Positions 1 to 58,326 of a DNA stretch of 58,326 nt are shown piece by piece. The notes beneath the pieces were generated by a model that saw only the letters and a list, made by a program, of their open reading frames with translations, was not told the DNA's origin and did no database searches. The stretch comes from an uncultured Candidatus Saccharibacteria bacterium (lineage in GTDB: Bacteria; Patescibacteriota; Saccharimonadia; Saccharimonadales; Saccharimonadaceae). Position numbers and translations under genes: made by a program. The stretch spans positions 1 through 58,326 of the forward strand of contig CAUTLS010000001.1 of assembly GCA_963539345.1 (NCBI GenBank), given 5' to 3'. Each line of letters starts with the position of its first letter. The first letter of the stretch is position 1.

Positions 1-2
1 GT

Positions 3-692
3 GTAATCAAGGATTGTGGTAACCCAGTCTGGGGTCCTCCTACAACTCCTCCAGCAAAACCTGTGTTGACCTGTGATGCGATGCAAAAAACTGCAGTGTC
101 TCGTGATACCTTCAAGTTTAGCACCAAAGCGACTGCTAAGGGTGGCGCTAGTGTCACCAGCTACACCTACAACTTTGGTGACGGCACCACTAAAACAACT
201 ACCTCATCTGAAATTCAACACACATACGCAAAAGCTGGTAACTATAAAGTTACCGTTACGGTGAATGGTAAAGAAGGCTCCAATGTTCAAAAAACTAGCC
301 AAAACTGTCAGACGACTGTTACGGTTAATCCTGAGCCTACCATGGAAGTCTGCCGATTATCCGACAAGAAGTACCCAGTAACTATCAAGGCTTCAGAATT
401 TGACGCTAAGAAGCATTCAAAGAACCCGAACGACTGTAAGGAAGCTCCAGCTAAGATCAAGGTTTGTGTCATCGAAACGAAAGAGATTCGTGAGATTAAA
501 AAAGAAGAGTTTACTGAGTCAAAGCACACGACTGACATGAGTAAATGTCAACCAACACCAACGACTCCTACTCCTCCAACAACTCCTGAATTGCCACGGA
601 CTGGTACTGAGAACATGGTTGTTTCAGTACTGGGACTCGGTGGATTGACTACGGCAGCTGTCGCTTACGTCATCAGTCGCCGCCGTTTGTAA
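3..692 (+). CDS. Sortase-type (LPRTG) surface protein with PKD domain, 5'-truncated by window edge
   Basis: Frame is open from nt 3 (VIKDCGNPVW...). PKD motif YTYNFGDG...HTYAKAGNYKVTVTV; Pro/Thr linker; LPRTG + hydrophobic helix + RRRL tail. Confidence 0.85.
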   Translation, partial: VIKDCGNPVWGPPTTPPAKPVLTCDAMQKTAVSRDTFKFSTKATAKGGASVTSYTYNFGDGTTKTTTSSEIQHTYAKAGNYKVTVTVNGKEGSNVQKTSQNCQTTVTVNPEPTMEVCRLSDKKYPVTIKASEFDAKKHSKNPNDCKEAPAKIKVCVIETKEIREIKKEEFTESKHTTDMSKCQPTPTTPTPPTTPELPRTGTENMVVSVLGLGGLTTAAVAYVISRRRL

Positions 693-709
693 ACGATCGA
701 CAATGAAAG

Positions 710-740
710 AAATACCCGCTTGATATCGAGCGGGTATTTT
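710..740. terminator. Bidirectional intrinsic terminator
   Basis: AAATACCCGCT/AGCGGGTATTT inverted repeat between convergent genes. Confidence 0.8.
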
Positions 741-746
741 GATTAG

Positions 747-3089
747 TTAGCTTTTCTTGCGAGTTGTGGATTTTTTGGTAGAAGCTTTCGACTTGGTTGA
801 CGCGCGGCCACGGCGAGTGGGTTTCGCGGGTGCGGCCTTCAGGAGTTCTAGAGCCTGCTCGTGAGTGATGGTTTTTGGGTCGGTGTCCTTGGGAATTTTA
901 GCGTTTTTAGTGCCGTCAGTGATATATGGACCGAAGCGGCCGTTAAGGACTTTGACGCCATCGCCAAAGTCAGCGATATTTTTCTCGGCTTCGGCCTTGA
1001 GTTTGGCGGCATAGAGTTCGCGAGCTTTCTCTAGGGTGATAGTGTGTGGGTCTTCAGGTTTGATGGAGACGAAAAGCTTGCCGACTTGGATGTACGGGCC
1101 AAAGCGACCGATATTGGCTTTGATGTCTTGACCGTCTTCGGTTTGGCCAACGACACGCGGTAATTTGAACATTTCTAAGGCTTGTTCCAGGGTGACTGTT
1201 TCGATTTTCGCGCCCTTTGGTAGCGGTGCAAAGCGTGGCTTGTCCTCGTCGTCAGTGGTGCCCAGTTGTAACATTGGGCCAAAGCGGCCGAAGCGTGCTA
1301 AGATTGGCTTGCCGGATTTTGGATCAATGCCGACTTCACGGTTAGCACCGACTTTGCTACGGTCGATACCGCCTGACTGTTCGATCAATTTGTGAAACGG
1401 CGTGTAAAATCCATGCAACATGGCGCTTTTGGCTAGATCAGCAGCGGCAATTTTGTCAAATTCGGTTTCGACATTAGCGGTAAAATCATAGTCAACTATT
1501 TGCGTAAAATGGTCGGTCAAAAAGTCGGCGATTAGTTCCCCGCTCGGCGTTGGGATGAGCTTGCCGCGGGTGGAGCCGGTTTTTTCCTGAACGATGTCAC
1601 GGCTGACTTCCTCGCCGTTGTAGCTGAGGACGATGACGTCGCGCGGCTGGCCTTCGCTGTCACCTTTTTCGACGTAGCCGCGGGTCTGCACGGTGTCGAT
1701 GATGGTAGCGTAAGTGCTTGGCCGGCCGATGCCGAGGTCTTCGAGCTTCTTGACCAGGGAGCCTTCGGTGTAGCGGGCCGGCGGCCGGGCGAAGGTTTGG
1801 CGAGCGGTGATGTCGTGGGTTTCGAGGGTGTCGCCGGTGTGGAGCTTTGGTAAGATTTCGTCTTTGCCACCGCCATAGACACGCAAGAATCCGTCAAAGG
1901 TGATGACTTCGCCTTTGGCTTCAAAAATAAGAGACGCTCCTTCGATGCCAATCGTCACCGTTGTTTTCTCCAATTTCGCTGGCGACATTTGCGATGCTAG
2001 GGTGCGGCGGCGGATGAGGTCGTAGAGTTTTTGGTCGTACTCGTTGGAAGTGACGGTTTCGCGGGTGATGTCGGTTGGGCGGATGGCCTCGTGGGCTTCC
2101 TGGGCGGAGGCGGATTTGGTCTTGAATTTGCGGACGGTGGAGTAATCCGGGCCGTACAGCCGCTTGATAAAGTCGGTTGCACTGGCGATGGCCTGCCCGC
2201 TCAGATTGACCGAATCAGTACGCATGTAGGTGATTTTACCATCCTGGTAGAGCCGCTGCGCTGAGGCCATGGTGGCTTTGGAGCTGAAGCCAAGTTTGGC
2301 GTTGGCTTCCTGTTGCAAAGTCGAGGTCGTAAACGGTGCGGCTGGGTTGCGAGTGCCGGGCGTCTTGGAGATGTCGCTGACAGTGAATGTGGCTAGCTTG
2401 AGACTAGTTAAAAACTCATGCGCGGCCTCTTCGGAATCAAATTTTTGATTGAGCTCGGCCTTGAATTCTTGATTATCATGGATGAATATGGCGGTCACCT
2501 TAAACTGTGAGCTGCCTGCAAATTTCATAATTTCTCGTTCGCGTTCGACCAGCAGCCGCACTGCCGGGCTCTGGACGCGGCCGGCTGACTTGCCACCGGG
2601 CACCTTTTGCCAGACCACGGGACTGAGCTCAAAACCAACCAATCGGTCGAGAATCTGCCGGGCTTGCTGCGCCTGCACCAGGTTCATGTCGACAGTGCGC
2701 GGATTTTTGATGGCATTGGTGATAGCGTCCTTGGTGATCTCGTGAAAAACGATGCGCTTGGTCGTCTCGATCGGTAAATCCAGCACCTTACAGAGGTGCC
2801 AAGCAATGGCCTCCCCTTCGCGGTCTTCATCGGTGGCCAGCCAGACATTGTCTTTACCAACGGCCTTAACGTTTTTCTTCAGCTCGCTGATGACTTTCTT
2901 TTTCTCTGGATCAACTTCGTAGACAGCAAAAAAATCATTCGCCACATCAATCGGCGGCGTGCCGTCCTTGGTCTTTTTGACGATTGAGCGGATATGTCCC
3001 ACGCTTGACAAAACGTGAAAATCATTGCCCAGATATTTCTCAATGGTTTTCGCTTTGGCTGGTGACTCGACGATGACGAGATTTTTCAT
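747..3089 (-). CDS. topA: DNA topoisomerase I with Topo_C repeats and Lys-rich tail
   Basis: LVIVESPAKAKTI, ATDEDREGE, SAGRVQS, ITYMRTDS; C-terminal GRFGPY repeats. Confidence 0.98.
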   Translation of the reverse strand: MKNLVIVESPAKAKTIEKYLGNDFHVLSSVGHIRSIVKKTKDGTPPIDVANDFFAVYEVDPEKKKVISELKKNVKAVGKDNVWLATDEDREGEAIAWHLCKVLDLPIETTKRIVFHEITKDAITNAIKNPRTVDMNLVQAQQARQILDRLVGFELSPVVWQKVPGGKSAGRVQSPAVRLLVEREREIMKFAGSSQFKVTAIFIHDNQEFKAELNQKFDSEEAAHEFLTSLKLATFTVSDISKTPGTRNPAAPFTTSTLQQEANAKLGFSSKATMASAQRLYQDGKITYMRTDSVNLSGQAIASATDFIKRLYGPDYSTVRKFKTKSASAQEAHEAIRPTDITRETVTSNEYDQKLYDLIRRRTLASQMSPAKLEKTTVTIGIEGASLIFEAKGEVITFDGFLRVYGGGKDEILPKLHTGDTLETHDITARQTFARPPARYTEGSLVKKLEDLGIGRPSTYATIIDTVQTRGYVEKGDSEGQPRDVIVLSYNGEEVSRDIVQEKTGSTRGKLIPTPSGELIADFLTDHFTQIVDYDFTANVETEFDKIAAADLAKSAMLHGFYTPFHKLIEQSGGIDRSKVGANREVGIDPKSGKPILARFGRFGPMLQLGTTDDEDKPRFAPLPKGAKIETVTLEQALEMFKLPRVVGQTEDGQDIKANIGRFGPYIQVGKLFVSIKPEDPHTITLEKARELYAAKLKAEAEKNIADFGDGVKVLNGRFGPYITDGTKNAKIPKDTDPKTITHEQALELLKAAPAKPTRRGRASTKSKASTKKSTTRKKS

Positions 3090-3147
3090 AACTTTATATT
3101 ATATCATATTGAGCGACCCATCAAATAATGGGCATTGGAGAACGCTA

Positions 3148-3789
3148 TTATTTCTGATCACTGTTCATCAGGTCTCGGGCGCGCTTAACGTATTGTCCAG
3201 CTGCCACTGCTGCTGCTGGAAGATAGGCTGCAAAGCCCAGTTTACCTAGTCCCTTCAGTGTTTTGGCGGTTTTCTGATAGCCCAGAGACTCTGCCGAACT
3301 ACCGATGATGAGTAATGTCGTGGTTGCTGCGAGCAGTGCGCTGCTGACTCGTCCTGCTTGAGTTGGGCGAAGTGGCTCGCGTTCATCAGGGAGTTGCTTG
3401 TGTTTGCATTCGGCAACAGCGGTAGCAATGGCTTTTGTTGATTCTAGGCCAGCAATTGTCGCCACCATGGCTTTTGATGTGGGGTCCTCTTGTGATAACT
3501 TCAGTAGTGCTGCTGCTCCAACGATTTTATCCCTGATGGGGTCTAGCTTGATGCCTAATTTTGACTGTTGGTTAAGGGCCCTCGCCAGTGAACCATCGAC
3601 TTTGTCTGACAACTCACCAGCAACTAGTGCTGCCATGCCCTTGAGGGAGTCGGCATGCTTGATACCGTATAGGCTGAGCATCGCACCTGCTACCGTCACA
3701 CCGTTCGGTAGTGTTACTATGTCGTCTGAGACAGGTTGTTCTTCTGGGGACTTGGTGGGACGAAACTGTGGTTGATGTTCTGCATTCAT
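3148..3789 (-). CDS. CDP-alcohol phosphatidyltransferase family protein
   Basis: SDKVDGSLAR...GIKLDPIRD matches the DxxDGxxAR...GxxxDxxxD signature; start moved to MNAEHQ. Confidence 0.8.
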   Translation of the reverse strand: MNAEHQPQFRPTKSPEEQPVSDDIVTLPNGVTVAGAMLSLYGIKHADSLKGMAALVAGELSDKVDGSLARALNQQSKLGIKLDPIRDKIVGAAALLKLSQEDPTSKAMVATIAGLESTKAIATAVAECKHKQLPDEREPLRPTQAGRVSSALLAATTTLLIIGSSAESLGYQKTAKTLKGLGKLGFAAYLPAAAVAAGQYVKRARDLMNSDQK

Positions 3790-3834
3790 TGACAGTATCA
3801 TAACACTATGGCGAAATATATTCAAGCATAGGCG

Positions 3835-4707
3835 TTATCGTAGCGTCCAGTTGTTTGCCCCGAGTGGCTTGATCACGCCATTAATCTCCAACATGGTGAG
3901 TGCGGTGGCAAAATCAGCTGCTGATAGTCCCGACTGTTTTTGTAGCTCATCGCCGTTGCGCACGCCATGTTTGATGAGCTTGGCGATGGTAATTTCAGCT
4001 GGTGTAGAACCAATTGGCAATGCGCATTGGGTGGGCTGGGTGGATTTCCAAGTTGGCGCAATGGCGTTCAAAATATCCTTGGCTGAGAGCGCTGGATTGG
4101 CACCTTGAAGCAGCAGGTTGTTACACCCTGCGGATAATGGGCTGGTGATGTTGCCGGGAACGACAAACACGTCACGCCCCTGCTCGAGGGCGTATGCTGC
4201 GGTATTGAGCGTACCGCTACGTTCAGCCGCTTCGGTGATGATGATAGCGTCTGCCAGCCCGCTAACCAGGCGGTTTCTTTGCAAAAAGCTCCATTTGCGT
4301 ATTTTCATGCCGTCGCCGCGCATCCATTCTGATAGGACTGCGCCGCCCTGGTTAATGATGTTCTCTGCTAATCCTCGGTTGCTACGCGGCGCAATATCTG
4401 GCAGTTCTGACGTGACGATACCGATGACTGTGCCGCCAGCATTGAGGGCTGCGGTCTGGGCGATGCTATCAACACCAAGCGCGAGCCCGCTGATGATAAT
4501 CACCCCAGCTTGTGCCAGGTCTGTGGCTAGCCGTTCGGTAACCTCGCGTCCATAGCTACTTGGCTTGCGTGTACCGACGATCGCGACTCGAGGAGCCTGG
4601 CTGTCTGGAAGTTTTCCCATAAAACATAACCTTTTTGGCGGCTTGGCAATATTGACCAACCTCTTGGTGAAAATATGTTCCTCTGGTAGTACTGTATTGA
4701 TTTCCAT
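3835..4707 (-). CDS. dprA: DNA-processing protein DprA
   Basis: AIVGTR, SGLALGVD, FLQRNRLVSGL, SGTLNTA, VPGNI; C-terminal winged helix. Confidence 0.95.
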   Translation of the reverse strand: MEINTVLPEEHIFTKRLVNIAKPPKRLCFMGKLPDSQAPRVAIVGTRKPSSYGREVTERLATDLAQAGVIIISGLALGVDSIAQTAALNAGGTVIGIVTSELPDIAPRSNRGLAENIINQGGAVLSEWMRGDGMKIRKWSFLQRNRLVSGLADAIIITEAAERSGTLNTAAYALEQGRDVFVVPGNITSPLSAGCNNLLLQGANPALSAKDILNAIAPTWKSTQPTQCALPIGSTPAEITIAKLIKHGVRNGDELQKQSGLSAADFATALTMLEINGVIKPLGANNWTLR

Positions 4708-4727
4708 GACTTTTATTGCAAAAAGTA

Positions 4728-4756
4728 TTGACACTATGTCAAATCTTTGCTATAAT
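4728..4756 (+). promoter_or_regulatory. Perfect sigma70 promoter TTGACA-N17-TATAAT
   Basis: TTGACA 4728-4733, 17-nt spacer, TATAAT 4751-4756 (also extended TGc). Confidence 0.85.
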
Positions 4757-4762
4757 GATACA

Positions 4763-5080
4763 CGATTGGTTGATCAGCGAGTTCAACCAAATGCACCTTA
4801 TACCCCCTATTCTAACTATATGTTAGGTTGCGCGCAATGGCATTAAGTATCTTACCCTCCACTTTTTGCGTTAAACGTTACGCGCATACTAACCCCTTTA
4901 ACTGCCCTTTTGATTAAGGCGACCTCTGTTTCATGGTGAGTACGCACTGTATTGACGATTCGTCAGGCGCCGGTCTTTTGGAGTTTTGACCGCAGACGCT
5001 TTGCTATGACATGGAAGCTCGGGTGGGTTGAAGGGTAACAAAGCACCAGGTGATGCCCACCCTTACCTGGTGCTTTTTTA
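4763..5080 (+). ncRNA. Putative structured non-coding RNA (~320 nt), family unassigned
   Basis: Lies between a consensus promoter and an intrinsic terminator; only very short ORFs; several complementary stems. Confidence 0.6.
5040..5079. terminator. Intrinsic terminator (probably bidirectional)
   Basis: AAAGCACCAGGT...ACCTGGTGCTTT followed by T-tract. Confidence 0.85.
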
Positions 5081-5095
5081 GTTGAGAAATTTATT

Positions 5096-5509
5096 TTATT
5101 TCGTTTGGTGTTTTTGACAATTTTTACAAATGCCTTCTAGTTCAAAGTGGTGTTTGACGACGGTAAACTGATGTTTGCGGCTGAGATAGCCGACAAGCTG
5201 CTCCAATTCTGGTGTTTGGATAGGCTCAGCGTTTTGACAGCGGATACAGTAGAGATGGTGATGATGTGGGATGAATGGTTCAGTGAGCTCGTAGTAATTT
5301 TTCCAGCCAATAGCAACAGCGCTGACGATGTGTAGCTGGTCAAAAGTGACAAGGGTGCGGTAGACGCTGGCTCGGTCAACGTTTTTGCACTTCTTTGCAA
5401 TGTCACTAATGGTTAGCGGAACAGCTGACCGTCGCAATACCTCAAATACTTGCTGGCGTGGTTTTGTCAGGCGCAAGTTGTGCTGTTTGAGTAGTTCGTC
5501 TATTGTCAT
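5096..5509 (-). CDS. Fur-family metalloregulator (Zur-like)
   Basis: LRLTKPR, ASVYRTL, HHHHLYCIRC, GICKNC. Confidence 0.93.
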   Translation of the reverse strand: MTIDELLKQHNLRLTKPRQQVFEVLRRSAVPLTISDIAKKCKNVDRASVYRTLVTFDQLHIVSAVAIGWKNYYELTEPFIPHHHHLYCIRCQNAEPIQTPELEQLVGYLSRKHQFTVVKHHFELEGICKNCQKHQTK

Positions 5510-5526
5510 ATTGTTGCAATTATATC

Positions 5527-5553
5527 ATTTATTGCGACAAATTTGCAATAAAT
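5527..5553. promoter_or_regulatory. Palindromic operator, putative Fur/Zur box
   Basis: ATTTATTGC-GACAAATTT-GCAATAAAT in the fur/NAS divergent promoter region. Confidence 0.7.
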
Positions 5554-5579
5554 GAGAGGGTCTGACATCATGAAGCATT

Positions 5580-6347
5580 ATGGATATAGCGATTAGAACA
5601 GTAATGAATTTGCATGAGTTTGCGCCATCACCAGATGTGAATGCGGCTTTTTCTGGTTTGGTGGCGGCAGTCGTGCAGGCAGCAGCTTTACCGAGTTGGT
5701 GCAATGAGGAGGTGCGTCGCGAAGTGCAACGCCGTTGCTCTCTGTCAGAATCAGAGATGGAAATGTATTGGTCGCGGCGAATTGCCAGCTCAGCTCGTCC
5801 GCAGCAAGAGCTGGAAAAGTTTTGGTATATTGACAATTACCGCGAGCTGGTGCGACGTGAGATTGGCCTACTGGGTGGCTCGGGTTTGTTTTTGAGTGAC
5901 AGCAGTCGGGTGGCGATGATTGGCAGCGGTCCCCTGCCTTTGACGGCTTGGTGCTTGTGGCGCCAGACAGGTGCGGCGGTTGATTTGGTGGACGTGGCGC
6001 CAGCTGCCTTGGCGCAGTCACGCGAATTGGCGCAGTTGATTGACTGGCCGGTTGGCAAGTGTCTGGTGGCGGATGGAGCGGCGGTAACTTTGCCGGACAG
6101 TACTTATGATGTGATTTATGTGGCTGGCCTGGCGGGCGATTCGGCTGAAGCCAAGCAGCAAATTATCGATAATATGTTGCCAGCGCTCCGGCCTGGCGGG
6201 CGGATCATCGTGCGCAGTGCACGTGGTGCGAAAACGTTGCTGTATCCAGCGTTTGACCCGAATAGTTTACAGCGCGTGCAGTTGTTGGTCGAGTATAATC
6301 CTGACGACGACATCATTAACTCGGTATATGTGTACAAGAAAGGCTAA
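5580..6347 (+). CDS. Nicotianamine synthase family protein (SAM-dependent)
   Basis: FWYIDNYRELVRRE, IGSGPLPLT, YDVIYVAGL, RSARGAKTLLYP, DDIINSV match NAS motifs. Confidence 0.9.
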   Translation: MDIAIRTVMNLHEFAPSPDVNAAFSGLVAAVVQAAALPSWCNEEVRREVQRRCSLSESEMEMYWSRRIASSARPQQELEKFWYIDNYRELVRREIGLLGGSGLFLSDSSRVAMIGSGPLPLTAWCLWRQTGAAVDLVDVAPAALAQSRELAQLIDWPVGKCLVADGAAVTLPDSTYDVIYVAGLAGDSAEAKQQIIDNMLPALRPGGRIIVRSARGAKTLLYPAFDPNSLQRVQLLVEYNPDDDIINSVYVYKKG

Positions 6348-6349
6348 TT

Positions 6350-7249
6350 ATGAATGATAAGATTGCACTATATCTGGTGAATGGCGCGCTGGGTGCGGGC
6401 AAAACCACGCTGGTTGATTTTTTGGTGCAGCAACCGGAGTTTGCTGGCGCGCGAGTGATTGAAAATGAATTTGCGTCGGAAAGTATTGACAGCTGTACAT
6501 TAGCACAACGCGTTGATGAACTAGCGACAATTGCTGGTGAGTGCATCTGTTGTAGTAGCGGCGAAGAGCTGGTTGATATTTTGCACAATTTTGCAATAAA
6601 CGGACGAGCACCAGTGATCATTGAGTCAACTGGTGTCGCTAATACTCTGCGGGTGGTTGAGAAATTACTGGCTGGTGATGTCTTTGAGCAGTATGATTTG
6701 CAGCAGTCGTTGTATGTTGTGGATGGAGCTGAAGCCAGGGCTGATGGCCTGACGGAGGCTTTGCTAGCGGAAGCTCGGGCGGCGGACATGGTATTGATCA
6801 GCAAGCTGGATTTACTGGCTGAAAATGACCGCCAGCAGCTCATTGAAACATTGTTGCAACAAGGGGTAACCAACGTTATGAATATGGATCACGGCAAATT
6901 TGATCTGGTCCAGCTTGGCGGCGAGTCGCACATTTTGGATTATTTACTACTGCACGAGCCTGTGAAAAACGCAGCTGAGTATGCTTTAAATTATAGCGTG
7001 ATTGATGTGGCTGAATTGGCTATTAGTGCTGAGAAGATTGAGAAGATCTGGGCTAGTTTGCGAGATAAATATGCTTTGCGGCGCATGAAAGGCGCGGTTG
7101 CTGATGGTGACGAGACATGTCACATCGAAGCAACGCCGCAGCAAATACAAGTCACGCGCGGTACCACTGACGAGTCATTAAAATTGGTTGTCATTGGTGA
7201 GCGGGCACGTGAGATTACGCGCGCAGTAATTATGAAGGAGTTGGGATGA
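6350..7249 (+). CDS. COG0523/CobW-family metallochaperone GTPase
   Basis: GALGAGKT, IENEF, CICC, IESTG, SKLDL; C-terminal RMKG...LVVIG. Confidence 0.9.
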   Translation: MNDKIALYLVNGALGAGKTTLVDFLVQQPEFAGARVIENEFASESIDSCTLAQRVDELATIAGECICCSSGEELVDILHNFAINGRAPVIIESTGVANTLRVVEKLLAGDVFEQYDLQQSLYVVDGAEARADGLTEALLAEARAADMVLISKLDLLAENDRQQLIETLLQQGVTNVMNMDHGKFDLVQLGGESHILDYLLLHEPVKNAAEYALNYSVIDVAELAISAEKIEKIWASLRDKYALRRMKGAVADGDETCHIEATPQQIQVTRGTTDESLKLVVIGERAREITRAVIMKELG

Positions 7250-7791
7250 TGGAAGGTACGAATAGCGCGAGAGCGGCGGTTGATAAGCTGCTTGATATGT
7301 ATGATGAGCATAAGGCTTTGATAGTAAAGATTGCTGCTGCGGAGCGCCGTTTGGCGTTGGCGAAATTGAACAATAGCAGTGGCGAACAGATACGGATAGA
7401 GCTGGACGACTTACGGCATAGCCAGCAGCAACTGTCTGATAATATGACGTTTGATACGCCACTAGTTTGGGTGATGTACAAGTTCGAGGCCTACCAGGAT
7501 GAGGCACAGCCGATTAAAACCATGCACGATTTTCGCTTGCACTGCTCGAAGCCCGGCTATATTTGCACTAAACGCTTCACATTTTTAAATACACACTTGT
7601 GCAATAATGGGCAATGTCTCCTGACGGACGACGAACGATACCCCGACAAAATGCTACTTAGTGAGATTTTTCCGCTCCTTGGCGAAATTGAACAAGATGA
7701 AGCTTTCTTGTCCAGTTGGCGCGCGCATGAGTACTATCAGGAGGATGGAATTGTTAAAAAATGGCAGGACTATGTGGACTGTAGAGGATAA
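7246..7791 (+). CDS. Hypothetical protein with Cys/His cluster
   Basis: Start overlaps the upstream stop codon; coiled-coil-like N-terminus; HCSKPGYIC...HLCNNGQC. Confidence 0.65.
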   Translation: MMEGTNSARAAVDKLLDMYDEHKALIVKIAAAERRLALAKLNNSSGEQIRIELDDLRHSQQQLSDNMTFDTPLVWVMYKFEAYQDEAQPIKTMHDFRLHCSKPGYICTKRFTFLNTHLCNNGQCLLTDDERYPDKMLLSEIFPLLGEIEQDEAFLSSWRAHEYYQEDGIVKKWQDYVDCRG

Positions 7792-7857
7792 CCTCTTGCC
7801 TACTGGTTTGAGGTAAGCGTAAGATTGCGCTGTATAGATATGCTATACTAAAGCAAT

Positions 7858-8931
7858 ATGAAACATCTCTGGCATTCACATCATCCATTTCGAATTTTTT
7901 GGTTTTCAGCACTATTGACATTGATTTTGGGCAGCTTGACGTTCATGCACTTGGGTCTTAGCGGCCTCTGGTTATTTGCTATTTTGGTGGTGTTGGAAGT
8001 TACGTTTAGCTTTGACAACGCGGTGATTAACAGCAAAGTGTTGGCTGGCATGAGCTCGGCATGGCAAAAGGTATTTTTGACGGTCGGCATCTTTGTGGCG
8101 GTCTTTGTGGTACGGTTTATTTTGCCAATTTTTATCGTTATGGTGGCGAGTGTTCATGGTTTCACCGAGGTGGTTGACTTGGCTATCAATAAGCCAGCCG
8201 AGTATGGCCATATTCTGCATGAGGCATCGCCGATGATTGATGCGTTTGGTGGGGCATTTTTGATCATGATTGGGTTAAGTTATTTCATCGACTACAACAA
8301 GCGCATTCACTGGGTTAGTCATGTTGAACCGTGGCTGGCTAAGGCTGGACGGTTTGAGAATTTCAAAGTATGTCTGATGTTGGCAGTGGCGACGATTTTG
8401 TATTTCACAGTGGAGCCGGCACATCAATCGCTCATTTTGATCTCATCTATTCTGGGGATTATGCTGCATATTGGGCTGGAATTGTTTGGCTCATTCTTTC
8501 ACGAGGATGATGCCAAGGCCATTAAAGTCAAGACTGGTTGGGCGGCATTCGCAAGCTTGCTGTACCTTGAGGTTTTGGATGCTAGTTTCAGTTTCGACGG
8601 CGTCATCGGTGCCTTTGCTATCACTAGTAGTGTCCTGTTGATTGTTGCTGGACTGGCATCTGGAGCTATTTGGGTGCGGTCATTGACGGTGTATCTGTTG
8701 CGCACGGGTGTGCTGAGTAAATATAAGTATCTGGAAAATGGCGCACACTGGGCAATTACGGCACTGGGCATGATGATGATCGCGAAGCTGTTTCATCTGG
8801 AGCTGCCAGAATGGGCAACGGGCGGTTTGGGGCTGTTGTTTGTGAGCTTGGCGGTCGGCAGTAGTATTTTGGAAGCACGAGCTATCGGGCTGCGAGAGGC
8901 AGCAGCAAAAATCAAACGCCGAAGACGATAA
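7858..8931 (+). CDS. DUF475 / TerC-like integral membrane protein
   Basis: LEVTFSFDNAVIN, LEVLDASFSFDGVIGAFAIT, YLENGAHWAI. Confidence 0.9.
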   Translation: MKHLWHSHHPFRIFWFSALLTLILGSLTFMHLGLSGLWLFAILVVLEVTFSFDNAVINSKVLAGMSSAWQKVFLTVGIFVAVFVVRFILPIFIVMVASVHGFTEVVDLAINKPAEYGHILHEASPMIDAFGGAFLIMIGLSYFIDYNKRIHWVSHVEPWLAKAGRFENFKVCLMLAVATILYFTVEPAHQSLILISSILGIMLHIGLELFGSFFHEDDAKAIKVKTGWAAFASLLYLEVLDASFSFDGVIGAFAITSSVLLIVAGLASGAIWVRSLTVYLLRTGVLSKYKYLENGAHWAITALGMMMIAKLFHLELPEWATGGLGLLFVSLAVGSSILEARAIGLREAAAKIKRRRR

Positions 8932-8953
8932 GCGTTTTGCAACGTTGTTGCAA

Positions 8954-9520
8954 TTAGAGTTTAATGCTCAGCGGCTCAATGGTGCTGTTGAGGAATGTCT
9001 CGGTCAGTTTGATTGATTCAGGGATTGTCCAGTCGCGGAGAATTGTTCGTTCGTCGGTGTTGAATTTACTGAGGACGAAATCGACATCGCCAATTTGCCG
9101 GCGTAGTAGATTGTCGGTGCCGATGCGAATATGCCAGAATTCATTGCCAACATGTCGGTGTAGTGACTTCAGTCCGTTATTGCCAGCGCTTTCACCACCC
9201 TTGCGGACACGAATTTTGCCAAAATCAAGCGCCGTGTCATCATGAATAATCAGGAGATCATCAAGCGTCAACTTATAAAAATCCATGAGCGCCCGCGCCG
9301 CAATACCAACCTCGTTGTAGTAGGTAGTTGGCTTGACGAGTAGGACTTTGCCTGGCGCTTCGGAGTGACTGATTTCAGCGATATCGGCAAAGAATTTGGG
9401 CTTGTTGCTAAATTGTGCACTCTGCTCTGCTGCCAATTGGTCAACCACCAAAAAGCCAGCGTTATGCCGGGTGTACGTGTACTTATCGCCAGGATTGCCG
9501 AGGGCCAGAATGACTTTCAT
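8954..9520 (-). CDS. pth: Peptidyl-tRNA hydrolase
   Basis: LGNPGDKYTYTRHNAGF, HDD, GNNGLKS, IRIG. Confidence 0.96.
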   Translation of the reverse strand: MKVILALGNPGDKYTYTRHNAGFLVVDQLAAEQSAQFSNKPKFFADIAEISHSEAPGKVLLVKPTTYYNEVGIAARALMDFYKLTLDDLLIIHDDTALDFGKIRVRKGGESAGNNGLKSLHRHVGNEFWHIRIGTDNLLRRQIGDVDFVLSKFNTDERTILRDWTIPESIKLTETFLNSTIEPLSIKL

Positions 9521-9564
9521 ACCTTCAGTATATCACCTCGGGCGTGATGGCGTATAATAGAGAC

Positions 9565-10536
9565 ATGGCGAAACGCGATGATGATTTGGAATTTAGTATC
9601 AATGCAGCATTTGACGAGGCACGGACGATTGTTGACAAAGTGCCGCTATACTTGGTAAATGGGTCGCTGGGCGCTGGTAAGACCAGTGTGTTGGAGTTCT
9701 TATTGCAACAACGTGACTTTACGGGCGCGCGAGTGATTGAAAATGAATATGCCAACGAAAATGTCGATGGCTACCGGCTGGAGGGGCTGGCAGACATGGT
9801 GACGACCCTGGCTGGCGACTGTGTTTGCTGCGGCTCGGAGGACGCACTGATCAAGATGCTGATGGATTTTAGTCGCTATTCCCCTGCACCGGTGTTTATC
9901 GAGGCGACGGGGGTGGCGCGGACCATGAATTTGGTGGAGCGATTGATCAGCGCCAAGATGTTTCATAAGTACGAGCTGATGCAGAGCTTTTATGTGATCG
10001 ATGCGCATGAGATTTTACGCGGTGTTGAGCCAGCACACGAAATTGAATTGCAAGCCGCAGATGCGATTTTGGTGACCAAGGAAGATTTGCTGAAGGACAG
10101 CGAACGGGCTGAATACGAAATAAAACGCCGCGCCCTGCCCTATGCCAAGGTGCTGAGCGCGCCACACGGCCAGTTTGACCTCAGTAAAATCACCACGCCG
10201 TCGGGGCTGTTGGCGTTTTTCGACCAATATGATGGCGAGCTCGCGGTGCCGGACAATCCAACCTATAGCGTGGTTGATTTGTCGACCACTACTGTTGGTG
10301 AAGCGGTGTTTGAGAAGCTATGGCCAGAGCTGTTTGCGGCATATGGCCTCAGACGTCTGAAGGGTTGTTTTGTAAACGACCGTGGTGAGCGGCGGCACAT
10401 TGAGGCGACGCAGTATCAGATTGAGATTCGTCATGCGCATTCGGATGAGGCGGCGAAAATTGTGCTGATCGGCGAGCGAGCAGATGAAATTACGCGTGAT
10501 GTTTTGCAAGCGCACATTCTCATGTATGGTGGATGA
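9565..10536 (+). CDS. COG0523/CobW-family GTPase (second paralogue)
   Basis: GSLGAGKT, IENEY, CVCC, IEATG, TKEDL; start set 6 nt after TATAAT. Confidence 0.88.
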   Translation: MAKRDDDLEFSINAAFDEARTIVDKVPLYLVNGSLGAGKTSVLEFLLQQRDFTGARVIENEYANENVDGYRLEGLADMVTTLAGDCVCCGSEDALIKMLMDFSRYSPAPVFIEATGVARTMNLVERLISAKMFHKYELMQSFYVIDAHEILRGVEPAHEIELQAADAILVTKEDLLKDSERAEYEIKRRALPYAKVLSAPHGQFDLSKITTPSGLLAFFDQYDGELAVPDNPTYSVVDLSTTTVGEAVFEKLWPELFAAYGLRRLKGCFVNDRGERRHIEATQYQIEIRHAHSDEAAKIVLIGERADEITRDVLQAHILMYGG

Positions 10537-11163
10537 TTAGCTTTCGTCCGCGGTGTCTGGGCTGTCGGCGGTGACGGTTAGGTAAAAATCACCGCTTGGC
10601 TCTTTCTGGTCTCCGGGCATGAAGGTGATGACAAAACCTTCGTTTTTTAGTTCAGTGAATAATGATGCACGAGCCGCAACCTTGCCAACTGCTTCTAGAA
10701 GCTTCTGAACGTTTTGTTCTTGTTCTTCTAATGTTGCTGGATCCCCTCCTGCCATTTTTAACATCTTAGCGCCAATGATAGCCTCGCTGAAATTTTGATA
10801 TTCTCCATCACCAGGTTCTGCAGTAATGGACACGGTTGCTTTTGTGCAGCCAGTAGCTTCAGGCATATCAATAACTGGCGAGGACATACCAGCGCGCTTA
10901 AGTAGAGGTGTATGATTACTGGTGTCTCCTATGTAGAGATCGACGTTCACTCTTGCTTCTTCGTCTTCGCCGCCTGGTCGCTCTACGGTGATATCTCCGA
11001 CTGCGCCGATACGCATAGTGCCGAGGGTGGATTCATTAGTGCCGAGGGTGGATTCAAAGAGAGGTGTTATGGCTACACAAAAGGTAGTTGTTTCGGGGTC
11101 TATGATATCAGCGGGAGTTGTTAACAGATCTTTTGCGGGGTATGTGTCTGGAGTATTGTTCAT
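10537..11163 (-). CDS. Hypothetical acidic protein
   Basis: 208-aa ORF with a TGATATAAT promoter 9 nt before the ATG. Confidence 0.7.
   Translation of the reverse strand: MNNTPDTYPAKDLLTTPADIIDPETTTFCVAITPLFESTLGTNESTLGTMRIGAVGDITVERPGGEDEEARVNVDLYIGDTSNHTPLLKRAGMSSPVIDMPEATGCTKATVSITAEPGDGEYQNFSEAIIGAKMLKMAGGDPATLEEQEQNVQKLLEAVGKVAARASLFTELKNEGFVITFMPGDQKEPSGDFYLTVTADSPDTADES
11016..11056. repeat. 21-bp tandem duplication (ESTLGT x2)
   Basis: TAGTGCCGAGGGTGGATTCA(T) repeated twice in frame. Confidence 0.9.
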
Positions 11164-11232
11164 AACTTTTTAATTATATCACTAATAATACAAAATGTCA
11201 ATAAATGCTGCTGAGGTTGTGGCTTGTGTTGT

Positions 11233-12681
11233 CTATATACTCTTCTCGGCGTTTTTGGCTTGTTTGTAGGCCTTGGTGACGGGTGCCAGGCCGCGGGCGA
11301 CGCGTTCGCGGTTGGCTTTCAGCTGTTTTTCGTCGCGGAAACTGAGTTTAATTGGTGTGCCGGCGAAGTTGAAGGCTTCGCGCAGGGTGCGTTCGAGGTA
11401 GCGTTTGTAGCTCCAGTGGACGAATTTCAGGTTGCTGCCGTAGATGACGAACCATGGCGGAGCCGTGTCGGTCTGGACGATGTAGCGGAGTTTTGGATGC
11501 GAGTTCTTTAGGCCGGCTGGCGGATGAGCGGCGACGGCTTTTTGCAAGAGGTCGTTGAGGACGCGGGTTTTGCATTCTTGGTGGCGACGGGTATGGATAT
11601 CGAGGGCGAGGTCGAACAATTTGGTGACGTTTTGGCCAGTGACCGATGAGGTAAAGATCAGTGGTGCGTATGGTGTGAATTTAAAATGATAACTAATTTG
11701 CGGTGCTAGCTCGTCGTGAGTGTAAGCGTCTTTGCCTTCGACGGAGTCCCATTTACTGACCACTAGGACGAGCCCCTTGCCTGCTTCGTCGATGATGCCA
11801 GCCAGGCGTTGGTCTAGCCCGACGTTTAATTCATTGACGTCCATCAGCAGAAAACAGATGTCGGCTTCGTTGATGGCTTGCATGGTGCGTAGGACTGAGA
11901 ACTTTTCGATGCCAGTCTCTTGCTTGCCTTGGCGGCGAATGCCGGCGGTGTCGAGTAGCTCGATGGTCTGGCCATGGTAGCGGACTTGGACACGGTTGAC
12001 GTCGCGGGTGGTGCCGGCGACGTTGGCGACGATGGCTTGCTGCTTGCCTGCCAGGGTGTTGAACAGATTGCTTTTGCCGACGTTTGGCCGGCCGATGAGG
12101 GCGACGCGGATGATGTCGTCAGGTGCGGTTTGAGTGGCTGGCGGGATAAGTTCGGCGATGTTGTCGAGTAGCTCAGAGATGCCGATGTTGTGCTCGGCGG
12201 AGGTTTTGATGATGGTTTTGATGCCGAGGCGTTTGAATTCGTCGGTGTGAAGTGAGCCTTTGAGGTCGGCTTTATTGGCGATGAGCAGGACGGGCTTGCC
12301 GCTTTTTAAGGCTTTTTTGGCGAGTTGGCGGTCGGCGTCTGATGGATAGACGGTGGAATCGACCATGACGAGGATGACATCGGCAGCGGCAGAGGCGTCG
12401 GCGATTTGGTCTTGGATGGTGGCTTCAAATTCATCTTCGGCGGGTTTGAGGCCGGCGGTGTCGATGAGCCAGAATTCGGCGGTTGTGCTCGCGTCAGTCA
12501 CAGCTTCCTCGGGAGATGAGGCGCGGCGCTTATATGAAACTTTGCCGACGACGTTGTCGCGGGTAGTGCCGGCTTCGCGGGCGACGATTGCGGTGCGGGC
12601 GCGCGTCAAGCGATTGAACAGTGAACTTTTGCCAACGTTAGCTTGGCCGATGATGGCGACGGTAGGTAATTTATGAGACAT
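11233..12681 (-). CDS. der: Ribosome biogenesis GTPase Der (EngA)
   Basis: Two GTPase domains (GQANVGKS and GRPNVGKS, DTAG x2); KH-like C-terminus. Confidence 0.97.
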   Translation of the reverse strand: MSHKLPTVAIIGQANVGKSSLFNRLTRARTAIVAREAGTTRDNVVGKVSYKRRASSPEEAVTDASTTAEFWLIDTAGLKPAEDEFEATIQDQIADASAAADVILVMVDSTVYPSDADRQLAKKALKSGKPVLLIANKADLKGSLHTDEFKRLGIKTIIKTSAEHNIGISELLDNIAELIPPATQTAPDDIIRVALIGRPNVGKSNLFNTLAGKQQAIVANVAGTTRDVNRVQVRYHGQTIELLDTAGIRRQGKQETGIEKFSVLRTMQAINEADICFLLMDVNELNVGLDQRLAGIIDEAGKGLVLVVSKWDSVEGKDAYTHDELAPQISYHFKFTPYAPLIFTSSVTGQNVTKLFDLALDIHTRRHQECKTRVLNDLLQKAVAAHPPAGLKNSHPKLRYIVQTDTAPPWFVIYGSNLKFVHWSYKRYLERTLREAFNFAGTPIKLSFRDEKQLKANRERVARGLAPVTKAYKQAKNAEKSI

Positions 12682-12750
12682 AATTACGCCTATTATACCA
12701 GAGGCGTGAGGATTTGGCGAGGATAAGCGGTATGCAAAATGGGGCTAGCC

Positions 12751-13179
12751 TTAGCCTGCCGGAGTGGGTGTTGCCGTAGCAACTGGTGTTGGGCTGCTTT
12801 CTGGTGCTGTTGAAGCGGTGCACTCGGGACTGTTAGGAACTGCTGTTATGCCGCCTTGCCCGTAGTAATTATAATATTTGTATAGTAGAGTGGTACCATC
12901 ACAACCTTTCTCTACGGATGATATTGCACGCTTGCAGTCAGGTTCATCAAGACAGTTCTGGTCAACAGTCTGCCAATCGATATTGGACTGGTTGGTTGAG
13001 TCTAGCTCCGAGCTGGTTGTAGATCCTTCTGTAGTTGCCGTTGGTGCTGTTTCTGATATTGGTGCACCGCAGCCTGATAAAGCCAGTGCGGCGCTGGCTA
13101 CTACACCAAGCATGGCTCCTACTTTTTTATGCAATGACTCGACATTAGTTTCGATTGAAAATCTGTTACCTTCTCGCAT
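12751..13179 (-). CDS. Putative lipoprotein, Ser/Thr/Pro-rich
   Basis: GGAGG RBS; hydrophobic segment ending in LALSGC lipobox; four further Cys. Confidence 0.65.
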   Translation of the reverse strand: MREGNRFSIETNVESLHKKVGAMLGVVASAALALSGCGAPISETAPTATTEGSTTSSELDSTNQSNIDWQTVDQNCLDEPDCKRAISSVEKGCDGTTLLYKYYNYYGQGGITAVPNSPECTASTAPESSPTPVATATPTPAG

Positions 13180-13214
13180 GGTATGTCCTCCTATATACCT
13201 ATACGATACACCAA

Positions 13215-13931
13215 TCATTGACTTGGTGTCAATTTGCTTTCCTGAAATTCCCCGCGTTTGATGTCACCGAGAGTGTAGTTACCAAAGTCTGTCCGGTGGA
13301 GCTTGGCAACAGTGTAGCCGAGGGCAGCAAAGGTGCGGCGGATTTGGCGGTTGCGACCTTCGCTCATCTGGACGATCCAGCGGTGGTCGTCGCCGTCGTG
13401 CTGGCGTTCGAGCGTCAAGCGACTGGGCCCGTCAGGTAGTTGCACGCCAAAGTCATTGATCATTTGCCGGTGGAGCGGCTGTAGCGGCTGGTCGAGCGTC
13501 ACGAGATAGCGCTTGATTTTATAAAACGATGGGTGTGTCATCTGGTGGGCAAAATCCCCGTCGTTGGTGAGGAGGATGAGCCCAGAGCTGTCTTTGTCGA
13601 GGCGACCGACGGGCTTGAGGTGATGGAGGTTGGTTGGTAATAATTCGTAAATAGTCGGTACACCGCCTTGAGAGGCGCGCGAACAGAGGTAACCGACGGG
13701 TTTATGGAAGAGAATGAGCTGGTGGGTTTGGGCGGTGAGTCGTTTGTTGCCGTGGCGAATGATGTCAGTTGCGGTGATGCGTTGGCCAAGCTTGGCAGGC
13801 TGGCCGTTCACCGTGACCCTGCCCTGTTCGATCAGCTCGTCAGCCTGGCGGCGCGACACACCAAGCGCCAGCGCCACGAATTTGTTGAGGCGCTGGGCAG
13901 GTTTATGATTTGGTGCGGCATTGTCTGACAT
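13215..13931 (-). CDS. rRNA pseudouridine synthase (RsuA/RluB family)
   Basis: S4 domain; GRLDKDSSGL; EGRNRQIRR. Confidence 0.93.
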   Translation of the reverse strand: MSDNAAPNHKPAQRLNKFVALALGVSRRQADELIEQGRVTVNGQPAKLGQRITATDIIRHGNKRLTAQTHQLILFHKPVGYLCSRASQGGVPTIYELLPTNLHHLKPVGRLDKDSSGLILLTNDGDFAHQMTHPSFYKIKRYLVTLDQPLQPLHRQMINDFGVQLPDGPSRLTLERQHDGDDHRWIVQMSEGRNRQIRRTFAALGYTVAKLHRTDFGNYTLGDIKRGEFQESKLTPSQ

Positions 13932-14984
13932 TTATACGTGTGGTTGTGCTGGTGGAGGAGTTTGCGGCGCTTGTGGCGGTTGAGACGGGAGTGGATGCAG
14001 GACTGGGGCTGGTGGTATGTGAGTTGGCGCAGCATTTGCCAGTGGTTGAGGCGCTGGGCTGGCAACTGGTGCTGCTGGGATAGTCGGAGCTGGTTGTCCT
14101 GAAGTGGCGGCACTTTGCAAACTTTGTGGAGCTTGAGGCGTTGGTGTGGTAACAGGAATGTGAGTAGGCTCTGTCGGAGCTTCAGGAGCTGGAGCCGCTG
14201 TTAGGGTTGGAATAGTTTCTTCTGGGGTTGCATCAGGCTGCGGAGCTGGTGTTGCTTCCTCTGGGGCGTGCTCAGGTTCAGCCGGTTGCGGTTTGAGGCT
14301 TGGAATTCCCTCCAGTTCTTGTTCCATGAGCTTGGCAACATCCTCTGTTGGCGTCAGACTGGCGCCCTCAAGTGGTCGAATGACGCGTTCGCCTAGGTTG
14401 GCAGGACGCGGCGCTGAAGATGAGAAAGGTGCAGTCGGCTGCGGCAGTGTGGTTGGCGCTGGTGTAGCTGCAGCTTGCAGGGTTGGCTGCGGTGAGAGCG
14501 CTGAGACATCAGGCCGGACCGGCGGCATTTGCGGTGACTGTGGCATAGCTGGCGCTGGCTGAGGTGCTGCTGGCTGTGCGGCTGGTTGTGGTTGCGGCGC
14601 TGGCGTAAGTCCCGGAACATCACCCAAAACTTCGTGCACGGTGCGGACGACGTCTTCGATACCGACTTGGGATTTCACGAGATATCGGTCAGCTCCTAGC
14701 TGTTCGCCGCGGGCTCGTTGGTCTTCTGAAGACAAAGCAGTCATGATGATCACTTTGATGTCTTTGGTTTCGGTGGCAGAACGCAAAATGTCCAGCATGT
14801 CAAAGCCAGAAATTTTCGGCATCATCACGTCACTCAGGATGAGCGCTGGGCGTTCTTTGATGGCCATGGCGAGCGCTTCTTCGCCATCACCTGCGGACAC
14901 GATGTCGTATCCCTCTGCTAATAATCGTACGCCATAGATTTCGCGTAAACTTTTGTCATCTTCAACGAGTAAAATTTTTGTCAT
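13932..14984 (-). CDS. Response regulator: receiver domain plus long Pro/Ala/Gln-rich tail
   Basis: ILLVEDD, SDVMMP, YLVKS; ~230-aa low-complexity C-terminus. Confidence 0.9.
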   Translation of the reverse strand: MTKILLVEDDKSLREIYGVRLLAEGYDIVSAGDGEEALAMAIKERPALILSDVMMPKISGFDMLDILRSATETKDIKVIIMTALSSEDQRARGEQLGADRYLVKSQVGIEDVVRTVHEVLGDVPGLTPAPQPQPAAQPAAPQPAPAMPQSPQMPPVRPDVSALSPQPTLQAAATPAPTTLPQPTAPFSSSAPRPANLGERVIRPLEGASLTPTEDVAKLMEQELEGIPSLKPQPAEPEHAPEEATPAPQPDATPEETIPTLTAAPAPEAPTEPTHIPVTTPTPQAPQSLQSAATSGQPAPTIPAAPVASPAPQPLANAAPTHIPPAPVLHPLPSQPPQAPQTPPPAQPHV

Positions 14985-15038
14985 ATCTACTACCTACTAT
15001 ACGATATTATTATTAAAATTGCTATCATTCTTATGCTT

Positions 15039-17018
15039 TTATGAATTATTGGTTCTCCGCGGTATGCTGATGGCGCGACGGCTGGTCTCTAGATGATGTT
15101 CGATGTCGGCAAGCGTGGCGTGTTCTGGGCTGGTTGGTGTTGGCTGCGGCTGTGGTGGCTGGTTGGGCTGGACAGGCGGCTCAGTGACCGGGACAGGTTC
15201 GGTTAGCTGCGGAGGCTGTTCTATCGGTTGCTGAGGCTGAGGCGCCACTGGCGGCTCAGCGGGTGTGACGACAGAAGCTACTGGAGTTTGCGGTTGATGG
15301 TACTGAACTGGCGTCGGCTGCAGGGAGGCTTCTTTGTGAGCGGCTTCTTCTTTGGAGATTCGCGGTATCTCCAAAAAGAAAGTGCTTCCCTTGCCGTACT
15401 CGCTCTCGACACGTAAATCGCCCGACATGCTTTCGGCGAGTCGGCGAGACAGGTACAGTCCCAGACCAGTACCGCCGATTTCGCGAGTGGCTGAATTGTC
15501 AACCCGATAAAACTTTTGGAAAAGATGCGGAACGTCTTCTGCGGGAATCCCTAGGCCAGAATCCATCACGCTGACAACCACCTTTGACGAATCACCAGTG
15601 ACATCGACCACGACCTCGCCTTCTTTGGTGTATTTGATGGCGTTTTCTATGAGGTTGGCGGTGATTTCTCGGAAATGGTCGGGGTCGACAAAGGCATAAT
15701 AAATGGGCTGCAAATGCTGATCAGCGGAGTCTTTGGCCAACGCGTGTGGCCGGAAAGAATAGAGTAGATTTTTCTCAGCCGCTTTGTGTGCCAGACCTTC
15801 AAAGATGTCTGCCACAAAATCAGTCACATTGAATAGCTTTGGTTCATCTTTGAGACGTCCATCCTCGGCCCTACTGATATCCAGCAGGTCTTGAAATAAT
15901 CGGCCCAAGTGTTGAGCGGAGGCGTGCGCTTTGGTGATGAAGTCGCGAGCTTTGTCGTCAATTTGGGCGGTGGCTGGGTTGAGCGCCAGACCCAGATACC
16001 CCTCGATGGAAGCCACAGGCGTGCGCATTTCGTGGCTGGCAGTGGAGATGAACTCGGCTTGTTCTCGCTCCTCGGCGCGCTCTTTGGAGATGTCGCGAAA
16101 CACGATGATGACACCTTCCTTTTGTGGGCCTATGGGAGAACTGACGATGGTGATTGGTAGTCGTTTGTCTGAAGAGGTTTTGAGAAATAAGTTGTCGCTG
16201 TGGGTGGGCTGGTTTGAAGACAGTGCTTGAGCAACGGGATGTTTACCCTCTGGGATGTCGGATCCGTCTTTGAGCACCAGCTTGAGGACGCTTTGCCAAC
16301 TTAAGCCCAAAGCGTCGCCTTTGTCCCAGCCGATCATCTGTTGCGCGGCTGGATTGATGAGCTCAATGATACCGTTATTGGAAATAGCCATCACGCCGTC
16401 GTCGATGGTATTGATGACAACATCAGACTTACCTTCGGCAGAGGTTAGCCTATTTTCCAGTTCAGTAAATCGGTCATCAAGCTTTTTCTGCGGTTGGTAT
16501 CGCCATAGAACGATGCTTAGGACGAGTGGCATGATACCAAGCACTGCGCTGATGGTTATCTGTTCCAGCGTCAGTGGTGTTTCGAAATGAATCATGGCGA
16601 TGTGCGCCACGACTAACAAGATGATGCCACCAGTCAGCCACAGCCCAAATACCGCAGCAAAGACGGTCACCATGAGCCAGAGGCTGGTAAATGGAGAATA
16701 GATACCACCACTGGTAGCAATGAGTGCGGCGATGGTGATGATGAGCGACGCATAGGTGGCGCATGCCAGGTAGGCGCGTTGTTTTTTGGGCGTCCAAACA
16801 CAGAGACCAAGCGCCCAAACTGCAGACAATACGCTGATGGCGGCGGCTAGGTTGGTCACTGAATCACCAATAGTAAAGCGATAATTGCCAGGCAAAAAGC
16901 GAGCTGATGCGTATGTGAGGAGAATGAAGAGATTGACTAGTAGCGAGGCTTTGCTGAGACGGCGCAGCCAAAATTTGGAAAATGTTCTGTCAGACTGCCC
17001 CACCCTCGATTCTTTCAT
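15039..17018 (-). CDS. Membrane PAS-domain sensor histidine kinase
   Basis: Several TM helices, PAS, SHEMRTP, NLIENAIKY, DSGLG, GTGLGL; Pro-rich tail. Confidence 0.93.
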   Translation of the reverse strand: MKESRVGQSDRTFSKFWLRRLSKASLLVNLFILLTYASARFLPGNYRFTIGDSVTNLAAAISVLSAVWALGLCVWTPKKQRAYLACATYASLIITIAALIATSGGIYSPFTSLWLMVTVFAAVFGLWLTGGIILLVVAHIAMIHFETPLTLEQITISAVLGIMPLVLSIVLWRYQPQKKLDDRFTELENRLTSAEGKSDVVINTIDDGVMAISNNGIIELINPAAQQMIGWDKGDALGLSWQSVLKLVLKDGSDIPEGKHPVAQALSSNQPTHSDNLFLKTSSDKRLPITIVSSPIGPQKEGVIIVFRDISKERAEEREQAEFISTASHEMRTPVASIEGYLGLALNPATAQIDDKARDFITKAHASAQHLGRLFQDLLDISRAEDGRLKDEPKLFNVTDFVADIFEGLAHKAAEKNLLYSFRPHALAKDSADQHLQPIYYAFVDPDHFREITANLIENAIKYTKEGEVVVDVTGDSSKVVVSVMDSGLGIPAEDVPHLFQKFYRVDNSATREIGGTGLGLYLSRRLAESMSGDLRVESEYGKGSTFFLEIPRISKEEAAHKEASLQPTPVQYHQPQTPVASVVTPAEPPVAPQPQQPIEQPPQLTEPVPVTEPPVQPNQPPQPQPTPTSPEHATLADIEHHLETSRRAISIPRRTNNS

Positions 17019-17124
17019 GATATTAAGTATAGCGTCAAACGGTGGTAAAACGCAAGCGCGTCTCTGTTGGCTGGTGCGGCGGTATAGACAAAAGCGGCTG
17101 CGTCATGGTATGATGCTTAGTGTT

Positions 17125-17199
17125 GGCCTCATCGTCTAGCGGTTAGGACACCGGGTTCTCATCCCGGCAACCGGGGTTCGATTCCCCGTGAGGTCACCA
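17125..17199 (+). tRNA. tRNA-Glu(CUC)
   Basis: Cloverleaf; anticodon arm CCGGG-TTCTCAT-CCCGG; GTTCGATTC; encoded CCA. Confidence 0.95.
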
Positions 17200-17208
17200 A
17201 TATAGAAT

Positions 17209-17233
17209 CAAGAGGCTCTTTGGAGTCTTTTTT
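17209..17233 (+). terminator. Terminator after tRNA-Glu
   Basis: AAGAGGCTC-TTTG-GAGTCTTTTT. Confidence 0.65.
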
Positions 17234-17566
17234 GTTTATCCTTCAATCTGTAAACATGCTCAAAATCTTGCCATATGCGGGCAAATTTATCCATAAAATT
17301 GAGAGACGGGCTGAAGCGCATCTGTTAAATTACAGTATAAAACCGGTATCCTGCAGCTCTGGTGGCTTTGGCAACATGAGCATACTTTTTACAAAGATGT
17401 TTGGTATAATGATAACGGTTTAATATATATGCCAAATCGGAAGGCGCTGGTTGTGTTTGTAGTTTTGCCCGTAAAACGACTTGCATTAATGTTTAGGGCA
17501 AAACTTGATTTGTGAATAGACTAGATACCTTACGGTGTTGTTTTAATTCGGAGAGGAGTATAAGTA

Positions 17567-17836
17567 GTGGATGAAGAAACATTTGATCGAGTATATGGTG
17601 GAGCTGTCAAAAATATGTCAAGCCTTGAGGAAAATGAAGAACATAAAAGCCGTACAGAAAAAAATAAAGCGGACACGAAGCTAAAAGAGCAGCAGCTCGC
17701 CTTACAACAGAAACAGCAAGAAACTAATAGTTTGATAGCTATAGGAGGACTTACACTAGGTAGCGTGCTAGTCATTATATTAGCTGTATATCTGTTTGCA
17801 AAATTACGCAAAACAAAAAGAGCTAAACAGTTATGA
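17567..17836 (+). CDS. Small protein with C-terminal TM anchor
   Basis: GAGAGGAG RBS, GTG start, coiled-coil then hydrophobic helix and basic tail; AT-rich. Confidence 0.6.
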   Translation: MDEETFDRVYGGAVKNMSSLEENEEHKSRTEKNKADTKLKEQQLALQQKQQETNSLIAIGGLTLGSVLVIILAVYLFAKLRKTKRAKQL

Positions 17837-17993
17837 TATTAGCCTGTGATAATAAGATGAGAAAATAGTAACTACATATAAGTCAAAATAGCCCAAAACA
17901 TGGTGCACATCATTTTCATGCTGGGGCTAAATATTATCCATTATTTATTTTCAGCCAGTCATCTCATCTATGGTTGTTATAGCATACTTTTAG

Positions 17994-18371
17994 CTACTCG
18001 CCCAGCTGCTCAATCACCTCCAGTAGTTTTCGAGGCGTGATGTCGGCTTTGATGAGGTAGCCGTCGATTCTAGGCAGTAGCTGCGACTTGGACTGGTCGT
18101 CTTGCTCAAAGTTGGTCATGATGAGAATCTTGCTGTTAGGCACCAAGTCGGTTTCGCCGTTTCTGAGGGCGTCTAGAATTTGATCGCCACGTTGTTCTGG
18201 CAACATCAAGTCCAAAATGATCAAGTCGTACGGCTGGTTACGCGCTGCCACCAAACCGTCATTGCCGTCCACCATCCAGGTGACGGTGTAGCCGGCACGC
18301 TCCAGGCTGCGCACGTACATTTCGCCGATAAATCTGTCATCTTCGATGCATAAAATTGTTTTGATCGCCAT
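17994..18371 (-). CDS. Single-domain response regulator
   Basis: CIEDD, LDLMLP, MTN, YLIKA. Confidence 0.92.
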   Translation of the reverse strand: MAIKTILCIEDDRFIGEMYVRSLERAGYTVTWMVDGNDGLVAARNQPYDLIILDLMLPEQRGDQILDALRNGETDLVPNSKILIMTNFEQDDQSKSQLLPRIDGYLIKADITPRKLLEVIEQLGE

Positions 18372-18373
18372 GA

Positions 18374-19852
18374 TTACTCCCTATACATTTTGTGATTTTT
18401 TATCCACCCACCGTCAGTGCGAATGAGCCGATTGTTTAGCTGGCCGTCTTCTAATAATTTTTCTTTCACCGAGGCGTAGACGGGGATGGTGAAAGAAAAA
18501 ATTGAGCCCTGATTCTCCTGGCTGCGCGCGGAGATGCTGCCACCGTGAGATTCGACAAAGGCTTTACAGATGTATAGGCCGATGCCCGTGCCGGCCACTG
18601 TCTCGCGTGATCGGTGTGAGCGGTAAAATTTACGAAAGAGGTTTTTGATCACGCCAGCTGGCATGCCGACGCCGTTGTCTGAGACGGAAACTTCTACAAA
18701 TTCGCCTTTTTGCACGGCAGAAACTTGGACAACTCCGCCTTCGAAACTGTATTTGATGGCATTGTCGATGAGGTTGGAAATCACTTCCCCGATGCTACCA
18801 CGGTCGGCTGCTACGGTCGGTAAATCGCTGGGGATGGATACATTCAACATGCGGTGCTGAGCTGAGGCGCGCAGCTGCATGTCGTCAGCGATGGTGGCGT
18901 AAATGGCTTCCAGTGTGTCCTCGCGCAGATGCACGTACAGGTGGTGCCGATCGAACTTTGAAACGTTGAGGATGTTATTGATATAGCTGGACAAGCGGTT
19001 GGCAGAAACGGTCAGACGATTGAACAATTGTGGCTCATCATCCCGCAGGCGGTCGTGAAGTTCTTGCTCCAAGATGTCCAAGTAACCGCGGATGACGGTG
19101 ATGGGTCCGCGGAGTTCGTGCGCAGCAAAAGCGATGAAATTGAGATCCTCTTCTTCGGGCAGGTATTTAGCGGAGCGATCAAAGAGGATGATGACCGTTT
19201 CGCCGGCTGCACCTTTTTCGTAGGAAGCGCTGACGTCGTAGAACTTTTGTGGCGCGGAGGTTTTGGATTGAGCTGGTACACGTGTCCACTGGTGGTGAGC
19301 GGTGATGTTGTCTTTGGCGACTTCTTGGATCCACTCGTTGATGGAAATTTCGTCAATAAAGTCCAGCCCTAACGTCAGCACACCGTCCATGTTGGAGACC
19401 ACAGGCGCGGTTTCATTGGCAAAGATGATGTTTTTTTGGTGGTCCAATACGACAATGCCGCACGGAGTGTGATTGAACGACTGAATGATGGCGTCAAGTT
19501 GAGACGAAGCTTTTTTGGCAGTTGGTTTGGCGGGCGCACCGTTGGTATATATAGCCTCAAGCACAGTCTGAAAACCAGTGCGTGCGTGTGCTGGCGAGTT
19601 GATCTTGACTGGCTTTTCGGCGGTTAGCTCCCCTGTTTTGTAAGCCGCAGCGTAGAGGATGTCGCGCATCGGTTTGCTGACGGATGGTGTGATGGCAACG
19701 GCGCCAATGATACCCCCAACTGCGCCGAGCAGGATGATGATGTACCAATTAACTTCAACGGCGGCCAGGTTCGTCAATATGAGATGAGTGATGGTGGCAA
19801 AAGCAGCGGCGATGCCGACAGGCAGCAGCAATAGCAATACCGACCGACGCAT
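18374..19852 (-). CDS. Sensor histidine kinase
   Basis: 2 TM helices, AHELRGP, NLIDNAIKY, DNGVG, GTGIGL. Confidence 0.93.
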   Translation of the reverse strand: MRRSVLLLLLPVGIAAAFATITHLILTNLAAVEVNWYIIILLGAVGGIIGAVAITPSVSKPMRDILYAAAYKTGELTAEKPVKINSPAHARTGFQTVLEAIYTNGAPAKPTAKKASSQLDAIIQSFNHTPCGIVVLDHQKNIIFANETAPVVSNMDGVLTLGLDFIDEISINEWIQEVAKDNITAHHQWTRVPAQSKTSAPQKFYDVSASYEKGAAGETVIILFDRSAKYLPEEEDLNFIAFAAHELRGPITVIRGYLDILEQELHDRLRDDEPQLFNRLTVSANRLSSYINNILNVSKFDRHHLYVHLREDTLEAIYATIADDMQLRASAQHRMLNVSIPSDLPTVAADRGSIGEVISNLIDNAIKYSFEGGVVQVSAVQKGEFVEVSVSDNGVGMPAGVIKNLFRKFYRSHRSRETVAGTGIGLYICKAFVESHGGSISARSQENQGSIFSFTIPVYASVKEKLLEDGQLNNRLIRTDGGWIKNHKMYRE

Positions 19853-19890
19853 GTAATATCGATTGTAGTCGCGAATCGATCGGCGACGGG

Positions 19891-20988
19891 TTACTGCCAT
19901 GCAATGCTTCCTCGCCCCGGTGTAAAGGCAGCGATCCATGTCTGGCCTCGGTTCAGCGCGATGTCTTTGCCAGCGGCGTCAACTAATTTCAATTCGGCGC
20001 TTTCGTTGTCACGCTTCCAGGTGGCTTGAGCTACAACGCCATTTTGGAAAATATATGCTTTGCCGGTGCCTACGGTGATGACGTCTTCGTAACCTTCGCG
20101 ACTGCCTGGGCGATGCTCAACGTTCACCTCCAGCGCTACGATGCTGTTTGGCGCAATTTGCCCAGCCTCGGCGTCACTGTGTGGCTGCCCTGCCAGCGTG
20201 CGAGCGTAGGTATTTGATTCTTTGTTGTAGGTGTAATTGGTGTTAAATAGCGGACCACTGAAATTGATGGCAACCTGAGTTGCATTTGGTGTTTCAGCAG
20301 GCTTGCCATCGGCACGCTTGAATCCAGTGAATACTGATTCGTTGTGGCCTTTGGCAGTGTTGGTTTGGTCAATTTTCTCGCCTGAGGTGTAAGCATTGTG
20401 TGGTGCGCGTCGATTATTGGCCCGCCAGTATGAATTGCCATTGCTGAATTCGTCGATGTCGTGATATTTACCGTTGCGAACTGTACTCAGGGCGTTGGCG
20501 CTACCACCGACGTGGAAAATTGAGGCCTTGTACGGCGTTGACCACTGCAAATAGTACAGGCGCAAGCTGCGCACTGGGCCAATTTTGGCCGGCTTATTTC
20601 CCTGGTACAACGCGAAGAAACGAGTGATACCACCTTCGGCGACAGCTTCGTAAACGATGCCGGCTTTTGATAGTCCAGACTGTGGTCGTGCGTTAGGGCT
20701 ATTTTCGACAATTACACCAGCGACGGGAGCTTTGACCGCATTAGCATCAGCCACCTCCAGACCGGTGAGTGACGAGTAAAACTTCTCTTTTGGCTTTTTG
20801 GTGCCAGCGAAAAATGGCGAACCACTGTCTGATTGGACGGAATACATGGCGATGATGAAGATAATTGCGACAACTGCCGCGCCCACGACAAGTGCTAGCG
20901 CCAAATGGTGCTTGTGGACCCACTGAGTGAACGCTTTGAATTTAGAGTGATTGATGAGTTTATCCTGAGGAATTCGAGGCTTTTCCAT
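19891..20988 (-). CDS. DUF3048 (YerB-like) membrane-anchored protein
   Basis: ENSPNARPQSGL, EGGITRF, IGPVRS, APHNAY, GQTWI. Confidence 0.88.
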   Translation of the reverse strand: MEKPRIPQDKLINHSKFKAFTQWVHKHHLALALVVGAAVVAIIFIIAMYSVQSDSGSPFFAGTKKPKEKFYSSLTGLEVADANAVKAPVAGVIVENSPNARPQSGLSKAGIVYEAVAEGGITRFFALYQGNKPAKIGPVRSLRLYYLQWSTPYKASIFHVGGSANALSTVRNGKYHDIDEFSNGNSYWRANNRRAPHNAYTSGEKIDQTNTAKGHNESVFTGFKRADGKPAETPNATQVAINFSGPLFNTNYTYNKESNTYARTLAGQPHSDAEAGQIAPNSIVALEVNVEHRPGSREGYEDVITVGTGKAYIFQNGVVAQATWKRDNESAELKLVDAAGKDIALNRGQTWIAAFTPGRGSIAWQ

Positions 20989-21023
20989 ATGATTAGTATA
21001 GCATGTCGCTTATGCTAATAAAA

Positions 21024-21644
21024 CTAAGACAGCGTGCGCCGGCCTTCAAGCGCGTGCGACAACGTGATCTGGTCGGCGTACTCCAGGTCGACTCCCACGG
21101 GGATGCCGCGAGCCAGTCGCGAAACAGTCAGCGTCAAGCCAGCTTCTTGGATGTACCGTTGCAGAAACAGCGCAGTGGATTCACCCTCGACTGAAGCATT
21201 GGTGGCAATGATGATTTCAGTGACGCCGTCGTTTTTGATGCGCTCAATCAGCTCAGGGATATGAAGCTGCTCTGGTCCGATGCCGTCAATTGGTGAAATT
21301 GCTCCACCTAAAACGTGGTAGGTGCCGTCAAACTGACCAGTGCGCTCCAATGCCATGATATCCAGCGGTTCTTCGACGACGCAGATGAGCTGGCGATTGC
21401 GGCGACTGTCAGCATAAAGCGGCGACACGTCATCGCCATCGTCAATCAGCGCAAACGTCACCGGACAGGTTTTGACGCGTTGATGCAACTCATTTAAAGC
21501 TTGAGCTAACCTTTTGGATTGTCCTGGCTCGCGCCGCAAAGCAGCATAAGCGTAGCGTTCGGCAGTTCGCGGACCAACTCCCGGTAGATTACCAAATTCA
21601 TCAATCAACGCCGTCAGCGCTTTTGGCAAAATATGAGCACTCAT
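21024..21644 (-). CDS. recR: Recombination protein RecR
   Basis: LPGVGPRTAER, YHVLGGAISPIDG, EGESTA, RLARGIPVG. Confidence 0.96.
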   Translation of the reverse strand: MSAHILPKALTALIDEFGNLPGVGPRTAERYAYAALRREPGQSKRLAQALNELHQRVKTCPVTFALIDDGDDVSPLYADSRRNRQLICVVEEPLDIMALERTGQFDGTYHVLGGAISPIDGIGPEQLHIPELIERIKNDGVTEIIIATNASVEGESTALFLQRYIQEAGLTLTVSRLARGIPVGVDLEYADQITLSHALEGRRTLS

Positions 21645-21652
21645 TATTGAGA

Positions 21653-21943
21653 TTAGATGCCCAGGTTACCCAAGCCGCCCATCAATGGCTTCATTGTTTC
21701 AGCAGCAACTTCTTGAGCTTTTGCCAAGCCATCACGCACCGCAATTTGAATCCAGTGCTCAAGCTGTTCGATGTTGTCTAGGTCTACCATATCAGGATTA
21801 ATCTTGACTGATTTGATTTTCAATTCACCAGTGATCTGAACGATGACTGCACCGTCGCCAGCCTCTACTTCGATGATTTCTTTACCGAGTTGTTTTTGTG
21901 CTTTACGTAGCTGTTGCAGCATTTTCACCTGATCAAAAGCCAT
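21653..21943 (-). CDS. ybaB: YbaB/EbfC nucleoid-associated protein
   Basis: EAGDGAV motif; synteny with recR and dnaX. Confidence 0.88.
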   Translation of the reverse strand: MAFDQVKMLQQLRKAQKQLGKEIIEVEAGDGAVIVQITGELKIKSVKINPDMVDLDNIEQLEHWIQIAVRDGLAKAQEVAAETMKPLMGGLGNLGI

Positions 21944-21981
21944 AATGTTCCTCCTTCAATTAACTCACTTATTATACCGCA

Positions 21982-23454
21982 TTATTCACTAAGTTTGTAG
22001 ACATAAAACCGATCGCCCGCCTCAGCCCAATCATTGGTGATGACGCGCGTGATAGTTCCTGGGATGCCAGTGATATTTTGGCGAGCAGCGCGCGTGACGA
22101 CTACTTCTTCTTGAGCACCCTCTGCTGGCAGGCCGTCGCTGATGGATATTGCCCTATTATGCTTATTCATGTGGCTGGACAAAGCGTCGTACAGCGGTTT
22201 TTCGGCAGCTGCCACGACGAATATATATTTCTTGTTTGCGGTGTCGCGCAGTAGTGTGTCACGCACAAGACTCAAATCTTTGGAATGTTCGCGCACGGCG
22301 TCGGGTAGATCGTGGTAACTGTGGACGTATCGATTGACGCCGCTTAGGGTCATGACACCGACCAAGATGATCATTAGTACGAGTCCGGTGCCGCGCGCAT
22401 ATGGGTTCTTTGGGAATAATCGATACCATTCATACAGCAGTCGTTCTACGCCAGTAGCCAGCAAGATAAACATTGGCACAGAGATGATCATATTGACTTG
22501 AGGCGCCAGGGCGAGTAGCGGCAATGACAAAAATAGCCAAATGTTGACCACGTAGGACCGAGCGGTGTGCCAGTTGCGGAAAGTGATGATCATACCAAGG
22601 AACATTAGCGCTACGGTGCTGACGTCAATGGCTGGCAGTACTTGCCCGTTGGAGATGTATGGCACTGGCCAGAAATAGGTTCGAACGATAATCTTGAGGT
22701 TTGCTAAGACATCAAAGTTGAGTGATGACCAGCCTGATACGTCCAGTAAGAAGCTGTGATGTTTCAGGCAGAAATACACCAGTGGCGCGCTTACCAGCAG
22801 AAAGACGATGAATGCTGGCGTCCAGCTGGCGCGATATTTTCGTGAAACGATGATGTAGCGTGTATATGGGTGCAATAATGCTACCAAGATGAGACCAAGG
22901 TTGAGGTACCAGAAAAATGGCGTGTATAGGCTAGCGGCCATGACGGCGGCGAGGAGGATTTTCCAGAGTTGGGCGAACTTGGCTTTTTGGATGATGAGGC
23001 TGGCGAACAGCAAAATCAATGACGCCGTGGTGATGTAGATGATGCCAGGGGTGAAGCTTTGTGCTAAGTAGATGAATTGACCAGTGGCGATCATGAGAGA
23101 AAGTGACAGCACGGCGATACCTGGTTTGAACCAGTGCCTGAGGAGGAAAAAGAGTGCCAGAGCTGCCAAACACATCAGTGTGATGGCTGGTAACTTGATG
23201 GTGAGTGTGCTGACACCAAATAGCAAGAACAGTGCCGCTTGGAACGCGTGTAGTGGCAGATTGACGATGGACCAATTGCCTTCCATGAGCAAGTTGGTTC
23301 GTGCGACCATGTTGATTTCTGATTGGCTGATGCCACCTGGCGCGTACAACAATGCCACGCTAATGACTGCAGAAAATATCAGTATCAAAGCACTATAGCC
23401 CCAAAGATAGCGCCAACGGTAAAGAAACAGATGAGACAGAGTTTTCTTTTTCAC
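21982..23454 (-). CDS. Polytopic membrane protein, GT-C (ArnT/PMT-like) glycosyltransferase
   Basis: About 11 TM segments; LFGVSTLTIKLP motif; soluble C-terminal domain. Confidence 0.65.
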   Translation of the reverse strand: MKKKTLSHLFLYRWRYLWGYSALILIFSAVISVALLYAPGGISQSEINMVARTNLLMEGNWSIVNLPLHAFQAALFLLFGVSTLTIKLPAITLMCLAALALFFLLRHWFKPGIAVLSLSLMIATGQFIYLAQSFTPGIIYITTASLILLFASLIIQKAKFAQLWKILLAAVMAASLYTPFFWYLNLGLILVALLHPYTRYIIVSRKYRASWTPAFIVFLLVSAPLVYFCLKHHSFLLDVSGWSSLNFDVLANLKIIVRTYFWPVPYISNGQVLPAIDVSTVALMFLGMIITFRNWHTARSYVVNIWLFLSLPLLALAPQVNMIISVPMFILLATGVERLLYEWYRLFPKNPYARGTGLVLMIILVGVMTLSGVNRYVHSYHDLPDAVREHSKDLSLVRDTLLRDTANKKYIFVVAAAEKPLYDALSSHMNKHNRAISISDGLPAEGAQEEVVVTRAARQNITGIPGTITRVITNDWAEAGDRFYVYKLSE

Positions 23455-23478
23455 TGCGGTTTATTATAGCATGTTTCG

Positions 23479-24834
23479 TTAATCATGTCGTCTGTCGAGA
23501 CTCATGAAGCGGAGGCGTTCTGGGTGGAAGTATAACTGGACTTTGCCGACAGGACCGTTACGGTGTTTGGCGATGATGAGGTCGGTGATATTTTGAACTT
23601 CTGGGTTGTCTGGCTCGTAGTAGCCTGGACGGTAGATAAAGCTGACAATGTCGGCGTCCTGCTCAATGGAGCCGGACTCACGCAGGTCGGCCAGCTGTGG
23701 AATTGGTGGCGTGCGCGACTCGACGGAACGGCTCAGCTGACTCAGGGCGATCAGCGGCACGTTAAGCTCACGAGCGATCAACTTTAGGCCGCGGGAAATT
23801 TCCGACACTTCCTGAACGCGGTTGCCGTTGTGATTGTTGGTGGCCTGCATCAGCTGCAGGTAGTCAACGATGATCAGGCCAATTTCGCCCTCGTGTGCCA
23901 AACGGCGAGCTTTGGTACGCATTTCCAAAATGCTGAGGCCTGGCGTGTCATCGATGTAAATCGGCGCTTCGGCCATCTCGCCCATGGCCTCAGACAATTT
24001 GGCGAAATCGTTATCGCTCAAGTTTCCGGTGCGAATATTCCAGCTGTCAACACCTGATGCGTCCGCCAACATACGGTCGACTAATTGCTCTTTGCTCATC
24101 TCGAGGCTGAAAAATAGCACCGGCTTTTTCTCAATTGTTGCCACGTTGTACGCCAAGTTGGTCACCAGCGTGGTCTTACCCATGGCTGGACGAGCCGCCA
24201 GGATGATCAAGTCGGAACGCTGCAGCCCAGCGGTCATGTTGTCGAGGTCGCGGTAACCAGTGCGAATGCCACGGAGTGTGTCTTTGTTACGATGTAGCTC
24301 TTCGATTCGGTCAAAGCTGTCAGTCAGAATATTTTCCAGGCTAATCAAGTCTTGCTTGAGTGATTGATCGGAAACGCTAAATAGTTCAGCTTCGGCCTTC
24401 TCCAATAGTTCTTGGGTGGTTGTCGATTCGTCATAGCCTAGCTCAGTGATGTCGGCGCTGGCTTTGATGAGTCGGCGTCGTACGGCTTTTTGCTCCACCA
24501 TCTCAGCATAGGCTTCAGCGTGTGCAGCGGTCGGCACGTAGTTGGTGAGCTCTGTCAGGTACGCCGAGCCACCGATAAGGTCCAACTCATCTTTGCGTTT
24601 CAGCTCATCTGTCAAGGTCAACAGGTCGACTGGCTTGTGCTTTTCAAACAAGCGCATCATCCCGGCGAAAATCAGTCCATGATTTTTATCGTAAAAATCA
24701 GCAGGATGCACGTGCTCAGTCGCATCTGCTAAGACTTCTTCGTCGATCAAGATCGCGCCCAGCAAACTCTTTTCGGCGTCCAGGTTCTGCGGTGGCAGTT
24801 TGCCCGATGATGTATGTTGACTTGCTTCACTCAC
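23479..24834 (-). CDS. dnaB: Replicative DNA helicase
   Basis: PPQNLDAE, ARPAMGKT, DYLQL, SQLSR, DLRESGSIEQDAD. Confidence 0.98.
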   Translation of the reverse strand: MSEASQHTSSGKLPPQNLDAEKSLLGAILIDEEVLADATEHVHPADFYDKNHGLIFAGMMRLFEKHKPVDLLTLTDELKRKDELDLIGGSAYLTELTNYVPTAAHAEAYAEMVEQKAVRRRLIKASADITELGYDESTTTQELLEKAEAELFSVSDQSLKQDLISLENILTDSFDRIEELHRNKDTLRGIRTGYRDLDNMTAGLQRSDLIILAARPAMGKTTLVTNLAYNVATIEKKPVLFFSLEMSKEQLVDRMLADASGVDSWNIRTGNLSDNDFAKLSEAMGEMAEAPIYIDDTPGLSILEMRTKARRLAHEGEIGLIIVDYLQLMQATNNHNGNRVQEVSEISRGLKLIARELNVPLIALSQLSRSVESRTPPIPQLADLRESGSIEQDADIVSFIYRPGYYEPDNPEVQNITDLIIAKHRNGPVGKVQLYFHPERLRFMSLDRRHD

Positions 24835-26310
24835 TTATAATTCCTCCAACTTCACTTCTTCGCCACCGCCCATCATAGCAGCGATTTCTGCCAATTTTTC
24901 GTCTTCAGGTGGTTTCTTCTCTCCAATTATATCAATTTCCAGCTCCATTCCCGCTTCTGCGGTGATGATTGCTGCCAGTAATGGTCGATTTTTGGCATCA
25001 TCCAATTTTTTCTTGTAAAACGTGCTGCCCGCAAAAATAGTTAGTTTATCTCCGTCAAACGCCCACTGACTTTTCTGGAGCAGTGATGATAGGCCGACTG
25101 ATTTCTCCTTGGCTTGTTCGATCACCTTGTGCCAATCCAGCTCTAGTGGTGTATCAGATTTACGTGGTTTTGTGGGCGATTTTTTAGCTGGCTGAGCTGG
25201 TTTGGTGTCTTTGCTTTCGGACGTTTTTTTCACTGGTTCAGCTGACTTGATGCTTTGGCTTTTTGGTGACTTTTCTGCTGACGATGCTGGCTTGGCTGGT
25301 GTCGAAATGACGGTTGGCGTTGCCGTGACGGCCTGGGCAACTGTCTTCTTCGGCCTGACTGGCTGAGCGTGATGTTTCATGAAAATAGTCAATAATTTCA
25401 GGTCGGGGTGTGGGTGGCGATCAACTTCGATGAGCTGCTGGATGAGCTCAACAAGCTCTGGATTTGTGCGCAGTCTGGCGCGAGCGATTGACAATAGCTG
25501 GTGCGACACCACAGTCGGGCTGATGCCACTTTGCTCTAGCTCTTGCAGAATGCTAAGGATGCGCGCAGTGTCCTCTGATTGATATACATCAAGGAGTTCT
25601 TTCAGCGTGGCTGCGTCGCTTAAGCCCAAATATTCAGTAACCATGGCGACGGTCAGTGGCTGATCGGGTGTAGCTAAGATTGACAATTGATCGAGCATAC
25701 TGATGCCGTCGCGAAACCCGCCGCGCGAGCGCTCAGCGATCAGCCGAGCAGCGTCCGCCTCGATGGCAAAGCCCTCTTTTTCGGCGATGGCCATCAGCTG
25801 GCGTGCCATGACATCGACTGAGATGGGATGAAAGAAAAATTGCTGGACGCGGCTGAGAATGGTGGCGGGCAGCTTGTCGGCGTCGGTGGTAGCCAGGATA
25901 AAAACTACGTGTGCTGGCGGCTCCTCCAAGGTCTTTAATAGTGCGTTGAAGGCGGGCTTGGACAGCATGTGGACTTCGTCAATGATGTAGATCTTCTTTG
26001 GCGCGGAAACGGGCGCGACTTGTGCTTTCTCGCGCAGGGCGCGGATGTCGTCGACGCCGTTGTTGCTGGCGGCATCAATTTCGATGATATCCAGGTGCGA
26101 GGCTTCCTCATCATACGGCAACTGATTAATCTCATGCGCCAAAATGCGCGCTACGCTGGTCTTTCCCACGCCGCGCGGACCCGTCAGCAAATACGCATGG
26201 GCGATTTTTCCCTGCTCCAGCGCTCGGCGCAAAATGTTGGTCACGTGATCTTGCCCCAACACCTCGTCCAAGCTACGACTGCGATATTTGCGGTACAGTG
26301 CTTGACTCAT
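24835..26310 (-). CDS. dnaX: DNA polymerase III gamma/tau
   Basis: LYRKYR, GPRGVGKT, EIDAAS, DEVHML, TILSR. Confidence 0.97.
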   Translation of the reverse strand: MSQALYRKYRSRSLDEVLGQDHVTNILRRALEQGKIAHAYLLTGPRGVGKTSVARILAHEINQLPYDEEASHLDIIEIDAASNNGVDDIRALREKAQVAPVSAPKKIYIIDEVHMLSKPAFNALLKTLEEPPAHVVFILATTDADKLPATILSRVQQFFFHPISVDVMARQLMAIAEKEGFAIEADAARLIAERSRGGFRDGISMLDQLSILATPDQPLTVAMVTEYLGLSDAATLKELLDVYQSEDTARILSILQELEQSGISPTVVSHQLLSIARARLRTNPELVELIQQLIEVDRHPHPDLKLLTIFMKHHAQPVRPKKTVAQAVTATPTVISTPAKPASSAEKSPKSQSIKSAEPVKKTSESKDTKPAQPAKKSPTKPRKSDTPLELDWHKVIEQAKEKSVGLSSLLQKSQWAFDGDKLTIFAGSTFYKKKLDDAKNRPLLAAIITAEAGMELEIDIIGEKKPPEDEKLAEIAAMMGGGEEVKLEEL

Positions 26311-26352
26311 TACTTATGTATTATAGCGCAAAGTGCGGGATTAGTAAGCTCT

Positions 26353-27102
26353 TTAGCGGTCAGGAATGGGAACTTCTTCACCACTTTCTAAAATCATGGT
26401 CTTTCTTGGCCATAGTTCTATCGGTCTGTCAATATACGGTAAGTCAGTTGCTTCTGCGATGGCCCGCATAGCCATGTCTATCGGTGCACGTAGGGCCTGG
26501 CGTCGAGATTCGTGATCTGTCGAAGTGACATAATGTCTGTACGCTGCTGTATAGTCGATAGGATCACCCAGAGTAACGTGGATTTGCTCATCTTGTGGCA
26601 TGTATGCATCCAGATCAGTAGGCCACGGTTCGTAGCGAATACCTACTGGCAATAAGTTAGGCTCCACCCCCCCTACATTTGCGTCAAATAAAATTCGTGA
26701 CGCACCCGTTCGCCCTTTGGTTACCTGAGCGTCACCTGTGTATGCACCTTCTGGAAAGATGAGCAGTGAGCGTCCGTCAAGTAACGCTCGTCTGGCCATT
26801 TCGAGCCCAGCTTTCAAATATTCTTTTCCGCCATGTACTTCAAGTGGTATCGTATGCAGCGCATTTTCTATAACCAATCGTCGCACTGCCGTGTCCACAG
26901 AGCTATTTTTATACGCCAATCGTGAGCTAATGACAACGTCGCAATCCTCCGGCAGACTTGCTGGTATGGCAAAGATATCGCGCATACAAGCATGATTGGC
27001 GACGAATACATTCGGGCCTTCTGGTATGTCGTCAAAGCCATGAGTAGTAATTGCCATTTCCCGCCCTATGGTCTGTAAGAGCGGTTTCTTTCCCCTGCTC
27101 AT
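26353..27102 (-). CDS. Lysophospholipid acyltransferase (PlsC family)
   Basis: NHACMRD (HX4D), IFPEG, GRTG, LPVGI. Confidence 0.85.
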   Translation of the reverse strand: MSRGKKPLLQTIGREMAITTHGFDDIPEGPNVFVANHACMRDIFAIPASLPEDCDVVISSRLAYKNSSVDTAVRRLVIENALHTIPLEVHGGKEYLKAGLEMARRALLDGRSLLIFPEGAYTGDAQVTKGRTGASRILFDANVGGVEPNLLPVGIRYEPWPTDLDAYMPQDEQIHVTLGDPIDYTAAYRHYVTSTDHESRRQALRAPIDMAMRAIAEATDLPYIDRPIELWPRKTMILESGEEVPIPDR

Positions 27103-27692
27103 ACCTGCCTCGCTTTCAAAGCTTGCTTAACAACGCGCGCCACTAAGCGATGTCCTTTTGCTGAAAAATGAATACCATCCGACAGTGGTATGAATGGCAG
27201 CTCAATGTACTCACCAAGCGCCTCCTTATTCTGCAAGATTTCTTGTCGTATAGCTTCTGATTGTTCGGTGAATTCTGGACCAGAATCTTCACCAGTTGAA
27301 AATGCTGGCGGTAAGATATATATAACGTCAGCACCGTGAGCTAGTTTTTGATAATCTGTCAAATCGTGAATGATAGCTTGCGCCGTCCTGTTGTATTGCT
27401 GCTGCAAGTCATTGGTGCCAAGGGCGATGATGACGATGTCCACATTGCCCGCCTGTTGCAAAGCTTCTGCAAACGTATGTTTACCATTTTTATACGGCTT
27501 TGCCTTACAGAAATCTCCCGCTACACGGCCCGATAGTCCATTTGCAATGATATGCGCTTTGCCTCGTAATTCTCGCTTTAGGCGGTTGACCCATCGATCG
27601 CTATACCGCACTCGCGGCCCCCCAAACGTGTCTCCCCAGACGTTAGAATCGCCATAAATAAAAACCCTTTTGCTTGCGTGGTTGCTACTCAT
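27099..27692 (-). CDS. GDSL/SGNH lipase-esterase
   Basis: YGDSN, GLSG, LGTND, DGIH. Confidence 0.9.
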   Translation of the reverse strand: MSSNHASKRVFIYGDSNVWGDTFGGPRVRYSDRWVNRLKRELRGKAHIIANGLSGRVAGDFCKAKPYKNGKHTFAEALQQAGNVDIVIIALGTNDLQQQYNRTAQAIIHDLTDYQKLAHGADVIYILPPAFSTGEDSGPEFTEQSEAIRQEILQNKEALGEYIELPFIPLSDGIHFSAKGHRLVARVVKQALKARQV

Positions 27693-27728
27693 ATATAAAC
27701 TCCGTTTTTCATATTATACCATGTTCTG

Positions 27729-28601
27729 TCAAAACAGCGTCAGTTGCGTGTTAGGTATCTCAAGATCAACCGTACCCTGCGCTGTTTGCGCCCGGTGTCC
27801 GATAAACCTTTTCACGTTATACGCCAGTAGTTGCCCGTCATATTCAGTGATGAGCACTGAGCCGATGACGCTAACAACCGTGCCAGCCAAGACTGTATTA
27901 CTTGTCATATCAATCAAACTGCTGAGGTCTCGACCCTCAGTATGAAAATAATCTTCGCACATAATGAGCGTTCGGCTTGGGAAATCCAGCCCCAGTTTTT
28001 GCTGAATACGCACCAATGCGTCAGCTAGGGCTTGTTCCGCCGTCGCGGCATCGAGCGGCTGCTTGATCAGCCCCAGTTTTTTACTGGCAGCCACCGTCTC
28101 CATGATGCCATTCAGACTGGCAATTTTCGCCTCATATTGCCGGGCGATCAATGCCGAAGCGAACGTCTCCAGTTTCAATGCCACGCGTGCTCCCTGTTCT
28201 AGCAGCCGACGAATACCGCGCGCTTCCTGCGAAATGCCGACCTTGATCACCTCTGGTGAAAAATACGCCAAATACAAAAAATGTGGAGTTTGATTGATCT
28301 TTTCCTGCTGCACCGACACCGAATCAGCATGATAAAACGCTGGATTAAACCCAGTTCGGTTACGACATTTCAAACAATTTTCATATTTCTCATCGACCGT
28401 CGCGCCGTCAGGACAAGCCTGGCTGCAGTGATTGTCAAAATCCACCCAGCCCGTACAATATTTGGTCGAAACATCAAACGCCAGTGACAACTTCTGCCCC
28501 ACAACATCACCACGCTCAATCTTGCCATCGATCTGCCACTCTAAAAATGGCCGATTCTCAGCGTCAAAGCTAGCGTAGCTTAGTAAAAACTCCTCAGGCA
28601 T
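27729..28601 (-). CDS. DUF2797-like protein
   Basis: Cys cluster; PHFLYLA, KVGIS, RLLEQGA. Confidence 0.75.
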   Translation of the reverse strand: MPEEFLLSYASFDAENRPFLEWQIDGKIERGDVVGQKLSLAFDVSTKYCTGWVDFDNHCSQACPDGATVDEKYENCLKCRNRTGFNPAFYHADSVSVQQEKINQTPHFLYLAYFSPEVIKVGISQEARGIRRLLEQGARVALKLETFASALIARQYEAKIASLNGIMETVAASKKLGLIKQPLDAATAEQALADALVRIQQKLGLDFPSRTLIMCEDYFHTEGRDLSSLIDMTSNTVLAGTVVSVIGSVLITEYDGQLLAYNVKRFIGHRAQTAQGTVDLEIPNTQLTLF

Positions 28602-28661
28602 AGCACAATTATATCAAAAACCGCCCGGCAACTGCGCGGACGGTTTCAAGTGCAAAATAGT

Positions 28662-29177
28662 CTACAACGCTGCTTCAACAGCTGCCCAGGTAGCGTCAGG
28701 ATTGTCCTCTGGCACGATGATGGTGACTTGGTCGCCGATGTTGATGCGGAAGAAGGTCACACTGGCGAGCAAAATGCGATACTCACGGCCATTAGCCTCG
28801 ACGTAGTAGACGCCGTCATGTTGTACCAGTGTACCGATGACTTGTTTGCGCGCTACTGGACCGATTTGCTTGTAGATGAAGCTGCCGTCGTCAGCGATGG
28901 TTAATTTCAAAATATCGCCCTCAACCAGTTTTGATTTTGAAGCGTAGTTGGCTGGAATTGGGTAATTTTTGCCGTCTGGGCCGAGCATAGTCTGACCGTC
29001 AAATACGCCCTCGACGACCTTGCCGGTTACGTCTTCAGTCGAGGTTTTTGGTGTAACAACTTGACCGTCATCACCGATGATGCTGATCAATAGCTCTTTT
29101 GCCGCCGCCAAATTGGTTTCTGCCTCTTGTATCAGTGAGCGCAGCCGCTTTACTTGTTTTTCTGGTAGTTCAGACAT
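28662..29177 (-). CDS. Conserved CPR-type hypothetical protein (OB-fold-like)
   Basis: EGVFDG, YPIPANYASKSKLVEGD, YKQIGP; downstream of rplL. Confidence 0.75.
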   Translation of the reverse strand: MSELPEKQVKRLRSLIQEAETNLAAAKELLISIIGDDGQVVTPKTSTEDVTGKVVEGVFDGQTMLGPDGKNYPIPANYASKSKLVEGDILKLTIADDGSFIYKQIGPVARKQVIGTLVQHDGVYYVEANGREYRILLASVTFFRINIGDQVTIIVPEDNPDATWAAVEAAL

Positions 29178-29406
29178 AGTGATTCTCGCATTTCCCTGTC
29201 TATTTTTGATAGTTCTCGTTCTATATATAGCATAGGAAAAAGGTTCGGTCAATGCTTACATAAGCAAGTTATTTCAGATTTCCACAGCATTTTAAGGGGT
29301 GCTTGCAAAACTGTTGCAAATTTTACCCTTGCAATCAAAATACCGCCCATGATATAGAGCGGTATAGTGATTTCGAAAACAAATTGGCGTCATGTTCAGA
29401 ATGAAA

Positions 29407-29784
29407 TTAGCTGAGCTCGACGCTAGCGCCAGCGTCTTCCAGAGTCTTCTTAGCAGCTTCAGCTTCGTCTTTTGAAACTTTTTCCTTGACTGGTGCTGGC
29501 GCGCCGTCAACGATAGCTTTAGCTTCACCCAGACCCAAGCCGGTGATTTCCTTAACAGCCTTGATGACTGCAACTTTCTGAGCACCTGCGTCCTTCAACG
29601 TAACGGTGAACTCAGTTTTTTCGTCAGCCGCAGCAGCGTCACCGCCAGCAGCTGGACCAGCAACAGCGACAGCTGCAGCAGCTGGCTCGATGCCGTATTC
29701 TTCTTTCAAGTGGTTTTTCAATTCGTTAACTTCCAGAACTGTCAATTTGGTCAGTTCTTCAGCCAATTTCTTAATATCAGCCAT
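29407..29784 (-). CDS. rplL: 50S ribosomal protein L7/L12
   Basis: [27 protein letters not shown]. Confidence 0.98.
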
Positions 29785-29820
29785 GATATGTCTCCTTACA
29801 TTATTGATTGATTGCTAAAC

Positions 29821-30345
29821 TTAAGCCGTAGCTTTGGCTTCGATGCCATCTAGTAAGCCGTGCAAATTGCCGCCCAGCGCGCCCACGGTGTCGTGGACTG
29901 GTGAGAGCAATTGTGCCACCACTTCGGCGACAAGCTGGTCTTTGCTTGGTAGACCTGCCAACGCCTTGATGTCAGCTTCGTTGATGCTGAGGCCTTCACC
30001 TGAGAAACCACCAGCCAACTGCAGTGCTGGATGCGTCTTTGCAAACGTGTCCAAAACTTTTGCTGGCATGACCTCGTCTTCGGCACTGATGGCGTAGACC
30101 AACTGGCCGACCAGGAGGTCGGTGTCGGTTTCTTTGTAGGTGTCGACGCCCTCTAGTGCTACGCGTACCAAGCGGTTTTTGACCACCTTGATGACCACGT
30201 TTGCCTCGCGAGCAGCCTTGCGTAGCTCTTGTAGTTCAGCCACGCTCAGCCCCTGGTACCGCGCAAATGCCGTACCTTTAGCGTCTTTCAGAAGCTCGGT
30301 TAGTTCAGCAACCAAAGTTTGTTTTTTATCGCGTGAAATTGCCAT
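29821..30345 (-). CDS. rplJ: 50S ribosomal protein L10
   Basis: YQGLSVAELQELR, VVKNRL, LPSKDQL. Confidence 0.96.
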   Translation of the reverse strand: MAISRDKKQTLVAELTELLKDAKGTAFARYQGLSVAELQELRKAAREANVVIKVVKNRLVRVALEGVDTYKETDTDLLVGQLVYAISAEDEVMPAKVLDTFAKTHPALQLAGGFSGEGLSINEADIKALAGLPSKDQLVAEVVAQLLSPVHDTVGALGGNLHGLLDGIEAKATA

Positions 30346-30408
30346 AAAAATCCTTTCTTTGATTGAGTTAATTTCATTCTTTTTGCCAATTTGTTAACGT
30401 GCGGTAAT

Positions 30409-30533
30409 GGAGAATCAAAAAGACGTCTTTGATTCTCGCACTACCAAAGACGTCAAATAAAACTGTTCGTTTCATCCCTCGGCGGCATGTTTACATCTGT
30501 TTATCAGCCAGATCGCCGCTGTCTTTGGTAATG
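30409..30533 (-). promoter_or_regulatory. L10 leader RNA with attenuator hairpin
   Basis: Minus strand CCAAAGACAGCGG...GCCGCCGAGG...GTCTTTGG, followed by the GAGAATCAAA/TTTGATTCTC hairpin, upstream of rplJ. Confidence 0.75.
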
Positions 30534-30597
30534 TTCCTCACCATTGTAGCAGAAATGACAACGAAATGCAACAGGCATATTATATCAAAACAAAGAG

Positions 30598-30700
30598 AAA
30601 GCCCGCTCCGTGGTGGAGCGGGCGGTGCGAACCTCCCTTCTCTCTCTGTATCTTATTGCCTCACCAAGGGATGCCCGTCGTGATGACGAGCATCCCTCGG
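30598..30700 (-). terminator. Two GC-rich hairpins downstream of the high-GC gene
   Basis: GCCCGCTCC/GGAGCGGGC and GGGATGCCCGTC/GACGAGCATCCC inverted repeats. Confidence 0.65.
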
Positions 30701-30707
30701 TGGTATG

Positions 30708-32195
30708 TCACTCCTTGCGCGAGGAGTGACTGTAGCTGGCCACGAGGGCCATGAGACCCAATGCTATCAGGGCTGCAGCCCCGATAGCCGCTTGCTCGCC
30801 GGCGATGCCGGTGTGCGCCAGTCCCCCACCTGGCCGCCCGTGCGGCGGCTGGGCGGGGGGCGCGACGACCTCCTGGCCCCTTGTTGGGGTCGGGGAGGCG
30901 GCCGGCGCAGTCGCCGAAGGCGTGGCCTTCGGCGTCGGCGTGGCCGACGGCGACGGGGTTGCCGTCGCGCTGGGCGACGGACTCGGTGTCGGCGTGACCG
31001 TTGCTGACGCGCTGGGCGTCGGCGACGGTTCCGGCGTTGCACTTGGCGACGGTTCCGGAGTCGGGCTCGGCTCCGGGGTCGGTGTTGTGCTCGGTGATGG
31101 CGTCGGCTCCGGTGACGGCGTCACCGACGGAGTCGGGCTCGGGGTCGGCGTCGGAGTTGACTCCGGTGTCGGCGACGGTGACGGCTCCGGCTTCAGGAGG
31201 TAGCTTGCGCCACCTCCTGATTCTGCCCTCCGCACGGTGGCGGAGGCATCCCAGGAGCGATCCTGGGATGTGATAGTCGCACTGTCTGTCCACGGACCGG
31301 GGTCCGTGGGGTCAACGTGGAGATAGAACTCCACGCGTGCCTTCTCACCCTCGTTTAGGGTGAGTTTCATCGTCAATACAGTGGAGGAGCACTCCATTGT
31401 ATTGACTGTCGTGCGATGAGTGTATAGGGGTCTACCCCATACACTCGCTTCTCTGTAAGTTCCTGCTTGCGACAGCACGGTGTTGCTGTCGCAAGAGAAA
31501 ACTTGGCCCTGAGACGTGAGTTCATCCCTCAGGATGAACTCTTGGGCGTCCGTGGTAGCGGTCGGGGTTACTAACGTAACCTCGACCAATGAGGGGTCAT
31601 TCGGGTGAACGACACCCCATTTCGAGGCTCCAGGCCCGGGCTGGCTGCAGCCCGGACACTCCCCCACGTGGATCTCAGTCCGGCGGGTTTGACCGCCGAT
31701 CTCCCACAGGAGGTCCCGGGTTTCCCCGGGAACGAGCGTGTCGTCAATGTCGACGCGCCACCAGCCATACGCCTCGAAGGCGTAATGGTTGGCCACCTCA
31801 ACGGCATCGGTCAGTGTGATACTGACCTTACCGCCTTTGTAGACGGCGTGAGCGATAATCTCGCCATTTTCGGTGGCGAGATTGATGGGGGCACCGTAAT
31901 CCCCCAGTTCCGCCGGTGGTGTGAAGGTGATGCTATCGCCTTCACAATGGCCCTCCTCAAGGGCCAATCCAAAGCCGAATTCAACCGCCTCATAGGCGGT
32001 GAATTCGGCAGAGCCGTCGACAGCGCGGATGTACTCCGCGCTGATTTCCCCTGCCGAGATCGGCCGGGGAGTGCACGACGACGTTGCCGCCGTCGTGTCG
32101 GGGCTCTCGGGGACAGCAGCTGCCACCCCCGAGAACCCGAAGACCATAGCTAGCAGCGCAAACAGCGCTGCTAGCCCACGTTTCTTCATGGGCAT
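30708..32195 (-). CDS. High-GC Ig-like sortase-anchored surface protein (LAHTG)
   Basis: AGGAG RBS, signal peptide, beta-rich domains, long P/S/T linker, LAHTG + TM + basic tail. Confidence 0.85.
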
Positions 32196-32324
32196 GGGAA
32201 ATCTCCTATGATAGGGAGTTGGAATGGATACAGATGTTAAAGTACATTTCGGTTCGCGTCCAGCTGGGCTGGAACAGCGAATCAAAAATGACTCTAGCAC
32301 ATCCGTATCCCACTGGGCTTTACT

Positions 32325-32353
32325 ATTCTAGCATAAAATACAGAAAAATGCAA
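32325..32353 (-). promoter_or_regulatory. Sigma70 promoter TTGCAT-N17-TAGAAT for the surface protein gene
   Basis: Read on the minus strand; extended TGc before the -10 element. Confidence 0.55.
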
Positions 32354-32389
32354 TACTCCCACGGCTATCTCGGCGACGTCACCCCAGTA

Positions 32390-32416
32390 AAAATCCCGCC
32401 ATGATCGGCGGGATTT
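32390..32416 (-). terminator. rplA terminator
   Basis: AAATCCCGCC/GGCGGGATTT. Confidence 0.75.
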
Positions 32417-32445
32417 GATGGGTTAAACTGCGAGATTAACTATGT

Positions 32446-33417
32446 CTAGAGGTTGTTTTCAACTTTGATACCAGGACCCATGGTAGTAGTCACGGCAACA
32501 CTTTTGACGTAGGCGCCTTTGAGGCTGCTTGGTTTTTGGGCGTTTAGGCTGCTCAAAAATGCGCGGGCGTTGTCTTGTAGTTTTTCTGTACCAAACGACA
32601 CCTTACCGACGCTCAAGTGAACGATGGCTTGTTTGTCGACACGGTATTCAACCTTACCGGCTTTGGCTTCGGTGACGGCAGTCGCCACGTCTGTTGCTAC
32701 GGTGCCAGACTTTGGATTTGGCATCAAACCACGTGGACCGAGCAAGCGAGCGTATTTACCAAGTTTTGGCATGTACTGTGGCGTTGCCACCAAAATGTCA
32801 AAGTTCAGCTCTTCTTTGTCTAGCTGCTTCAAGAATTCTTCATCACCGATGATGTCGGCGCCAGCTTTTTTGGCAGCGGCGTGCTCTTCTTCTGGTGCGA
32901 ATACTGCGACGCGTACGTCTTTACCGGTACCGTGAGGCAGTGACACGGTTGAGCGAATGTTTTGGTCTGCCTGGCGTGGGTCAACACCGAGCCGAACGTG
33001 CAGTTCCACTGATGCGTCAAATTTGACCGGGCTGGTCTCGGTCGCTAGCTTCAAGGCTTCTTCTAGAGTGTAAACTTTGTCTTTCTCGATCTTTTTGGCA
33101 GCTTCTTGGTATTTTTTGCCGCGGCGCTCTAGGCGTGGTCGGGTGACTGGCTTTGGACCTTTTTTGATGTGTGCTTCAGCGTCTTCGTCTTGCGGAGTGG
33201 TGTCGCCTGCTTCTTTGCGAGCTTCCTTCTCTGCTTTAGCTTCAGCTTCGTCCAAAGCTTTTTGGCTGCGCTTGCCTGCTTTGGCGACGTGTGCTTCGCG
33301 AACTTCGTGTTTTTCAGCGCCGGCAATGGCAGCCTCGATTTCAGCGATGGTGTTTTTTTCGCTGACTTCTAGGTTTAGTTCTGCTGCTTTTTCCAGCAAT
33401 TCGGCTTTTTTGGCCAT
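32446..33417 (-). CDS. rplA: 50S ribosomal protein L1 with ~95-aa N-terminal extension
   Basis: KFDASVE, LPHGTGK, LGPRGLMPNPKSGTV, TTMGPG. Confidence 0.97.
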   Translation of the reverse strand: MAKKAELLEKAAELNLEVSEKNTIAEIEAAIAGAEKHEVREAHVAKAGKRSQKALDEAEAKAEKEARKEAGDTTPQDEDAEAHIKKGPKPVTRPRLERRGKKYQEAAKKIEKDKVYTLEEALKLATETSPVKFDASVELHVRLGVDPRQADQNIRSTVSLPHGTGKDVRVAVFAPEEEHAAAKKAGADIIGDEEFLKQLDKEELNFDILVATPQYMPKLGKYARLLGPRGLMPNPKSGTVATDVATAVTEAKAGKVEYRVDKQAIVHLSVGKVSFGTEKLQDNARAFLSSLNAQKPSSLKGAYVKSVAVTTTMGPGIKVENNL

Positions 33418-33431
33418 GAGTGATATCCTTT

Positions 33432-33478
33432 CTGTGGTGCAATCGGTGCTCGGCGTTTCCCGAATTCACCTCCCAACA
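33432..33478 (-). promoter_or_regulatory. L1-binding autoregulatory leader
   Basis: TGGGAGG...CCG...ACCACA just before the SD of rplA, resembling the Firmicutes-type L1 site. Confidence 0.65.
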
Positions 33479-33531
33479 TTGATTGTTATTCTCGCTGATT
33501 ATATCAGTTTTGGTGACTGTTTTCAATGAGG

Positions 33532-34701
33532 TTAGTGCGCCAAACGCCGAAAGGCTGTGAGGAAGGTGTTGTTCGGCACCACGAACACGTCTGCTTGTGA
33601 GTCGTCATCTATCGGGACGAGTCGTAGCCCAAATCGCCACTGTTCGTCTACTTCCTCACAGTGTAGTTCTGGCTTGGCATTGATAGTAAGGTCGTCAAAC
33701 ATCTCCTGCCATTTACCGTTGTTGTCAGTGTAGAATGTTCCGTCAATATGAAACTCACCTGGCTCAAGCATATGTTCCGTCAAAAAATTCTCATCAGCCA
33801 TGAGCTGGGCACATAGCTCTGAGGCCTCAGCTTGCATTAGTTTAGTGACGCGTTCAGCTGAAATGTTGCGTTGGCTCAGGTCAGCAGCTCTGTCCGTGAG
33901 TAGATATTCGACTGCTTCGATTGACCGACTGCGCCATTCGTCCTGAAAAGTCGCCAGGTAGTCAACTGACTGGTCGTCGTTTTCTTGTTCAGGGTAGATG
34001 AGGTCGATATCCGCCAGTTGATCAAATGGCACAATGGTCTTTGTTGCGCCGTGGGTCATTTCGATATGAAGTTTGGGTAGCAGCTTGGCTTCCCCGTCTT
34101 CTAAAACAATAGGTACAAATACAGCGAGTTTGTCAGCGATGATTGGCTCGGTTTGCTTAAATATGTCGACTATGGCTTGACAATGCTCCGAGTCGGCAAG
34201 TAGCTCATCAAACTCCGTGGTGGCTTTTTCGGTGAGTCGTTGTATGATGAGCTGCTGTTGTTCGGAGTTAAGCTTGCTGAATGATTCCCTCGATAACACT
34301 CGGTTGACTAGCCCACCAGTATCATAAATCAGCTCGGCGTAATCCGACGGCTCCTCTGGCTCTTGTTGGCGAATCTCCATGATGCGGGACAATTCCAGAC
34401 TATCGCCGTTGTCGAGCGCCAGACGCACTGTGCGTTCGCCCAGCTCTGAGCTGACTTCAAACCGTGCGACTGCCTCTGAAAATTGTTCGACGCCTAATAT
34501 AGGTTCGCCTTCGCTGTTGGGGTGAGAGGTCATGGCGGTGATATCGACTGGCTTGCTCAGTAAGTCAGGGGTGAATAGTTGATGGTTCAGGGTTGTCTGT
34601 AATGCCTCGTCTGGTACATCCAAGGTAGTGTAAGCCATGTCCATCAGACCGTCCAAATCAATTGGTCGCTTTTGGGGACTAGGAAAAAGTGCTTCACTCA
34701 T
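33532..34701 (-). CDS. Hypothetical acidic protein
   Basis: 389-aa ORF; TGGTATAAT 8 nt upstream of the ATG. Confidence 0.75.
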   Translation of the reverse strand: MSEALFPSPQKRPIDLDGLMDMAYTTLDVPDEALQTTLNHQLFTPDLLSKPVDITAMTSHPNSEGEPILGVEQFSEAVARFEVSSELGERTVRLALDNGDSLELSRIMEIRQQEPEEPSDYAELIYDTGGLVNRVLSRESFSKLNSEQQQLIIQRLTEKATTEFDELLADSEHCQAIVDIFKQTEPIIADKLAVFVPIVLEDGEAKLLPKLHIEMTHGATKTIVPFDQLADIDLIYPEQENDDQSVDYLATFQDEWRSRSIEAVEYLLTDRAADLSQRNISAERVTKLMQAEASELCAQLMADENFLTEHMLEPGEFHIDGTFYTDNNGKWQEMFDDLTINAKPELHCEEVDEQWRFGLRLVPIDDDSQADVFVVPNNTFLTAFRRLAH

Positions 34702-34805
34702 GTAAATATATTATACCAGTGAATTGCAGAAAAATCAATAGCATTGGGTGTACTTCATGGAATATTTGCGTATTTAGCAACAATATGATAGTATTTGTAA
34801 TTACT

Positions 34806-35345
34806 ATGGAACGTGAGAAGAACAGTAATTTTACACCTGGTGGGCACGATGAAGCAAATATAGGCGTTGGCGCAGCCTTTGACGACATTATGACTAGAGC
34901 GGGTCTAACTGGCGAAGATATAGCTACGGTCCCTAAGAGATGTCGAGATTGTCCAGTGCTAAAGTACAATCTCGGGGGAATAGCTTGTATGCGCCAAGAA
35001 GTACAAGAAGGCCTGAACGTAGATCCTGAACAAGTAAAACAGCGTTTACTGATGATGAGAGAGGCGGGCCATGAGGCCTTGGTGTCATTGACAGATGACC
35101 AGATAGGTCAAATGGCTACTAGTGCTACAGCCCATAAGCAAAGAGAGGTCATGGAGATATTAGACAGCTTTGACAGGCAGTCAGCTAAATTACAAGCTGG
35201 CGTAGACCGTCTTACCAGTCACTGCGCAGGGCCTCTTAAGATGCGCGGTTCACGGGATGGTAAGACGGTGACAGTAACGAGCTGTATGTCGGGTATAATA
35301 ACCCATTCAGGTGAGACAGGATTTGCTGACGTACACTACAGTTAG
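34806..35345 (+). CDS. Hypothetical protein with CxxC
   Basis: ORF starting MEREKN; CRDC plus three further Cys. Confidence 0.65.
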   Translation: MEREKNSNFTPGGHDEANIGVGAAFDDIMTRAGLTGEDIATVPKRCRDCPVLKYNLGGIACMRQEVQEGLNVDPEQVKQRLLMMREAGHEALVSLTDDQIGQMATSATAHKQREVMEILDSFDRQSAKLQAGVDRLTSHCAGPLKMRGSRDGKTVTVTSCMSGIITHSGETGFADVHYS

Positions 35346-36671
<1,326 letters not shown>

Positions 36672-36677
36672 GGCGCA

Positions 36678-37229
36678 CTAAGCGCGAATAGTGACGATGT
36701 TGCCAGCTTGCAACTTAATGATGCGTGACGCGACTGTGGACGTCACTTCCCCGCCGTCGACATAGACACTCACCATATCACCGAAGTACTTGATGGCTTC
36801 GGTGATATTATTAGCTGGTGGCATGCCAGCTGGGTTGGCGCTGGGTGCCAACAAGGGACCGGTTTGGCGGATGAGACGTGCTAAATTGCCGGTGACCAGT
36901 CGAAAAGCTAGTGTGCCGTTTTGGTGGGCGGTGTGCGGAAAATCGTTGCTGGCTGGTACAACGATGCTGGTCGGTCGCTCAGCGTTCAATTGCAAGTAGT
37001 GCTGACGTTGAGCGGCAGTTAAACCTGGGATGTCGGAGATGTCAGCGACCAGGATGATGCATGATTCGTTAGCTGGGCGGTGCTTGGCGCGGTATAGCCG
37101 CTCCATGGCGTGGCGGTTGGCAGCGGAAGCGACGATACCGTAGATGGTGTCGGTTCTGAGGACGACCAATTTGGCACTGGTAAGTGCCTCTGATACACTA
37201 GGGTCTGATATGGTGCTGGTGATGAACAT
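36678..37229 (-). CDS. tsaC: Threonylcarbamoyl-AMP synthase (TsaC/Sua5)
   Basis: TDTIYG, KHRP, APSANPAG, VDGG. Confidence 0.9.
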   Translation of the reverse strand: MFITSTISDPSVSEALTSAKLVVLRTDTIYGIVASAANRHAMERLYRAKHRPANESCIILVADISDIPGLTAAQRQHYLQLNAERPTSIVVPASNDFPHTAHQNGTLAFRLVTGNLARLIRQTGPLLAPSANPAGMPPANNITEAIKYFGDMVSVYVDGGEVTSTVASRIIKLQAGNIVTIRA

Positions 37230-37248
37230 TGAATTATTTCACTGGTGG

Positions 37249-37536
37249 TTAACCGCCAAGATTGTCGATAATAGTTTGCAAAAAGCCTCTGGGGGCTGGC
37301 GGTGGTGTTTGGTCTGGCTCTTGGGTCGATGAGGTTTGCTCAGCTGAAGGTGTTGCGGTAGGTTCGGTGTTGATGTGAATAGAATTAGCAGCGGTATCGG
37401 CCGCTTCCTTCAGTATGATCGCTGGCGGAATGAACAAAGCAGAGGTAATGGCTACTGCACCGACAACGGATGTGACGGTGTCTTTGAGCCCTCTTTCGTT
37501 CTCTGTTGATAGCTTTGCAAATTCTGCCAGATCCAT
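37249..37536 (-). CDS. Small hypothetical membrane protein
   Basis: One TM helix; Pro/Thr tail; leaderless-type promoter. Confidence 0.6.
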   Translation of the reverse strand: MDLAEFAKLSTENERGLKDTVTSVVGAVAITSALFIPPAIILKEAADTAANSIHINTEPTATPSAEQTSSTQEPDQTPPPAPRGFLQTIIDNLGG

Positions 37537-37617
37537 ACTTATATTATATCATATTTAGCCATAACATACAATTACTCCCGCCAGGGCGAGAGTAATTTGT
37601 GATTGACATGAAACTGA

Positions 37618-38043
37618 TTAGTCAGTGACTTCAACACCCATGCTGCGAGCAGTACCGGCGATGATTTTGACGGCGCCGTCTGTGTCGATGGCGTTGAGCT
37701 GGTCTTTTTTGACTTCAGCGATTTCTTCCAGTTGAGCGCGGGTGATTTTACCAACTTTGTCGGTGTGTGGCTTGCCGCTACCCTTTTGGATGCCGGCTTT
37801 TTCGCGGATCATGTCATCCACTGGCTGACCCAATGATTTCCATGCAAAAGTGCGGTCTTCGAACACTTGAATGTGCACAATGACGTCTTTGCCCATCAAA
37901 TCTTTGGTGGCGTCGTTAAATGGATTGATAAAGTCCATCATGTTTAGTCCCCACTGACCCAAGGTTGAACCAACTGGAGGCCCAGCGGTAGCGCGACCAG
38001 CTGGAATACGTAGTTTTAGATTTCCAATGACTTTCTTTGCCAT
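37618..38043 (-). CDS. rplK: 50S ribosomal protein L11
   Basis: AGRATAGPPVG, GTARSMG. Confidence 0.97.
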   Translation of the reverse strand: MAKKVIGNLKLRIPAGRATAGPPVGSTLGQWGLNMMDFINPFNDATKDLMGKDVIVHIQVFEDRTFAWKSLGQPVDDMIREKAGIQKGSGKPHTDKVGKITRAQLEEIAEVKKDQLNAIDTDGAVKIIAGTARSMGVEVTD

Positions 38044-38131
38044 GATGATAAACCCTTTCAAAATTAGTTGAAGCGTATTGAAAGTGTGCGTAACATAGGT
38101 ATTATACAAAAAAGTGTGGTATAATTCAAGC

Positions 38132-38683
38132 ATGAACGTGCGAGGCCCGCTCCCGATTAAGCGCATCATTAACGCGTTTGGTGCGGTGGGCTACACATTG
38201 CTCTTGTTTGTTTATGCGATCATCTCTTTGTCCGCTGTAGTGTGGCTGATGCGTCGCGGTAAGTTCTTTGGACTGTCAGTGAATTTGCGCACCGCAGAAC
38301 CATTGATGCAGACAGTGCCGACAGAGCCAGAACCGTTGACGGCTCAGTTGTTGAGTGCTGCGTTGGGGATTGCCACGGCGTTGGTACTGGTCATCACCCT
38401 CACCGCTCTTACCTATTGGCTAGGGCGCGGCGGTTCGCGGATGTTGAAGCGGTCAGTGCGGTTTTGTCAGTGTCCCGTTACCTTGGTGACGTTGTTGGTG
38501 GGCAAAGTGCTGGCTTGTGGCGTGGCGACAGTGCCGGTTTTGCTGGCTGGTATTTTGCAGATGGGTAATCTTTGGGTGGTGATCATTTTGTTGGGATTTA
38601 TCACCGTGGCGTTGATTATTTTTCTGCTGCAGCATTACCTGGCACACACCAGTGAAGTAGTACAGGCCAAAGACGTTTGGTAA
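38132..38683 (+). CDS. Hypothetical membrane protein
   Basis: About 4 TM segments; TGGTATAAT 6 nt upstream. Confidence 0.7.
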   Translation: MNVRGPLPIKRIINAFGAVGYTLLLFVYAIISLSAVVWLMRRGKFFGLSVNLRTAEPLMQTVPTEPEPLTAQLLSAALGIATALVLVITLTALTYWLGRGGSRMLKRSVRFCQCPVTLVTLLVGKVLACGVATVPVLLAGILQMGNLWVVIILLGFITVALIIFLLQHYLAHTSEVVQAKDVW

Positions 38684-38699
38684 TTTAGCGTGTGACGCA

Positions 38700-39536
38700 T
38701 TATTTTTTGCGTGAGAAAAAGTGCGTGACTGCGTTGCCAATAATGATGCCGCCTGCCACGCCGCCAGTGATAGCCAAGCCTTTAATCACCTCTTTGCCAA
38801 TCTCTGAGAACATCAACATGTGAGCTATTTTGGGATCTTTGATTTCAAGGCTGGTTGGGATTTCAGATGGAGGAGTGTCGTCCTCTGGCGTCTGTGCCTC
38901 TTTTGATACGGTAGGTATGCTGTCGTATGTGGAATTTATCATATTGGCCTGGTGTTGCCCCAGGGATATTGCAAAATTGGCAGCAAAATAAGCAGGTATA
39001 CGTGAGGGGTCTTCTTCGCACTCTTCTACGGACTCCTCGTATAGTTGGTTTACATGTAGTTTAGCTTGTGCTGGTATGTCTGCCTGCTTTTCTGGAATAC
39101 TGTCTGGAGCGATGGCATGTGCTGCAGCCATAACCGCCTGTCTATCGCTTTCCATCAGATCGGCAAACCAAGCGAGCAAAGATTCCTTGTGCTTTGGTGT
39201 TGTCGGTAAGTCTTGTAAATAATGAGTGGCGAGTTCTCGTAATGCTGGGAGATACTGCATATTTAATAAGGTGCTGGACTTATTTAAGACACGCTGTTGC
39301 TCATCAATAGTCTGGTTGGCAGATAGTTTTCCAAAGGTTGTGATTAAACTATTTATGGCGACTAGATGTTTACGGGAGGCATCTGCTAACTCATTGCCAT
39401 CAGGCTCACCCAGTGCTTCTAACCATTCTTCTGAGATTTTGGCGGCTTCCTGGGTGGTGTCGTCACTGGGCTGTATGACCTTCTCGTTCTTGTCGGAGTT
39501 ATCATCACTGGGTTGTGGCATTTCTAGTGTACTCAT
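38700..39536 (-). CDS. Hypothetical protein with C-terminal Gly-rich TM helix
   Basis: GAGAGG RBS; acidic helical body; GLAITGGVAGGIIIG. Confidence 0.7.
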   Translation of the reverse strand: MSTLEMPQPSDDNSDKNEKVIQPSDDTTQEAAKISEEWLEALGEPDGNELADASRKHLVAINSLITTFGKLSANQTIDEQQRVLNKSSTLLNMQYLPALRELATHYLQDLPTTPKHKESLLAWFADLMESDRQAVMAAAHAIAPDSIPEKQADIPAQAKLHVNQLYEESVEECEEDPSRIPAYFAANFAISLGQHQANMINSTYDSIPTVSKEAQTPEDDTPPSEIPTSLEIKDPKIAHMLMFSEIGKEVIKGLAITGGVAGGIIIGNAVTHFFSRKK

Positions 39537-39593
39537 GGTAAAACCTCTCCACCCTTTTGATAATATATAAATTGGACTGTTTGGTCCTGCGTG

Positions 39594-40139
39594 TTAGACT
39601 TTTTTCACCTGCAGGGCGTCAAGCTCGACTGGAGTGTCGCGTCCAAACATGCTGACCATGACGCGGATCTTGCCTTTGATTGGGTCGATTTCGGCGATCG
39701 CACCGTCAAAGCCTTTGAACGGACCATCGGTGATGGAAACAACTTCACCCTCTGAGAAATCAATCTGGTGCTTTGGCTCTTCGACACCCATGCGCTTTTT
39801 GATTTTGGCAATTTCTTTGTCAGAAACTGGTGTTGGCGTGGTGTCTGCGCCGACAAACCCAGTTACACCAGGCGTGTTGCGGATGATGTACCACGTTTCG
39901 TCGGTTAGGTTCATCTCTACCAAAACGTAGCCTTGGAATATCTTGGCTTCAACGACTTTGCGTTTGCCGTTTTTGATTTGGATTTGTTTTTCTTTGGGGA
40001 CCATGACGTCGAAAATTTTGTCTGCCATGTCAACACCGTTGATGCGCTGACGAATGGATTCTGCTACTTTTTCTTCGTAGCCAGAATAGGTGTGAATAGC
40101 GTACCACTGACGGGTTGAGTCGTAACGATTATTTGCCAT
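39594..40139 (-). CDS. nusG: Transcription factor NusG
   Basis: WYAIHTYSGYE, GVTGFVG, DGPFKGF, MFGRDTPVEL. Confidence 0.98.
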   Translation of the reverse strand: MANNRYDSTRQWYAIHTYSGYEEKVAESIRQRINGVDMADKIFDVMVPKEKQIQIKNGKRKVVEAKIFQGYVLVEMNLTDETWYIIRNTPGVTGFVGADTTPTPVSDKEIAKIKKRMGVEEPKHQIDFSEGEVVSITDGPFKGFDGAIAEIDPIKGKIRVMVSMFGRDTPVELDALQVKKV

Positions 40140-40157
40140 AAAAAACTCCTTTTACCT

Positions 40158-40484
40158 TTATTTCAAAATTTGCTCAAAGACCCAGTTAAATCCAGCGTCA
40201 AGTAATAAAATCAATGTGGTAAGCAGCAACGTAAAGCCAATCACGGTGCCAGTCATGATCCAGGTGTTGGCGCGGGTTGGCCAACGAACGAGCTTCAGCT
40301 CGGCCCACGCTCCCTTGAAATAACCAACAAATGAGTCGCGCATGCCTGAATCTGCTCCGGCCTTTTGAGTGACGCGTGCTGGTTTGGTGGTTGATTTCTT
40401 TTTGATGGTTTTTTTAGGGGAATCATCCGTTGCCTTGATGCGGCGTACGGTGGTTTTCCCTGTCTGCTTACCCTTTTCTGCCAT
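40158..40484 (-). CDS. secE: Preprotein translocase SecE
   Basis: ELKLVRWPT + TM helix; upstream of nusG. Confidence 0.93.
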   Translation of the reverse strand: MAEKGKQTGKTTVRRIKATDDSPKKTIKKKSTTKPARVTQKAGADSGMRDSFVGYFKGAWAELKLVRWPTRANTWIMTGTVIGFTLLLTTLILLLDAGFNWVFEQILK

Positions 40485-40574
40485 GTGTTTCTCCCAAATT
40501 AAAAAGTCTGTTTTTCACAGACTGTCAAGTATAGCTTAGCACAAAAAATGCATGCATTGCAAGTGTGAGCGGTA

Positions 40575-41786
40575 TTATCGCTTTTTGGCGGGCTTTGCCG
40601 GTGGCAGGCTGAAGCTGAAGGTTGATCCGTGATTGAGGCGACTTTCGAGTTTGATGGTGCAGCCGAGTTTGCGGGCTAGTTTGGCTGCTACGTACAGCCC
40701 CAGTCCAGTGCCACTGGTTTCGCGGGTGCGGTAATCTTCGGCGCGGAAGAAACGGTCAAAGATTTTTTTCTGATCACTGCGCCCGATGCCGATGCCGGTG
40801 TCCTTGACGCCAAAGTAGACTTTGCCGCCGCTGCGTTTCATGATGAGGGTGACTGAACCTTTTTGGGTGTATTTGATGGCGTTGGTGATGAAATTTTGCA
40901 ATAATTCTTCAAGATATAGCCGAGACACATTGACATTGCCGACGCCTGCTCTGACGTCCAGGTTGAATGCTAATTTTTTCTCTGTGGCTTGCGGCTCGTA
41001 TTCGTGGCGGAGCTTCTCGGCTAGTTCAGTGACGTTAATGAGCTCTGATTCATCAGCAATACCACGCTCCGCGCGAGACAGCGTGCTGAGGTCGTTGACG
41101 ATGCGTGCCAGGAACATGATTTGTTTGTGAGCTTCGGCAAGCGAATCGTCTAATTTGTCGGTCATGCCGCGGTGCATCATGAGCTGGACGTTGGAGAGTG
41201 AGGCTTCGGCGATGGTGATGGGGGTGCGTAGTTCGTGGCTGATCACACTGATGAATTCATCGCGCTCTTCCTCTAGACTTTTGACTCGAGTGATGTCGCG
41301 CAAAATGAGGACGTAGCCGTCCGAAGTGAGTGTGTCGCTGCCGCCCTGTACTGGCGCAAAAGTGGCTGACAAGCGCACGCGGTCACCGCCCTCAAGGGGC
41401 ATGATGATGTCGTCGCGGGTACGAATGGCTGGCGATTTTCGCAACTCTTTAAATACAGGAACTGGCTGTTTGTCGTTGGTTTCAAAATTTAATAACTCAT
41501 CAATGTGTACGCCTTGGATGCTGGCGTTGGTGTCAAGTAGACTCAAAGCGGCGGCGTTGTAGAGGCCGATGATGCCGTGGGCGTCCATGCTGATGATGGC
41601 GTCGGTGAGGTTGTTGACTAGTGTCAATACGCGGTCGCGTTCCAGCCGTTCACGGGAGCGACTACGTCGTAGCTCTTGGCGTGACTGGTGTCGTCCACGA
41701 TAGGCGATGACGACGACTGCTAGAAACATCAGCCATGATATGACAAGCAAGATGATGATGGCATAGATAAGATTCCCTCCCTGCAT
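40575..41786 (-). CDS. PAS-domain histidine kinase (orphan)
   Basis: N-terminal TM, PAS, SHELRTP, NFITNAIKY, DTGIG, GTGLGL. Confidence 0.92.
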   Translation of the reverse strand: MQGGNLIYAIIILLVISWLMFLAVVVIAYRGRHQSRQELRRSRSRERLERDRVLTLVNNLTDAIISMDAHGIIGLYNAAALSLLDTNASIQGVHIDELLNFETNDKQPVPVFKELRKSPAIRTRDDIIMPLEGGDRVRLSATFAPVQGGSDTLTSDGYVLILRDITRVKSLEEERDEFISVISHELRTPITIAEASLSNVQLMMHRGMTDKLDDSLAEAHKQIMFLARIVNDLSTLSRAERGIADESELINVTELAEKLRHEYEPQATEKKLAFNLDVRAGVGNVNVSRLYLEELLQNFITNAIKYTQKGSVTLIMKRSGGKVYFGVKDTGIGIGRSDQKKIFDRFFRAEDYRTRETSGTGLGLYVAAKLARKLGCTIKLESRLNHGSTFSFSLPPAKPAKKR

Positions 41787-41808
41787 ATGTACCAGTATAC
41801 CATAAGCA

Positions 41809-42495
41809 TTATACGTGTGGAGTGTATTTTTTCAGGGCGGTGCGATGTTGTTTATAGCGTGGATTGATGGCGGCAACTTCGCACCAAAATGCTTGCGAAT
41901 GGTTCATCTGGCGCGTGTGGCACAGTTCATGGATGAGGACGTAGTCTAATAGCTCAAACGGTATATTCATGAGGGCGATGTTTAGGCTGATGGTGCCGTT
42001 TGAGGAACAACTGCCCCAGCGACTGGACGAGTGCGTGAGTCGAGTTTTGTCGTAATGAAAGTCGTATTGCTCTGCTAAGAATTTGAGGCGGCGTGGCAAA
42101 TAGCTTTTGGCTTCTTTGCGCAGAGCTTTGACGACATGGTCACGAATGGATTGTTGAAAGATGGGGTCAGCGAAATCTTGGTCGTCTCTTGCGCTGATGA
42201 TGATGCTGGTGCCGACAGTTTTGACGGCGGGTTCTCCCTGTTCCATCAACAAATTGTGACTTTTGCCGATTTGCTGAGGCGTGCTGTATGGAAAGTCGCC
42301 TTGCTGCTCGGCGATGAGTTTTTGAATGCTGCGACGTGACCGTTTAATGAGTAGTTTGGCGGAAGCTAGTGGCGCGTGAAGCGGCATGGTGATGCGGATG
42401 CGACCGTTGGGAGCAATGCGCAAACTGACGTGACTGGCTAGTGCGCGCCTGGTGACAGTGATTTCGCCAAATTCAGAATCAGTGATGGTTGGCAT
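41809..42495 (-). CDS. YgjP/DUF45-like metallopeptidase-fold protein
   Basis: SRWGSCS, DYVLIHELCH, NHSQAFW. Confidence 0.88.
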   Translation of the reverse strand: MPTITDSEFGEITVTRRALASHVSLRIAPNGRIRITMPLHAPLASAKLLIKRSRRSIQKLIAEQQGDFPYSTPQQIGKSHNLLMEQGEPAVKTVGTSIIISARDDQDFADPIFQQSIRDHVVKALRKEAKSYLPRRLKFLAEQYDFHYDKTRLTHSSSRWGSCSSNGTISLNIALMNIPFELLDYVLIHELCHTRQMNHSQAFWCEVAAINPRYKQHRTALKKYTPHV

Positions 42496-42506
42496 TGAGC
42501 CCTCGT

Positions 42507-43061
42507 TTATCCAACTCGACCGCGTCCGCCGATGAATCGTGGCTGAGTGCGTATGGAAGCAGCTGGACGGGTGGCGTCGCTGAGTTTTTTCAAAAGCGTT
42601 TTTGCCTGTGTGTTGTAAGTGTGGCGGCCGCTGATAACCATGTATGGCTCACTGGCGTGTGGTGGCGAGAAGGTTCGTAATTTCTGTTCAAATAGGGCCT
42701 CATCGCCGTTGTGCGAGCGTAGCCACCTGGCTCTGGACATAGAAGGATCGGTCTGCACCCACACGAACAGTGGTTTAAATCCAGCTTCACGAGCGACTTT
42801 GGCGATGTCGGAACGCCAAGCGCGCTTTTCGGTGTTACCATCAAAGATGATCGTCTGTTTGGGCTTGAGTAATTCTCGAAGCAAATCGATTGCAGCTTTG
42901 TGAATCAGTGTGTCATCGCTTGATAATTCTCGCAGCGTATCACTGCTTAAAATTGGCGCATTGAACATTTTGGCAAATTCAGTCGCAAACTGTGTTTTTC
43001 CCGCCCCCGGTGCGCCGACCATGATAATCAAGTGCGGCGAAGATAACTGCAATGGTTTCAT
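42507..43061 (-). CDS. P-loop kinase (AAA_33-like)
   Basis: GAPGAGKT, IIFDG. Confidence 0.75.
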   Translation of the reverse strand: MKPLQLSSPHLIIMVGAPGAGKTQFATEFAKMFNAPILSSDTLRELSSDDTLIHKAAIDLLRELLKPKQTIIFDGNTEKRAWRSDIAKVAREAGFKPLFVWVQTDPSMSRARWLRSHNGDEALFEQKLRTFSPPHASEPYMVISGRHTYNTQAKTLLKKLSDATRPAASIRTQPRFIGGRGRVG

Positions 43062-43129
43062 GAAATCAGTATACCATACGCCTGGTTAGAAAAAAACAGA
43101 GGGAAAACCTCTGCTATTTCACGGCTCTA

Positions 43130-43205
43130 TGGCAGGGGAGACAGGACTCGAACCTGCGACACCCGGTTTTGGAGACCGGTGCTCTACCAACTGAGCTACT
43201 CCCCT
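43130..43205 (-). tRNA. tRNA-Trp(CCA)
   Basis: Reverse complement AGGGGAGTAGCTCAG...CTCCAAA...GTTCGAGTC...GCCA. Confidence 0.95.
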
Positions 43206-43362
43206 GTGTCTTGGCGTTATTTTACATGATTTTTTTGTCTTCGGCAACTCATTTTGGGTGATTTGAAGAGGCTATCTGACAGGTCGTGGCGTGAAATACT
43301 CCTGAAAAACCGTGAAAAACTATTGAAAAAACATAAGCATCGTTTTATGATAAATAGTAGGT

Positions 43363-44574
43363 ATGAAAATATTGATGCTTGGGTGGGAATTACCTCCGCA
43401 TAATAGCGGGGGTTTAGGCGTCGCTTGTTATCAGATGTCACGGGCACTAGCTGACTGTGGTGTGGATATTGATTTTGTTGTGCCCTACTCTGCCGAGCAT
43501 CCGAACATTGACTTCATGAATGTACACGCGGCAACGCACTTGGAGGCGTCAAAAGACGGCTTTGGTGCCTATGATGATTTGGGCACTTCGGACAAACAAG
43601 CGCATGATTGCGGGCTGGGCGGTATGCGGGCGGTGCAGCGACGATATAACTGCTTTGTGAAAGAATTTGTCAAACAGCATCCTCCAGACGCTATTCACGC
43701 TCACGACTGGTTAACCATGGAAGCGGGCATCATTGCTAAGCAACAGTGTAATGCACCGCTGATCGTGCATGTGCACGCGACTGAATTTGACCGTTCTGGT
43801 GAGAATGAAGGCAATCCATTGGTACATGAAATCGAGCAGCAAGGGTTGTTGATGGCTGACCGAATTATTGCGGTGAGCCACATCACCAAAGATATCATTG
43901 TCAAGAATTATCACATTCCACCAGAGAAAATCGAAGTTGTCTACAATGCCATTGACCTGGATGAACTGCCACCACACGAATACGACCAAGGCACCTATCA
44001 ATACTTGGAAGACCTGAAAAAAGAAGGCTATATCATCGTTGGCGCATTGACCAGGTTGACAGTGCAAAAAGGCTTGACCTATCTCATTCGGGCGGTGGCT
44101 GAGGCCATCAACCAGCACCAAAAAATTGCATTGCTGCTGAGCGGTAGTGGTGAGCAGCGCGACGAACTGGTTGCTTTGGCGGCGCACCTGGGCATTAGTG
44201 ACAAAGTGGTGTTTACGGGTTTTGTGCGCGGTCGGCAGTGGCGCGATGCTTACCATCTGATCGACGTATTTGTCATGAGTTCGGTATCAGAGCCATTTGG
44301 ACTGACGGCGCTGGAAGCGGCGCATCATGACACAGCACTACTCATCAGTCGCCAGTCTGGTGTCGGCGAAGTACTTCATAATATTTTACGATTTGACTAT
44401 TGGGATACTAACAAATTGGCGCGACAAATCGTCATGTTGGCACGCTCACCTGCTCTTTTGGAGATTCTCAAGGAAGATGTCAAAACAGAATATGCCCAAC
44501 TGTCCTGGCATGACGCGGCTCAGCATTGTTTGAAATTGTACGAGCAGGCTCGAACAAAAGGCGGTGGTGTATGA
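43363..44574 (+). CDS. GT4 glycosyltransferase (glycogen/alpha-glucan synthase-like)
   Basis: GWELPPHNSGGLG, HAHDW, EPFGLTALEA. Confidence 0.9.
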   Translation: MKILMLGWELPPHNSGGLGVACYQMSRALADCGVDIDFVVPYSAEHPNIDFMNVHAATHLEASKDGFGAYDDLGTSDKQAHDCGLGGMRAVQRRYNCFVKEFVKQHPPDAIHAHDWLTMEAGIIAKQQCNAPLIVHVHATEFDRSGENEGNPLVHEIEQQGLLMADRIIAVSHITKDIIVKNYHIPPEKIEVVYNAIDLDELPPHEYDQGTYQYLEDLKKEGYIIVGALTRLTVQKGLTYLIRAVAEAINQHQKIALLLSGSGEQRDELVALAAHLGISDKVVFTGFVRGRQWRDAYHLIDVFVMSSVSEPFGLTALEAAHHDTALLISRQSGVGEVLHNILRFDYWDTNKLARQIVMLARSPALLEILKEDVKTEYAQLSWHDAAQHCLKLYEQARTKGGGV

Positions 44575-45767
44575 GCCGTCCAGCGATTACCCTGTACCTG
44601 CACGCCCACCAGCCATGGCGCGTCCGCAGCTATGGTGCGCTTGACACTGCCAACCGTCATGATTATTTCAGCGGTGACGGCGACCAAGACAATAAAGAGA
44701 TCTTTCTCAAAGTGGCAAACAAATCGTACCGACCGATGAACGCGCTGCTGGAAAAGCTGCTATATGAACATCCAGGGTTTTGCCTGTCACTGAGTTTGTC
44801 TGGCGTGTTTTTGGAGCAAGCTGAGCAATTCGCGCCAGATGTGATTGAGAGTTTTCAGCGACTAGTGAAAACAGGACGCGTGGAGCTATTGGCTAGCCCC
44901 TACCATCACAGCCTGGCCTTTTTCTACGATCAGTCTGAATTTGAGAAGCAGGTCGCTCTGCACGCTGAAAAAATCAAACAGCTATTTGGCGTTTCGCCCA
45001 ACGTTTTGGCAAACACGGAGTTGGCATACAATGATGAGCTTGGGGCCTGGGCAGAAGCACACGGGTATGACGGTGTGCTGGCTGAAGGCTGGGACAAAGT
45101 ACTGGGTTGGCGCAGCCCAAATTATGTCTATCAACCAAAAGGCGCCACACACACAAGGTTACTCCTAAAGAACTATCGATTGAGTGACGACATCGCCTTT
45201 CGTTTTAGTAACAAAAGATGGAGCGGTTGGCCACTGACGGCTGAAACCTACAGCTCATGGCTCACAGCATCGGGCGGTCCATTGGTCAACTTGTTCATGG
45301 ACTATGAAACGTTTGGTGAGCATCAGTGGAAAGAACACGGCATTTTCACCTTCTTTGAGCGGTTTGTTGGGAAATGGATAACAGCTGGCGGTCAGTTTAA
45401 TACGGTGTCGCAAGCTCTATCGAACGCACCAGTCGGAGACGTGAGTATGCCGGAAACTATCACTTGGGCCGACAGCGAGAGAGATTTGACGGCGTGGAAT
45501 GGCAATGCTTTGCAACAAGAAGCTCTGCGCTATCTGTATCAGCTGGCGCCGCGAGTACTGGCGTCTGGCGATTCTCAATTGATTAGCGACTGGCGTAATT
45601 TGCAAACCTCTGATCACTACTACTATATGTGCACCAAGTGGTCGTCTGATGGCGATGTTCACGCCTATTTCAGCCCGTATAGCTCACCATATGAAGCTTC
45701 GTTGTATGTGATGAATGCCTTGCGGGATATCTATTGGCGCTCGAGGCATGCTCGCCCAATAACATAA
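44571..45767 (+). CDS. GH57 alpha-amylase family
   Basis: HAHQP, NTELAY, DYETFGEHQW, QTSDHYYYM; ATGA overlap with the GT4 gene. Confidence 0.9.
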   Translation: MSRPAITLYLHAHQPWRVRSYGALDTANRHDYFSGDGDQDNKEIFLKVANKSYRPMNALLEKLLYEHPGFCLSLSLSGVFLEQAEQFAPDVIESFQRLVKTGRVELLASPYHHSLAFFYDQSEFEKQVALHAEKIKQLFGVSPNVLANTELAYNDELGAWAEAHGYDGVLAEGWDKVLGWRSPNYVYQPKGATHTRLLLKNYRLSDDIAFRFSNKRWSGWPLTAETYSSWLTASGGPLVNLFMDYETFGEHQWKEHGIFTFFERFVGKWITAGGQFNTVSQALSNAPVGDVSMPETITWADSERDLTAWNGNALQQEALRYLYQLAPRVLASGDSQLISDWRNLQTSDHYYYMCTKWSSDGDVHAYFSPYSSPYEASLYVMNALRDIYWRSRHARPIT

Positions 45768-45815
45768 AACCCACGGTTATATACGTGGGTTTTTAATGAT
45801 ATGCGCGATAAGAAA

Positions 45816-46034
45816 CTAGCTTTTACGAGCTTTAACTTCGTTGCGACCAAGATTTTTCTTGGTTTCGGTATAGGTTGCGTGCTGACGAGCGATTGGGTCG
45901 TATTTACGCAGCGTCAACCTACCTTGACCTTTGGTAGTGCGGTTCTGTGTATTGATTGTCGTGTAATAAGTTCGGTGCTTGCTTTTGTTGCTCACCAAAG
46001 CGATCAACTTGCGTTTCGTATTCTTCTTTGCCAT
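45816..46034 (-). CDS. rpmG: 50S ribosomal protein L33 (Cys-free type)
   Basis: YYTT, LRKYDP...H. Confidence 0.88.
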   Translation of the reverse strand: MAKKNTKRKLIALVSNKSKHRTYYTTINTQNRTTKGQGRLTLRKYDPIARQHATYTETKKNLGRNEVKARKS

Positions 46035-46209
46035 AGTTTCCCTTTAACAATTTGTACTTAAACTTCGATTATACAATATAACAGATTATGCAAATTAGTT
46101 CAAGCAATTATCAAATGTTCATTCATTGTGCTTCTGTAAAATATATGATACGGTAGTAATAGTAAGATATAACGCATCAGGTGGAGATGATGCAGTAAGG
46201 AGTGAGGGT

Positions 46210-47778
46210 ATGGCTAGACAGTCGTGGAAAACATATATAGCTCGCTTGAAGCAAGCAGTGACGACATCAAAACAGGCAACCGTAAAACATTTGGGCATCG
46301 GTATGATGGTGATGGCTATGGTGCTGCAGTCGGTAGTCTTCTTCCAGGATTATGCGCAAGCCGCATCAGACGACATGATCCAAGGCGGTGTCGGCAGCAA
46401 AGAAGCAATTTTGGCGCATTATGACAAAAATACCAACAATTTCCGCGACGTACTAACCTACAATGGCATCACCAGAGCAGAATTGGCGAATATTTCTAGC
46501 ACCAAGGTGCGTTATGAGGTTGACTCCTCTGCTCAGTCATGGGGTTGGACTTCACGGTTTTCTGAGGCTCAGGGTCAAAAAGCCCACACGGTTGCCGGAC
46601 GTACCATTTACTCCCGTCCGCAGAAGTTATGGGACAGTAGTTGGTACATGGGCTGGGAGGGCAGCTCAGCTATTCGAGGTAAATTCCGCATCATGTCTTC
46701 TTGCGGTAACTTGTTGACCTATAGCGTGCCACAGGCTGTTCCGGTGACACCAACACCGCAGCCGCAGCCAAAACCAGAGCCTAAGCCACAGCCAGTTGCT
46801 ACTTGTGACAGCTTGACCATCACTCAACTGTCACGCAACCGCTATCACATGAGTGCCAAGGCGTCAGCCAAAAATGGTGCCACCATCCAATCCATTTACA
46901 TCAGAGTGTATGACCCATCAGGCAAACTTGTTGACGCTGGTGGTGTGACCGGTGACCAAACTGGTATGGGTGTTGAACTCAAGACGCCAGGTACATACAA
47001 AGTTCAAGCAACAGCAGTTACCAGTATTGGCGAAGTAACCAGCCCTAATTGTACGGGTAGCTTTACCATTACTGAGGAAACCAAGCCAGAAGAACCAAAG
47101 CCGTCAGTCAGTATCACCAAAACAGTTAACAAACAAGAGCATGTCAAAGTGGCAGTCAACAGTGATTTCACCTATGAAATTACCGTCAAAAACACTGGCA
47201 AAACAGATCTGAAAGATGTTGTCGTCAGTGACACTGCACCAAAAGAAGTGACTCTGTCAAACAGCAGTGCCGGTAAGGTTGATGGTGCTAAGTGGACACA
47301 CACTATCGCTAACTTGCCTGCTGGTCAGTCGCAGACCTTCTCATTGACCGCTAAGTACGCGAAGTTCGTTGAGGGCAAGCACAAGAACACTGCTTGTGTC
47401 GACACGCCGACCATCACTGGTTCTCCAGATGCTTGTGACGACGCAACGACCGAAACCTACACAGTAACGACACCACTGGTAAGTCCACCAACTCAGCCAA
47501 CGCCAAATGAGCCAAATAAGCCAACGCAGCCGACACCTACGCCATCAGTACCGAATGAGCCAAATAAGCCAGCGCCGACTGAGCCGACGACACCACCAAC
47601 CACCAATCAAACAACACCTCCTGCTATCACACCGCAGCCCCAGCCAACTCCTACTGCGCCAACCACTAAGGAATTGCCTCTCACTGGTACTCTGAACACC
47701 GCTAGCGGCATCCTGGGACTTGGTGGACTAGTGAGCGTAACATGCGCTTATGTGATGAGCCGTCGCAGCTTGCGCTAA
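46210..47778 (+). CDS. Sortase-type (LPLTG) surface protein with DUF11-like domain
   Basis: Signal/TM; ITKTV...FTYEITVKNTG...VSD; P/T stalk with AATGAGCCAAATAAGCCA repeated twice; LPLTG + TM + RR. Confidence 0.85.
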   Translation: MARQSWKTYIARLKQAVTTSKQATVKHLGIGMMVMAMVLQSVVFFQDYAQAASDDMIQGGVGSKEAILAHYDKNTNNFRDVLTYNGITRAELANISSTKVRYEVDSSAQSWGWTSRFSEAQGQKAHTVAGRTIYSRPQKLWDSSWYMGWEGSSAIRGKFRIMSSCGNLLTYSVPQAVPVTPTPQPQPKPEPKPQPVATCDSLTITQLSRNRYHMSAKASAKNGATIQSIYIRVYDPSGKLVDAGGVTGDQTGMGVELKTPGTYKVQATAVTSIGEVTSPNCTGSFTITEETKPEEPKPSVSITKTVNKQEHVKVAVNSDFTYEITVKNTGKTDLKDVVVSDTAPKEVTLSNSSAGKVDGAKWTHTIANLPAGQSQTFSLTAKYAKFVEGKHKNTACVDTPTITGSPDACDDATTETYTVTTPLVSPPTQPTPNEPNKPTQPTPTPSVPNEPNKPAPTEPTTPPTTNQTTPPAITPQPQPTPTAPTTKELPLTGTLNTASGILGLGGLVSVTCAYVMSRRSLR

Positions 47779-47799
47779 GCCACAGATAACAATAAACAC

Positions 47800-47835
47800 G
47801 ATAAATCCGCGCCACAGAACTGGCGCGGATTTATT
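47800..47835. terminator. Bidirectional terminator
   Basis: ATAAATCCGCGCCA/TGGCGCGGATTTAT. Confidence 0.8.
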
Positions 47836-47849
47836 GTTGTTGGTCGGAT

Positions 47850-48344
47850 TTACCGATAGTTACCAAAGCTTAACGGAAAATCAAAATCTGCTTGATTGAG
47901 CGTCGCCATGACGGATTGTAGCTCATCTTTGCTGTTTGAGGTGCAGCGTACGCTATCGCCTTGAATCTGGGTTTTTACCTTGGGATGTGCTTCTTTCAGA
48001 AGCTTGGTGATCTTTTTGGCGTTTTCTTGGCTGAGACCGTCTTTGAACGGTATATCTTGCCAGGCGCGCATATTGGCGGCATTGTGCGCCCCGCCAAGGT
48101 CGAGCACCTTGCTGGTCATGTTGCGTTTGGCGAGCTGCCGACCGATCATATCGATGATTGATTGTACCTGAAACTCATCTGCGCCGATGACTTTGAAGCC
48201 CTTTTTGTCTGGCAGCCACTCGACATCAGCTGGCGTCCCCTTAAAATCAAAACGGTTGGCAATTTCCCGCACCACCAATTGATGAACGTTATTCATCTCT
48301 GGTTTGTTAAATGTGCTTTCTATATCAAAACTAAATTGAGCCAT
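47850..48344 (-). CDS. yajQ: YajQ family protein
   Basis: SFDI, RFDFKG, QIQGDSVR, DELQ, FGNYR. Confidence 0.92.
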   Translation of the reverse strand: MAQFSFDIESTFNKPEMNNVHQLVVREIANRFDFKGTPADVEWLPDKKGFKVIGADEFQVQSIIDMIGRQLAKRNMTSKVLDLGGAHNAANMRAWQDIPFKDGLSQENAKKITKLLKEAHPKVKTQIQGDSVRCTSNSKDELQSVMATLNQADFDFPLSFGNYR

Positions 48345-48420
48345 AATTCCTCCTGATAATTATTATAGCAAACGCTTTTCACCGAGAGGATAATTTGGTA
48401 TAATCAGCTGTGAGTATGAC

Positions 48421-48496
48421 GCCGCGATAGCTCAGTTGGTAGAGCGCATCCATGGTAAGGATGAGGTCTCGGGTTCAAGCCCCGATCGTGGCTCCA
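48421..48496 (+). tRNA. tRNA-Thr(GGU)
   Basis: Cloverleaf; CATCC-ATGGTAA-GGATG; CCA end. Confidence 0.95.
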
Positions 48497-48558
48497 TGTT
48501 GATTTTATAGAAAAGGCCGCTACGTGAGCGACCTTTTTAGTTTGCAATATATACGAGC

Positions 48559-48843
48559 TTATTTTTGGTTTCGTTTGGTTACCTTTTTGGCTTCGTGCTT
48601 TGGTACGATTGGCGCGATGAATGCGTCGAGTAGCGCCCAGACGATGCCGTTGAAGATGTATACGACGGCGGTAAAGGCAGCGATGAGCATCAGTACCCGT
48701 CCAAAATCACTATTTAACAGAGACAAAAAGCCTGCTACTACTGCCAGTGAGATGATGATCAAGAAATACGCCTGTTGTAGCTTGGTACGCTGGTTTTTGT
48801 TGCTATTCCATTCGGTCAGAAATTGTTTGAATAATAAGAACAT
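48559..48843 (-). CDS. Small 2-TM membrane protein
   Basis: Two hydrophobic helices; TGCTATAAT 6 nt upstream. Confidence 0.7.
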   Translation of the reverse strand: MFLLFKQFLTEWNSNKNQRTKLQQAYFLIIISLAVVAGFLSLLNSDFGRVLMLIAAFTAVVYIFNGIVWALLDAFIAPIVPKHEAKKVTKRNQK

Positions 48844-48935
48844 AGCTAGATTATAGCATGTATGTTGTGTTTAGTCAATGGGTGGCTGGAGCCATGGGTA
48901 ATCAAAAACCGCCTCATGGCGAGACGGTGTTTGAT

Positions 48936-49020
48936 TGGTACCGGAAGTAGGACTCGAACCTACGAAGCCTTACGGCGGGAGATTTACAGTCTCCTGTGAT
49001 TGCCACTACACGATTCCAGC
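48936..49020 (-). tRNA. tRNA-Tyr(GUA)
   Basis: Reverse complement has GGAGA-CTGTAAA-TCTCC, long variable arm, CCA. Confidence 0.93.
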
Positions 49021-49026
49021 TTGATG

Positions 49027-49103
49027 TGGAGCCGCTTCTCGGGCTCGAACCGAGGACCTACGGTTTACAAAACCGTTGCTCTAGCCAGCTGAGCTAAAGC
49101 GGC
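49027..49103 (-). tRNA. tRNA-Thr(UGU)
   Basis: Reverse complement has ACGGT-TTTGTAA-ACCGT, CCA. Confidence 0.95.
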
Positions 49104-49141
49104 ACTGCTGTGATTATAGCAAAAAAAAATAGGCTAAGCAA

Positions 49142-49810
49142 CTACATTACCAACTTTTTGGGCTGTTTTGGTTGACGGCGCTGACGCGGTACGGCACCGT
49201 GACTGTCTGGAACTAACATGGCGGCAGCTTTTTTGCGTAGTCCAGAGGCCAGCTCTGCTTGCCCGTTGTTGTCGTAAGCTTCAGCCAGAACGGTGAGCGT
49301 CTGTGGAATTGGGTCAAGTTCGACTGCTTTTTCTAGTGCAGCGATCATCTTTTTGCCATTGCCCATTTTCTCTTGGACTTTGGCGTAGGCGATGTAGCGC
49401 GCTGCCAAATCATCCTCCATCTCGAGGGCTTGCTCGAAGGCTAGCGCTGCTTTAGGATAGTTCTTCGTTTCGTAATAAATCAAACCGACATTGTGCAGGC
49501 TGGAAGCGCTTGGTTCTAAACTCTGAGCGATTTCGAAACATTCAATAGCGTCTTTGTAGGCCTGCTGTTTGGCATACAAAATACCCAGGCGGTTGTATGC
49601 GGTGGCGTTTTTCTCATCGACACGCAAAATTGTCAACAGGGCCTTCTCTGCCCTGAGGTATTTGTTGTCGCGAATTGATTCTTGCGCAATAGCCCACAAC
49701 TGATCTAATTTTTCAGAAATCTTGGCTGGAAAATCTGCAGAATTTTCTTCGGAAGGTTTGTAGGTGATTGCCCAAATGATAATTGCTAAAATGAATATCA
49801 GACTTAACAT
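49142..49810 (-). CDS. Membrane-anchored TPR protein
   Basis: N-terminal TM; AYNRLGILY and LHNVGLIY repeats. Confidence 0.88.
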   Translation of the reverse strand: MLSLIFILAIIIWAITYKPSEENSADFPAKISEKLDQLWAIAQESIRDNKYLRAEKALLTILRVDEKNATAYNRLGILYAKQQAYKDAIECFEIAQSLEPSASSLHNVGLIYYETKNYPKAALAFEQALEMEDDLAARYIAYAKVQEKMGNGKKMIAALEKAVELDPIPQTLTVLAEAYDNNGQAELASGLRKKAAAMLVPDSHGAVPRQRRQPKQPKKLVM

Positions 49811-49820
49811 ATCTGCTTAA

Positions 49821-50636
49821 TTATAGCACAATTTTCAATAAAGCGAGGCGCGTATTGCCATTTGCTAGGAGAGACTTCTCTGCTTCTAGTACTTTTTTGA
49901 GTAATTGATGCATGGTTGGCGGCTGGGCAGCATGTTTTAGCTGGAAATGGATGAAGCGCAGGAGAATGTCGATGAGCTGGAGGGCACTTGCTCGGTCGGT
50001 GTAGCGCAGGGCGCATTTCAGGGACGCGTAGGAGCTGGGATGTTCCAAAATGTGCTTGGCGTCAGCGGCGATGGCCTGGCGCTCTGCTAGTTTTTTGGCG
50101 TCATGACTCAGTTCGGTGATGAGTAGCGGCAATCCAGCGGCGAGAAATGCTATTTGGCGCTTTTCTTGGGGTGTCAGGGCGGTCTTTTCCAGTAGCTGAG
50201 CGTCTTGGCTGGCGGTGGTGCGGTGGAGCGTCAGCTGCTGGCAGCGGGACTGGATGGTTGGGAGGAGGTCTGTGCTGGCAGTGGTGATCAAGAGAAAATG
50301 AGTATTGAGATTTGGCTCTTCCAGGGTTTTTAATAGCGCGTTTTGTGCGGACTCGGTCATGGCGTTGGCTGGGTTGATGATGACGACGCGGCGGACAGAG
50401 CTGTAAGTGCGCAGTATGGCTGTCAGGTCGCGAATTTGTTCAGTTGAGATAGTGTTCTTTTGCGGCAGTGGGTTGACGGTGAGGATGTCTGATTGATGGT
50501 GTTTTGCCAAATAGCGGGCGACCCCCGCCCCGTCCAAGCCAGGTTCAGCGATAACCATCAGCGACTGTGGCAAATGGTTTGCTAATTGCTCAACTGTGGC
50601 CTGGTCGTTGGTGGAGATGAGGGGTGCTTGGCTCAT
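49821..50636 (-). CDS. holB: DNA polymerase III delta' subunit
   Basis: AQNALLKTLEEP, LLPTIQSRC; degenerate P-loop. Confidence 0.88.
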   Translation of the reverse strand: MSQAPLISTNDQATVEQLANHLPQSLMVIAEPGLDGAGVARYLAKHHQSDILTVNPLPQKNTISTEQIRDLTAILRTYSSVRRVVIINPANAMTESAQNALLKTLEEPNLNTHFLLITTASTDLLPTIQSRCQQLTLHRTTASQDAQLLEKTALTPQEKRQIAFLAAGLPLLITELSHDAKKLAERQAIAADAKHILEHPSSYASLKCALRYTDRASALQLIDILLRFIHFQLKHAAQPPTMHQLLKKVLEAEKSLLANGNTRLALLKIVL

Positions 50637-51805
50637 TTACTGCTCGGTTCTTTCGTATCTTGAGTATAATCAGGAAATAGTTCAGTCAATGCGCTAGGGA
50701 TGGCTGCCTCAAACGTCTTTCGCTCACCAGATGGCAATGTAATTTCTAATTTGTGGGCATGGAGCATCAGACGGCTGGCGTTTGGCTTGCCGTAGACGCG
50801 GTCGCCGAGAATTGGCGTGTTTAGGTGCGCCATATGGACGCGGAGTTGGTGGGTGCGGCCAGTGGTAGGGTTAAGCTCAATCAGTGCCTGGGCGTCAGTC
50901 GCCGCCAACACGCGGTAGGTTGTCTGGGCGGGCTTGCCGTTCGGGTCAATGCGGAAGGTGCTGGGCGCGGACGGGTTGCGACCAATCGGCAGGTCGATTT
51001 TTGCGGCGGCTAGTTTCGGCACGCCGTCGGTCACTGCGAGGTAGGTCTTTTTGGCGGTACGCTGGGCGAATTGCTTTTGTAGATGGGCGGCAGCGTCAGG
51101 ATTTTTAGCGATAATCAGTATGCCCGAAGTGTCGCGGTCGAGTCGATGGACGATGCCTGGCCGGTCGGTGCCCGAGGCAAACGAAGTTTTGGGGCGAATA
51201 ATTTCCGCCACCGTCGGCTCGGTCGATAGTCCACCTTTGGCGTGTGTCAGCAGGCCGCTCGGCTTATTGACCACCATCACGTCATCGTCTTCGTATAGAA
51301 CCGGCAGCTCTGCACTGGTCTGCTTCTGCTCTGGCAGCTTGACGGCGATCTCGTCAGTCTCGTCGATCTCAAATTTCGGCGCCGTCACTACGCGCTGGTT
51401 GACCGACACATAGCCGGCTTTGATGTACTTTTGCCAGAGGCTGCGCGAAATTAACGGGTCAAAGTCCGTGGATAAGTGGACGTCTAGGCGCTGCTTGGTA
51501 GGCACGATTCGAAACATCATGACGAATTTGCCCTGAAACGGTGTCTCGGTGAAATTCGGGTCAAGCGGGTTTGGCAACATCTCAGCGTTGGCTGGCCTAC
51601 CAGGCCACAGTTCGTCAATTGATTCCTCGTCGACAATTGAGCCGTAGAGCACAGCGAAATGCTGCTTGTTTAGGATAAATTCCGCCATGATGTGCGATTC
51701 GTCCGTCTGGACCTTCAGATGGCGCAAGGCCTTGACGGGCGTGTTGTCGTCTGCCAGCTGGTACAATCTGGCGATCTTGAGGATGGTGCGCGGTGAAATT
51801 TTCAC
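50633..51805 (-). CDS. RluA/RluD pseudouridine synthase with extra N-terminal domain
   Basis: S4 domain, NKPSG, HRLDRDTSG, GRTHQLRVH; GTG start. Confidence 0.92.
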   Translation of the reverse strand: MKISPRTILKIARLYQLADDNTPVKALRHLKVQTDESHIMAEFILNKQHFAVLYGSIVDEESIDELWPGRPANAEMLPNPLDPNFTETPFQGKFVMMFRIVPTKQRLDVHLSTDFDPLISRSLWQKYIKAGYVSVNQRVVTAPKFEIDETDEIAVKLPEQKQTSAELPVLYEDDDVMVVNKPSGLLTHAKGGLSTEPTVAEIIRPKTSFASGTDRPGIVHRLDRDTSGILIIAKNPDAAAHLQKQFAQRTAKKTYLAVTDGVPKLAAAKIDLPIGRNPSAPSTFRIDPNGKPAQTTYRVLAATDAQALIELNPTTGRTHQLRVHMAHLNTPILGDRVYGKPNASRLMLHAHKLEITLPSGERKTFEAAIPSALTELFPDYTQDTKEPSSK

Positions 51806-51815
51806 GCGAGCGTTC

Positions 51816-52862
51816 CTATCTCCGTAGCCCCACGGCCGTTTGGACGCGGTGCAAGGTTTCATTGGCGACGACGTTCATGTCGCGCTCGCTCGACTCCAGT
51901 TTGCGTTCGATGGCCTGCTCGTCAACTGCCGCCAGACGTGCCTGGAAATTCGCTAAGAATTCGGCCACTTCATCAGCCACGATTCGCTTGAAATCGCCGT
52001 AGCGCTCCATGCCGGCGTATTCGCTAATGGTCTGCTCCAAGCTGACGTCTCGTCCGGCGTCCTGACGTACCAGCGTCAAAATCTCCAGCAAGTTGGAAAT
52101 GCCGGGTTGGTTTTCCCTGTCGTATTGCACCTTGCCTAGCGAATCGGTGGTGGCGCTCATGATTTTTTTGTGCGCTATCTGCGGCTCGTCGCCAAGGAAA
52201 ATGACACCCTTGCCGCTGTCGTCTGATTTGCTCATTTTTTTGGTCGGGTTCGCCAGGTCTTTGATACGTAGGCCCTGGTCGTTGCCGAAGAATTGATGCT
52301 GCTGGGCGACTGGCTTGGGTACGACGAACAGATCGCCAAATTTGCGGTTCATCCGCTCGGCAATGTCGCGGGTAAATTCTAGGTGCTGCGTCTGGTCATC
52401 GCCAACTGGCACGTAGGTGGCGCCGTAGAGCAAGATATCGGCGGCCATCAGGACTGGGTAGTTGAAGAGACCGACGGAAATCTGGTCGCCGTGAAGCTTG
52501 TCAGATTTATCCTTAAACTGCGTCATCCGGCTCATCTCGCCAAACCCGGTGAAGCAATCCAAGATCCACGCCAGTTCGCTGTGGGCTGGGACGCGGCTTT
52601 GGCGATACAAATGAATCGCCTGGTTGTCTAGCGGCAGTCCCGCGGCCGTGTAAATCCGGGCATTGCTGAGGATACTGTCATACAATTTACTATGGTCGAT
52701 TGGCGTAGTAAAACTGTGCAGATCGGGGATGAACAAATTGATATCAAAATCAGCCGAGCGGCGCTTCGCCATATCGACAATCGGCAAAATGGCACCAAAA
52801 TAATTGCCAATGTGAATATCGTTGTTGGCGCGCACGCCAGTGAGGATGACGGGTTTACTCAT
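51816..52862 (-). CDS. trpS: Tryptophanyl-tRNA synthetase
   Basis: HIGN, YPVLMAADIL, VPVGDDQ, KMSKS. Confidence 0.97.
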   Translation of the reverse strand: MSKPVILTGVRANNDIHIGNYFGAILPIVDMAKRRSADFDINLFIPDLHSFTTPIDHSKLYDSILSNARIYTAAGLPLDNQAIHLYRQSRVPAHSELAWILDCFTGFGEMSRMTQFKDKSDKLHGDQISVGLFNYPVLMAADILLYGATYVPVGDDQTQHLEFTRDIAERMNRKFGDLFVVPKPVAQQHQFFGNDQGLRIKDLANPTKKMSKSDDSGKGVIFLGDEPQIAHKKIMSATTDSLGKVQYDRENQPGISNLLEILTLVRQDAGRDVSLEQTISEYAGMERYGDFKRIVADEVAEFLANFQARLAAVDEQAIERKLESSERDMNVVANETLHRVQTAVGLRR

Positions 52863-52869
52863 AGTCCTA

Positions 52870-53832
52870 TTATACCATTGATTCGGCGAGAGGTGTTTTA
52901 CGAAATGCCGCAACAAAAAACGCCTCAGTTAGCCTGCCTGGCATCAGGCGTAAACAGCCGCCCAGGTCATGCGTAAGAGCGCGGCCATTCCACGACTGGA
53001 TGACGGGCACACGACGTGGCAGCGGTGCGATGTCGATCGGTATGAGCTCAGCGTCAGACTGACGGCGCAGCAGCCAATCGACAACGACTTCGTTTTCCTC
53101 TGGTGCCATGGTGCAGGTGCTGTAAACAAGCGTGCCGCCAGGTTTTAACAGTCGCCAAGCCTCGAGGATGAGGCGCTTTTGTAGGTCACTCAGTCTCCGG
53201 ATATGCGCCACCGACCAGCTGTCAAACAACGAGGCGTCACTGGCGTTCAGGCTCATCAGCCCTTCGCCAGAACACGGAGCGTCGAGGAGGATTTTGTCAA
53301 ATACCTCCAGCTGACGGCGGGAAATATACCGAGCGTCGGCTAGCATGAACTCGGCTGGGGCGTTGAGCCGCTTGAGATTAGCCTGGAGTTTCATGAGGCG
53401 CGGCTTGGAATTGTCATTGCACACCAGGTCGGCTTGACCGCCGGCGATGACCTGCATGTGGCTGGATTTACCGCCGGGCGCAGCGCACAGGTCGAGGACG
53501 CGTTCACCTGCCTCAGGTTGGAGCGCCAGGACCGGCAGCCAACTGGCGGCATTTTGGATGTAGCCGCGTCCGCTGTCAGTCAGCTGCTGATAATCAGCGA
53601 TGCGCTCCGGGATAATCTCATAGCCATCCGGACACCAGACAACCTGGCGGCTCAGCAATTCGGGGGCAACTTCCCCATCGACCAGCGGATTGAGGCGAAA
53701 ACTCTGGGTGCGGGTTTGTGCTAGTTTCGCCTCGACCTCGGCGCGAGGTAGACCACTCCACTGCATCGTGCGATTAATCCAAAGCTCACGTTTTCTCTGA
53801 CGTTCCTGGGCTGGATCTTTATGCTTGGCCAT
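52870..53832 (-). CDS. RsmB/RsmF (NOL1/NOP2/Sun) RNA m5C methyltransferase
   Basis: DLCAAPGGKS, DAPCSGEG, YSTCT, EENE. Confidence 0.93.
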   Translation of the reverse strand: MAKHKDPAQERQRKRELWINRTMQWSGLPRAEVEAKLAQTRTQSFRLNPLVDGEVAPELLSRQVVWCPDGYEIIPERIADYQQLTDSGRGYIQNAASWLPVLALQPEAGERVLDLCAAPGGKSSHMQVIAGGQADLVCNDNSKPRLMKLQANLKRLNAPAEFMLADARYISRRQLEVFDKILLDAPCSGEGLMSLNASDASLFDSWSVAHIRRLSDLQKRLILEAWRLLKPGGTLVYSTCTMAPEENEVVVDWLLRRQSDAELIPIDIAPLPRRVPVIQSWNGRALTHDLGGCLRLMPGRLTEAFFVAAFRKTPLAESMV

Positions 53833-54640
53833 AGTCGTCTCCGATGGCGTGCCGATTGATCGCTTGGGCAACAACTTGGCCGTAGCGTTTGTCGATCTCA
53901 TGACTTGCTAACATTTTAGTGACGGCGATGTGCTTCTGTTTTGCTAATTTTCGCAGGTTTTTATTGATGATGACTGGGTCAAATTGGCCGTAAAATATCT
54001 CAACTGGCATCGTCAATTCGGCAATTTCCGTCAGCGCCTTTTGGTTGATGATGGCTGCGTCTAAGGTGTCGAGAAAGATTTGCAAGTTTGACTCATCGAC
54101 GAGAAAGCCAGGGTTGAATAGCTTGTATTTTCTGGCAAAATCACTGGCAATCACCTTGCCGAGTGCTGGTTTATCGATAATTTTTTGGTATAGACTGCGC
54201 AGTTGGCGCTCAGCTAAACGATCCTTGCCCTGTTGGTGATACAGCGGCGGGCTACACAGGATAAGCGAATCGATCAGTGAAGGATAATATCGGGCGGTGT
54301 GTACCGCTACGAGTGCCCCTAAACTATGACCGACCAAAATGATTCGTCCGTCAACCTTTTGCTGCGCCAAGGTTGCGACTAGTGAATCGACCTGTGTCTT
54401 AACATCATACGTCTTCCAGTGCGGTCGCGGCGAATTGCCAAAACCGAGTAAATCGACCGCTAGTACGCGAGTCGATCTATCAATCTTACGGCGCCCTACA
54501 ACTCGCTTCCACATGGCTGACGAGCTCCCGATGCCATGAATCAACACGACGGTGGCGCGAGGCTGTTTGGGTGTTTGAAAATCATGCACGTATAGTTTAT
54601 ACGGGACACGCAGCCAGCGATGGATTAATCGATCAAACAT
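53819..54640 (-). CDS. Alpha/beta hydrolase
   Basis: IHGIG, DLLGFG, GHSLG. Confidence 0.9.
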   Translation of the reverse strand: MFDRLIHRWLRVPYKLYVHDFQTPKQPRATVVLIHGIGSSSAMWKRVVGRRKIDRSTRVLAVDLLGFGNSPRPHWKTYDVKTQVDSLVATLAQQKVDGRIILVGHSLGALVAVHTARYYPSLIDSLILCSPPLYHQQGKDRLAERQLRSLYQKIIDKPALGKVIASDFARKYKLFNPGFLVDESNLQIFLDTLDAAIINQKALTEIAELTMPVEIFYGQFDPVIINKNLRKLAKQKHIAVTKMLASHEIDKRYGQVVAQAINRHAIGDDYGQA

Positions 54641-54656
54641 TGTATTAGTATACTAT

Positions 54657-54691
54657 GAAAATACCCCGCCTGTACATGACGGAGTATTTTC
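54657..54691 (-). terminator. Terminator of the alpha/rplM-rpsI operon
   Basis: GAAAATACCCCG/CGGAGTATTTTC. Confidence 0.7.
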
Positions 54692-54713
54692 GAGAATCGG
54701 TTTCTCCTCTGTT

Positions 54714-55112
54714 TTAACGCTTGGAGAATTGTTCGCGCTTGCGGGCGGAACGCAGACCATATTTCTTGCGCTCTTTCTCGCGTGGGTCGCGCTTGAGCAG
54801 CTCAGCCTTCTTCAGGACTGGACGCAAGTCAGCGTGAGCAGCCGTCAATGCTTTAGCGATGCCAAGCTTGATGGCGTCAACTTGACCAGCAAGACCACCA
54901 CCTTTGACCAAGATGGTAACATCGTATTCCTTTTGCTTGCTGACGACAGCTAGTGGATCAGTTACTTCGGCGAGCAAGGTTTTGTTGCCATCCAAGTACT
55001 CAGCGGCTGCTTTGCCGTTGATGGTGATGGTACCCTTGCCAGGAAGCAAGCGAACACTTGCTGAAGCGCTTTTGCGTCGTCCCAAGCCGTAGAAATAGGT
55101 ATCAGTAGCCAT
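54714..55112 (-). CDS. rpsI: 30S ribosomal protein S9
   Basis: GRRK, GGGLAGQ, ERKKYGL, QFSKR. Confidence 0.98.
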   Translation of the reverse strand: MATDTYFYGLGRRKSASASVRLLPGKGTITINGKAAAEYLDGNKTLLAEVTDPLAVVSKQKEYDVTILVKGGGLAGQVDAIKLGIAKALTAAHADLRPVLKKAELLKRDPREKERKKYGLRSARKREQFSKR

Positions 55113-55113
55113 A

Positions 55114-55545
55114 TTACTTTACCTCAACTTTCTCTGGGGTTTGTGCTGTGTGAGCATGCTCGCTGCCAGCAAATACGCGCAGGCGCTTGAGGCGTTCTGC
55201 TTGCAATTTGTTCTTTGGCAACATACCTTTGACAGCTTCTTCAATAATTCGCTCTGGGTGGCGTTCACGCATTTCTTTGAACTGCGTTTCTTTGATGCCG
55301 CCTGGGAAACCACTGTGACGGTAGTAGTACTTGTCAGTTTCCTTGTAGCCAGTAACGACGGTGTTTGCAGCGTTGATAACCACGACGTAGTCACCACCAT
55401 CAACGTGCGGTGTGTAGGTTGGCTTGTATTTACCAGTCAAGTGCTTGGCGATTTCAGTTGCTAGACGTCCGAGTGGTAGCTCGCTCGCGTCAAACAATAC
55501 CCAGCGGCGAGAAACGTCAGATGGTTTTTGTGAATAAGTCTTCAT
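55114..55545 (-). CDS. rplM: 50S ribosomal protein L13
   Basis: LGRLA, YTPHVDGGD, GMLPKN. Confidence 0.97.
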   Translation of the reverse strand: MKTYSQKPSDVSRRWVLFDASELPLGRLATEIAKHLTGKYKPTYTPHVDGGDYVVVINAANTVVTGYKETDKYYYRHSGFPGGIKETQFKEMRERHPERIIEEAVKGMLPKNKLQAERLKRLRVFAGSEHAHTAQTPEKVEVK

Positions 55546-55546
55546 C

Positions 55547-55933
55547 TTATTTCTCCTTCTTTGGCATTGGTTTGATGTCGTCGACAAACTCGATGATTGC
55601 CATTTGCGCGCCGTCGCCAACACGTAGGCGGGTGCGCTCAACGCGAACGTGTCCGCTGGTGCGGCCGCCGAGTTGTGGGGCGATTTCATCAACCAGTTTG
55701 TAAGCAGCAGCGCGGGTGCTGAGTGCTGCGATCACCTGGCGGCGGCTGGCTAGATCGCCCTTCTTCGCCTTGGTGATGATTTTTTCAATGTGGCGCTTCA
55801 GCTCTTTGGCTTTCGGCAAGGTGGTCTCGATTTTGCCGTGCTCGACCAGGCTGGTTGCCAGACCCTTGAGCAAGGCTCGCCGTTGATCACGCTCACGGCC
55901 GAACTTGCGCCCTTGATATCCGTGTCTATGCAT
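55547..55933 (-). CDS. rplQ: 50S ribosomal protein L17
   Basis: IETTLPKAKE, RVGDGA. Confidence 0.97.
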   Translation of the reverse strand: MHRHGYQGRKFGRERDQRRALLKGLATSLVEHGKIETTLPKAKELKRHIEKIITKAKKGDLASRRQVIAALSTRAAAYKLVDEIAPQLGGRTSGHVRVERTRLRVGDGAQMAIIEFVDDIKPMPKKEK

Positions 55934-55935
55934 AG

Positions 55936-56856
55936 TTAAAACTCCAACTCCGCCATCTTGTCGCGTACTTCATCCAGCGCCTTTGAACCAAAGCCTTTCA
56001 ATTCTCGCAAATCTTGCTCGGTCAAAGTCACCAGGTCGCGAATCGTGCGGATTTCATTGTTAATCAGCGCGTTCGTCGTGCGGGCGCTTAGGTTTAATTC
56101 TTCGATGGATGTATCCAATTCAGCTTCACTGTCTTCAGTGGCTGTGCCAAGTGCAGGTGCACTCACGACAGTGGTGCTACCAGCCAAGGCTGTGTATTGG
56201 TTGACCAAGATAGCTGCAGCCTCTTCAAACGCCTCACGTGGAGTCATGGTGCCGTCAGTTTCAATAGTCATGGTCAATTTGTCCAGGTCAGTTTCGTCAC
56301 CAACACGAGTTGGATCAACCTTGTAACGCACGCGCAACACTGGAGTAAAGACTGCGTCCAGAGCGATCATATCTGAGTGTAGACGTGATTCGCTGGAGTC
56401 TTCAATTGTCTGGTAACCGCGACCAGCTTCTGCCACCAAGTCCATGATGACCGTTTTCTTTGGATCATCGATGGTAGCGATGACGTGGTCTGGGTTAACA
56501 ACCTCTACTTCTCCGTTTGCTTGGATGTCGCCAGCAGTGATGACACCACCAGTTTTTTCCAATCGCAACTCGACCGGCTCATCAGTGTGAACGCGGAGTC
56601 GCACACCCTTCAGGTTCAGCATGATGTCGACAACATCTTCTTTGATGCCCTCAACGGTGGTGAACTCGTGTGTCGCACCTTCGATGCGAAAGGCAACGAT
56701 TGCGCCACCGCGGATGCTGGAGAGCAAGACGCGGCGCATTGAGTTACCCAATGTGTTGCCGTAGCCTGAGTGGAGCGGCTCAATCAGAAAGGTTGCACTG
56801 GTGTCAGAAACATCTTCGATGCTTGCCAGAGCTGGATTATAAATTGCTTTTGCCAT
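55936..56856 (-). CDS. rpoA: RNA polymerase alpha subunit
   Basis: EPLHSGYGNTLGNSMRRVLLSS, LNLSAR, GFGSKAL. Confidence 0.98.
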   Translation of the reverse strand: MAKAIYNPALASIEDVSDTSATFLIEPLHSGYGNTLGNSMRRVLLSSIRGGAIVAFRIEGATHEFTTVEGIKEDVVDIMLNLKGVRLRVHTDEPVELRLEKTGGVITAGDIQANGEVEVVNPDHVIATIDDPKKTVIMDLVAEAGRGYQTIEDSSESRLHSDMIALDAVFTPVLRVRYKVDPTRVGDETDLDKLTMTIETDGTMTPREAFEEAAAILVNQYTALAGSTTVVSAPALGTATEDSEAELDTSIEELNLSARTTNALINNEIRTIRDLVTLTEQDLRELKGFGSKALDEVRDKMAELEF

Positions 56857-56876
56857 ACTTTTCCCTAACCCTTCTT

Positions 56877-57497
56877 TTATCGTGAGTAAAACTCAACAAT
56901 TAATTGCTCGTTGATGTCAGCTTCTGCTTCTTCACGCTTTGGCTGTCCAGTGATCTCAATTTTCAATTTCTTGACATCACTCTTCATCCAGCTGAGCGGA
57001 CCTTGAATTGAGTTGCTGACAACGTCGTCGATGTGCGTAAAGTATACCGACTTGGTACTCTTTGGACGTACTTCGATGACATCACCTGCTTTAACGCGAA
57101 TTGATGGAATATCAACACGGCGACCGTTCAGTAGGAAGTGACCGTGTCCGACCAGCTGGCGAGCAGCGCGGCGGCTGGTTGCAAAACCAGCACGGTACAC
57201 AACGTTGTCCAGGCGGCGTTCCAACAGCTTCAACAGGTTTTCACCTGCCAAACCTTCTTGGGCGCGTGTCGCCTCGTCCATTAGCCGAGCAAATTGCTTT
57301 TCAACCAAACCGTACAAGCGGCGAACCTTTTGCTTTTCGCGCAGCTGTGTGGCGTACAAACTTGGTTTGCTGTGTCGGCTGTGTGCGTGCTGACCTGGGA
57401 TGCCAGATTTTCGTGCCAAAACTTTATGTGCTTTTGGATGAAGCGCATAACCTTCGCGGCGGCTTTGCTTGACAATCGGTGAATTATCTCGTGCCAT
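56877..57497 (-). CDS. rpsD: 30S ribosomal protein S4
   Basis: LREKQK, LERRLDNVVYR, IVEFYSR. Confidence 0.98.
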   Translation of the reverse strand: MARDNSPIVKQSRREGYALHPKAHKVLARKSGIPGQHAHSRHSKPSLYATQLREKQKVRRLYGLVEKQFARLMDEATRAQEGLAGENLLKLLERRLDNVVYRAGFATSRRAARQLVGHGHFLLNGRRVDIPSIRVKAGDVIEVRPKSTKSVYFTHIDDVVSNSIQGPLSWMKSDVKKLKIEITGQPKREEAEADINEQLIVEFYSR

Positions 57498-57499
57498 AA

Positions 57500-57889
57500 T
57501 TATGCCCTCCGTGCCTTTCGTGGACGAACACCGCCGTGAGGCACGCCAGTTACGTCCTTAATGCTTTCTACTGAGATGTCGAACGCGCCAACCGCACGAA
57601 TAGCGGCATCACGGCCCAGGCCGACACCTTTGACGAAAACGTCAACTGATTTCAAACCATACTGAGTTTTCGCAGCTTCAGCAGCTTTTTCAGCAGCAAC
57701 CTGTGAAGCATAGGCGGTGCCTTTTTTGCTACCACGGAAACCACATGCACCAGCTGATGAAGCGGTCAACACGTTACCCTTCTTGTCTGAGAAGGTAACA
57801 ATGGTGTTGTTAAATGTTGCTTGAATATGCAGCTGACCAGCTGGGACTGATCGGCGCTGCTTTTTCTTGGTAGATTTTGCGTCTGCCAT
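57500..57889 (-). CDS. rpsK: 30S ribosomal protein S11
   Basis: ATFNNT, DVTGVPHGG. Confidence 0.98.
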   Translation of the reverse strand: MADAKSTKKKQRRSVPAGQLHIQATFNNTIVTFSDKKGNVLTASSAGACGFRGSKKGTAYASQVAAEKAAEAAKTQYGLKSVDVFVKGVGLGRDAAIRAVGAFDISVESIKDVTGVPHGGVRPRKARRA

Positions 57890-57904
57890 TTCTTAGTCCT
57901 TTCT

Positions 57905-58291
57905 TTAGGTCTTACTTGCTGCTTTTGGTTGTGTACCGCCCACGGCGATGGCGCGACCCTTGCGAGTTCGTGCATTCGTACGAGTCCGCTGTCCGCGTGT
58001 TGGCAGTCCTGCTTTGTGGCGAAGACCGCGATAGGCGTTGATATCCTTCAAGCGCTTAATATTATTTGCCACCAAGCGCTGGAGATCACCTTCAACGGTG
58101 TATTCGCTGTCAATAATTTCGCGAATCTTGTTTTCTTCAGCCTCGGTGAGATCTTTCACCCGAGTGGTCGGCTCAATCTTAGCCGCCGCAAGGATGCTCG
58201 AAGCGTGCTTTGGCCCAATCCCATAAATATAGGTGAGCGCGATTTGCACTTGCTTCTCTGTGGGGATAACTACCCCAGCAATTCGAGCCAT
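57905..58291 (-). CDS. rpsM: 30S ribosomal protein S13
   Basis: [26 protein letters not shown]. Confidence 0.98.
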
Positions 58292-58293
58292 GC

Positions 58294-58326
58294 TTAACCC
58301 TGCCTTTGCTTATTCTTAGGTTTTTT
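58294..58326 (-). CDS. rpmJ: 50S ribosomal protein L36, 3' fragment
   Basis: [10 protein letters not shown] immediately upstream of rpsM. Confidence 0.85.

Follow-up and report, generated by a model that had tools for sequence, protein, structure and literature searches.

A probable new family of structured noncoding RNA in Saccharimonadia, with an invariant loop resembling the 3' tail of 16S rRNA

What is transcribed from the short interval between dprA and a Fur-family gene in Saccharibacteria? In the window, by which we mean the whole 58,326-nucleotide stretch of a Candidatus Saccharibacteria contig that was analysed, a perfect promoter and a strong terminator lie in this interval. The initial annotation, made from the letters alone, had read them as the bounds of an orphan structured RNA, either novel or a divergent 6S RNA, transcribed divergently from dprA. 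The elements of the locus are the following.

3835..4734, minus strand: dprA (PF02481, E = 6e-65), divergent from the noncoding RNA (ncRNA) and its conserved upstream neighbour.
4728..4756, plus strand: promoter, with -35 TTGACA at 4728-4733, a 17-nt spacer and an extended -10 TGCTATAAT at 4748-4756, of which TATAAT is 4751-4756.
4762..5079, plus strand: predicted transcript, long form of the ncRNA, about 318 nt, bounded by promoter and terminator.
5040..5079, plus strand: intrinsic terminator, with a 12-bp stem (5040-5051/5065-5076), a 13-nt loop and a U6 tail ending at 5079.
5056-5062, plus strand: terminator-loop motif CCCACCC, invariant in the order.
5096..5509, minus strand: gene for a Fur-family regulator (PF01475, E = 4e-18), convergent with the ncRNA.

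Both signals read by eye proved sound. The TTGACA-N17-TATAAT promoter scored 12/12 as a perfect extended sigma-70 site, TG extension included, and among the 8 sites found in a scan of positions 3500-6500 (3.1 +/- 2.3 in shuffles) it was the sole perfect one. Transcription is predicted to begin at about 4762-4764. Judging by the near-consensus promoter, the RNA may be abundant. The arrangement TTGACA..TGnTAnAAT was found 5' of homologues at 40/40 loci in one set and 30/33 in another, and also ahead of the short form of the RNA described below. In the terminator (12-bp stem and T6), compensatory changes were present at 8 of the 9 pairs counted in a 40-sequence alignment; it was not listed by the automated plus-strand scan because that scan admitted loops of 3-8 nt only. 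Promoter and terminator were both present at 88 of 100 homologue loci, and an own terminator is a feature of all forms of the ncRNA.

Low-depth assembled contigs were available from sequencing runs selected by the stretch. One from a true RNA-seq run (X4), of 180 nt, covers 4813-4992 and lies inside the ncRNA; those from runs X9 and X1 begin some 80 nt before the predicted start. Such contigs neither support nor refute expression, since ends, strand and level are invisible in them and the runs were selected by the stretch.

The open reading frames that overlap the transcript are all small, as had been noticed. On the plus strand, one of 36 aa (4716-4826) begins upstream of the start site and one of 93 aa (4565-4846) begins far upstream of the transcript; those on the minus strand are of 31 and 36 aa. 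When 124 homologues were compared in all six frames around five anchors, no reading frame was open throughout, the open stretches having medians of 2-39 codons and 10th percentiles of at most 18 codons. A small-protein gene is thereby excluded. A mini-ORF starting from AUG or GUG in the terminator (AUGCCCACCC...) was rejected as well: no stop codon precedes the terminator, and the distance from the Shine-Dalgarno-like (SD-like) block is variable.

Being convergent, the Fur gene is not a read-through target of the ncRNA, and the downstream neighbour changes from lineage to lineage. Together with the terminator carried by all forms, this rules out a cis-regulatory leader, riboswitch or T-box. 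The upstream side is more constant. The divergent neighbour is indeed dprA, and a survey of dprA-upstream regions placed the ncRNA at 19 of the 21 closest dprA loci (DprA at least 52% identical; 20 labelled Saccharibacteria and 1 Nomurabacteria) and at 0 of 58 others.

The distribution of the RNA was followed with BLAST and with two models. By BLAST, 33 of 36 genomes of the same genus have it. Model R1, built on the 5' half of the long form, matched 138/151 genomes and 112/121 genera of the window's order, nearly always in single copy, and 0/144 phylum-sample genomes outside that order. Model R2, built on the short form, matched 70/105 genomes of the other orders of the class and a single genome outside the class (G269); the same ncRNA is present in a second genome of that genome's family. 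The RNA is long in the window's order (about 310-490 nt; 305-489 nt among the homologues measured) and short, about 230 nt, in the other orders. A phylum-wide search with a 12-mer of the short-form loop gave matches in 50/301 genomes, as did, in many genomes, the reversed-pattern control; among 12 loci examined only one (L241) was the ncRNA, the others lying in coding or unrelated contexts. This is a single-copy, housekeeping-type ncRNA conserved across the window's class. It is missing, or diverged past detection, in 13/151 genomes of the order. Within the window's own family, 9/54 genera represented at high quality lack it, so that it is unlikely to be strictly essential. Lineages without a match include the genera g27 and g252 and the families f149, f150, f152, f154 and f156.

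In an Rfam search the ncRNA matched no known family. Rfam 15 gave nothing at the gathering score or at E <= 10, terminator-like noise aside, and distant homologues gave no match either. The absence of tmRNA, RNase P and SRP signatures, noted from the letters, was confirmed with ARAGORN and Rfam. ARAGORN found no tmRNA (RF00023) here, and a tmRNA lies elsewhere in 5/5 complete genomes of the same genus (82-92 bits). RNase P RNA (RF00010) had no match here and is found at full length elsewhere in 5/5 complete relatives (257-269 bits). Since both sit elsewhere in all five, the ncRNA is neither of them.

The proposal of a divergent 6S RNA was not supported. The 6S model (RF00013) gave no match in the region at E <= 10, and none in the window's genome or in the five complete relatives. 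Moreover, the predicted fold has several branches: a separate hairpin holds the 5' end and the terminator the 3' end, the ends are not paired with each other, and there is no rod with a central bubble. The ncRNA is also much longer than a typical 6S RNA. With 6S RNA it does share a strong promoter, single copy, wide conservation and a stand-alone nature, and the lack of any detectable 6S RNA in the five relatives leaves that place vacant. On balance, we consider an RNA-polymerase-binding RNA of the 6S or Ms1 type very improbable.

SRP is expected to be present in such genomes, and the SRP RNA models (RF00169, RF01854) found no match here, even at E <= 10, or anywhere in the five complete relatives. 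Could the ncRNA be a very divergent form of this missing molecule? The same models gave 0 matches in 101 genomes sampled from the whole phylum, and the ncRNA is confined to one class, so the two gaps do not coincide. Helix 8 of SRP RNA carries a GNRA-type tetraloop together with symmetric and asymmetric loops that are conserved; the 40 aligned homologues showed no GNRA hairpin of this kind. This identity is scarcely credible.

The fold was then described helix by helix, all elements being on the plus strand.

4766-4773/4783-4790, plus strand: P1, 5' hairpin TTGGTTGA/TCAACCAA, of lineage-variable sequence; double changes at 4 of 6 counted pairs.
4794..4807, plus strand: conserved 5' block CACCUUAUACCCCC, nearly invariant, without a partner in the main model; parts of the D block are complementary to it.
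4812-4816/4822-4826, plus strand: P2 hairpin CUAAC/GUUAG, 96.1% of cells paired.
4829-4839/4876-4886, plus strand: P3 helix, 94.4% of cells paired, 10 of 12 counted pairs changing on both sides; encloses the loop-bearing hairpin.
4845-4848/4861-4864, plus strand: P3a mini-hairpin AAGU/ACUU, with loop 4849-4860.
4852-4860, plus strand: invariant UUACCCUCC in the P3a loop, an anti-SD look-alike.
4888..4902, plus strand: C block ACUAACCCCUUUAAC, of which 4894-4902 is the 5' strand of P4.
4903..5020, plus strand: variable 3' domain, with H5 (4931-4940/5000-5009) and a hairpin (4953-4957/4961-4965).
4966-4969/4997-5000, plus strand: H6, double changes at 3 of 4 pairs.
4971-4975/4988-4992, plus strand: H7, with loop UUUUGGAGUUUU; double changes at 4 of 4 pairs.
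5021..5037, plus strand: D block GGGUGGGUUGAAGGGUA (SD-like GUUGAAGGGUG), a G-rich hub complementary to several blocks.
5027-5035, plus strand: 3' strand of P4, GUUGAAGGG, within the D block.

The minimum free energy was -101.5 kcal/mol (z = -3.9), and 0/100 shuffles were as stable. Across the alignment, 91.7% of cells were paired, against 80.1% in shuffles, and the covariation score was 0.328, against 0.128 in shuffles, none of 500 of which equalled it; slid controls scored 0.058-0.095. Covariation thus supports the predicted fold. Of the stems found by eye, the 5' hairpin is real and covaries, and the long-range helix proposed between 4894-4907 and 5021-5035 held in its core, P4 (4894-4902/5027-5035), which is 99.1% paired in 124 sequences with compensatory variants (end pair C-G in 96, G-C in 10, U-A in 5). 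H5 and the hairpins TGACG/CGTCA and CGGTC/GACCG belong to the minimum-free-energy fold and show compensatory variation within the genus. The pairing of 4822-4834 with 4881-4893 stood in part: its GCGCG portion lies in the strongly covarying P3, while its GTTAG/CTAAC portion competes with the local P2 hairpin. For GUUAG, the alternative partner CUAAC at 4889-4893 is 98.2% paired, and both options are compatible with the data. The P2 loop reaches at least 14 nt in 43/99 homologues, and of these 43 inserts, 36 have a fold of -4 kcal/mol or better. P3a covaries too, with ACGU/ACGU and AUGU/ACAU variants.

The 5' block has alternative pairings, CCUU/AAGG (98.8% paired) and ACCC/GGGU (92.7%), in which covariation is impossible. 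The complementarity noted between GGGTGGG and the CCCACCC of the terminator loop involves two motifs that hardly vary within the order, GGGUGG(G) being positions 5021-5027 of the D block. As modelled, the core shared by the whole class combines a long helix, whose small capping hairpin carries the invariant ACCCUCC in its loop, with the helix CCCUUUAAC/GUUGAAGGG, that is CCCUU(U/C)AA / UU(G/A)AAGGG. Occurrence in 138/151 genomes of the order, covariation and the lack of an Rfam match bear out a novel, structured, independently transcribed ncRNA. That it represents a genuine and previously undescribed family we hold with high confidence.

What the RNA does is a harder question, and the loop offers the main clue. 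In the P3a loop, UACCCUCCAC is invariant in 40/40 long forms, and ACCCUCC forms a hairpin loop in every short form inspected; it is also present at a locus outside the class (L229). In the window's genus, the loop reads UUACCCUCC and the 16S tail GGAUUACCUCCUUUCU (5/5 genomes). In one family of short forms (f151), the 16S tail is GGAUCACCUCCUUUCUAG and the loop AUCACCCUCCUUUUAG, and the short-form loop equals 10 consecutive letters of the 16S tail save one insertion. Over the anti-SD itself the comparison is CACCUCCUUU in the loop versus CACCCUCCUUU in the tail; the loop has one extra C, and therefore is not an exact mimic. Its perfect partner would be GGAGGGU, which is present only 22 times in the genome, a handful of these being SD sites; this speaks against mimicry.

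Loop and 16S tail do not co-evolve strictly. In the order, the U variant of the 16S tail occurs in 55/151 genomes and the C variant in 0/151, and the co-variation of loop and tail amounts to a single event. One genome (G422) has a U-variant 16S yet a C-type loop, UGCACCCUCC, and the whole of family f153 has a G where 16S has U (GCACCC), contrary to strict co-evolution.

A second property of the loop is its pairing with the D block. The pseudoknot suggested between TTACCCT and AGGGTAA reaches its full 7 bp in this genus only, but its 6-bp core, loop UACCCU with AGGGUA at 5032-5037 (AGGGU(G/A) in homologues), is paired in 96.4% of cells order-wide (124 sequences). The end pair is U.G in 86 and U-A in 26 sequences of the order, and C-G in 20/21 parsed short forms. 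The main group of f151 has the D block AAAGGGAAU, which leaves merely 4 bp with the loop. P4 and the loop/D pairing are mutually exclusive. The SD-like D block could pair either with the C block, as P4, or with the loop; having these alternative partners, it may leave the loop exposed or hidden, and we infer a two-state switch of loop exposure. The 3' domain contains GGAG more often (51/107 sequences) than shuffles do (26 +/- 4). As a core feature, a kissing contact between the SD-like loop of H7 and the anti-SD-like loop was rejected: its motif, UU(A/U)(A/U)GGAGUUUU, occurs in only about 19/107 homologues and is absent from short forms.

A role in translation initiation, in which the loop would act through mimicry of the 16S 3' tail, is a tentative reading that we place well short of probable. 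The loop would either pair with G-rich, SD-like sequences or present a look-alike of the 16S-tail/SD duplex to a factor of the 30S platform. An ORF resembling bS21 was found in 5/5 genomes tested, in 2 of them above the Pfam cut-off. Taken as a single claim, a new family together with an anti-SD-mimicking mechanism comes a little short of an even chance. CCUCC is a short motif, and the loop might use it for some other contact, tertiary or with a protein, unrelated to mimicry.

A rather unlikely rival is a structured RNP scaffold or ribozyme unrelated to translation, having a compact, pseudoknotted C-/G-rich core and only a coincidental likeness to the anti-SD. Several observations fit it. A single G-rich block is complementary to each of four C-rich ones (5' block, loop, C block and terminator loop), sequence conservation is well in excess of pairing needs, and the peripheral hairpins vary, as those of RNase P or OLE RNA do; the extra C and the counter-example of G422 weaken mimicry. 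But the CCCACCC motif of the terminator loop is absent from the f151 short form, and a short form without that motif and the 5' block still has the loop and P4, so the elaborate core is not universal. The match of the short-form loop to the 16S tail, one insertion apart, is likewise hard on coincidence.

The C-rich loop might instead be the seed of a trans-acting antisense sRNA covering the G-rich ribosome-binding sites of a few mRNAs. In Gram-positive bacteria, C-rich loops of RsaE/RoxS and of RNAIII hairpins cover ribosome-binding sites and repress mRNAs. Like them, the ncRNA stands alone with its own promoter and terminator, and has unpaired C-rich motifs able to cover an SD, among them the hairpin loop with CCUCC. 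A few genes use GGAGGGU(A) as SD (sites on contigs C8, C9, C25 and C42, for example). Rfam gave no match to RsaE/RoxS, and the Saccharibacterial RNA is much longer; a size of about 230-490 nt, a sequence invariant over the class and an elaborate fold of several covarying helices would be unusual for a seed-type sRNA, making this explanation quite improbable.

Returning to mimicry, a fuller version can be drawn, which we regard as improbable: a housekeeping RNA of ultra-small epibiotic bacteria that would serve as a decoy of the 16S 3' tail and have two states. With P2, P4 and the pairing of the G block with the terminator loop formed, the anti-SD look-alike would be exposed and would compete with the 30S subunit for mRNAs that carry an SD, or for platform proteins, bS21 for example. 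In the alternative fold, the SD-like D block would conceal the loop. Changing from one fold to the other would adjust translation initiation globally, for instance in host-attached versus free states.

The closest precedent is OLE RNA, whose P6 is an SD-anti-SD mimic bound by bS21 (PMC12054373). The two RNAs are alike in being large, structured, highly conserved and restricted to a lineage, and in both a CCUCC anti-SD-like stretch can pair with an SD-like stretch of the same RNA, a pairing that would mimic the 16S-mRNA duplex (PMC12054373). The two differ in other respects: there is no sequence or model similarity (the OLE model had no match in the Rfam search), the Saccharibacterial RNA is about half the size and belongs to another phylum (OLE to Bacillota), and its anti-SD look-alike lies in a hairpin loop, whereas that of OLE lies in a stem. 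As with raiA, ROOL, GOLLD, HEARO and the motifs named after phyla, the RNA was found through conservation and covariation, and it has variable peripheral hairpins around invariant blocks; none of these orphan families matches it, and the anti-SD-like invariant loop and the linkage to dprA are peculiar to it.

No description of the ncRNA was found in literature on RNAs of Saccharibacteria, TM7x, Patescibacteria, the Candidate Phyla Radiation or Saccharimonadia. Neither TM7 nor Saccharibacteria is named in the main text of a screen of the human microbiome (PMC8040213), but its supplementary tables, with thousands of candidates, could include the motif. For the cultivated strain TM7x, no small RNAs had been validated according to a preprint (10.1101/2022.03.25.485537).

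With this ncRNA, the few large, conserved bacterial RNAs whose function is unknown gain a well-supported member. The genomes of Saccharibacteria and their relatives are small, about 0.6-1 Mb, and leave hardly any DNA non-coding. When such compact genomes keep some 300 nt of RNA almost unchanged in its core over a whole class, that RNA likely has a central role. The anti-SD look-alike loop gives a concrete handle on this role, testable in cultivable oral strains. If mimicry is true, this would be the second independent large ncRNA, after OLE, to copy the mRNA-docking site of the ribosome.

The RNA under study is a predicted plus-strand transcript of the interval 4762-5079 (approximate ends), and its locus comprises the following features:

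4728-4756 (+): promoter, TTGACA at 4728-4733, 17-nt spacer, TGCTATAAT at 4748-4756; 12-of-12 match
5040-5076 (+): intrinsic terminator (hairpin plus T tract), 12-bp G+C-rich stem 5040-5051/5065-5076, then six T's
3835-4734 (-): dprA (PF02481, E = 6e-65), divergent from the RNA
5096-5509 (-): Fur-family gene, convergent with the RNA

The promoter was the sole 12-of-12 match within 3500-6500, a region in which the scan returned 8 sites versus 3.1 +/- 2.3 in shuffles. The hairpin at 5040-5076 is missing from our terminator scan solely because its 13-nt loop exceeds the scan's loop limit. About 318 nt separate the promoter from the terminator end; only small ORFs overlap them, and no reading frame is conserved across homologues. 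The initial annotation, which described a perfect promoter, a strong terminator and tiny ORFs only, divergent from dprA, was therefore accurate. With both flanking genes on the minus strand, the unit cannot be a leader or a 3' UTR. Its predicted fold has an energy of -101.5 kcal/mol (z = -3.9).

Divergent from the Fur-family gene is a nicotianamine-synthase-like gene (5580-6347, +; PF03059, E = 3e-43), followed by a 299-aa ORF (6350-7249, +). The set (5096-7249) may form a cluster for metal uptake or for a metallophore, which would be unusual in so small a genome. The window also holds a ribosomal protein L10 leader at 30408-30546 (-) (RF00557, 48.5 bits, gathering score 44) and five tRNA genes (17125, 43133, 48421, 48939 and 49030).

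At the RNA locus, Rfam 15 (cmscan) gave no match at gathering scores and terminator-like noise only at E <= 10, and ARAGORN found no tmRNA; the absence of known signatures reported initially thus extends to a full family search. The window's own assembly (89% complete, 71 contigs) has no detectable RNase P RNA, tmRNA, SRP RNA or 6S RNA, nor a 16S rRNA match, so five complete or near-complete same-genus genomes (G003, G006, G011, G030, G009) were examined instead. All five encode RNase P RNA (257-269 bits) and tmRNA (82-92 bits) at other loci, and identity of our RNA with either was rejected. In relatives these two genes and 16S rRNA lie within ~17 kb, for example at 219955, 223059 and 236080 of contig G009:C2; one unassembled region of the window's genome probably holds all three.

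Neither SRP RNA (small and large models, RF00169 and RF01854) nor 6S RNA (RF00013) was detected in the five genomes. A 6S- or Ms1-like RNA, proposed initially as a divergent 6S RNA, is among the less likely identities, RF00013 having no match in these genomes or in the window's assembly. A divergent SRP RNA would fill the SRP gap and is also less likely: RF00169, which matches 12/14 control genomes, matched 0/101 genomes of the phylum sample, so the gap extends beyond the clade carrying this RNA. The SRP RNA of the phylum may be too divergent for RF00169, or absent.

BLAST with the element revealed one copy in 33/36 same-genus genomes (71-100% identity) and, in 8 other families, short stretches that are conserved; at the loci found, inspection showed promoter, blocks and terminator all as in the window. 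A covariance model of the 5' half of this long form, R1 (17 sequences, 142 positions), matched 138/151 genomes of the order and 112/121 genera, with double matches in two genomes only. The tallies per 151, here and for 16S tails below, include one unpublished genome, G069, on which no claim depends. The RNA is not universal in the order: it was undetected by R1 in 13/151 genomes, and in the window's family the motif pattern was found in 45/54 high-quality genera, but not in g27, g252 and some others, reflecting loss or divergence in both cases.

Of the 21 closest dprA loci (20 titled Candidatus Saccharibacteria, one Nomurabacteria), 19 have an R1 match upstream of dprA, the other two being loci without upstream sequence; among dprA loci of other bacteria, R1 matched 0/58. 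In a phylum-wide sample it matched 6/7 own-order genomes and 0/144 others. In a class-wide sample it matched 40/46 own-order genomes, and weakly 8/25 genomes of f151, a family of another order. These weak matches are a reduced version of ~230 nt, which keeps the promoter type and is likewise flanked by dprA upstream and by a convergent gene on its downstream side. A second model, R2, built on this short form (7 sequences, 146 positions), matched 70/105 genomes from other orders of the class (f151 23/25, f153 11/21, f155 9/10, f158 4/7, f159 3/3, f160 2/3, f161 6/6, f149 0/8). In the phylum sample it matched 1/151 genomes, at a locus outside the class (L229); the hairpin and helix of the RNA are present there and in a second genome of that family (L241). 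Eight f151 loci (L192-L197, L199, L200) share a conserved stretch, ...GC(G/U)AGCAUG(G/A)AGCGGAAUAAA, ~40-110 nt past the terminator and ahead of the convergent gene.

The fold was assessed with a 64-pair model on A2, an alignment of 40 sequences. Paired cells amounted to 91.7% (80.1 +/- 0.4 in shuffles), and 270 cells were changed on both sides (84 +/- 7 in shuffles). The covariation score was 0.328 (0.128 in shuffles, with 0/500 attaining 0.328) and fell to 0.058-0.095 when the model was slid by 1-3 columns. Several of the stems first picked out by eye are backed by covariation among homologues.

Pairs with double changes, by helix (A2)
P3: 10/12
Terminator: 8/9
H6: 3/4
H7: 4/4
P1: 4/6
P3a: 2/4

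Helix P4, which joins 4894-4902 of the C block to the D block, and the pairing of the G block with the terminator loop do not vary in A2. Across 124 distinct long forms, aligned separately, 99.1% of P4 cells are paired; the end pair is C-G in 96, G-C in 10, U-A in 5 and U.G in 3, and an inner pair is U.G in 107, U-A in 13 and C-G in 4. Short forms keep P4 too; compensatory variants there are CCCUUUCA/UGGAAGGG, and in f153 the helix reads CCCUUCAA/UUGAAGGG. The f153 loci (L242-L252) represent an intermediate form, in which a local hairpin joins a 5' ACCUU to AAGGU, the D block is GGUGAGGUUGAAGGGUGU and the terminator loop GACCACCCAC.

The D block, GGGUGGGUUGAAGGGUR (5021-5037), is G-rich and complementary to four conserved C-rich blocks: besides the C block (the P4 pairing), these are the hairpin loop UACCCU (96.4% paired, 124 long forms), the terminator loop CCCACCC (88.7% of cells, partly a register problem) and the 5' block (98.8% and 92.7%). 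The two pairings proposed initially, a pseudoknot with the hairpin loop and a pairing with the terminator loop, are therefore real complementarities; some of the competing pairings may form, jointly or in alternation. Similarly, two CUAAC copies compete for GUUAG, which can form hairpin P2 (4812-4826) with one (96.1%) or pair with the other at 4889-4893 (98.2%). P2 is favoured because of stem-forming insertions in its loop (36/43 long loops fold). In three sequences whose first position is A, the alternative pair is retained but P2 is not.

The sole element common to all forms is a small hairpin atop a long helix, with ACCCUCC in its loop, that is, the anti-Shine-Dalgarno (anti-SD) core plus one extra C.

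Loop sequence by group
Long form: (G/C)UUACCCUCCAC (40/40 sequences)
f151, f155, f159, f161: A(A/C)UCACCCUCCUUUU
f153: UGCACCCUCCUUU
Outside the class: AAUCACCCUCCUUU

A divergent long form in the window's family (L198; genome G364, genus g247) has AUCCCCUUCCCCUUU in place of UUACCCUCC in the loop region and a G block GGUGUGU, and keeps the terminator loop CCCACCC and P4; it is a natural variant useful for testing the role of the loop.

The short-form loop matches ten letters of the 16S 3' tail GGAUCACCUCCUUUCUAG, apart from the extra C. In the window's genus the tail is an unusual GGAUUACCUCCUUUCU (5/5 genomes, L201-L205), the usual one being GGAUCACC..., and the long-form loop carries a U at the position matching the U of the tail. 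Across the order the U variant was found in 55/151 genomes and the C variant in 0/151. Among class-sample genomes with a tail match, own-order ones have U in 17 and C in 0 (17 genomes), and those of other orders U in 10 and C in 49 (59 genomes). U tails outside the order belong to f149, f152, f154, f156 and two f153 genomes, 8/10 being in families where neither R1 nor R2 finds the RNA; G422 combines a U tail with a C-type loop. Loop and tail thus seem to co-vary, but essentially as one event, and not strictly. The D block is a second partner of the same loop position (C-G in 20/21 parsed short forms; U.G in 86 or U-A in 26 long forms), so internal pairing is an equally good explanation of the loop letter. 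With the D block of the main f151 group, AAAGGGAAU, the loop can form only 4 bp.

The RNA is thus shown to be stand-alone, conserved and folded, with a CCUCC loop on display and a G-rich, SD-like partner for it. Of the readings considered, we tentatively favour one in which it would act on translation initiation by mimicry: the loop would capture SD-like sequences or, alternatively, some factor associated with the ribosome would be offered an imitation of the 16S tail or of the SD-anti-SD duplex. As a precedent, OLE RNA comes closest: its P6 stem is an anti-SD paired with an SD-like sequence, and ribosomal protein bS21 binds there (PMC12054373). A bS21-like ORF occurs in 5/5 genomes tested, two above the Pfam cut-off. 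In the window's genome GGAG lies upstream of roughly one in four of 609 long ORFs, and there are 22 copies of GGAGGGU, which complements the loop perfectly, a few of them as SD sites. A seed-type antisense sRNA is less likely. The main rival to mimicry, which we regard as only slightly less likely, is that the RNA forms the core of a structured RNP or of a ribozyme and resembles the anti-SD by accident.

We found no published description of this RNA, and it may have been listed anonymously in supplementary tables of large screens. According to a preprint on strain TM7x (10.1101/2022.03.25.485537), that strain has no validated small RNAs, and PMC8830319 gives a related complete genome with only 2 annotated ncRNAs. 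We rate the RNA, which lacks any Rfam match, as a new family among the large, conserved, lineage-restricted structured ncRNAs, and one with an unusual, testable feature.

Follow-up and report, generated by a model that had tools for sequence, protein, structure and literature searches.

A NAS-family gene in a putative metal-starvation cassette of an oral Nanosynbacter

Analysis of the window (the whole stretch of DNA examined, 58,326 nucleotides) suggested that positions 5096 to 10536 hold an accessory, metal-starvation-induced cassette of an oral Nanosynbacter, the products of which would form an intracellular chelator-plus-chaperone module; we give this reading a probability of about 50%. 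The module probably acts within the cell. The DNA comes from an oral Nanosynbacter (TM7) genome of 739,667 bases in 71 contigs, and the named proteins closest to those of the genome belong to oral TM7 taxa and to Candidatus Nanosynbacter. The preliminary description had guessed at a genome-reduced, Patescibacteria-like epibiont from the letters alone; this guess was correct, the organism being a genome-reduced Saccharibacterium.

Genes and genomic setting

As described previously, a Fur-family metalloregulator gene (137 aa; 5096..5509, minus strand; PF01475, 66.2 bits) was found to diverge from an operon of three plus-strand genes: NAS (255 aa; 5580..6347), the metallochaperone-type GTPase COG0523a (299 aa; 6350..7249; PF02492, 92.6 bits) and CysHis (181 aa; 7246..7791), the start of which overlaps the stop of COG0523a (ATGA). 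The cassette end is separated by 66 bp from a gene for a DUF475/TerC-family membrane protein (7858..8931, plus strand; PF04332, 292.1 bits), and a second GTPase gene, COG0523b (330 aa; 9544..10536, plus strand; PF02492, 88.3 bits), lies further downstream. All genes named in the preliminary description were recovered as open reading frames in this region, together with one that it had passed over, encoding the peptidyl-tRNA hydrolase Pth (8954..9520, minus strand; PF01195, 163.7 bits; TIGR00447, 157.7 bits, above cut-off), a housekeeping bystander within the island. Since median dN/dS against 33 to 61 related loci was 0.115 for NAS (61 pairs), 0.142 for COG0523a and 0.157 for CysHis, these three appear to be real genes under purifying selection and not chance ORFs.

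In a synteny survey, as had been proposed, the cassette recurred across related loci. Among the 69 of 78 loci with enough downstream DNA, 54 carried NAS with both COG0523a and CysHis, 2 carried NAS and CysHis with another NTPase, and 13 carried NAS alone. In 8 TM7x-like loci and 3 close relatives NAS persists although COG0523a and CysHis are both missing; NAS therefore does not need either of them, which counts against the proposed module. In all five NAS-less genomes of the same genus that were examined, the site read DprA<-Fur<-DUF1980<-permease followed by DUF475, with DUF475 in the same position in each, and COG0523b was present with or without NAS. The earlier description had counted DUF475 and the second COG0523 gene as parts of the NAS system; this view was not upheld, since both keep the same position in same-genus genomes without NAS and would thus belong to the conserved island and not to the cassette. 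By gene order, NAS, COG0523a and CysHis appear to be an accessory cassette placed between fur and this conserved metal island.

The NAS-family enzyme and its SAM supply

A search with the family profile PF03059, suggested in the preliminary description, matched NAS at 148.5 bits (cut-off 27.1; E 3.2e-43) over profile positions 18-271 of 276, a full-length match to the family of the plant and fungal enzymes (AtNAS1), with which it shares the short "core-only" form. The motifs quoted earlier (DVNAAFSGLV, FWYIDNY, GSGPLPLT, RSARGAKTLLYP and DDIINSV) were every one present in the translation. A plant NAS (Bertholletia; 32% identity) scored 114 bits, the archaeal thermonicotianamine synthase MtNAS (PDB 3fpe, 3fpf, 3o31; the closest match among solved structures) 43.9 bits (E 1.6e-10) and solved CntL 19.2 bits, and the NCBIfam CntL model gave 16.1 bits vs a cut-off of 350. 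The previous impression that the enzyme stands nearer to the plant type than to CntL was borne out, and it appears to be a true NAS-family member of plant/archaeal type, not CntL. In the phylogeny, which had also been proposed, the enzyme did not fall within the plant and actinobacterial clade; it belongs to a separate bacterial clade.

Residues E61 and Y87 of NAS align with E81 and Y107 of MtNAS, in an alignment that covers residues 59-228 only, and E57 and E61 align with E73 and E77 of plant NAS; the GSGPLPLT SAM-binding motif and the catalytic Tyr are likewise common to the plant enzyme and to this one. Sixteen columns were invariant in NAS across 25 diverse homologs. The plant VGMD motif reads AGDS here, and according to PMC10248798 AtNAS1 requires E77, Y106 and E73 as well as VGMD; because of this replacement, the product may differ from nicotianamine itself. 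According to that source the acceptor of MtNAS is glutamate, whereas the acceptor here cannot be inferred from sequence. MtNAS is also a prokaryotic enzyme without CntM, but the literature consulted describes no such partner genes for it as those found here. Unlike plant NAS, the present enzyme is encoded in one operon with a COG0523 GTPase and a new protein, next to the gene of the Fur-family repressor that very probably controls it.

The preliminary description held that the organism "spends SAM". This understated the case, as the searches turned up no SAM synthetase whatsoever: PF02773 had no match in the organism's own genome or in five genomes, and PF01941 none in the five. A further difference from plants is that MTA nucleosidase (PF01048) was likewise found in none of the five genomes. 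As controls, PF02773, PF01941 and PF01048 gave matches in 10, 4 and 14 of 14 genomes. As neither MetK nor an MTA nucleosidase turned up, SAM would have to be scavenged, from the host bacterium. As a separate observation, MTA strongly inhibits NAS in vitro (PMC10248798), and this inhibition together with the missing MTA nucleosidase counts against the proposed explanation.

Partner proteins

CysHis is the most informative part of the cassette, being a conserved partner of NAS that is sometimes fused to it. It belongs to no Pfam or NCBIfam family, and its database relatives are all unnamed or "hypothetical". The name given to it earlier suggested a protein rich in Cys and His; this did not hold, as H99, C100 and C107 are the only invariant Cys/His residues, accompanied in the C-domain by invariant K109 and R110. 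The model (pLDDT 91.4) comprises an N-terminal helical hairpin and this C-domain, and since none of 48,161 chains reached Z 5 (best Z 3.1), the predicted C-domain fold resembles no solved one. CysHis still adjoined NAS where NAS identity had fallen to 32%, and the linkage was seen in three distinct regions of the NAS tree; in one natural fusion (P0220) NAS occupies residues 17-283 and the CysHis C-domain residues 294-433 (134 bits). This linkage at deep divergence, together with the fusion, indicates that CysHis would work with NAS.

Complex prediction of CysHis against NAS plus COG0523a gave a score of 0.52, as compared with 0.14 for the best of three controls and 0.00 when COG0523a was replaced; contacts agreed by at least 69% in the runs, with CysHis pLDDT of at least 80. 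In the calibration, this mark was attained by 58 out of 80 solved complexes and by 2 out of 110 mismatched pairs, and those that attained it with 0.60 or less were only 7 of the 80 solved complexes and both passing mismatches; by the tool's own calibration the predicted complex is weakly supported. CysHis probably docks on COG0523a, as the structure prediction weakly suggests.

The two GTPases share 42% identity and carry GECICC (COG0523a) and GDCVCC (COG0523b). COG0523a keeps the Walker A, ENE, CxCC, ExTG and xKxD motifs, and among solved proteins YjiA is the one most closely related to it (66.3 bits). In being a CxCC GTPase beside a Fur-family regulator it resembles the Zur-regulated COG0523 genes of the YciC/ZagA, ZigA and YeiR/YjiA type. 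However, among NCBIfam models both paralogs scored best on the YjiA type, then on ZigA or CobW, all below cut-off and far below it for YjiA and ZigA; the CobW_C domain was detected in neither paralog of the window; and the coupling to NAS and a new protein was absent from the literature searched.

Regulation, mechanism and alternatives

The 70-bp fur/NAS intergenic region contains a candidate operator, the inverted repeat TATTGCGA-N5-TTGCAATA (5530..5550), which on reading the sequence overlaps the fur promoter (TTGCAA-18-TATAAT with TG; 5519..5548, minus strand; 10/12 matches in the promoter scan). It lies about 14 nt upstream of a putative extended -10 of the NAS operon, TGACATCAT (5563..5571, plus strand), which was read by eye and was not listed by the promoter scan; relatives have an equivalent TGnCATTAT or CATACT element at the same position. 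Such a -10 would give a leaderless or near-leaderless mRNA from near 5580. Among the 79 loci that contain fur and no less than 100 nt of upstream sequence, 48 had the strict operator, 29 (the window included) a one-base variant and 2 neither, and genomes without NAS likewise have the palindrome upstream of fur. In the distant module versions L102 and L103 the operon promoter carries palindromes of its own, TGCAAC-N3-GTTGCA. TTATTGC-N9-GCAATAA (23 bp) occurs once in the 740-kb genome, in which sites with up to two mismatches number 5 vs 2.6 in shuffles. No operator-like site was found upstream of COG0523b, and since the operator is unique in the genome, nothing links COG0523b or DUF475 to that regulator. 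PF01475 had a single match in the genome, the sole Fur-family gene found, and this repressor very probably controls the NAS operon via the conserved palindrome. A search of sequencing runs yielded contig-level rows alone, for which the RNA status was uncertain and the matched fraction of sampled words did not exceed 0.23.

In the mechanism that we propose, the sole Fur-family repressor would bind the palindromic operator when metal is plentiful, and both fur and the divergent NAS operon would be derepressed when metal is short. The operon would then yield three cytoplasmic proteins, namely NAS, a COG0523 GTPase bearing the CxCC metal site and a new, helical protein in which a His-Cys-Cys cluster is invariant. 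The core NAS would join aminobutyrate units of SAM, supplied by the host bacterium, into a nicotianamine-like aminocarboxylate chelator. CysHis would work with NAS and probably dock on the GTPase, and both would hold the scarce metal, most likely zinc, or pass it to client proteins. The NAS product of plants works chiefly within cells, and the same role is read here.

The product could instead be exported, capture metal outside or at the host-cell surface and be re-imported, with DUF475/TerC or the ArsP-type permease with DUF1980 as exporter or importer. Scavenging from the host had been raised in the preliminary description; neither this nor secretion drew specific support from the analysis, and we regard such a secreted metallophore as doubtful. 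The characterised bacterial NAS-like systems (staphylopine, pseudopaline and yersinopine) are all secreted metallophores according to PMC7438024 and 10.1101/641969. These Cnt operons (CntKLM plus transporters; also bacillopaline) resemble the present one in a bacterial NAS-like enzyme, a metal-repressed operon and SAM as aminobutyrate donor. DUF475, besides its proximity to the cassette, directly follows NAS in 3 loci, and an ArsP_1 + DUF1980 permease pair adjoins the cassette in 36 of 69; these neighbours could export the product. In genomes without NAS, however, the membrane genes hold the same position, and they are thus not specific to NAS. Within the operon, ORFs and family search gave neither CntM nor a racemase, exporter or importer, in agreement with the earlier remark that no CntM or transporter is adjacent; two cytoplasmic metal-handling partners stand there instead, which agrees better with a role inside the cell. 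Membrane proteins are lacking from the conserved core (NAS, NTPase, CysHis and Fur), and the operons of the distant modules L103 and L099 are likewise free of membrane genes. OPT/YSL genes were found in 0 of 5 genomes and ZnuA not in the organism's own, and CntM (PF10100) had no match in its own genome or in the five, though the control was silent.

It is unlikely, in our view, that the same module answers to iron or another metal (through Fur, Mur or Nur) and serves Fe, Ni, Co or Mn handling, although the "Zur" label of the preliminary description is not supported: the regulator scored nearer to solved Fur (53.5 bits) than to Zur/FurB (38.6) or PerR (38.5), its best solved relatives being iron Fur of the C. 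jejuni / H. pylori type (53.5 to 49.1 bits). The best NCBIfam model was Bacillus-type Fur (64.9), with Zur at 23.4 vs a cut-off of 167, but because the Fur, PerR and Zur scores all lie far below family cut-offs, they would not assign the metal. The operator, too, is one that we take to be unlike the classical Fur box or Zur boxes. In favour of another metal, nicotianamine is a ligand of Fe, Ni, Cu, Mn and Zn, and among COG0523 proteins there are Co and Fe members; the scores of both paralogs, best on YjiA-type and then on ZigA or CobW models though below cut-off, would count against it, as would the fact that CxCC COG0523 genes beside Fur-family genes are typical of zinc regulons. We hold it to be very improbable that the enzyme makes no free chelator and passes the aminobutyrate (aminocarboxypropyl) moiety of SAM elsewhere, perhaps to CysHis or some other macromolecule. 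The unreadable acceptor, the loss of VGMD, the CysHis domain directly behind NAS in P0220 and the invariant Lys and Arg would accommodate it, whereas the full-length PF03059 match, with the catalytic residues and the E73 equivalent, points to known small-molecule chemistry, and 13 of the 69 loci have NAS by itself.

No paper on a NAS/COG0523/CysHis module was found in the literature searched. CysHis, a constant companion of NAS at deep divergence and fused to it once, is a potentially new NAS partner. In a parasitic mouth bacterium, the pairing of a plant-type NAS with a metal-chaperone GTPase and with a small protein lacking a recognised fold, in a probably metal-regulated gene set, points to an undescribed handling of scarce metals.

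Gene content of the locus and identity of the synthase

The genome that carries the window as its contig 1 comprises 739,667 bases in 71 contigs and is 89% complete; its closest named proteins belong to Candidatus Nanosynbacter and to oral taxa of TM7, which agrees with the Patescibacteria-like epibiont guessed in the preliminary description. Seven genes occupy 5096-10536, and all of them, with every motif quoted in that description, were present in the translations. A Fur-family regulator on the minus strand (5096-5509; PF01475, 66.2 bits) is followed on the plus strand by the nicotianamine synthase homolog, NAS (5580-6347), by a GTPase, COG0523a (6350-7249; PF02492, 92.6 bits, motif GECICC), and by a 181-aa partner protein, CysHis (7246-7791), which matched no Pfam or NCBIfam family and whose start overlaps the COG0523a stop. 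Beyond this three-gene cassette lie a DUF475/TerC-like membrane protein (7858-8931, plus strand; PF04332, 292.1 bits, cut-off 27), peptidyl-tRNA hydrolase, Pth (8954-9520, minus strand), and a second GTPase, COG0523b (9544-10536, plus strand; PF02492, 88.3 bits, motif GDCVCC). Both GTPases contain the CobW/HypB/UreG nucleotide-binding domain with Walker A and CxCC, and GxxGxGKT, ENE, C-x-CC, ExTG and xKxD were invariant in the COG0523 alignment (A6). The C-terminal domain CobW_C (PF07683) was not reported in either paralog at E <=0.01, and a homolog from the distant locus L103 that aligns over the full length reached 34.4 bits. Next to COG0523b, a minus-strand gene (10537-11163) encodes a 208-aa protein of no family with an internal NESTLGT repeat; it is 45% to 100% identical among genomes in which the flanking Der and COG0523b are at least 88% identical, and is locally hypervariable.

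NAS passed the profile check proposed for it, scoring 148.5 bits against PF03059 (cut-off 27.1) with a nearly full-length match of residues 7-254 to profile positions 18-271 of 276, and 149.9 bits in the genome-wide search. A generic methyltransferase was rejected, as methyltransferase models gave 16 to 29 bits versus 148.5. Residues E61 and Y87 align with E81 and Y107 of the archaeal thermonicotianamine synthase MtNAS, its catalytic residues, a numbering consistent with the alignment; the entries for the E81Q mutant show Q in the same column. E57 and E61 correspond to E73 and E77 of the plant enzyme, and E57, E61 and Y87 were invariant in 25 homologs. According to the available part of PMC10248798, AtNAS1 requires E77, Y106 and E73 together with a VGMD motif. 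Here E73 and 206-VGMD-209 were taken as kept only in makers of nicotianamine itself, and the window NAS reads AGDS at the latter position. With the catalytic residues kept and VGMD represented by AGDS, the enzyme has the general NAS machinery, and its product may not be nicotianamine itself.

To place the enzyme, 1.84 billion cluster representatives were searched, and 996 homologs were obtained at E <=0.001, among them a plant NAS from Bertholletia excelsa (32% identity, 114 bits). Among 30 representatives of the NAS relatives the organisms named were Myceligenerans, Pseudonocardiales and Bertholletia, 9 of the 30 clusters having any name. The best solved relative was MtNAS (43.9 bits, E 1.6e-10); solved chains of CntL, the synthase of bacterial opine-metallophore (Cnt) operons, gave 19.2 bits (E 0.0056), and the NCBIfam CntL equivalog model (NF033601) gave 16.1 bits, far under its cut-off of 350. 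In a maximum-likelihood tree of 53 rows, built by a quick search with SH-aLRT as the sole support measure, the query fell inside a well-supported bacterial clade of mostly metagenome proteins, separate from the plant and actinobacterial clade. The earlier statement that the motifs resemble plant or fungal NAS more than CntL is thus upheld by score, but the tree puts the window NAS outside the plant clade. The nearest enzymes are already annotated by NCBI as 'nicotianamine synthase family protein', and the accessible text of a recent article has NAS outside land plants known only from some fungi and actinobacteria (Nat Commun 2025, PMC12454661). Elsewhere in the family, a NAS domain is naturally followed, in one polypeptide, by a C-terminal domain of the GNAT acetyltransferase type in P0183 (435 aa) and P0228 (445 aa), a hint that some bacterial NAS products may be N-acylated.

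The Fur-family regulator and its candidate operator

The regulator is encoded by the one Fur-family gene of the genome; it belongs to the Fur fold and carries HHHH-x2-CxxC and C-terminal CxxC motifs. Against NCBIfam models it scored 23.4 bits for Zur, 64.9 for Fur and 55.2 for PerR, all under the cut-offs, and among solved proteins in the PDB it was nearer to Fur (53.5 bits) than to FurB/Zur (38.6) or PerR (38.5). The proposed designation as Zur was therefore not borne out by the sequence.

An inverted repeat, TATTGCGA-N5-TTGCAATA, was located at 5530-5550 in the 70-bp spacer between fur and NAS, where this candidate operator overlaps the fur promoter TTGCAA-18-TATAAT; the 23-bp site occurs once in the genome. 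The sequence TGnCATCAT, 14 nt past the operator end, may be an extended -10 element from which a leaderless NAS operon is transcribed. Among 79 related loci in which fur is present with sufficient DNA upstream, the palindrome was present in strict form in 48 and as a one-base variant in 29, and neither form was seen in 2. It also stands upstream of fur in NAS-less genomes, and the distant modules L102 and L103 have TGCAAC-N3-GTTGCA palindromes of their own at the operon promoter. From the single Fur gene, the operator at the promoter and its conservation we infer, with good support, that the regulator represses fur and NAS.

Allowing up to two mismatches, the full palindrome gave 5 sites genome-wide versus 2.6 in shuffled sequences, and the 8-mer half-site gave 37 copies versus 24.8 expected, with no pattern at the DUF475 or COG0523b promoters. 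The genome search found no further operator copies tying these two genes to the regulator, and no wider regulon was definable from the full-palindrome and half-site searches. A search of sequencing runs returned 22 rows, each holding less than half of the words; the sole holder recorded as RNA was an algae metatranscriptome (share 0.07), and the remaining rows were contig sets of guessed type.

Between dprA and fur, an unannotated transcription unit was seen on the plus strand at 4728-5079, with a perfect TTGACA-17-TATAAT promoter with TG at 4728-4756, and a strong terminator hairpin with its stem at 5043-5073, followed by a T-run at 5074-5079. The transcript, about 320 nt long, outdid each of 100 shuffled sequences in folding (z -2.77), and the ORFs of the unit are all 36 aa or shorter. 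The promoter and terminator recur in the NAS-less relative L110, and an operator half-site, TATTGCAA, lies at 4714, just upstream of the -35. Rfam gave nothing in 3000-12000 (E <=0.01), nor did ARAGORN give a tRNA or tmRNA in 4600-5200. We regard the unit as a candidate new small RNA.

The partner protein and the spread of the cassette

CysHis is the most informative part of the cassette. It adjoins NAS even in loci whose NAS is only 57%, 44%, 33% or 32% identical to that of the window, and in the NAS tree these distant loci occupy three separate regions. L103, a MAG of 1.2 Mb and GC 40% that is labelled Gammaproteobacteria, has overlapping genes in the order NAS-COG0523-partner-Fur. In L102, a low-GC Saccharibacterium, a CooC/ParA-type P-loop ATPase (PF01656; 6128-6964, plus strand) precedes NAS and the partner in place of COG0523, which reads as one metallochaperone-type NTPase swapped for another. 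Across seven diverse members H99, C100, C107, K109, R110 and several aromatic residues were invariant. Nine NAS homologs of at least 340 aa were examined for fusion to the CysHis C-terminal domain, and one of them, P0220 (437 aa), combines NAS at 17-283 with this domain at 294-433 (134 bits, E 1e-40) and retains the residues H, C, C, K and R.

The structure predicted for CysHis from an input of only 7 sequences (pLDDT 91.4, pTM 0.86) consists of a long helical hairpin and, C-terminal to it, a compact domain that is also helical. Foldseek found no match to this model in the PDB at E <=0.001, the best being 0.32. With VIA-align, the N-terminal hairpin (1-73) alone was matched, by generic helical hairpins at Z up to 9.4, which is inside the noise stated for helical models; for the C-terminal domain modelled by itself (pLDDT 88.6) the best Z was 3.1, and none of 48,161 chains reached Z >=5. 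No function could be derived from these two structure comparisons. In a three-chain prediction of NAS, COG0523a and CysHis the partner score was 0.52 versus 0.14 for the best control, which the tool itself rates as weak support, and it fell to 0.00 when COG0523a was replaced and NAS kept. If real, the contact of CysHis is with the GTPase.

PF03059 was detected in 15 of 36 other genomes of the genus, in none of 24 genomes representing 24 other families of the order, and above cut-off in 1 of 400 other genomes of the phylum drawn evenly, that one being of the same genus. All five NAS-less genomes of the genus that were compared share one arrangement, in which DprA is followed by leftward Fur, DUF1980 and ArsP-type permease genes, and then by rightward DUF475, leftward Pth and rightward COG0523b; DUF475 and COG0523b therefore form part of a conserved island independent of NAS. 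In the own genome the ArsP/DUF1980 permease pair is absent from the island, and a diverged pair (52% and 26% identity to that of the TM7x-like type, the NAS-only Saccharibacteria) lies on contig C15 (13487-15206, minus strand), with no operator-like site seen upstream.

Related loci were collected by scanning species-representative genomes with a 10-sequence alignment. The best 80 of 217 relatives corresponded to 78 loci, of which 9 had too little downstream DNA and 69 were counted. Within this set the full cassette was present in 54 of the 69, 36 of which retain the permease pair; NAS and CysHis with a different NTPase arrangement occurred in 2, and NAS alone in 13 (8 TM7x-like, 3 close relatives and 2 non-Saccharibacteria). 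Median dN/dS was 0.115 for NAS, 0.142 for COG0523a and 0.157 for CysHis, and the cassette genes are under purifying selection; decay to pseudogenes was rejected on these values and on ORFs intact in 61 relatives. Across loci L027 to L097 the cassette genes have diverged less at synonymous sites (median dS 0.44 to 0.61) than the genes on either side, fur, DUF475, pth and COG0523b (0.86 to 1.50), and many genomes have a NAS of about 89% identity beside a DprA of about 56%. This pattern fits a cassette that has spread, or was recently exchanged, among Nanosynbacter species by recombination. Separately, a lone NAS in a Micrococcales MAG of GC 66% (L098, 7001-7789) is nested in the oral Saccharibacteria clade, as sister to the TM7x-like type (SH-aLRT 87; 56% identical) inside a 6-row clade (99), suggesting that a gene moved, in either direction, between the epibionts and the phylum to which their hosts belong.

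Substrate supply, alternative readings and meaning

The C-terminal domain of the SAM synthetase MetK (PF02773) was not found in the own genome or in five near-complete genomes of the genus (G003, G006, G009, G011 and G030), and was detected in 10 of 14 reference genomes searched as a control. In the same five, searches also found neither the archaeal SAM synthetase (PF01941; control 4 of 14) nor the PNP_UDP_1 family of MTA/SAH nucleosidase and MTA phosphorylase (control 14 of 14). As no SAM synthetase was found, the cell is apparently unable to make SAM, and NAS would run on scavenged SAM. Cells of this genus should be reliant on imported SAM, and no route by which they would dispose of MTA or SAH is obvious; MTA is described as a strong NAS inhibitor in vitro in the available part of PMC10248798.

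The best-supported reading is a module that is induced by metal starvation and probably acts inside the cell: NAS would make a nicotianamine-like ligand, and a new His-Cys-Cys protein would be coupled to this component and to the CxCC GTPase. The interpretation in the preliminary description, a Zur-controlled nicotianamine-type metallophore system, was supported in part, its synthase having held and its Zur not. A metallophore secreted with the help of the neighbouring membrane proteins is a less likely alternative, in favour of which stands the DUF475/TerC-like gene beside the cassette. Cnt operons possess a dedicated exporter and importer, whereas the window cassette encodes soluble proteins throughout; the membrane genes beside it also occur without NAS and so are not specific to it. 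No gene for the opine dehydrogenase CntM lies within 5096-10536, as had been stated for the NAS operon, and its family (PF10100) was not found in the own genome or in five complete NAS-bearing genomes, with the control itself at 0 of 14, which leaves this negative unvalidated. OPT/YSL transporters were found in none of five genomes, and ZnuA was not found in the own genome.

Tuning of the same module to iron or another metal is rather unlikely in our estimate; the regulator's leaning towards Fur speaks for it, and its scores below the NCBIfam cut-offs temper that leaning. Transfer of the aminobutyrate group to a different acceptor seems improbable: AGDS in place of VGMD would leave room for it, and the conserved glutamates and tyrosine are those of NAS. 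We tentatively propose, at a probability of about 0.3, a single three-part pathway of NAS, COG0523 GTPase and His-Cys-Cys domain, in which the nicotianamine-like ligand would be the working partner of the metallochaperone. The domain might take the metal-ligand complex from NAS and pass the metal to the GTPase and on to client proteins, or it might respond to metal by turning NAS activity on or off, much as the autoinhibitory, Cys-rich C-terminus does in plant NAS, but as a separate protein.

What appears to be new is the trio of NAS, COG0523 and CysHis, the new fold and the NAS-CysHis fusion; the enzyme family name was already known in databases. The accessible part of a zincophore survey (PMC7438024) makes no mention of Saccharibacteria, Patescibacteria, TM7 or COG0523. 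The system was not found in literature searches on NAS or nicotianamine, zinc or SAM in Saccharibacteria, TM7 or Nanosynbacter, nor in those on DUF1980/TIGR03943 and zinc; sequences of this kind may be listed in supplementary tables of NAS phylogeny papers.

Nanosynbacter strains are in culture, and proteins under the names Candidatus Nanosynbacter sp. BB002 and Ca. N. featherlites are 87% (NAS) and 93% (partner) identical to those of the window; types that carry the full cassette, that have only NAS (TM7x-like) or that lack NAS provide natural controls. The cassette joins two usually separate fields, nicotianamine-type ligands and COG0523 metallochaperones, through a domain without recognisable relative that is naturally fused to NAS. 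Oral Saccharibacteria have shed nearly all biosynthesis; their own hosts are of the Actinomyces type, and the human host withholds metals in the niche that they share. If the three-part pathway is true, it would add a new family of proteins and would tie small-molecule chelators to GTP-driven metal delivery in a way that is also new; the ultra-small bacteria that keep it would have to steal even the SAM on which it runs. A maintained, horizontally spreading chelator cassette run on scavenged SAM would mark metal supply as truly limiting for epibiotic life.
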